IMG/VR virus record: IMGVR_UViG_3300037330_000002
Location: 1 to 27,742 of that record
Length of the DNA: 27,742 nt
Source: a virus
Taxonomy: Duplodnaviria > Caudoviricetes
Reading direction: 5' to 3' (one strand)
How positions within the stretch are numbered: position 1 is the stretch's first letter; each line of letters starts with the position of its first letter. Both the position numbers and the translations under genes were made by a program. Shown piece by piece: positions 1-27,742 of the stretch. Under the pieces are notes generated by a model. The model had not been told where the DNA came from. It saw only the letters and a list, made by a program, of their open reading frames with translations, and did not search any database.

Positions 1-48
1 TGATTCAGCCGCGCGGGTCTCGCACAAAAAGCGTTTTGTTTACCACTA

Positions 49-77
49 TTAACTTTCTCAGAAAACTAGGATACACT
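49..77 (+). promoter_or_regulatory. Putative sigma70-type promoter for the terminase genes (TTAACT-17-TACACT)
   Basis: TTAACT at 49-54 and TACACT at 72-77 with a 17-nt spacer, each 4/6 to consensus; ATG at 84 follows 6 nt after the -10 box. Confidence 0.35.
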
Positions 78-83
78 GTACGA

Positions 84-914
84 ATGGTAAAGAAACTGAT
101 AAGCCGGGCCGAGTTTGCTCGCCAAGCGGGAGTTACAGGCGCGGCCGTAACGAAGGCTTGCAATAATGCTTTGAAGCCTGCTTGTGACGGCAAGCGCATT
201 GACGCGGCGCACACACTTGCGGTTGATTACTTGGCTATGAAGGCGCGCGCTCAGACAGAACCACCCGCTACCGGCATCGACCCACTCTATGAACCAGTGG
301 TCAGATATTGCCAAGAACAAAACAAATGGACTAAGTCCGCCGTGCAAGCCGAGTTTAGGATCCCTTTTAACCGAGCGCGCAATATAATCGAGACTATGAA
401 AATAAATGGGCTGATAAATAAAGATCCTACTAATGTGGTCACGGCCTCGGCTATAAAACAACCGCACATTCGAGGCCCCGCAGCTGCAAAAGAAACTAAA
501 AAGAGATTAGCATACGAAGATGATCCGATACTTGAGATCCCCGAAGACATACAGGCCTTTGCGCATATGACACTGCGCGATTTAATTGATAAGTTCGGCA
601 CCGATACGCGCTTTGTGGATTGGCTTAGCGCCACGCAAAAAATAGAAGCCATTAACGAGAAGAGACTGAAAAACGCAACCACCGAGGGCGAGCTTGTTAG
701 TCGTAAGTTAATCCGTACAGGCATAATAGAACCTATAGACGCCTGCCATATAAAATTATTAACTGACGGCGCCAAGACGATAGCGCGCAGAGCCACCGCA
801 ATGCACTCAGCCAACAGGCCTATTGAGGATATAGAAAAATTTGTTGCGGACCAGATGAGCAGTTTTATCAGACCCGTAAAAGCGAAAGTCGCTAGGGCGA
901 TGCGCAATGCGTAG
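84..914 (+). CDS. Terminase small subunit (Nu1-like) with an internal FtsK gamma-like winged-helix domain
   Basis: Directly upstream of and overlapping the large terminase; N-terminal HTH (ISRAEFARQAGVTGAAVTKA); Nu1-like C-terminal helix (KIEAINEKRLKNATTEGELVSR); ATG 84 preferred over TTG 36. Confidence 0.8.
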   Translation: MVKKLISRAEFARQAGVTGAAVTKACNNALKPACDGKRIDAAHTLAVDYLAMKARAQTEPPATGIDPLYEPVVRYCQEQNKWTKSAVQAEFRIPFNRARNIIETMKINGLINKDPTNVVTASAIKQPHIRGPAAAKETKKRLAYEDDPILEIPEDIQAFAHMTLRDLIDKFGTDTRFVDWLSATQKIEAINEKRLKNATTEGELVSRKLIRTGIIEPIDACHIKLLTDGAKTIARRATAMHSANRPIEDIEKFVADQMSSFIRPVKAKVARAMRNA

Positions 915-2892
915 TATCGATAACATAGGCGCTGATTGGGTAATTTCAGAAGTCGAGGGGTTGACCGACGAGGTCATACACATATCGCCCAGCCAGTACA
1001 ACGAAGAAAATAGATACCTACCCGAATCGGTCACATCAATACCGGGTTTCATCCGCTACGACGTGAACCCGTTCATGCGCGAGATAGTTGACTGCTTTGA
1101 TGTGGATAGCCCAGTTCGAGAAGTCAATCTCAAAAAAGGCGTGCAAATAACATACTCTACTGTTCTGGAATCCGGCGCGCTGTATTTTATGGGCCACGTT
1201 AAAACGTTGCCTATCATGTATCTGACAGCGGACAAAGAACTGGCTAGCGCGCGAATAGAAAACAATTTTTTACCTATGCTCGCACACTCAGACCTAGGGC
1301 ACATAATACGTTCAAGCGACGAGGGAAACAGCCGAAAAACAGGTAAGACAGCCAACCATTTGCAATTTGAGGGTGGTGGGTATCTGGTCCCGTTTGGCGC
1401 AAAGAACGCTGACAAGATGCGATCATATTCTATCTGTGTAATGCTCAAAGATGAAATTGACGCCTGGCCGGATACGGTAGGCAAAGACGGCGACCCAGAT
1501 AAACTAAGCGACGGTCGTTGCAAAGGATATTGGGAGCGGCGCAAGATATTTAGAGGCTCTACTCCGCTCATTAAGGGTAGTTCTAAAATAGAAAAAGCGT
1601 ATCTTCGCGGCGACCAAAGAAAATATAACGTGAATTGTTTAAGTTGTGGTTTTGCTCAAGTGTTGAGGTGGAGTAGCCTTGACAAAGAGACAGGCATCAT
1701 CGGCGGATTTACGTGGGAGCTAGACGACGGTATTTTACTACTAGACTCAGTGCGATACCTTTGTCAGAAATGCGGACACCCACATCACGAGCATGACAAA
1801 GAAAGATTATTTTCAGAAGACCACGGCGCGAAATGGATTCCGACCGCGCGACCGGTTGAGCTTGGTATCCGCTCTTACCATTTGCCCGCGCTATATTCTC
1901 CTATTGGCATGGCGCCTTGGTACAGCTTAGTTGCGGATTATTTAGACTGCTATGATGTTGTCAACAAGAAAGTAAAAGACGTTGGACTATATCAAGTTTT
2001 TTACAACAACGTTCTGGCCGAGCCGTTCGAGATAATGGGCTCTAAAATTAGATTTGCTAGTGTGTCCGCGCACCGCAGGCCGGTATATAGACTGGGTCAA
2101 ATCCCGAACAACTACGCAGAGATGCATTCGGGTTCTAAAATTTTATTTCTAACTTGTTTAGTTGATGTTCACAAACAGAATTTAGCTGTATCTGTAATGG
2201 GCTGGTGTCGGGACACTAAGCCCTATGTTCTAGATTACTGGCGTTTTGAGACAGAGGGCAGTGATGACGACTGCGGCGAACTAACTAGCCCCGTCTGGGG
2301 CCGATTGCGAGAACTAATCGAAGAAAAAGAATATATCGCCGACGACGGAGTCAAGTATCGAATTGCAATAACGTTAATAGACTCTGGGTATTCTAATGAT
2401 ACAGTGACAACTTTTTGTTCGGATTATGCCTCTGGTGTTTACCCTATTCTTGGCCGCAATCGCACCGCTAAGAATCAAACGATAAAAGAATTTGCTGAGT
2501 TTACAACCCAGGCAGGTACGGTAGGTTACAGAATTTTAGTTGATCACTACAAGGACCGAATAGCCCCTGTACTACGGAGGGAATGGGAAGAGGGCGCGGG
2601 TGAACAAAAGAAATACCATTTTAACGCGCCGGTGGACATTACAGACAAGCAGCTAAAAGAATTAACCGTTGAAACTAGGCGCGAGCAAAAAGACGAAAAA
2701 GGAATAGTAACCTACTTTTGGCATAGGCCCGGAAACGCTCATAACGAGCTTTGGGATCTATTAGTCTATGGCCACGCTGCAGTTGAGATAATGGCGTGGG
2801 CTATTTGTATACAGCATTTTAAGCTAGAAACAATTGATTGGCCAACGTTCTGGGATTACATTGAAAATGAAAAACTTTACTACAGTACATAA
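907..2892 (+). CDS. Terminase large subunit, lambda GpA family
   Basis: 661 aa; NPFMREIVD motif, GpA-type Walker A (KKGVQITYST), Walker B (VMLKDEIDAW), GSTP motif, CxxC...CxxC (CLSC/CQKC), nuclease motifs VDVH, IDSGY and NELWDLLVY. Confidence 0.95.
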   Translation: MRSIDNIGADWVISEVEGLTDEVIHISPSQYNEENRYLPESVTSIPGFIRYDVNPFMREIVDCFDVDSPVREVNLKKGVQITYSTVLESGALYFMGHVKTLPIMYLTADKELASARIENNFLPMLAHSDLGHIIRSSDEGNSRKTGKTANHLQFEGGGYLVPFGAKNADKMRSYSICVMLKDEIDAWPDTVGKDGDPDKLSDGRCKGYWERRKIFRGSTPLIKGSSKIEKAYLRGDQRKYNVNCLSCGFAQVLRWSSLDKETGIIGGFTWELDDGILLLDSVRYLCQKCGHPHHEHDKERLFSEDHGAKWIPTARPVELGIRSYHLPALYSPIGMAPWYSLVADYLDCYDVVNKKVKDVGLYQVFYNNVLAEPFEIMGSKIRFASVSAHRRPVYRLGQIPNNYAEMHSGSKILFLTCLVDVHKQNLAVSVMGWCRDTKPYVLDYWRFETEGSDDDCGELTSPVWGRLRELIEEKEYIADDGVKYRIAITLIDSGYSNDTVTTFCSDYASGVYPILGRNRTAKNQTIKEFAEFTTQAGTVGYRILVDHYKDRIAPVLRREWEEGAGEQKKYHFNAPVDITDKQLKELTVETRREQKDEKGIVTYFWHRPGNAHNELWDLLVYGHAAVEIMAWAICIQHFKLETIDWPTFWDYIENEKLYYST

Positions 2893-2955
2893 ATACGTAT
2901 ACTGTAATTCTACAGATTTAATTTTATTCAATCAAATCACGGGGCCGGTCATGTA

Positions 2956-3204
2956 ATGGAACGTACTTTTTTACAGGGCAGAATAGACGCAACCAAGTTA
3001 ATGATAGTTGCTTACGAAGACGCTTTGTTAGCGCTGGGTAATGGCGTGCAATCCTATACGCTCGACACAGGCCAGAGCCGTCAGACGGTCACTAAACTAG
3101 ATTTAAGCGCGCTTAATAAGACATTAGATTCTTTGTATAATCGATGCGCTACTTTAGAAGCCAGGTTGAGTGGTGGCGCGGTAATAGTGAGGCCGGGATG
3201 GTAA
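2956..3204 (+). CDS. Head-tail joining / head completion protein (gpW-like)
   Basis: 82 aa between terminase and portal; helix-hairpin-helix pattern (ALLAL..GVQSYTLDTG..RQTVTKLDLSAL) typical of gpW-position proteins. Confidence 0.75.
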   Translation: MERTFLQGRIDATKLMIVAYEDALLALGNGVQSYTLDTGQSRQTVTKLDLSALNKTLDSLYNRCATLEARLSGGAVIVRPGW

Positions 3205-4871
3205 GTAAAAAACCACATTATAAGCTAGCAAGCGACGGCACTTTTGAACACGTTTCGGGGCCGACGCCTTTGTCCGTCGACAACTTGAACCCGTCAGCCT
3301 ATGCGGGACAAAATTCGCCTTCTCCTTACGAAGATTCTATTTTCGACGGGGGTAAATTTTCTGGCGGTTTTGGCATAACGCAGATACACCAGGTAGACTA
3401 TTGGACCCTGCGCGCGCGCTCGGCTCAGTTGTTCACAGAGAATCTATATGCTCGCGGCATTGTACGACGGCTAGTTACTAACGAAATAAACACGGGTTTA
3501 AGTCCCGAGTCCTGCCCGGATGAAAGTATCATCGGTGTCGCAGAGGAGAGTCTTAACGAATGGTCGGAGACCACAGAAAACCGTTTTGGTATCTGGGGAA
3601 AAGGGCCAACACTATGTGATTTTAAAAAGAAGTCAACCTTCGGCGCTATTCAGCGCACCGCTCGACTAGAAGCATTAGTCAGTGGTGACGTGCTTGTCGT
3701 TATTCGCCAATCACCACAAACAAAATTACCCATGATCCAATTGATAAGCGGCAGCAAAGTACGAACGCCGCTGGGCGATTATGGATCGCTTCGCAATGGT
3801 CACAAGATACGCCACGGCGTTGAGCTTGACGGCTTAGGTCGCGTAGTAGCGCACTGGATAAATCAAGATGACGGTTCAACTAAAAGAATTGCGGCGGAGT
3901 CCGAACGCTCGGGGCGTAAAATATCATGGCTAATATACGGCACTGATAAACGACTCGACGAACTACGCGGGCAACCGTTGCTAGCTATCGTCATGCAGTC
4001 ACTAAAAGAAATCGACAGATACCGGGATTCTACCCAGCGCAAAGCGTTGAACAATTCGATGCTTGCTATGTTTATTAGAAAAACAGAGGACAAGATGGGA
4101 ACGCTACCTGTCACCGGAGGCGCAGTGCGCAGAGGGACCGCTCAAGTAACCGAATCGGACGGGACTAAACGCCGATTTAATGTTGCGGACCAGATACCCG
4201 GCGTTGTGATGGAAGAACTACAGACCGGCGAGGAACCTGTTTTGCTCGGTGGCCAAGGCACAGACTTAAACTTCGGCCAATTTGAAGAGGCGATAATACA
4301 ATCAATAGCGTGGGCTTTAGAAATACCGCCTGAGGTGCTGCGGCTATCGTTTTCAAATAATTACAGCGCGAGCCAAGCAGCAATCAATGAATTTAAAATA
4401 GCAATCAATAGAACGTGGGGCGACTTCGGAGAAACATTCTGCAGCCCCATTTACATAGATTGGCTAATTAGCGAAACCCTGTTACAAAAAATTAACGCGC
4501 CGGGATTTTTGCAAGCGTTTAGAACACCAAGCGAATACGACATATTCGGCGCGTGGACTTTGACAGAATGGTATGGGTCCATAAAACCATCAACAGATAT
4601 GCTCAAGCAAGCAAAAGGATCTAAAATACTTGTGGAGGAAGGCTGGTCGACAAACGCGCGCGAGGCTCGAATAACTACGGGTACTAAATTTAGCAAAAAC
4701 ATAAAACGCTTAAAGCGCGAGAACGAACTGAAAGTTCAAGCAGCTAGACCGATGGCAGAATTCAGACAGGAGTTCGGCGAAGAAGAAGCCGAATCCGCTT
4801 TATCTGCAGCGGACAGCATGGGAGAAATCGAGGCAATGCTTGAAGATAAACAGGCTCGCAATGATAGCTAA
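3198..4871 (+). CDS. Portal protein, lambda family
   Basis: LRARSAQLFTENLYARG, IRHGVELDGLGRVVAHWI, RGQPLLA and NYSASQAA motifs; ATG 3198 with GAGG upstream preferred over 3144. Confidence 0.93.
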   Translation: MVSKKPHYKLASDGTFEHVSGPTPLSVDNLNPSAYAGQNSPSPYEDSIFDGGKFSGGFGITQIHQVDYWTLRARSAQLFTENLYARGIVRRLVTNEINTGLSPESCPDESIIGVAEESLNEWSETTENRFGIWGKGPTLCDFKKKSTFGAIQRTARLEALVSGDVLVVIRQSPQTKLPMIQLISGSKVRTPLGDYGSLRNGHKIRHGVELDGLGRVVAHWINQDDGSTKRIAAESERSGRKISWLIYGTDKRLDELRGQPLLAIVMQSLKEIDRYRDSTQRKALNNSMLAMFIRKTEDKMGTLPVTGGAVRRGTAQVTESDGTKRRFNVADQIPGVVMEELQTGEEPVLLGGQGTDLNFGQFEEAIIQSIAWALEIPPEVLRLSFSNNYSASQAAINEFKIAINRTWGDFGETFCSPIYIDWLISETLLQKINAPGFLQAFRTPSEYDIFGAWTLTEWYGSIKPSTDMLKQAKGSKILVEEGWSTNAREARITTGTKFSKNIKRLKRENELKVQAARPMAEFRQEFGEEEAESALSAADSMGEIEAMLEDKQARNDS

Positions 4872-4884
4872 GCAAGCAAAGATT

Positions 4885-4913
4885 TTGACGAGTGCTAAAA
4901 TAAAAGCTAATAT
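4885..4913 (+). promoter_or_regulatory. Putative sigma70 promoter for the protease-decoration-capsid unit (TTGACG-17-TAATAT)
   Basis: TTGACG at 4885-4890 (5/6), 17-nt spacer, TAATAT at 4908-4913 (4/6), in an intergenic gap and followed by a GAGGA RBS. Confidence 0.6.
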
Positions 4914-4937
4914 GCAAAGAACAAGAGGATCATTTTT

Positions 4938-6107
4938 ATGTGGTTATTAGAAGCTGGCGTCCGCCAAGCCATGCAAGTGGCCGAAAAATCGGGCTTTAAA
5001 TTTACAGCAAAACAGCAAGCGCAATTCGATGCTCGGTTTAGCACTGAGAACGTTTCAAGCGGTAACAATAGGCTATTAACTGTTGCGGGTGATAACGCGC
5101 AAATATCAGTCAAAGGCGTAATGACTCAAGAGCCCAGCTTTATGGCCATGATATTCGGCGGCGGTAACACAACTTACCCGGAGATCATAGCAGCCATTGA
5201 TACAGCGGAGCGTGACGACTCGGTCACCAATATTGTATACGAGATTGATAGTCCTGGCGGTGGGTTCGATGGCCTGTTTAATATGCTGGCCGCTATGCAG
5301 TCCGCTAGAAAACCAAGTAAAGCAATAATTTCTAACGTGGGGGCTTCTGCCGCTTTTGCTATGGCTACGCAAGCTGACGAAGTTGTCGCGTCTAATATTG
5401 CGGCTCGAATTGGTAGCGTTGGCGTCGTGGCGACATTTTACGACGATGAAAACGAAATCAGTATTACCAGCACGGACGCCCCCAAAAAGCGCCCTAATGT
5501 GCGCACAGATGAAGGGATAGCCATGGTTCGCGAAGAACTTGACGCTATGCACGAAATTTTTGTTGATGCCATCGCTCAAGGCCGGGGCACAACAGCCGAG
5601 AAAGTTAACACAGATTTTGGCAGAGGCGGAACCGTCTTAGCTAACGAAGCAGTGAAACGCGGTATGATTGACGCCGTGGCGACCAGTTCGCCAAAGGCAG
5701 TTAAAACTATCAAAACCACAACCACAACCACCGCCAACAGCGGGAATCAACCGGAGGCCACTAAAATGGACCTTAAAGATCTAAAATCCCAGCACCCCGA
5801 AACATTCGCGGCGGCGGTGCAGCAGGGCGCAACAGAAGAACGCGACCGGGTCACAGCGCATTTAGTCATGGGCGAGAGCTCAGGTGATATTAAAACCGCT
5901 AGTGAGTCAATTAAAAACGGCGCGAGTATGACAGCAACTTTGTCCGCAACGTATATGACTTTCGGCATGAATCGCTCAGACGTGAATAAAAGAGATAGGG
6001 ACAATCTCGAAGCTAACGCGGGTGATGCAGCAAACACCGAGAGTAACGATGATAAGGGCGGCGACGTGGCTAGCTTCATCGAAGCCCGTCTCGGTTTAGG
6101 AGTATAA
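4938..6107 (+). CDS. Head maturation protease, S49 family (lambda gpC-like), with scaffold C-terminus
   Basis: EIDSPGG, GASAAFAMA and IGSVGV motifs; A(V)KRGMIDAV end of the protease domain; located between portal and capsid genes. Confidence 0.92.
   Translation: MWLLEAGVRQAMQVAEKSGFKFTAKQQAQFDARFSTENVSSGNNRLLTVAGDNAQISVKGVMTQEPSFMAMIFGGGNTTYPEIIAAIDTAERDDSVTNIVYEIDSPGGGFDGLFNMLAAMQSARKPSKAIISNVGASAAFAMATQADEVVASNIAARIGSVGVVATFYDDENEISITSTDAPKKRPNVRTDEGIAMVREELDAMHEIFVDAIAQGRGTTAEKVNTDFGRGGTVLANEAVKRGMIDAVATSSPKAVKTIKTTTTTTANSGNQPEATKMDLKDLKSQHPETFAAAVQQGATEERDRVTAHLVMGESSGDIKTASESIKNGASMTATLSATYMTFGMNRSDVNKRDRDNLEANAGDAANTESNDDKGGDVASFIEARLGLGV
5766..6107 (+). CDS. Nested in-frame scaffolding protein (lambda Nu3-like), 113 aa
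   Basis: GGAGG at 5753-5757, 8 nt before an in-frame ATG at 5766 (MDLKDLKSQHPE), right after a Thr-rich linker. Confidence 0.7.
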   Translation: MDLKDLKSQHPETFAAAVQQGATEERDRVTAHLVMGESSGDIKTASESIKNGASMTATLSATYMTFGMNRSDVNKRDRDNLEANAGDAANTESNDDKGGDVASFIEARLGLGV

Positions 6108-6111
6108 CATC

Positions 6112-6513
6112 ATGGCTAATATTACTATTACCGATGTTGACCTAGGCAGTGTGATCTTAGAAGATGCGCAGTTTAGTAACGAGCCGCTTACTTTTGCAGG
6201 TGTTGCCACTGTATTAGAGGGCACTATTTTAGCGCGCAGTTCCTCTACCTCAAAACTAGTTCCGTTTGTTAAGGGTGGAACAACCAACGGCAACGGCATA
6301 CCTAAAGCGGTGCTAACCTACCCGGTTACGTCCACAGGTGCGGGCGATGTGCCGGTACGTGTGATGGTGTCGGGTTCGGTCCGTTCAGGCCGGTTAATTA
6401 TTAACGCCGACGGCGACAACTCTAACGTAGACGCTGCAGTACTAGATCAGCTACGCGACTATTCTTTAATCTCAATCGATGTTCAAGAGCTAAATACTCT
6501 TGATAATCGCTAA
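6112..6513 (+). CDS. Head decoration protein (lambda gpD-like)
   Basis: 133 aa, beta-rich (GTILAR...KLVPF...PKAVL), between protease and capsid gene; AGGAG RBS. Confidence 0.8.
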   Translation: MANITITDVDLGSVILEDAQFSNEPLTFAGVATVLEGTILARSSSTSKLVPFVKGGTTNGNGIPKAVLTYPVTSTGAGDVPVRVMVSGSVRSGRLIINADGDNSNVDAAVLDQLRDYSLISIDVQELNTLDNR

Positions 6514-6528
6514 ATAGGAGCGCATAAA

Positions 6529-7626
6529 ATGAGCGGTTCAACTACTAAACGTATGCTAGCGGCGTACATGTCAATGGCACAACCAATGCTGTTTTTGTCG
6601 GGATTCTTTCAGAGCCCGCCTGAAAACTTTCATACTACCGAAGAGGTGGAGATTGATATTGTCCGTTGCGACGAAGATATCTCAATCGTTATTCAAGACT
6701 TGAGCACGGGTTATCGAATGAATGCGGAAGACCTCTATACTAATAAAGGTTTTAAACCGCCAATTCACAAAGAAGCAATTCCGCTCAACTCGTTTGATTT
6801 AATTAAACGTATGCCGGGGCAAAATCCGTTTGAGGCGCCGGACTTTAGAGCTAACGTAATTTTACGTTTGTTCAACGGCATTACTAAGATTGAACGAAAA
6901 ATTAGGCGCTCGGTAGAGCTACAAGCGTCGCAAGTTTTGCAGACTGGCGAACTAACGCTAACAGACTCCGCCGGGGTTGCGCTTTATACACTAGATTATA
7001 AGCCTAAAGCCTCGCATTTTCCAACAGCTGGAACCTCGTGGGCTACTGCTACAGGCGCGGAAATGATTGGCGATATTGAGGAGTTAGCCGAAGCAATTCG
7101 TAATGATGGATTACTTGACCCCGATCAGATAATCATGGGCGCGGTTGCGTTTGAGAAGTTCATTTCTAATGCGGACGTGCAGAAGCGATATGATATTAGA
7201 CGTATTGATTTAGGTACTATCGCACCCATGCAAATCCGCGGCGGCGGCGGTAACTATCGCGGAATGATTGAAATCGGAAATTATAGCTTTGATTTGTGGA
7301 CTTATGGCGGGCGCTACACTAATCCGTCGGACGGTGTCAAGACTCAATTTATTGATCCAGGCAATGTTGTTGTGCGTGCTTCTCAAGGACGAATGGACGC
7401 AACGTTTGGCGCGATCCCGAACATTGGAACGCTAGTCGGCGGTCAATCGACTAACTTATTACCAGAGCTGCCGGGTCGTTTAAGTAACTCAGCTGGCGGA
7501 ATGGATTTGTTCACTAACGCATGGCTGACAAATGACGGCGAGCAATTGTATGGTGGCGTAGGTGCAAGACCACTTATGATCCCAACTGCAATTGATACCT
7601 ACGGCTGTTTAATTACTCAGCTTTAA
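6529..7626 (+). CDS. Major capsid protein (lambda gpE family)
   Basis: 365 aa; FLSGFF, TEEVEIDI, FKPPIHKE, RRSVELQASQVLQTG and ARPLMIP motifs; AGGAG RBS; followed by a terminator. Confidence 0.92.
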   Translation: MSGSTTKRMLAAYMSMAQPMLFLSGFFQSPPENFHTTEEVEIDIVRCDEDISIVIQDLSTGYRMNAEDLYTNKGFKPPIHKEAIPLNSFDLIKRMPGQNPFEAPDFRANVILRLFNGITKIERKIRRSVELQASQVLQTGELTLTDSAGVALYTLDYKPKASHFPTAGTSWATATGAEMIGDIEELAEAIRNDGLLDPDQIIMGAVAFEKFISNADVQKRYDIRRIDLGTIAPMQIRGGGGNYRGMIEIGNYSFDLWTYGGRYTNPSDGVKTQFIDPGNVVVRASQGRMDATFGAIPNIGTLVGGQSTNLLPELPGRLSNSAGGMDLFTNAWLTNDGEQLYGGVGARPLMIPTAIDTYGCLITQL

Positions 7627-7639
7627 AATAAACTAATTA

Positions 7640-7664
7640 CTCGGGGTTCGCCCCGAGCCTTTTT
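7640..7664 (+). terminator. Intrinsic terminator after the capsid gene
   Basis: CTCGGGG-TTCG-CCCCGAG perfect 7-bp stem followed by CC and TTTTT. Confidence 0.85.
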
Positions 7665-7684
7665 ATAAATAGGGAATAAATATC

Positions 7685-7996
7685 ATGGCCAGTAATAAAG
7701 AATTAAACTTTGCTATCGCGGCAATTTGCGCGGAGCTAAAAATGGAAACGCCGGAAACAAAAGACTTAAACAACAGCCAATTGTCTAGCCTTCTAAAAGA
7801 TTTTAAAGCGCAGCAACCCGAAAAGCCAGACGACGAGACCGCAGAAGAAACAGGCTTTAAAGTTATGCCTCGAAAAGCAATAACAACTAAGCGCGGGATT
7901 ATAGCTGCAGGCGAAAAGATTGAAGCGAAAGATCTATCCGGTGGCGAAGTAGCGTTTAAAGCGTTCATAAAATCTAAGCACATTGGCAGAGCCTAA
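7685..7996 (+). CDS. Hypothetical protein at the gpFI-like position (packaging accessory?)
   Basis: 103 aa ORF with AGGG RBS after the capsid gene; function inferred only from position. Confidence 0.55.
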   Translation: MASNKELNFAIAAICAELKMETPETKDLNNSQLSSLLKDFKAQQPEKPDDETAEETGFKVMPRKAITTKRGIIAAGEKIEAKDLSGGEVAFKAFIKSKHIGRA

Positions 7997-7998
7997 AA

Positions 7999-8382
7999 AT
8001 GGGACTTCGCGAATTAGCCGAAGCGGACCTCGGACTTATCCTAGAAGATAAGGACCGAGGCTTTGGTTACGACATTATTTTGACCGACCCAGCGGGAACA
8101 GTCAGAGCACTTACGGGTTTTTCAGACGATATAGCGCAGATTATCGACCCTGATACTGGAATAGCCGTAAGTGGACGCCTCGCGTCAGTAGCACTAAGAA
8201 CCAGTTCAATTATTGCCGCAGGGCTAACATTGCCGCGCGGGATAGCAGACGCAGGGATAAAACCTTGGCTTGTACAATTTAACGACATTAACGGCAACCC
8301 GTTCACGTTCAAGGTTTCACAATCGAACCCCGACAGAGCGCTGGGGTTAGTTACATTAATGTTAGAGTTATACGTGGTATGA
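7999..8382 (+). CDS. Putative head-tail joining / closure protein (gpFII-like)
   Basis: 127 aa, beta-rich, in the neck region, tightly coupled to neighbouring genes. Confidence 0.6.
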   Translation: MGLRELAEADLGLILEDKDRGFGYDIILTDPAGTVRALTGFSDDIAQIIDPDTGIAVSGRLASVALRTSSIIAAGLTLPRGIADAGIKPWLVQFNDINGNPFTFKVSQSNPDRALGLVTLMLELYVV

Positions 8383-9050
8383 CCATATCAACGCTAATAG
8401 ACAAACAAGATACTTTTGAGATAGTTCGCGACCGGATAGCGGCGATACTTACGACCGAGATAGCTAGCCAGATGCAGCTCGCAACAGATGCGGGAAAAGA
8501 TCCGAATGATTGGAAACTGCGCATATTTACAGAGCGTTCGAATCCGTGGGAAGAGTTCCTCAACGAGCCCGTTGACATAAGCCCGCTCGTTAATGTGTGG
8601 TTTGATAATTCAGGATTTGACCCAAGTAAAAGCAACGTAGTAGAACGCCAAGCGTCCGAAACAGTTTACAACATAGATTGCTACGGTTACGGAAGGAGTC
8701 GCGACGATGGCGCAACGGGACACATACCTGGCGACAGGGAAGCTTCTTTTGAAGTTCAAAGAGCGCTTAGGCTAGTACGCAATATATTAATGTCAGCGGA
8801 ATACACTTATTTAGCATTACGCGGAACAGTGTGGCATCGTATGCCCCAATCAATAACCGCGTTTCAACCTCAACTTGACGCAAGACAAATGCAACAAATA
8901 GTAGGCGCTCGACTTGCGTTTCGTGTAATATTTAATGAGTTCTCGCCACAAGTTGAACCTGTGGACTTGGAACTTTTATCGGTAGACGTAATTAGAACAG
9001 AGGACGGCGAGATCGTTCTGGAAGCTGACTACGATTATACAGCGCCATAA
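8379..9050 (+). CDS. Putative tail completion / terminator protein
   Basis: 223 aa immediately before the sheath gene; ATGA overlap; PLVNVWF...YNIDCY pattern resembling tail terminator folds. Confidence 0.6.
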   Translation: MTISTLIDKQDTFEIVRDRIAAILTTEIASQMQLATDAGKDPNDWKLRIFTERSNPWEEFLNEPVDISPLVNVWFDNSGFDPSKSNVVERQASETVYNIDCYGYGRSRDDGATGHIPGDREASFEVQRALRLVRNILMSAEYTYLALRGTVWHRMPQSITAFQPQLDARQMQQIVGARLAFRVIFNEFSPQVEPVDLELLSVDVIRTEDGEIVLEADYDYTAP

Positions 9051-9066
9051 ATTAGGAGATCATCCA

Positions 9067-10563
9067 ATGGCAATATCAAGCGCGGTCGACGCGTCAGCAG
9101 TGGCGCGAGTAGTCGGCATAAAAACAATATTTAAAGACCTACGGGCGGGTGGTGTTTTATTTCTGCCCCAGCGTGTCGCGGTCGTGGGCCAAGGCTCTAC
9201 AGCGTTGACATATGCGACCACAAAACAACAAGTAACTAGCGCAACGCAGGCAGCAACGCTTTACGGCTTTGGATCCCCGATCCACCTAGCAGTATTGCAG
9301 CTTTTGCCGACGAATGGCGATGGTGTCGGGACTATCCCGGTCACAGTTTATCCGCTTGACGATGCCGGCAGCGGTGTTGCAGCGGCGGGTGACATTACGC
9401 CGAGCGGCACAGTTACTACCTCAGGCGCGTACGTAGTTAAAATTAATAATATTAGTTCGCAGCAATTTGTTATTGCAGCCGGCGCAAGCGTGGCCGCGAT
9501 ATGTGCATCTATAACCGCAGCGGTTAATGCTACGTTACAAATACCGGTGATTGCAGTTGATGATACAACTAAAGTCGACATTACAGCTAAATGGAAGGGT
9601 ACAAGCTCTAACGACCTAATAATTGAAGTTATCGGGCCGACGGACGCGGGTGTTTCTTTTGCGTTTACTCAGCCTGAGGGAGGCCTTGTAAATCCGGATG
9701 TTGACGTTGCTTTAAATCAGGTCGGCAACGTTTGGGAAACCATGGTACTTAATTGCATGGACATTGCGGATACAACTTCTTTGGGCAAGTACACTGTATT
9801 TGGCGAAGGCCGATGGGGCGCGCTAGTGCGCAAACCGCTAGTTGTTTTCACAGGTAATACGGCAGCTGCGGTCTCAGGCGCAACAGAAGTTTCAAACGTG
9901 CGCAAAACCGACCGAGTTAACGCTCAGTTAGTGGCGCCGGGTTCTAAAGACTTGCCACTAATGACAGCGGCCAGACAGTTAGCTCGGATTGTTAAAGTAG
10001 CTAATAATAACCCGCCACAAGATTATGGCAGCCAAGACGCAACCGGCTTAACGCCCGGAACCGACGGCGAGCAGTGGACTTATTTGCAGCGAGACGAGGC
10101 TATTAAAAAAGGCAGTTCATCGATTATTGTTAAAGATAGCGTTGTTAATATTGCGGATGTTGTTACTTTCTTTAATCCTAGCGGGGACCCCGCGCCAGCA
10201 TATCGCTATGTTGTGGATATCGTTAAGCTGCAAAACATAATCTTTAATTTAGATTTGATTTTTGCAACGCCTGAATGGGACGGGGCGCCATTAATACCCA
10301 ATGACCAGCCGACTGTTAACAGGCTGGCCAAGAAGCCCAAGTCAGCAGTTGCGGCGGTAGCGTCATTGCTTGATAGTCTGGGGTTAAACGCTATTATAAG
10401 CGACCCGACAACAGCCAAGGCGAACACGATAGCGCAGATAAACGCGCAAAATCCAAAGCGCCTCGACTTATCAATCACGGTTCAATTAAGCGGAAATGCA
10501 AATATAATTTCTGTGGATTTAAATTTTGGATTTTTCTTTGGTACGGCCACAGTCGTAGCGTAA
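9067..10563 (+). CDS. Contractile tail sheath protein (Mu gpL-like)
   Basis: 498 aa; QRVAVVGQ, AATLYGFGSPIH, ITAKWKG..SND and NPKRLD motifs; AGGAG RBS. Confidence 0.92.
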   Translation: MAISSAVDASAVARVVGIKTIFKDLRAGGVLFLPQRVAVVGQGSTALTYATTKQQVTSATQAATLYGFGSPIHLAVLQLLPTNGDGVGTIPVTVYPLDDAGSGVAAAGDITPSGTVTTSGAYVVKINNISSQQFVIAAGASVAAICASITAAVNATLQIPVIAVDDTTKVDITAKWKGTSSNDLIIEVIGPTDAGVSFAFTQPEGGLVNPDVDVALNQVGNVWETMVLNCMDIADTTSLGKYTVFGEGRWGALVRKPLVVFTGNTAAAVSGATEVSNVRKTDRVNAQLVAPGSKDLPLMTAARQLARIVKVANNNPPQDYGSQDATGLTPGTDGEQWTYLQRDEAIKKGSSSIIVKDSVVNIADVVTFFNPSGDPAPAYRYVVDIVKLQNIIFNLDLIFATPEWDGAPLIPNDQPTVNRLAKKPKSAVAAVASLLDSLGLNAIISDPTTAKANTIAQINAQNPKRLDLSITVQLSGNANIISVDLNFGFFFGTATVVA

Positions 10564-10578
10564 CAGGAGTCATATAAC

Positions 10579-10962
10579 ATGGCAGCAACAGGTGGAAGCA
10601 TTGAAAGCGTTACACTAGCGGGCCGCAATTTTGCGGTCGCAGCGGACGCGGAAGCCCAGCGCAAGCTAGGCGGATTTGAGAACGAAGTCCAAGCGAACGG
10701 GGACGGCACGGCGCGATTAATAAAAACGCGAGTACCGTTGTCGATCGATGGATTAATGTTAGAGATTGACGACGACCGAGGAGACCAAGAGTTTTTGCAA
10801 GAGCTAAGTGATAGCCCGGATTTTTTTCCGATTGTTATCTCTTACGCCTCGGGTAAAGATTATCAGGGAACAGCTCAAATAGTTGGCGAGACTCAGGCAA
10901 GTAGCCAGAACGCAACAGCGGCCGTTAATCTGATGGGGCCAGGCGTTTTAACTCAGCAATAA
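10579..10962 (+). CDS. Tail tube protein
   Basis: 127 aa directly after the sheath gene, matching Mu-type tube size and position; AGGAG RBS. Confidence 0.8.
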   Translation: MAATGGSIESVTLAGRNFAVAADAEAQRKLGGFENEVQANGDGTARLIKTRVPLSIDGLMLEIDDDRGDQEFLQELSDSPDFFPIVISYASGKDYQGTAQIVGETQASSQNATAAVNLMGPGVLTQQ

Positions 10963-11062
10963 ATTAAGTTATAGGGCAATATGTTGCGCGGGCGCCCTAT
11001 CCCCCTCGCCTGCTTTGCGGCAGGGCGTGACACTCAATTAATTAAGCAAATAGGGCTAAATT

Positions 11063-11470
11063 ATGAATGATGTAGTAGCGAAAGAAGTAGCAGAAGCGGA
11101 GTTCCTTAGATTTGTGGATGCAATGGATCTTGATGTTGAGCCGGCGGATATGGACGAGGACGACCTAAAGGGTTTTAATCAGCAGAAAAATAGGATCATA
11201 TCCGCAATACAGAGCGGATCATTAGTTGTTAGCGACAAAGGCGAGCCGATTTACACGCCGCAGCGGACAAACGACGCGCAAGCGATCACGTTTTACGAAG
11301 CGACAGGGTCAGCATTGATGGCGATGGATCGTAAAAAGAAAACTGAGGACATTGGTAAACTCTATGCTGCCATGGGCGAGATAACAAAAACCCACGCGAA
11401 TGTATTCAGCAAAATGAAAATGTCAGATTTAAAAATTTGCATGGCGATCACAACGCTTTTTTTGGGATAG
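11063..11470 (+). CDS. Tail assembly chaperone (short form)
   Basis: Between tube and tape measure genes; ends CTT TTT TTG GGA TAG, containing a slippery heptamer. Confidence 0.8.
   Translation: MNDVVAKEVAEAEFLRFVDAMDLDVEPADMDEDDLKGFNQQKNRIISAIQSGSLVVSDKGEPIYTPQRTNDAQAITFYEATGSALMAMDRKKKTEDIGKLYAAMGEITKTHANVFSKMKMSDLKICMAITTLFLG
11458..11464 (+). other. Programmed -1 ribosomal frameshift site T TTT TTG
   Basis: X XXY YYZ heptamer in the correct phase; the -1 frame is open to 11676; same heptamer as the phage P2 E/E' frameshift. Confidence 0.8.
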
Positions 11471-11676
11471 TTCGGACAAAACTAGTTAGGCGAGGCGCAG
11501 ACGAGGCTATCCCAAAGGGCAGCCACACTTTGCAAAATGTATACACAGAAATGTTATTGCAGATAAGCCGCGACTACTCAGGGCTACCGGACCCCCGAAC
11601 ACTACTAGCGCATGAAATAAGATTTTTTTACGAAGGTTTGCGAGAAGAGTTAAAAGCGCACACAAGACCAAAATAA
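11458..11676 (+). CDS. Tail assembly chaperone frameshift extension (G-T / E' equivalent)
   Basis: -1 frame ORF (..FGIVRTKLVRRG...HTRPK) with no convincing start of its own, ending just before the tape measure RBS. Confidence 0.72.
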   Translation, partial: FFGIVRTKLVRRGADEAIPKGSHTLQNVYTEMLLQISRDYSGLPDPRTLLAHEIRFFYEGLREELKAHTRPK

Positions 11677-11685
11677 GGAGCATGT

Positions 11686-13608
11686 ATGGCGGGCCGTTTT
11701 AGTGTAGAAGCAGTTTTTAAAGCGGTCGACAGGGTCACGGCCCCGGTTTCTCGTATGCAAAACAGAGTCTCTAAATTTACTCGGTCAATTGGGCGGGGTT
11801 TTGACAAACTGAATCGCAACGTTGGCCGTTTTGCGTCCGGCGTTAAACGCGGCGCCATTGCAATAACTGCAGCGCTTGCTATCTCGGGCGTTGCTATGGC
11901 TAACGTGATCGGCATAGGCGCGGATTTTGAACAAACACTAGTTAACGCTGCCGTTAAATTCCCCGGCGAGATCCGCAAAGGCACGGAAGCATTTAACGTA
12001 TTGGGCGACGCTGCCAAAGATGTGGGTTCAACAACAGAATTCACAGCTAACCAAGCGGCGAGCGCGCTTAACTTCCTAGCTATGGCGGGATTTAACGCCG
12101 AGGGGGCAGTCGCGGCATTACCAGGCGTTGTGGATTTAGCAACAGCCGCCCAAGTTAATCTAGCCACTGCCACAGATATAGCCTCCGACACACTAGGCGC
12201 GTTTAGTCTGATGACTAAAGACACCGCAGCCTTAGGCTTAAATCTAGCGCGTGTCAATGACGTTATAGCGAAAACCACTACCAGCGCAAACACAACGGTC
12301 GAATCATTATTTGAGACCATAAGAGAGAGCGGACCTGTAGCAACAGCGGCGGGCGCGTCTATTGAAACCTTTGCGGCATTTGCTGGGGAGCTGGCAAACT
12401 CAGGTATTAAGGGCAGCAAAGCGGGAACAACCTTAAAAAATACATTTTTATCACTGGCTGCACCAACGGCGGGGGCTTCTAAAATACTGCGTAAGCTGGG
12501 CGTTTCAACACAAGACGCTAACGGCGATATGCTCGACATTGTAGACGTATTGGGTCAACTAGATAAATCATTAGCGGGACTTGGCACAGCGGAGCGCGCG
12601 GGCGTTTTAGAAGGCATATTTGGCAAGATCCCAATTGCGGGTGTTAACATATTGTTAGCGTCGGGAGCTGATAGACTACGCGAGTATAGAACAGAGCTAG
12701 AAGGCGCTAGCGGGGCCGCAGCGAAAATGGCGGCAGTAATGAGAGATACGCTTCGCGGTCGTATAAATTCGCTTACGTCGGCGCTAGAGGGCGTTAAAAT
12801 AGGATTGTTTGGAGAGACGAGCGGGCCACTTGCGGACGCTATCGACGAAATGACTCAATCAGTAAGAGATTTTGACCCAACAAAATTAAGTGAGTTTATA
12901 GCTAAAATAATAAATAATCGCGAAGCCATCTTCACATTTATTAAACGCTTGGCCATAGGCTTGGCGGTTTTCTTTGCGTTCGCTGCGGTACTTAAAACCA
13001 TTGCGCTAGTGCTAACAGTAGTTAACTTAGTGATGGCGGCTAACCCTATTGTGCTTATTGTGCTAGGGATTATGGCGCTTATTGCGGCAATTGCTTTAGT
13101 TATTGTTTATTTTAAAGACTTAGTTAGCGCATTTAAAAACAGCAGCGATGGCATGAGCATGATGGTCGCAGGCATCGCTATATTAATGGGGCCTATTGGC
13201 TGGTTAATTGGCTCGGCGGCGCTCATATTTAAGCACTGGGGGCCCATAAAAGCATTCTTCAAGGACCTGTGGGCCGACGTTGTGGATATTTTCAATGTGG
13301 CCATAAATAAAGTAATGGGGTTGGTCGACAAAGTTAAAAACGCGGCGGCGTCTATTGTTAGCACAATCCGCAGCATAGGCGGCGGCGTTGGCGAGTTCTT
13401 CGGATTTGGACCCGACAAAACAGGCGCACGCAGTGCAGGCACGGGTCCGCAAATAATAAGCCCACAGGCACGCACCGCGCGCACGATAGAAGAGTCGCGG
13501 ACAAGTAGCTCGGCGGAGGTCACTATTCGCGACGCAACAGGGCGCGCGGAGGTTACAAGCGGAAGTATGGGGCCGGGTCTGTCTTTGCAGCAATCGGGAG
13601 CGTTTTAA
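11686..13608 (+). CDS. Tail tape measure protein (TP901-type core)
   Basis: 640 aa, Ala/Gly-rich; TTEFTANQAASALNFLAMAGF and GIKGSKAGT motifs; hydrophobic segments with ANPI; AGGAG RBS. Confidence 0.93.
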   Translation: MAGRFSVEAVFKAVDRVTAPVSRMQNRVSKFTRSIGRGFDKLNRNVGRFASGVKRGAIAITAALAISGVAMANVIGIGADFEQTLVNAAVKFPGEIRKGTEAFNVLGDAAKDVGSTTEFTANQAASALNFLAMAGFNAEGAVAALPGVVDLATAAQVNLATATDIASDTLGAFSLMTKDTAALGLNLARVNDVIAKTTTSANTTVESLFETIRESGPVATAAGASIETFAAFAGELANSGIKGSKAGTTLKNTFLSLAAPTAGASKILRKLGVSTQDANGDMLDIVDVLGQLDKSLAGLGTAERAGVLEGIFGKIPIAGVNILLASGADRLREYRTELEGASGAAAKMAAVMRDTLRGRINSLTSALEGVKIGLFGETSGPLADAIDEMTQSVRDFDPTKLSEFIAKIINNREAIFTFIKRLAIGLAVFFAFAAVLKTIALVLTVVNLVMAANPIVLIVLGIMALIAAIALVIVYFKDLVSAFKNSSDGMSMMVAGIAILMGPIGWLIGSAALIFKHWGPIKAFFKDLWADVVDIFNVAINKVMGLVDKVKNAAASIVSTIRSIGGGVGEFFGFGPDKTGARSAGTGPQIISPQARTARTIEESRTSSSAEVTIRDATGRAEVTSGSMGPGLSLQQSGAF

Positions 13609-13611
13609 ATT

Positions 13612-14001
13612 ATGAGAATTACCGTTGCATGTCCAGAACAATTACAATCAGACTCAAACCAACTTGCCATGTGTTTAGCCTTAAGCGTAGCCGATGTGGA
13701 TACATATAAACATCTTTCATGGCAGGATGCAGAAGGTAATCTATATGCTGTAGCGAGTTTCCCGACAACTGACGCATGGATTCACTTCGCTCAGAACACG
13801 CTTAATAGACCCGCGTGGGATGTTGACAGCGTCATTGATATGGACGCTGTTTTCAGAGCGCAAAGTAAACTAGTGTTTAGCGATGCCGCAATCGAAGCAG
13901 TGCCTAATAAACTAACAGCTTGCTTAGGCGATAACGGCTTAGATGTCCTTTTAAATATGGGCTTGTTTGCGATACCTAGTAGCGAAGAGGGTTTAATTTA
14001 A
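13612..14001 (+). CDS. Hypothetical protein (accessory cassette gene 1)
   Basis: 129 aa ORF starting 3 nt after the tape measure stop; TAATG coupling to the next gene. Confidence 0.65.
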   Translation: MRITVACPEQLQSDSNQLAMCLALSVADVDTYKHLSWQDAEGNLYAVASFPTTDAWIHFAQNTLNRPAWDVDSVIDMDAVFRAQSKLVFSDAAIEAVPNKLTACLGDNGLDVLLNMGLFAIPSSEEGLI

Positions 14002-14810
14002 TGGCATTTGACCCAGCAACCCTATTCGCTAATGGTGAAGTTGGCGCATGGTACGAGCCAAGGGACATAACAACCCTATTTCAAGATGCAGCGGGGACAA
14101 TACCTGTAACAGCTGATGGTCAACCTGTGGGTAAAATGCTTGATAAGTCAGGTAATGGGTATCATGCGACTGAATCAGTGGCTAGTAAGCGCCCTACGTT
14201 TAGAGATGTGGGCGGGGTTCAATGGTTAGAGTTTGATGGAGTAGACGATAGCCTTAATTTGGGAAGTTTTCTTTTAACATCGGATAGCGTATTATCTACT
14301 GCCTTCACGTCAACGGGATATATAGCTTTAGCAGGAGATACTGGAGGCGGTCGTTTTATTGGTCTTGGTAGGGATAGGGGTAGCGAAAATACAACCTCAA
14401 CTAACAACGTTAGTAGTCCAACAGTACTTTTAGATGGGGTAGCTTTTTCAAATAAAACACAAACAGAACTTTTTAATGCCGCAAGTGGGAATGGTAGCCA
14501 TGTTTATTCTGTTGGAGGGGATTATACTCAGTGGTCTAACAGTGCGTTTATAGGTAAGAGTAATGATGAAACTATGCACCATGAGGGTGCTATTTACGGA
14601 ATTATCATCTATGAAGGTGAGACTACACAAAAGACACAGGATGTAAGTAAATACCTAACCGCGTTATCTGTGCCAGCTGTAACACCGCCCACGCCCACGC
14701 CCGGCGAAGATTTTACAATTCAGATCGACACGTCTATAAAAGTCCTACTAATTGACGCAAGCACAAAAATAATAGAAACTACACCCAACAACTACACAAT
14801 AAAGGTATAG
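14001..14810 (+). CDS. Putative lectin-like (ConA/LamG-type beta-sandwich) virion appendage protein
   Basis: GAWYEPRDITTLFQDAAGT..VTADGQPVG.MLDKSGNGYHAT...RPT...LEFDGVDD pattern recalled from phage fibre LamG-like domains; Pro/Thr linker near the C-terminus. Confidence 0.6.
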   Translation: MAFDPATLFANGEVGAWYEPRDITTLFQDAAGTIPVTADGQPVGKMLDKSGNGYHATESVASKRPTFRDVGGVQWLEFDGVDDSLNLGSFLLTSDSVLSTAFTSTGYIALAGDTGGGRFIGLGRDRGSENTTSTNNVSSPTVLLDGVAFSNKTQTELFNAASGNGSHVYSVGGDYTQWSNSAFIGKSNDETMHHEGAIYGIIIYEGETTQKTQDVSKYLTALSVPAVTPPTPTPGEDFTIQIDTSIKVLLIDASTKIIETTPNNYTIKV

Positions 14811-14813
14811 CCG

Positions 14814-15164
14814 ATGTTAATTTCACTAACCGCCGCGATAGACTCGGGCAATGAAACCGTATTTAATGTGATCGATAGCGACGGCGCCATTGTGGATTTA
14901 ACAGCATTAGGCGCTACAGTTGTCACGGTTGAAGTGTGCGGCCCTCTTATTAATAATGGGTCTGGCGTCACTATCGACAGCACGACCGACGATGTCACGT
15001 TCTTAAATGATGTCGTGCGCGTTAAATTCGGCCAGCTTGATTTAAAAAGCTCACCGCCTTTTTACTACCCAAAAATCAGTTACGTAACAGCGGCCGACAC
15101 TGAAAAAGAAGTGCTAGTTGGAGAAGGCTACGCGACAGAAATTAAACTCAAGGTTATTTGCTAA
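14814..15164 (+). CDS. Hypothetical beta-rich protein, possibly an Ig-like/BppU-N-like adaptor
   Basis: 116 aa; DSDGAIVDLT motif and alternating beta pattern; TAATG coupling to the next gene. Confidence 0.5.
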   Translation: MLISLTAAIDSGNETVFNVIDSDGAIVDLTALGATVVTVEVCGPLINNGSGVTIDSTTDDVTFLNDVVRVKFGQLDLKSSPPFYYPKISYVTAADTEKEVLVGEGYATEIKLKVIC

Positions 15165-16408
15165 TGGCTTGGACTGATCGCATTAGAGAGGCGGCCTATA
15201 CTTCTCCTTCGGGCGTTAGGTTAACTTTTGACTATGAGAATGTCAGTAAAACCGTTGACAAGAAGACAACTAGTTTTGAGTTTCCGGATGCGAACGGAAG
15301 CTATGTCCAAGACCTTGGAAACACCGGGCGACAATACCCGCTGCGTGTATTTTTTTGGGGTGGCGATTACGACCTTAGAGCCGAAGCGTTCGAAGCCGCG
15401 TTATTAGAGCGCGGTACAGGCAAACTAGAGCACCCGATTTATGGCACTGTGAACGTGGTCCCATTTGGCACTATTACCCGGCGAGACGATTTAAAAACCG
15501 GCGCAAATCAAGCCGTATTTGAAATAGTATTTTTCGAGACCATAGGGCTAATTTATCCTTCTTCTCAGACAGACCCTGCCAGTTCAGTATTAGCAGCGGT
15601 CGACGAGTATAACGATGCAGCGGCGCAAGAATTTGACGACGTGACCTCGTTAGACAACGCAGTCGACGCGGTTACATTCAAAAACGAATATCGGGCGCTA
15701 CTGGATTCGGTCAGCAGTGGGCTGCAGTCAATAGCAAACGAGCAAGACAATGTAAGAACGCAATTTAATGCGGTACGTGACTCTATAAATCAAGGCATTG
15801 ATGTATTGATAGCGGACCCGCTTACGTTGGCGTTTCAGACTTTAATACTATTACAGGCACCCGCGCGAGCGCTGACAATTATAACGGCCCGGTTAGATGC
15901 TTATAAAAATTTAGCGGACAGCATTATAACAGGCAATAACGCGGTTGTTACGCCGAGTTTTGACTCGAGAAGTTCGAACCTATTTCACATTAACGATCTC
16001 TATGCGTCTACGTATTTGAGCGGTTCTGTGGTCTCAGTAGTTAATACTCAGTTTACGACTAAAACCGAAGCATTAACGGCGGCGGAATTCATACTTACTC
16101 AGCTTGACGACCTAAACAACTGGCGTGACGCTAATTTTAAAGCGTTGGCAGAAATCGACACCGGTGCAGCATATCAACAATTACAAGAAGCGGTCGCGCT
16201 TACGGCTGGGTTTTTGGTTGAAATATCATTCACATTGCGCCAAGAGCGCCGAGTGGTTTTAGATCGCAACCGTACGATCATTAATTTAGTAGCTGAATTC
16301 TACGGCAGCGTTGATGACCAGCTAGACTTTTTTATAAATTCAAACAGCTTAACAGGTTCGGAGATACTAGAAGTACCGAGGGGGCGCGAAGTTGTCTATT
16401 ATATATAG
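15164..16408 (+). CDS. Mu gp43 (gpN)-like DNA circularization / tail tube initiator protein
   Basis: AWTDRIREAAY, FEFPDANGSYVQDLG and GKLEHPIYG motifs; C-terminal LysM-like segment (LVAEFYGS). Confidence 0.85.
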   Translation: MAWTDRIREAAYTSPSGVRLTFDYENVSKTVDKKTTSFEFPDANGSYVQDLGNTGRQYPLRVFFWGGDYDLRAEAFEAALLERGTGKLEHPIYGTVNVVPFGTITRRDDLKTGANQAVFEIVFFETIGLIYPSSQTDPASSVLAAVDEYNDAAAQEFDDVTSLDNAVDAVTFKNEYRALLDSVSSGLQSIANEQDNVRTQFNAVRDSINQGIDVLIADPLTLAFQTLILLQAPARALTIITARLDAYKNLADSIITGNNAVVTPSFDSRSSNLFHINDLYASTYLSGSVVSVVNTQFTTKTEALTAAEFILTQLDDLNNWRDANFKALAEIDTGAAYQQLQEAVALTAGFLVEISFTLRQERRVVLDRNRTIINLVAEFYGSVDDQLDFFINSNSLTGSEILEVPRGREVVYYI

Positions 16409-17627
16409 CGTTCTGGGCGGTGATACATTCGAAACCATATCACGTAAAAAGTACGGCACTGAGGCCGAAGCCGAACGCATAGCAGAGTCTAACCCCGGCG
16501 CAGCGTTACCGCTCGCGGCCGGTACGACATTAACTATTCCAACGCTACCGCAAGCACCCCGAAACGCACCGCAGTCAGCAGCGAGCGCTACAGAGGACGA
16601 GGTCGCGGTATTAATTAACGGTAATCGTTTTAGATTTTGGGATAAAATCAGGATCATTCGCTCAATAGATGCCATGGACACGGTCGAGTTTGGCGCACCC
16701 TTTGATTATAGCGCGCCGGGTTTCCGCGAGTCCTTCCGCCCGTTTGACTTCAAACCCGTTACAATTACCGTCGGCGGGGTGGCGCTATTTACTGGGACAA
16801 TGGTATCGGTTGCGCCCGTCATTGAAAACGGGCAGAAAATAATATCAGTAAGCGGGTATTCACTGCCTGGCGTATTAAACGATTGCACGCCGCCCGCCAG
16901 TTCATTTCCGCTAGAATTTAACGAACAAGGTTTACGCGAAATTGCATCGGCACTCGCCGAACCGTTTGGAATTAACGTTAAATTTAGGGCAGACCAAGGG
17001 CCAGTATTTGAACGTGTGGCCATAGAGCCCGGTCAAAAAGTACTTGCATTTTTAACAGAACTAGCAAAACAAAGAAATTTAATTATAGCTAGTTCGTCAC
17101 CGGGCGATCTAATATTCTTGCAATCATCCGAGGGCGGAGTTTCGGTTGCTAATTTGGAGCAAGGCGCTGCGCCTTTGTTAACAGTAGCGCCATTTTTCAG
17201 CCCACAAGAATACTATAGCCACATTACTGGCATTGAGCCCGTATTCGTCGGACTGGCAGGATCGCAATATACTGTTAAAAATCCGCGTTTATTAGGAGTA
17301 GTACGGCCCCTAACATTCAACGCGCCCGACACACTTGACGCGGACGTAATCGCAACGGTAGAAGCTAAAGCGGGGCGTATGTTTGCTAACATGGTGTCCT
17401 ATTCGGTCAGAGTAGCAACGTGGCGCGACCCAGGCGGTAATCTTTGGCAGCCGAACACGTCAATTAAATTACTAGCGCCCGACGCCATGGTATACAGCGA
17501 ATACGAGTTTATTATACGTTCGATACAATTTGAGCAAGACAGCACCACGCAAACGGCAACCTTAAACTTAGTTATACCGGGCTCGTTTAGCGGAAAAATA
17601 CCGGAGTCTTTACCATGGGACGCCTAG
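16392..17627 (+). CDS. Baseplate hub protein (Mu gp44/gpP-like) with N-terminal LysM domain
   Basis: TTG start with GAGGGG RBS; YSVLGGDTFETISRKKYG LysM; Mu gpP-like motifs (LFTG, LNDCT, IEPGQKV..FL..LA.QR, WRDPGGNLWQPN). Confidence 0.85.
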   Translation: MSIIYSVLGGDTFETISRKKYGTEAEAERIAESNPGAALPLAAGTTLTIPTLPQAPRNAPQSAASATEDEVAVLINGNRFRFWDKIRIIRSIDAMDTVEFGAPFDYSAPGFRESFRPFDFKPVTITVGGVALFTGTMVSVAPVIENGQKIISVSGYSLPGVLNDCTPPASSFPLEFNEQGLREIASALAEPFGINVKFRADQGPVFERVAIEPGQKVLAFLTELAKQRNLIIASSSPGDLIFLQSSEGGVSVANLEQGAAPLLTVAPFFSPQEYYSHITGIEPVFVGLAGSQYTVKNPRLLGVVRPLTFNAPDTLDADVIATVEAKAGRMFANMVSYSVRVATWRDPGGNLWQPNTSIKLLAPDAMVYSEYEFIIRSIQFEQDSTTQTATLNLVIPGSFSGKIPESLPWDA

Positions 17628-18235
17628 CCGTATTACTGTCATTTTTGAGAACAACTAAAAACAGCGCCAAGGTGTCCGACGTTAAAGTCAATCCGGGCGG
17701 CGGGGCTAACGTAACAGCCGAGCATTTTTCTGCGGCGGGGGATGATTCGCACCCAATACCCGGCGACTTCGTGGCCTTAAACGGCGACAGCGGGACAGGA
17801 CGCGAAGTCGCTATAGGGTATTTAGACCCTACAAACGCGCCCAAAGCATTAACGGGCGATAAAAGAATATACGCGCGGGGCAGTAACGGCATGCTAATTG
17901 TTGAAGTGTGGCTTAAAAACACGGGCGAGGCGACATCTGTCAATGCTAACGGTTCGGTTACGCTGCAACCCGACGGGGGGACATTGATCACAACGCCCGC
18001 AAGCACCTTTGACGCAAAAGCAGACGGCAGTATAAAAGGGGCTAACGGCAACGGTTCTTTCGAACTAGCGGTAAATGGTGATTTTTTAGTAAACGGTGTT
18101 ACTATAGATACGAGTGGCAACATATCAACGGCCGGAACGTTAAACGCCGACGATATAACAGCTGACAATCAAGACGTAACACTTAGCACCCACGAGACGC
18201 CGTCATTCGGCGCACCACCGACACCGGGGACATAA
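17615..18235 (+). CDS. Baseplate spike (Mu gp45 / P2 gpV-like)
   Basis: SHPIPGD OB-fold motif, GDKRIYA, Gly/Asn-rich beta repeats, C-terminal VTLSTH. Confidence 0.8.
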   Translation: MGRLAVLLSFLRTTKNSAKVSDVKVNPGGGANVTAEHFSAAGDDSHPIPGDFVALNGDSGTGREVAIGYLDPTNAPKALTGDKRIYARGSNGMLIVEVWLKNTGEATSVNANGSVTLQPDGGTLITTPASTFDAKADGSIKGANGNGSFELAVNGDFLVNGVTIDTSGNISTAGTLNADDITADNQDVTLSTHETPSFGAPPTPGT

Positions 18236-18681
18236 TGGCCACACAACAGGGCGACGTTAATTTATTCCAAACACCCGACGGCGGCGACATTACAGTCGAA
18301 GGCGGACTTGTTACCATGGGCGGCGGCCTAAATACAGCCGTATACCTGTCACTATTTGGCGGCAATGAAAACGACGACGCCAGACCCGACAATTCGGCTA
18401 ATTGGTGGGGCAACATTGGCGAAGAGAACAGTTCACGCGAGTACCACAGCGAGACACAAAACTTATTGCAAGGCTTACCAGCTACAACCGGCAATCTAAA
18501 GCGACTACAGGACGCGGCAATTCGTGATCTAGATTGGATGCTCAACGACAAAGTAGCCTCGTATGTTAATGTGGTCGCCAGTATCCCAGGTGTGAATAAA
18601 ATTAAATTAACAATTGATGTCGAAGCGCTTGGCCAAGAGTCACGTTTCGAATTTGTCGAAAATTGGAAGGCGGGCGCATGA
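18235..18681 (+). CDS. Baseplate protein, Mu gp46-like
   Basis: LNTAVYLSLFG, WWGN and DLDWMLND.VA motifs. Confidence 0.85.
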   Translation: MATQQGDVNLFQTPDGGDITVEGGLVTMGGGLNTAVYLSLFGGNENDDARPDNSANWWGNIGEENSSREYHSETQNLLQGLPATTGNLKRLQDAAIRDLDWMLNDKVASYVNVVASIPGVNKIKLTIDVEALGQESRFEFVENWKAGA

Positions 18682-19874
18682 GCTTACAGACACCAATCAC
18701 AAAAGATATTAGCGACAACATAATCGCCCAGCTAGAGGCATCGCTTAATCAATCGATACCGCTATTGCCTAAAGCATTTTTAAGAGTATTAGCTAAAGCA
18801 CTGGCGGGCGTTTTTATACTACTGTATAAATATGCGGGCTTTATGTTCTTACAAATGTTTGTTCAAAGCGCTAGCATTAAAGAGACAAGTATAAACGGGG
18901 TGTTAATTTCACCATTGACCCAATGGGGCCGGTTAATAGGCATAGGCGACCCCGTAGCAGCGACTAAAGCTGAATTATTAATTGATGTAGTCGTGCAAAC
19001 CCAAACCGGGACACTACCCTCAGGCACACAGCTAGTGAATGTCGCCAACGGCGTGACCTACATCACGATAGGCGCTGTTAATTTAGACGCGTCCACAGTT
19101 CAAACAACAATACGAGCCTCGGCAGACCAGCAAGGCGGCGGTGGGGCAGGTGCGATCGGAAACTTGCAGGCCGCCGACGTTGTAACATTTGCCAACTCTT
19201 TGGCCAACGTCAGCCGAAACGCTTCTGTGGACTCCCAAACAGTCACAGGCGCAAACGCAGAGTCTACCGGAGCATACCGCCAGCGTATTGTCGATAAATT
19301 TCAAAAACGCCCGCAGGGTGGCGCATACGCGGATTATGAAGGGTGGGGCGAGGAAGTCGTCGGAATAATAAACGTCTACTCTTACACCGGCGACCCTGGC
19401 GAAGTCGATTTATACTCAGAAGCAACGGTCGCAAGTTCTGGATCAGCCGACGGAATACCCACTTCAGCGCAATTATTAGCGGTTCTTAATTCTGTGAATT
19501 TTGATCAAGACGGGCTAGCAACGCGCCGCCCCGTTAATGCGTTTGTGAATAGTAACGCAATCACTCGAACGGGTTTCAATGTGGAAATTGACGGGATAGT
19601 AGTGGATGATTTAGCGGCGGTTCAAGCAGCTATAACAGCGGCTATCACACAGTATTTTTTAGATCGCGAACCGTTTATTATCGGCCTGAGTATACCACCT
19701 AGAAGGGACCGGATAACTCAGGGAGCGGTCATAAGTATTGTTGACAGCATTGTAAGCGCCTCGGGCGGAATATTTGACACTGCCACGATAGAAGAAACGG
19801 ACACAACACCCGTGGCAACCTACGAATTAGGTATCGGAGAAAAGGCGAAAGCGGCTAGCATAGGGTTCATCTAA
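18678..19874 (+). CDS. Baseplate wedge protein, J-like (Mu gp47)
   Basis: GAIGN, GANAES..AYRQRI and PQGGAYADYE.W motifs; ATGA overlap with the gp46-like gene. Confidence 0.9.
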   Translation: MSLQTPITKDISDNIIAQLEASLNQSIPLLPKAFLRVLAKALAGVFILLYKYAGFMFLQMFVQSASIKETSINGVLISPLTQWGRLIGIGDPVAATKAELLIDVVVQTQTGTLPSGTQLVNVANGVTYITIGAVNLDASTVQTTIRASADQQGGGGAGAIGNLQAADVVTFANSLANVSRNASVDSQTVTGANAESTGAYRQRIVDKFQKRPQGGAYADYEGWGEEVVGIINVYSYTGDPGEVDLYSEATVASSGSADGIPTSAQLLAVLNSVNFDQDGLATRRPVNAFVNSNAITRTGFNVEIDGIVVDDLAAVQAAITAAITQYFLDREPFIIGLSIPPRRDRITQGAVISIVDSIVSASGGIFDTATIEETDTTPVATYELGIGEKAKAASIGFI

Positions 19875-20647
19875 TGTTTTTTAGAATTTTTCAGCACTTA
19901 CTGCCTAACGCTAGAGCGTGGCGCCTAACTGTTGATAAAAAGCTGCGCCAATTTTTTGAAGGCTTGACTTTTTTAGGCTCTGATATTAAAGAATATGTGG
20001 ATTTAATATGGTCTGATATATTCCCGCAAACCACGCGCGAGCTTAACGCATGGGAAAAACAATTCGGGCTACCCGCAACCACATTGACTATACAGGAGCG
20101 CCGAGACCGTTTAGATGCTACTTGGAAAGCATTAGGTGGGCAATCCCCCTACTACATACAAACATCACTACAGAACGCGGGGTTTAACGTGTTTGTGCAC
20201 GAATGGTGGGAGTTGTCTTATATCGTAGAATGTGGTGAACCCTTAGCAGAATGCGGCGAACCTTTGGTGGAATGCGGAAATACTAATCTCGCAATGCCCA
20301 CGGGGACGCCAACCGCTCGTGATCCATTCGATGTGTTGACGGACGGCACTATCGCGTTTGGGTATTACCTAAATAGTGGGGGTTCAGTAGCAATCAGCGG
20401 CGGGGTTCAAGCGATAAGCGGGGCGGCTACGGGTGTTTCGGGTGGGCTATTAGTCAATAAACCTGTTAATGTAGCGTATGAGATCCCAACCGATGAAGAT
20501 CAATGGCGTTACATTTTGTATTTTGGTGGCCAAGCGTACGGTCAGAAAGCAATAATTGATCTGGCTCGAAAAGACGAATTCGAGGCGTTATGCCTCAAAC
20601 TATGCCCTGCTCAGCAGTGGATAGGCTTAATTGTGGAGTTTAGTTAA
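19874..20647 (+). CDS. Baseplate wedge protein, Mu gp48 / P2 gpI-like (fibre attachment)
   Basis: LLPNARAW, PQTTRELNAWEKQFGLP, GGQSPYY and KLCPAQ motifs. Confidence 0.85.
   Translation: MFFRIFQHLLPNARAWRLTVDKKLRQFFEGLTFLGSDIKEYVDLIWSDIFPQTTRELNAWEKQFGLPATTLTIQERRDRLDATWKALGGQSPYYIQTSLQNAGFNVFVHEWWELSYIVECGEPLAECGEPLVECGNTNLAMPTGTPTARDPFDVLTDGTIAFGYYLNSGGSVAISGGVQAISGAATGVSGGLLVNKPVNVAYEIPTDEDQWRYILYFGGQAYGQKAIIDLARKDEFEALCLKLCPAQQWIGLIVEFS
20225..20278 (+). repeat. Degenerate 21-bp tandem repeat encoding (xECGEPL) x about 2.6
   Basis: VECGEPL AECGEPL VECG with synonymous differences between copies. Confidence 0.85.
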
Positions 20648-20648
20648 A

Positions 20649-21485
20649 ATGGCTTTAAATATTAACAATACCTACGCGAATAGCATCGCAGCGGATGCCG
20701 ACTATCCATTCGGATCCGCTAAAAATGAAACATCGCCGGGGGATTTAGACGGGACGCCGCTAGAAAAAGCGGGTCTGGATGATTTATACGGTTTAATGCA
20801 GTCGCTACTCGCCGCCGCAGGGCTTGTACCAAACGGCAACCCCGACACAGTTTTAGCGCCGCAATACCTAGCATCTATATTCAATTTACGCTGGTATAAC
20901 AAGGTCGACTTTGTGGTCGGCTCTAAAGTTGTGGGCTCAAACGGTGCGACATATGTGTGCAAGCAAGCAAACGGGCCCGCTAGCACAGTTCAAGACCCGG
21001 TAACAGAAGGCTCGCCACGCACAAAATGGTTAACCGAGGCGTCGAGCATGTTTGATTTACTCAACCCAGTAGGCGCTCTTTACTTCTCACACGCTTCTAA
21101 TAGCCCGGCGGACCTCTACGACGTTGGAACGTGGCTTCGAATTAAGGGCCGCTTTATAGTTGGTTTGGACGAAGCAGACACAGATTTCAATACAGTTGGC
21201 GAGACGGGCGGCACAAAAAACCACAACCATGGTAATACCTTGGATACAGTTAATCATATTTTAACAATTGACCAGATGCCCAACCACAACCACAATTATG
21301 TCCGAGAGAATACAAGGGGGGCGGGGTCAAACGGCGCATCTGATGGGGCGTCGAGTTTCTTTGACCAAGACACCTCAAGCACGGGCGGTAACCTAGGCCA
21401 CAATCACAATATTTCGGGGGCTGTGAGCGATAGAGAATTATTGCCGCCCTATCAAGTAGAATACATTTGGCGGAGAACAGCATAA
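20649..21485 (+). CDS. Tail fibre 1 (short; anchor, CBM5/12-like segment, collar/T4 gp10-C-like domain)
   Basis: PVGALY, GTWLRIKGRFIVG, GETGG, LTIDQMPNHNH and LPPYQVEYIWRRTA motifs; three HNH motifs. Confidence 0.8.
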   Translation: MALNINNTYANSIAADADYPFGSAKNETSPGDLDGTPLEKAGLDDLYGLMQSLLAAAGLVPNGNPDTVLAPQYLASIFNLRWYNKVDFVVGSKVVGSNGATYVCKQANGPASTVQDPVTEGSPRTKWLTEASSMFDLLNPVGALYFSHASNSPADLYDVGTWLRIKGRFIVGLDEADTDFNTVGETGGTKNHNHGNTLDTVNHILTIDQMPNHNHNYVRENTRGAGSNGASDGASSFFDQDTSSTGGNLGHNHNISGAVSDRELLPPYQVEYIWRRTA

Positions 21486-23365
21486 TGGCCATTAAACCAG
21501 ATTCATTATTTGTAGGAAAGATAGCTGCGGCTAGCACCGATTACCCGCTCGGCTCGGCTCGCAACGTGGTCACGTCTGGCGATGGCACGGGCACGCCTTT
21601 TTTAGCGGACTTAGTTAATGATACGTTTGGGTTTTACCAAGCGTTGCTAGCGGAGGCTGGGATAACGCCAAGTGAGAGCCCAGACACGGCAGTCAATTCG
21701 CAGTACTTGGCAGCTATATTTAAAATAAGTGGGGCTAACTTTGATACTGTTTTGGCGTTTGTCGCTGGAAAAGTCCCGGCCTCCGTCAACTTAGTTACAA
21801 CGCTTGGTTTCGGAGTTTCTGGGGATGGGGGTTTCGGTCTTTGGAAACGCACAGGAGCAACAGCTGCGCCGTCGCAAACCCCAGAGCAACGATACGCCCC
21901 GTCACTAACCGATAGTACGGGTGCTGTTTTTGACTACGTCTATGAGCGTCTGGTTAATCTTAATGCGTTAGGTATGGTTACTAATTTAAGTTGCGGCGCG
22001 GTATTAAACATAGGTTATCAAATGATACGCGACAGCTATATTTTTGTGGCCGCGTTAACAATTCCACAAATGCCCCTTGTTATCACTGCAAAGCCAGCGG
22101 TTTATTTTACAACGGAGTCCATAAACGCACAGTTATTAACGGGAACTGGTTGGGCCGTAGAATTCACTGGCGTAGCTATAGAAGGGCGTGCAACGGGTAA
22201 AACCATTTTAGATATGCTAGGTAGCCGATTTGGTCGAACCGTGGGGTTGCATATCATAGGTGATTTAACTAATAAACCAGCTCAAGGGATACAATACGGT
22301 AGGCTTGAAAGAACTGTATCGGCAGATAATTTACAATTTATAAACATAAAAACATCTGGGAGATTTACTCGCACAGCTGCGTATAATTTAGCTTCTGAAA
22401 CCGAGTACTGGGAACATTTAGAGTTATACAACGGGGAAGATGGGGATGATACCGGTGGCTTTTGTCACATTTTTGATGGTAATAATACTTTTGGAGCTAT
22501 AACAGATTTTACTGCACCTACAATGGCGCAATATGATGATATGTCTATAGTACAACACGTTTTTGTAAATCCCGACTGGAGAAAATTTACAAGTTCAGGG
22601 CCAGCAATGTGGATGAGTCGTGCTAGACAATTCGAAGTTGTTGGGGGCTACATTGTTTGTAATGACGACCACGCAATTATAATTTCTTGCGACAGCGACG
22701 AAATGCGTAACTTGAACTTTGACATGCATTTAGAAACATCGGGGGCATTAGGGCTTGTTAGATTCGAGAAAAATGGCGGCACGGCCAACACTGCGGCAAC
22801 CATTGCAGGGTTTAGGCACAGAGACCACAATTTGCAAACAGCAAACACGGTTTATCGCGTAGGCGCTAGTATGACTTTAGTTACGCTTGAAGATGCGGAT
22901 ATTCACATAGAGAGCTTTCAAACTTTACCACCAAACGGTTTAATAGTTCCAAACAGCAAAGCCCGAATACAAGGTGATATTTACGTTGATGATTCGGCGG
23001 CTTTGGGGCCGTTTGAGTTCTACGGAACTCTTAAAACTCGTAATGCCCATGCGGGGACTTACGGAGTAGGGACATATACTATAATTGACGTGGCTAACGG
23101 AGAGCAGTGGCACAAAGGCAAACATAATTTTTTAAAAGATAACGCAGATGTAATACCCGCTAATACATTAGCTACTAGGGATACGCTAGTGCTAAAAGAC
23201 GAATCAATGCAATTCCCAGCTTCTTCTGCTGCTCCCGCAATAGGTTCTTCTCGTTTTCCTTTAGCCTTAGATGATGGGTCTAATTGGTCGGGCGCTAATG
23301 CAACAGGAGCTAATCGGTTAGTTTTTTATGACGGAACTGGTTGGAAACTAGTAGATGTAACATGA
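21485..23365 (+). CDS. Tail fibre/spike 2 (probable beta-helix depolymerase-type receptor-binding protein)
   Basis: N-terminal about 80 aa paralogous to fibre 1; VTTLGF..SGDGGFGLW tailspike neck motif; Asn/Gly/Ile-rich beta body. Confidence 0.75.
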   Translation: MAIKPDSLFVGKIAAASTDYPLGSARNVVTSGDGTGTPFLADLVNDTFGFYQALLAEAGITPSESPDTAVNSQYLAAIFKISGANFDTVLAFVAGKVPASVNLVTTLGFGVSGDGGFGLWKRTGATAAPSQTPEQRYAPSLTDSTGAVFDYVYERLVNLNALGMVTNLSCGAVLNIGYQMIRDSYIFVAALTIPQMPLVITAKPAVYFTTESINAQLLTGTGWAVEFTGVAIEGRATGKTILDMLGSRFGRTVGLHIIGDLTNKPAQGIQYGRLERTVSADNLQFINIKTSGRFTRTAAYNLASETEYWEHLELYNGEDGDDTGGFCHIFDGNNTFGAITDFTAPTMAQYDDMSIVQHVFVNPDWRKFTSSGPAMWMSRARQFEVVGGYIVCNDDHAIIISCDSDEMRNLNFDMHLETSGALGLVRFEKNGGTANTAATIAGFRHRDHNLQTANTVYRVGASMTLVTLEDADIHIESFQTLPPNGLIVPNSKARIQGDIYVDDSAALGPFEFYGTLKTRNAHAGTYGVGTYTIIDVANGEQWHKGKHNFLKDNADVIPANTLATRDTLVLKDESMQFPASSAAPAIGSSRFPLALDDGSNWSGANATGANRLVFYDGTGWKLVDVT

Positions 23366-23895
23366 TGAAACATCGCATAATTGACAAAATAATCAAAGTC
23401 GAAGGCGGCTACGTTGACGACCCTAGCGATTCCGGCGGGGAGACTAACTTCGGTATAACTTTGGCCGTTGCTCGCGCCTACGGATACGAGGGGCCTATGC
23501 GTTCGCTACCCCGTTATGTGGCTTTCAGTATATACGAGACACAGTACTGGGACGCGGTCCAAGGTGACTATTTACTTAAGTTATCCGAAGCGATAACCGA
23601 AGAGGTGGTCGACACGGGCGTTAATATGGGCATTAATCGCGCCGGGCTTTTCTTGCAGCGTTCGCTTAACGTGCTAAACAACCGCCAAGGCTTATACCGC
23701 GATCTTAAAGTTGACGGTATTATCGGCCTAGCCACGGTCAGCGCCTTAACTAGATACCTTGAGCAGCGCGACGAGACAGCGTTAGTCCAGGCGCTTAACT
23801 GCTTACAAGGCGCGTTTTACATAGAGCTAGCAGAGCGTCGCGAAAAAGACGAGCGATTTGTTTACGGCTGGTTTAAAAATAGGGTAAAAATATGA
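23362..23895 (+). CDS. Endolysin, glycoside hydrolase family 108 with peptidoglycan-binding domain
   Basis: EGGYVDDPSDSGGETNFGIT catalytic motif; LQRSLN..VDGIIG..T; F.YGWF.NR C-terminus; start at 23362 or 23365. Confidence 0.92.
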   Translation: MMKHRIIDKIIKVEGGYVDDPSDSGGETNFGITLAVARAYGYEGPMRSLPRYVAFSIYETQYWDAVQGDYLLKLSEAITEEVVDTGVNMGINRAGLFLQRSLNVLNNRQGLYRDLKVDGIIGLATVSALTRYLEQRDETALVQALNCLQGAFYIELAERREKDERFVYGWFKNRVKI

Positions 23896-24269
23896 TAGGG
23901 TTTATTAAAAGTTTCATGAGCGGGGGTGCTGTTAAGTCTATTGAAAACATAGCATCTGAGTGGATAGAGACTGATCTTGAAAGCGCCGAAGCAAAAGTGC
24001 TTATGGTCAAGACATTAGACCCAAATGGACTTATGAGACGCGAGCTATCAAGACGGGTAACAGGTCTTTACACGCTCTATATTGTGGTTACGTTGGTATT
24101 GCTGATCTGCGAAAGTTTTGGTTTAGGTCCAGTCATAGACGGCCAACTATCAGTATCTCTTGCAACGGATAAAGTGGCCGATTTATTTGTCCCCATAACC
24201 ACATTGTTCGGGATCATAGTCAGCGCTAGTTTTGGCGTTAATTATGCAAACACCAAAGCCGGTAAGTAG
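23892..24269 (+). CDS. Putative holin (membrane protein)
   Basis: Overlaps the endolysin stop (ATGA); two hydrophobic segments (LYTLYIVVTLVLLI; LFVPITTLFGIIVSASFGV). Confidence 0.6.
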   Translation: MIGFIKSFMSGGAVKSIENIASEWIETDLESAEAKVLMVKTLDPNGLMRRELSRRVTGLYTLYIVVTLVLLICESFGLGPVIDGQLSVSLATDKVADLFVPITTLFGIIVSASFGVNYANTKAGK

Positions 24270-24272
24270 ACT

Positions 24273-24301
24273 TCGACCGCACCCGTAATTTCGAGTACAC
24301 T
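24273..24301 (+). promoter_or_regulatory. Putative promoter (TCGACC-17-TACACT) for the last late gene
   Basis: Intergenic, 17-nt spacer, each box 4/6 to consensus. Confidence 0.3.
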
Positions 24302-24328
24302 ATAAACAATTACTAAAGGTAAATAAGC

Positions 24329-24628
24329 GTGAACAACTTGGTTAATGATATAAAAGTAGCGTGGGCCACAGTGATGGGGACGATAGGCTCGGGAATGGGA
24401 ACCGCACTCGAAATGATTCCGAATGACATCGGCAAACTTGCTACACTGGTAGGTATTATTCTTTCGTCAGTTTTAATATACACGCACTTTAGAAAGGGCC
24501 GTATTGAATATGAGAAAACACAACTTGAAATATCGATACTTAAGGAGAAAGAAGCGGAACGCATAGAAGCTGCGAACCGCCGAAGAAACTCAGGACTACC
24601 CGCTAATCGAGAGAGTGACGCGTCTTAG
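24329..24628 (+). CDS. Small membrane protein, possibly a second holin or lysis regulator
   Basis: GTG start with AAGGT RBS; hydrophobic segment LATLVGIILSSVLIY followed by a charged tail. Confidence 0.55.
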   Translation: MNNLVNDIKVAWATVMGTIGSGMGTALEMIPNDIGKLATLVGIILSSVLIYTHFRKGRIEYEKTQLEISILKEKEAERIEAANRRRNSGLPANRESDAS

Positions 24629-24761
24629 TTTTGGCGCTGAGTTGAAAGGCAAACATATCCTGACGGTCCGGCGGTATCTTATGAAAGCCTCGATCATCAA
24701 CCGCTGTATCTGCAAACTTTCTTAATGGCTTATTTAATTTTTTAGCTCTAACTTTACTCAT
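24603..24761 (-). CDS. Small basic hypothetical protein, 52 aa (not in the ORF track)
   Basis: ATG 2 nt after the polymerase stop, AGGAAGGG upstream; MSKVRAKKLNKPLRKFADTAVDDRGFHKIPPDRQDMFAFQLSAKTKTRHSLD. Confidence 0.45.
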   Translation of the reverse strand: MSKVRAKKLNKPLRKFADTAVDDRGFHKIPPDRQDMFAFQLSAKTKTRHSLD

Positions 24762-24763
24762 AT

Positions 24764-27112
24764 TTAACCCTTCCTATATCGTTTGCCACGCCAGCCACCG
24801 GCGGCGCGTATTGGCCAATCTGACCCCCATGGCGGCATTGTTGCCATAATTCGCTCAAACTCTTCTATTGAGCCTGTTCCTTGTACTACTTCGCTTACAA
24901 TTTCATCGTGAACGTGCAGGGCGATAGCATACCCAGCGCGCTCTACGTTTTTCATGGCAAACGTTAATATGTCCCGTGCTATCGCTTGAACAACATTCTC
25001 ACACAGTTTGCCGCCGTAGGTTTCCATACGCATCCAGCCTTGTGGGCCCTTCTTATAGTCCGAATTCCAACCCATGTATGTGAGTTTTAAAACAGGTTTT
25101 CCCCACGGTGTCGTATCGGGGTGTAGTCTCGGCTGATGATAGGATAATTTACGACCACTCAATAACTGGCAGTATAAAACGTCGTCTTTAACGCCATAAG
25201 TTAACCCGTTGTAGGCGTAACAAGTGCCGGGGTTTTGCACTGCAGCGGTGGCCGCATCCTGTAACCCGTACCAAAACTTAACTATCATCGGCGATTCTTT
25301 GCGCCAAGCTTTTATTGACTCGCGGATCTCTTCCTCATTCATGTACTTGTCAGCGCCAAAAGCAACGCAAGCACCGTAGCCCCCTTGATACCCTAAAGCC
25401 AGTTCGTTTACTTTCCCTTTTTTACGTAGCGGGTGATGATCGCCAGTGTCTTTTTTATACTGGATCAAGTCTTCGAACGGCACGCCGGATATTTTAGCGG
25501 CCGACATTTCGTAAATTTTGCCATGCGTGCGAAAAACGTCTATGCGCCATTGCTCGCCCGACAACATAGCCAAGACCACGGCTTCGATAGCGGAGTAGTC
25601 CGAACAAATAAAGTCGCAACCGGGCGCAGCGGAAAACAAGCCGCGCAGACAGCCAGAGACAGCCGCTATCGCGTCGCCGAAGTAATGCTCTACCATTTTA
25701 AGGTCTTTCGACGCTATGACTTTGAGCGCGTCATTTACCGCGTCTATGCCCCACTCAGCGGGTTTTGCAAAGCTGAGGGCGGAACGACACCAAGGGCATT
25801 CTTTTAAATGTGGCGAATAGTGCAGCTCGCAACGGCACAGCACAACCTCAGGGCCGCTGTTTGGTAAGTTCTGTGGCTGCGGTCCTCTGCCAGCAAAGCG
25901 CCCCGTACGGTCAGCGCCGCAGAACGCGAAAAGGTCTCTTAATCGCCCATCGGCAGATCGGCGGCGGTCTATTGCAAACAGTTTTTTAACACTGGCCGCG
26001 CCTATTAACGCGCGTATTTCTAAAACACGTTTAACAGCGGCGCAATTCGGGAGATTTGAAAGTTCAAGCGCGTCTAGTATGTCTACTTGATGGACGTTGT
26101 TTTCTTGCGCTAATACGTCAAGCGTATGAGGGTCATTTTCAGATATTAATTGGCCCGCGAGTTTATCTATTAAATCAAATTTTTTAAGTTTACTAGCTAC
26201 GTGATCGGCATCTAAACTAGACATATGCAGTCCGTTAGCGCCAAGCCAGCCAACCATTTTCCCAATCTCGCCCGCGCTTTGAACCGTGCCACCCGTTATT
26301 GCTATTAATTCGGCGGTATACCGTTCGAATGCCTGCTTAACTATTGCTAGGCAATTATTAAGGCCGTCAGAGTCAATGTGTACACCTCTCAGGTTGATGC
26401 ACTGGTCAAGTAGCCATAACTCTAGTTCATCGGGGCTTAAGTCCGGTATAAGCGCGGACACGGCAGATTCCGCTTTAATGTCACCTACGTTATAGCTGTA
26501 GAGTTTTGGTCCGTCGTCGTGGTCCTCTTCTGGCCTTATGCGCGTTCGAGGGTCTTTTTTAGTCGGATTATGTGGCTTACAAAACTTATTAATTAAGCGT
26601 TTTCCGTCGTCAATTTTTTGATCCGTTACTTCTAATACTTGAGCTAGCTTGCCAAGTTGACCGGGTAATGAAAATGCCCTCGCTTTGGCCATTGAATCCC
26701 GTAGCAACCAGTAAGGCAATGCAGGCCATCCCATGCGAGCATGACAAACGTTAGACCATATGTGCCACTCGAAAGCGCTGTTGTGGGCTTCGAGTAGGCC
26801 GAGTTTGGCGATATGTTCGAATAGTTTAACAGGCGGGGGCATGAACGAAAGCCACATTCTTGCGCCTTGGCCGTCTTTTAGATCATACGCCAAGCTAAGC
26901 ACTTCGGTCGATGGATGCTCAGAGTACGCAGAAGCGCCAACCGCGCCCAATCCGTGCGGAGGCGACTTAGTTATCGATACCCATTTGTTAAGCTCGGGGT
27001 CCCACACGTAGCCCGCTTCGCTATAGGTTTCGAAGTCTAGGTCTGGCAGCACGGTTGAAAAACCGCAACCGGCGGGTAAGCGGTGCCCGGCTAACAGCGT
27101 CAAGGCGGTCAT
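24764..27112 (-). CDS. Phage DNA polymerase, family A, with 3'-5' exonuclease domain
   Basis: Exo I DLDFETYS, Exo II AHNSAFE, Exo III YNVGD; RTGRFAG..QPQNLP; motif A DYSAIE, motif B RKKGKVNELALGY, motif C HVHDEIV. Confidence 0.95.
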   Translation of the reverse strand: MTALTLLAGHRLPAGCGFSTVLPDLDFETYSEAGYVWDPELNKWVSITKSPPHGLGAVGASAYSEHPSTEVLSLAYDLKDGQGARMWLSFMPPPVKLFEHIAKLGLLEAHNSAFEWHIWSNVCHARMGWPALPYWLLRDSMAKARAFSLPGQLGKLAQVLEVTDQKIDDGKRLINKFCKPHNPTKKDPRTRIRPEEDHDDGPKLYSYNVGDIKAESAVSALIPDLSPDELELWLLDQCINLRGVHIDSDGLNNCLAIVKQAFERYTAELIAITGGTVQSAGEIGKMVGWLGANGLHMSSLDADHVASKLKKFDLIDKLAGQLISENDPHTLDVLAQENNVHQVDILDALELSNLPNCAAVKRVLEIRALIGAASVKKLFAIDRRRSADGRLRDLFAFCGADRTGRFAGRGPQPQNLPNSGPEVVLCRCELHYSPHLKECPWCRSALSFAKPAEWGIDAVNDALKVIASKDLKMVEHYFGDAIAAVSGCLRGLFSAAPGCDFICSDYSAIEAVVLAMLSGEQWRIDVFRTHGKIYEMSAAKISGVPFEDLIQYKKDTGDHHPLRKKGKVNELALGYQGGYGACVAFGADKYMNEEEIRESIKAWRKESPMIVKFWYGLQDAATAAVQNPGTCYAYNGLTYGVKDDVLYCQLLSGRKLSYHQPRLHPDTTPWGKPVLKLTYMGWNSDYKKGPQGWMRMETYGGKLCENVVQAIARDILTFAMKNVERAGYAIALHVHDEIVSEVVQGTGSIEEFERIMATMPPWGSDWPIRAAGGWRGKRYRKG

Positions 27113-27114
27113 AA

Positions 27115-27357
27115 TTATAGCCCTTCCTTGTCAGAGTCTAGCGCCTTACTAGGGCCGAATATAAAACGCATAGCGTGAAATGTGGCTTTGAGTTTGCGTA
27201 TAAAACCCATGTTTCGCACCACAATGTAGGTTGCATTTTTAACGCCGCCGGGTGCTGCGCTTTTAACACGGCCTTTTATCAGATCGTCATTGTGGGTTAG
27301 GATTAGATCCCCGCGTAAATCTAGGATCTGTTTTCCGCCTCGTTTATAGAAATACAT
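27115..27357 (-). CDS. Hypothetical protein, 80 aa
   Basis: GAGGTG RBS; stop lies 2 nt before the polymerase ATG. Confidence 0.65.
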   Translation of the reverse strand: MYFYKRGGKQILDLRGDLILTHNDDLIKGRVKSAAPGGVKNATYIVVRNMGFIRKLKATFHAMRFIFGPSKALDSDKEGL

Positions 27358-27373
27358 ATGTCACCTCTAAATT

Positions 27374-27397
27374 AAAAAAGACCCGCCGAAGCGGGCC
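27374..27397 (-). terminator. Intrinsic terminator
   Basis: On the - strand: GGCCCGC-TTCG-GCGGGTC followed by TTTTTT. Confidence 0.85.
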
Positions 27398-27410
27398 AAG
27401 GTCGGAGAAA

Positions 27411-27742
27411 CTACGCGCGCGGCAATGCTTCTATTTGCGCCGCGGTGTAATTAAATGACAACAATTCCGCTTCGGTCCACCCGTTTCCGTTTGCGTCAAG
27501 GTATTTCACCTCGGCGGGTGCTGGTGCTGGTGCTGGTGCTGGTGCTGGTGCTGGTCCCTTCAAAAAGTCAGGCGCGGGCGCAACGTCGCTAGGCGGGGCT
27601 TGTGCTGGACCTTGATCGGGCGGAGCCATCGCAGGGCCTTGAGCGGGCGGAGCCATCGCAGGGCCTTGAGCTAACGGTGCGGAACCGGCTAAAGGCGTAA
27701 CGCTTGCACCGGGCGGCAGTGCTGCGGCGGGTGACGCACCGA
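27411..27742 (-). CDS. 3' end of a gene truncated by the window edge; Pro/Ala-rich tail, possibly a phage ssDNA-binding protein
   Basis: Frame open from the window end (GASPAAALPPGASVTPLAGSAPLAQGPAMAPP...); SSB call rests only on position upstream of the polymerase and the following terminator. Confidence 0.5.
   Translation of the reverse strand, partial: GASPAAALPPGASVTPLAGSAPLAQGPAMAPPAQGPAMAPPDQGPAQAPPSDVAPAPDFLKGPAPAPAPAPAPAPAEVKYLDANGNGWTEAELLSFNYTAAQIEALPRA
27517..27555. repeat. (GGTGCT)6-GGT microsatellite encoding a Pro-Ala run
   Basis: Perfect hexamer repeat read directly. Confidence 0.95.
27618..27671. repeat. Perfect 27-bp tandem duplication (AQGPAMAPP x2)
   Basis: GGGCGGAGCCATCGCAGGGCCTTGAGC occurs at 27618-27644 and 27645-27671. 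Confidence 0.95.

Follow-up and report, generated by a model that had tools for sequence, protein, structure and literature searches.

The window, as we call the whole stretch of viral DNA analyzed here (27,742 nt), encodes a predicted terminase small subunit (TerS) whose middle part is a genuine FtsK gamma domain, reduced to a wingless three-helix core. From the comparison of sequences, the reading we favor, with modest confidence, is that this domain serves as an optional and largely sequence-independent grip on DNA, while the genome end would be picked by the N-terminal helix-turn-helix (HTH) of the same protein.

A predicted small terminase and its relatives

The gene (terS) extends over 84..914 (+ strand) and its product has 276 aa. 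The initial annotation had used a frame at 36..914, which does encode the peptide quoted there as gamma-like (279-416 on the + strand, residues 82-127 of that frame), but ATG 84 is the most likely start, since homologues begin at this codon, and TTG 36 was discarded. The assignment as TerS is based on PHROG 13700, phrog_57 and the GpA-type terminase large subunit (TerL) gene downstream (907..2892, + strand; Pfam GpA_ATPase and GpA_nuclease), which overlaps terS. PHROG 13700, labeled 'FtsK/SpoIIIE-like' in the category moron/host takeover, matches the whole window protein, while phrog_57 (terminase small subunit) is matched by 96 of the 117 aligned family members at E<=0.01 (best E 1e-8) and by the window protein with E 0.006, which relates the N-terminal HTH to that of known TerS. 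Of 77 loci (75 viral loci, Shewanella phage SppYZU01 and the window), 76 were found to have a TerL homologue 3' of terS, and the TerL gene of the window is followed by genes for a lambda-family portal, an S49 protease, gpD and gpE. The current label of PHROG 13700 should thus most likely be corrected to that of a TerS family.

The protein begins with an HTH DNA-binding domain (aa 2-53; 87..242, + strand; recognition segment 129-158), the predicted reader of a repeat close to the genome end (see below), followed by the gamma core (aa 66-112; 279..419, + strand). Next come a variable linker with a conserved RG-AA-KK helix (420..527, + strand), partly disordered with pLDDT <50 at aa 115-122, and a strongly conserved helical C-terminal domain (528..911, + strand), for which oligomerization and TerL binding are predicted by parallel with the lambda TerS described in PMC9026076. 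The C-terminus had been called Nu1-like; it is indeed helical, but the profile comparison (hhalign) with lambda Nu1 gave an E of 0.2, below significance, and Nu1 was absent from the matches listed by the Foldseek and VIA fold searches.

The family comprises 435 proteins, and 633 clusters at E<=1e-30. Among 42 matching records, SppYZU01 is the one cultured phage with a close full-length relative, and no integrated prophage copies were seen among GTDB genomes, where three contigs matched, all of them in MAGs.

Several peculiarities were seen around these genes. Most relatives have overlapping terS and terL, whereas a gap of 190-750 nt, which may hold a small inserted gene, separates them in L013, L017, L037, L041, L046, L057, L062, and L063. 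At one locus (L050:913-3900) TerL reaches 996 aa compared to the usual ~660, possibly by an intein or other insert, and at L038 the next ORF picked after terS is not TerL. Elsewhere in the window, three extra genes (129, 269, and 116 aa; 13612-15164) lie between the tape-measure-like and the next tail gene, a position where the SppYZU01 annotation does not show them; the product of 269 aa is without a Pfam match, and its gene is located in DNA of lower GC. A probable tail fibre/spike of 632 aa, also with no Pfam match (21467-23365), a Family A DNA polymerase (24764-27112, minus strand) and the end of a Pro/Ala-rich repetitive protein, cut by the window edge (27411-27740, minus strand), complete these observations.

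Identity and fold of the gamma domain

The initial proposal of an FtsK gamma domain in the predicted TerS held, with the window protein scoring 39.9 bits against PF09397 FtsK_gamma (E 3.4e-10; curated Pfam cut-off 30.6) over positions 4-49/51 of the 63 in the Pfam model. The gamma domains of Escherichia coli (2J5P) and Pseudomonas aeruginosa (2VE8) both align with it without gaps, and the gapless alignment initially claimed for E. coli could thereby be reproduced with 2J5P. A PF09397 match at E<=0.1 was obtained in 114 of the 117 family members, and a search with the gamma region by itself returned the nearest relative as sole homologue.

In an AlphaFold2 model of the window TerS (117 sequences, mean pLDDT 83.7, pTM 0.35), 44 residues of the gamma domain superpose on 2VE8 (Foldseek; rmsd 0.5 A, prob 1.0, E 0.1), and a VIA fold search gave Z 7.9 and rmsd 2.4 with 54 aligned residues. 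After helix 3 the model has no strands, and the wing motif is found in none of the 117 family members and none of the 99 parsed distant relatives, compared to 29 of 29 proteobacterial FtsK. Of the winged helix originally announced, the fold was therefore recovered but the wing is missing, and we deny a full winged helix to the window gamma because the three-helix core alone is present.

Presence, exchange and selection of the gamma domain

A survey of homologues with and without the insert, as suggested in the initial annotation, was made with 66 of the 77 loci, keeping those in which the N domain is present and TerL is complete. Gamma is present in 52 and missing in 14, with seven changes on the TerL tree, and a single gamma-less clade was rejected by an AU test on 26 chosen rows (p 4e-46). 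If the tree is rooted at its midpoint, itself an assumption, this pattern corresponds to a single gain and repeated loss. Close pairs illustrate both loss and exchange: the C domain of L172, which has no gamma, is identical to that of the gamma-bearing L009 at 117 of 128 positions, while L013 and L008 share 48/52 positions in N and 126/128 in C compared to 24/46 in gamma. A more distant set was drawn from the best 150 representatives (clusters at 50% identity), of which 145 have both flanking domains; gamma gave a score in 107, and parsing succeeded for 99.

The repeated losses, together with visibly eroded gamma-like helices, below the score threshold, in six distant relatives (P0175, P0202, P0204, P0208, P0227, and P0267), are what might be expected if gamma were a near-neutral passenger in the course of decay and loss. 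We consider this very unlikely, given that gamma is kept in 107 of the 145 clusters and that its core has a dN/dS of 0.29. The dN/dS estimates come from 10 disjoint close pairs, some of them near saturation, and amount to 0.29 in both the gamma core and the N-terminal HTH, 0.06 in the C domain and 0.51 at the seven reading positions of gamma (a value of 0.09 at 'structural' gamma positions is circular). The difference between core and reading positions indicates that the gamma fold is maintained while its reading surface is relaxed.

A surface of this kind could also belong to a variable protein shield or decoy that would hinder satellite (Rpp-like) proteins, or those of defence systems, in acting on TerS. 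Rpp is described as binding the DNA-binding domain of TerS and the helix that follows, which is the position of gamma (PMC9026076), the reading surface of FtsK gamma is reported to bind protein as well (PMC5052618), and gamma segments seem to have been exchanged, with pS above that of the C domain in several pairs. Nevertheless, we regard a shield as quite unlikely, since the surface dN/dS of 0.51 stays below 1 and the basic drift of the domain fits DNA binding better, the net charge of helix 2-3 being +3.7 in the family and +1.8 in bacteria.

Genome ends and the N-terminal HTH

The window begins 4 nt inside a predicted genome end, of which it retains the last 11 of 15 nt (1..11, + strand; likely cosN/cohesive end), as deduced from contig ends and terminal repeats. 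Upstream of terS, 61 related contigs have their end at a distance of <=400 nt, and 34 of them start with a common motif, mostly 87-91 nt from the terS ATG (about 87 nt in the window); the same motif appears as a terminal repeat of 15-16 nt in 7 of 14 near-complete relatives. One locus (L021) shows the sequence flanking the predicted end. Fixed contig ends with terminal repeats of 15-16 nt are compatible with 5' cohesive ends that were filled in, but equally with direct repeats of very short length. There is also a conserved element ~25 nt upstream of the end which, in G011 and L076, equals a heptamer near the right end of lambda that we take to be cosQ. Since a distant relative, PD0307, has been reported to be of the pac/headful type (PMC10132091), the cos reading of the window lineage is drawn from its contig ends alone.

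Between the end and terS, an alignment of 35 left ends revealed a CTCGCAC box (19..25, + strand), in the interval between end and repeat, which is conserved both with and without gamma. It is followed by an imperfect tandem repeat of period 10-11 and TTxAC type (39..54, + strand; +43 to +58 from the end, and +41 to +58 across the loci), a predicted R3-like TerS site whose position can be compared with that of the single R3 of N15 at bp 48-60 (PMC9026076; see PMC4856287 for cos packaging). As only ~70 bp separate the end from terS, there is no space upstream of the gene for the R2, I1 and R1 of lambda. Six nt before the ATG lies a -10-like hexamer (72..77, + strand), and a TAnnnT hexamer ending 6-7 nt before the terS start is present in 39 of 66 loci; a strict promoter scan gave none. 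This arrangement suggests a possibly leaderless terS transcript, and TerS could autoregulate, because the tandem repeat proposed as its site has its second copy at the -35 position, where it may also serve as a -35 element.

In the loci compared, the type of the end-proximal repeat goes with the N-terminal HTH and not with gamma. From the 66 loci, 50 could be anchored, 42 classed and 37 were distinct; a P-S-[ST] recognition segment in the HTH accompanies all 14 repeats of TTGC type, and the remaining 23 of 23 are of TTxAC type. Repeat type and HTH agree in 8 of 8 independent pairs (p 0.008). This 37/37 rule was formulated post hoc from the same data. Among 41 new proteins from held-out metagenome loci, 32 were full-length, 22 had gamma, 14 could be anchored and 10 classed; for these 10 the rule gave the correct type 8 times (p 0.13), and both misses have S-T without proline in the recognition segment. 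Repeat type showed no link to five gamma traits or to gamma presence (Fisher p 0.25-1.0). Part of the association may come from block recombination, since the repeat is nearer to the HTH codons than to those of gamma. The end-proximal motifs of L013 and L008 match despite their differing gamma. The initial suggestion that gamma recognizes the packaging origin thus found no backing, as the repeat tracks the N-terminal HTH, and the loss of gamma in nested lineages, or its exchange between near-identical relatives, left the genome end almost or entirely as it was.

Some further features of the ends were noted. Of 10 right ends, two (G006 and G008; L098-L100, L104-L106) have a perfect match to the IHF consensus immediately upstream of the cosQ-like element, and AGCGGC/AGCCGC repeats are found upstream of this element at many other right ends. 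The idea that gamma replaces IHF gained nothing from the left ends, where the consensus, which missed the lambda control, matched one of the 52 loci with gamma and none of the 14 without it. In L008:1-100 and L013:1-120, terL-like sequence is fused to the left end, probably as assembly or amplification chimeras.

Possible sequence reading by the gamma domain

Residues are given in E. coli numbering, obtained by fitting those named in PMC2680272 and PMC5052618 onto the 2J5P sequence. The window gamma has A, P, N, and K at R1289, G1294, R1300, and E1306, respectively, and keeps N1296, R1297 and E1303, which bears out the earlier remark that its recognition residues are altered with respect to KOPS readers. 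Loss of the R1300/E1303/E1306 triad is reported to render FtsK KOPS-blind (PMC2680272), and an intact triad was seen in none of the 117 family members and none of the 99 parsed distant relatives, compared to 22 of 29 proteobacterial FtsK. These bacterial controls are the 30 best Pfam scorers of a 41-genome search, one of which was removed by a motif filter, so that their conservation at 1293-1298 is inflated by the choice of top scorers and by the filter. Across the family G1294, R1297 and A1298 are mostly retained (R1297 in 116 of 117), R1289 is kept in 76 of 117 and the canonical GYNRA segment in 37 of 117, while among the 99 parsed distant relatives we counted 96 different heptamers at 1294-1300.

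There is no KOPS in the window (2.28 expected), and KOPS showed neither enrichment nor skew in 14 relatives, where it is at expectation, including four with a canonical YNRA segment. In a genome-wide scan for polar 7-8-mers none passed Bonferroni correction in the window; such words passed in 5 of 15 genomes (G002, G003, G004, G007, and the gamma-less G010), mostly CTGCAG-type or unshared words, with no common polar pattern across genomes. We thus find no support for a KOPS-like polarity that would steer the packaging motor, nor for orientation reading as initially put forward, in view of the missing KOPS enrichment and of the window having no polar octamer past correction.

The relaxed reading positions may still be compatible with a diversifying specificity for other sites. 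Gamma would then be a second sequence reader that determines where packaging starts or in which direction it goes, from phage-specific, non-KOPS sites close to the end, within terS or spread over the genome. Its fold is known to read sequence (PMC3384302, PMC2680272), its reading positions differ between close relatives (L027 vs L028; L008 vs L013) and a few skewed words do pass correction in single genomes (G003, G004, and G007). We nonetheless judge a second reader unlikely: the end-proximal repeat is tracked by no gamma trait, end motifs are unchanged where gamma was swapped or lost, and no word passes in the window while the gamma-less G010 has one. Moreover, 96 variants in 99 proteins would appear to exceed any plausible co-evolution with sites.

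Binding to KOPS or XerD of the host, with segregation interference, host-DNA exclusion or transduction as the outcome, a hypothesis already in print for Sam46, is the least probable of the roles considered. R1289, reported as the XerD-activating residue (PMC5052618), is kept in the 76 members mentioned above and GYNRA in 37, but the window has A at R1289 and has neither R1300 nor E1306, the KOPS triad is intact in no member, and no dif-like pattern was found in 15 genomes.

A proposed role for gamma in packaging

Since it is missing in many relatives and lacks residues that are key to reading direction, gamma is likely a non-specific extra grip on DNA. The sequence of events that we propose starts from a wingless FtsK-gamma core that would have been inserted into the variable linker of the predicted TerS. 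The N-terminal HTH would bind the tandem repeat near the end, as in the cosB with a single R3 of N15, and the TerS oligomer would present more than one gamma core, each on a flexible tether. These cores may add backbone contacts, with R1297 kept and helix 2-3 more basic, and hence avidity; in this respect gamma by itself is described as binding weakly, and better as a trimer (PMC3384302). Such a grip could stabilize the packaging-initiation complex and compensate for the compact cosB.

Lineages without gamma might obtain a comparable grip from Lys/Arg-rich linkers. The K+R fraction is higher in gamma-less linkers (0.21 vs 0.16, p 7e-5, not tree-corrected; n=32, with the six eroded copies set aside), while their median net charge is the same as that of gamma-bearing middles. 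Relatives with gamma, without gamma and with a swapped gamma constitute a natural experiment on specific recognition versus non-specific grip.

Comparison with known systems

A fusion of TerS with FtsK_gamma was already published in 2021 for two phages of Bacillus, vB_BcM_Sam46 and Sam112 (gp1; MN604698), together with KOPS-site and transduction ideas (PMC8190038). The novelty that the initial annotation had left open is thus restricted, although the TerS family concerned is an unrelated one. Both are small terminases with FtsK_gamma, but in Sam46 the gamma domain is N-terminal, combined with Terminase_2 and described with headful pac packaging (PMC8190038), and has a canonical-like helix and a retained wing motif. 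In the window lineage a wingless, hypervariable gamma sits inside the linker of an HTH-plus-helical TerS that is accompanied by a GpA TerL and fixed ends. Terminase_2 was found neither in the window protein nor among the 25 families listed, of 44, for the 117 members, and the likeness between Sam46 and the window family is restricted to 48 gamma columns, so that the two fusions are most likely independent. With an independent, probably cos-type case joining the fusion of a pac phage, the capture of gamma by TerS recurs. It might be speculated that TerS captured gamma repeatedly, each time independently, and that here it became an exchangeable, hypervariable arms-race cassette, for phage-specific reading or for shielding from satellites or defence sensors, an idea that we find doubtful.

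The three-helix core is common to the window domain and to FtsK gamma (PF09397; 2J5P, 2VE8, 2VE9, and 5DCF), from which the former differs in having no wing, motor, KOPS triad or R1289. Phage RdgC-gamma fusions and stand-alone 'FtsK gamma' genes represent a mobile gamma module with other partners and at other loci, and the gamma of this family was matched by 254 phage records (tblastn, E<=1). In the main texts of the openly accessible literature we found no description of a TerS-gamma fusion in SppYZU01-like or GpA phages. The closest cultured counterpart, gp04 of SppYZU01 (KY622015), is 55.5% identical over its full length, lies upstream of terL and has the same architecture and family; it is annotated only as hypothetical or 'FtsK/SpoIIIE-like', and its recognition segments differ from those of the window. 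Two specificity classes of HTH and site, together with this cultured phage, make the division of labor within TerS testable.

Lambda gpNu1 and the N15 TerS share with the window protein an N-terminal HTH, a helical C-terminus and the overlap with a GpA TerL, and the cosQ-cosN-cosB order of these phages resembles the fixed end, conserved upstream element and candidate site at the R3 position seen here. The differences are the start of terS, about 87 nt from the end in the window and 190 in lambda, the predicted end of 15 nt and the extra gamma domain. Overall, the window lineage represents a separate variant of the known TerS-gamma fusion, wingless, internally inserted and probably of cos type.
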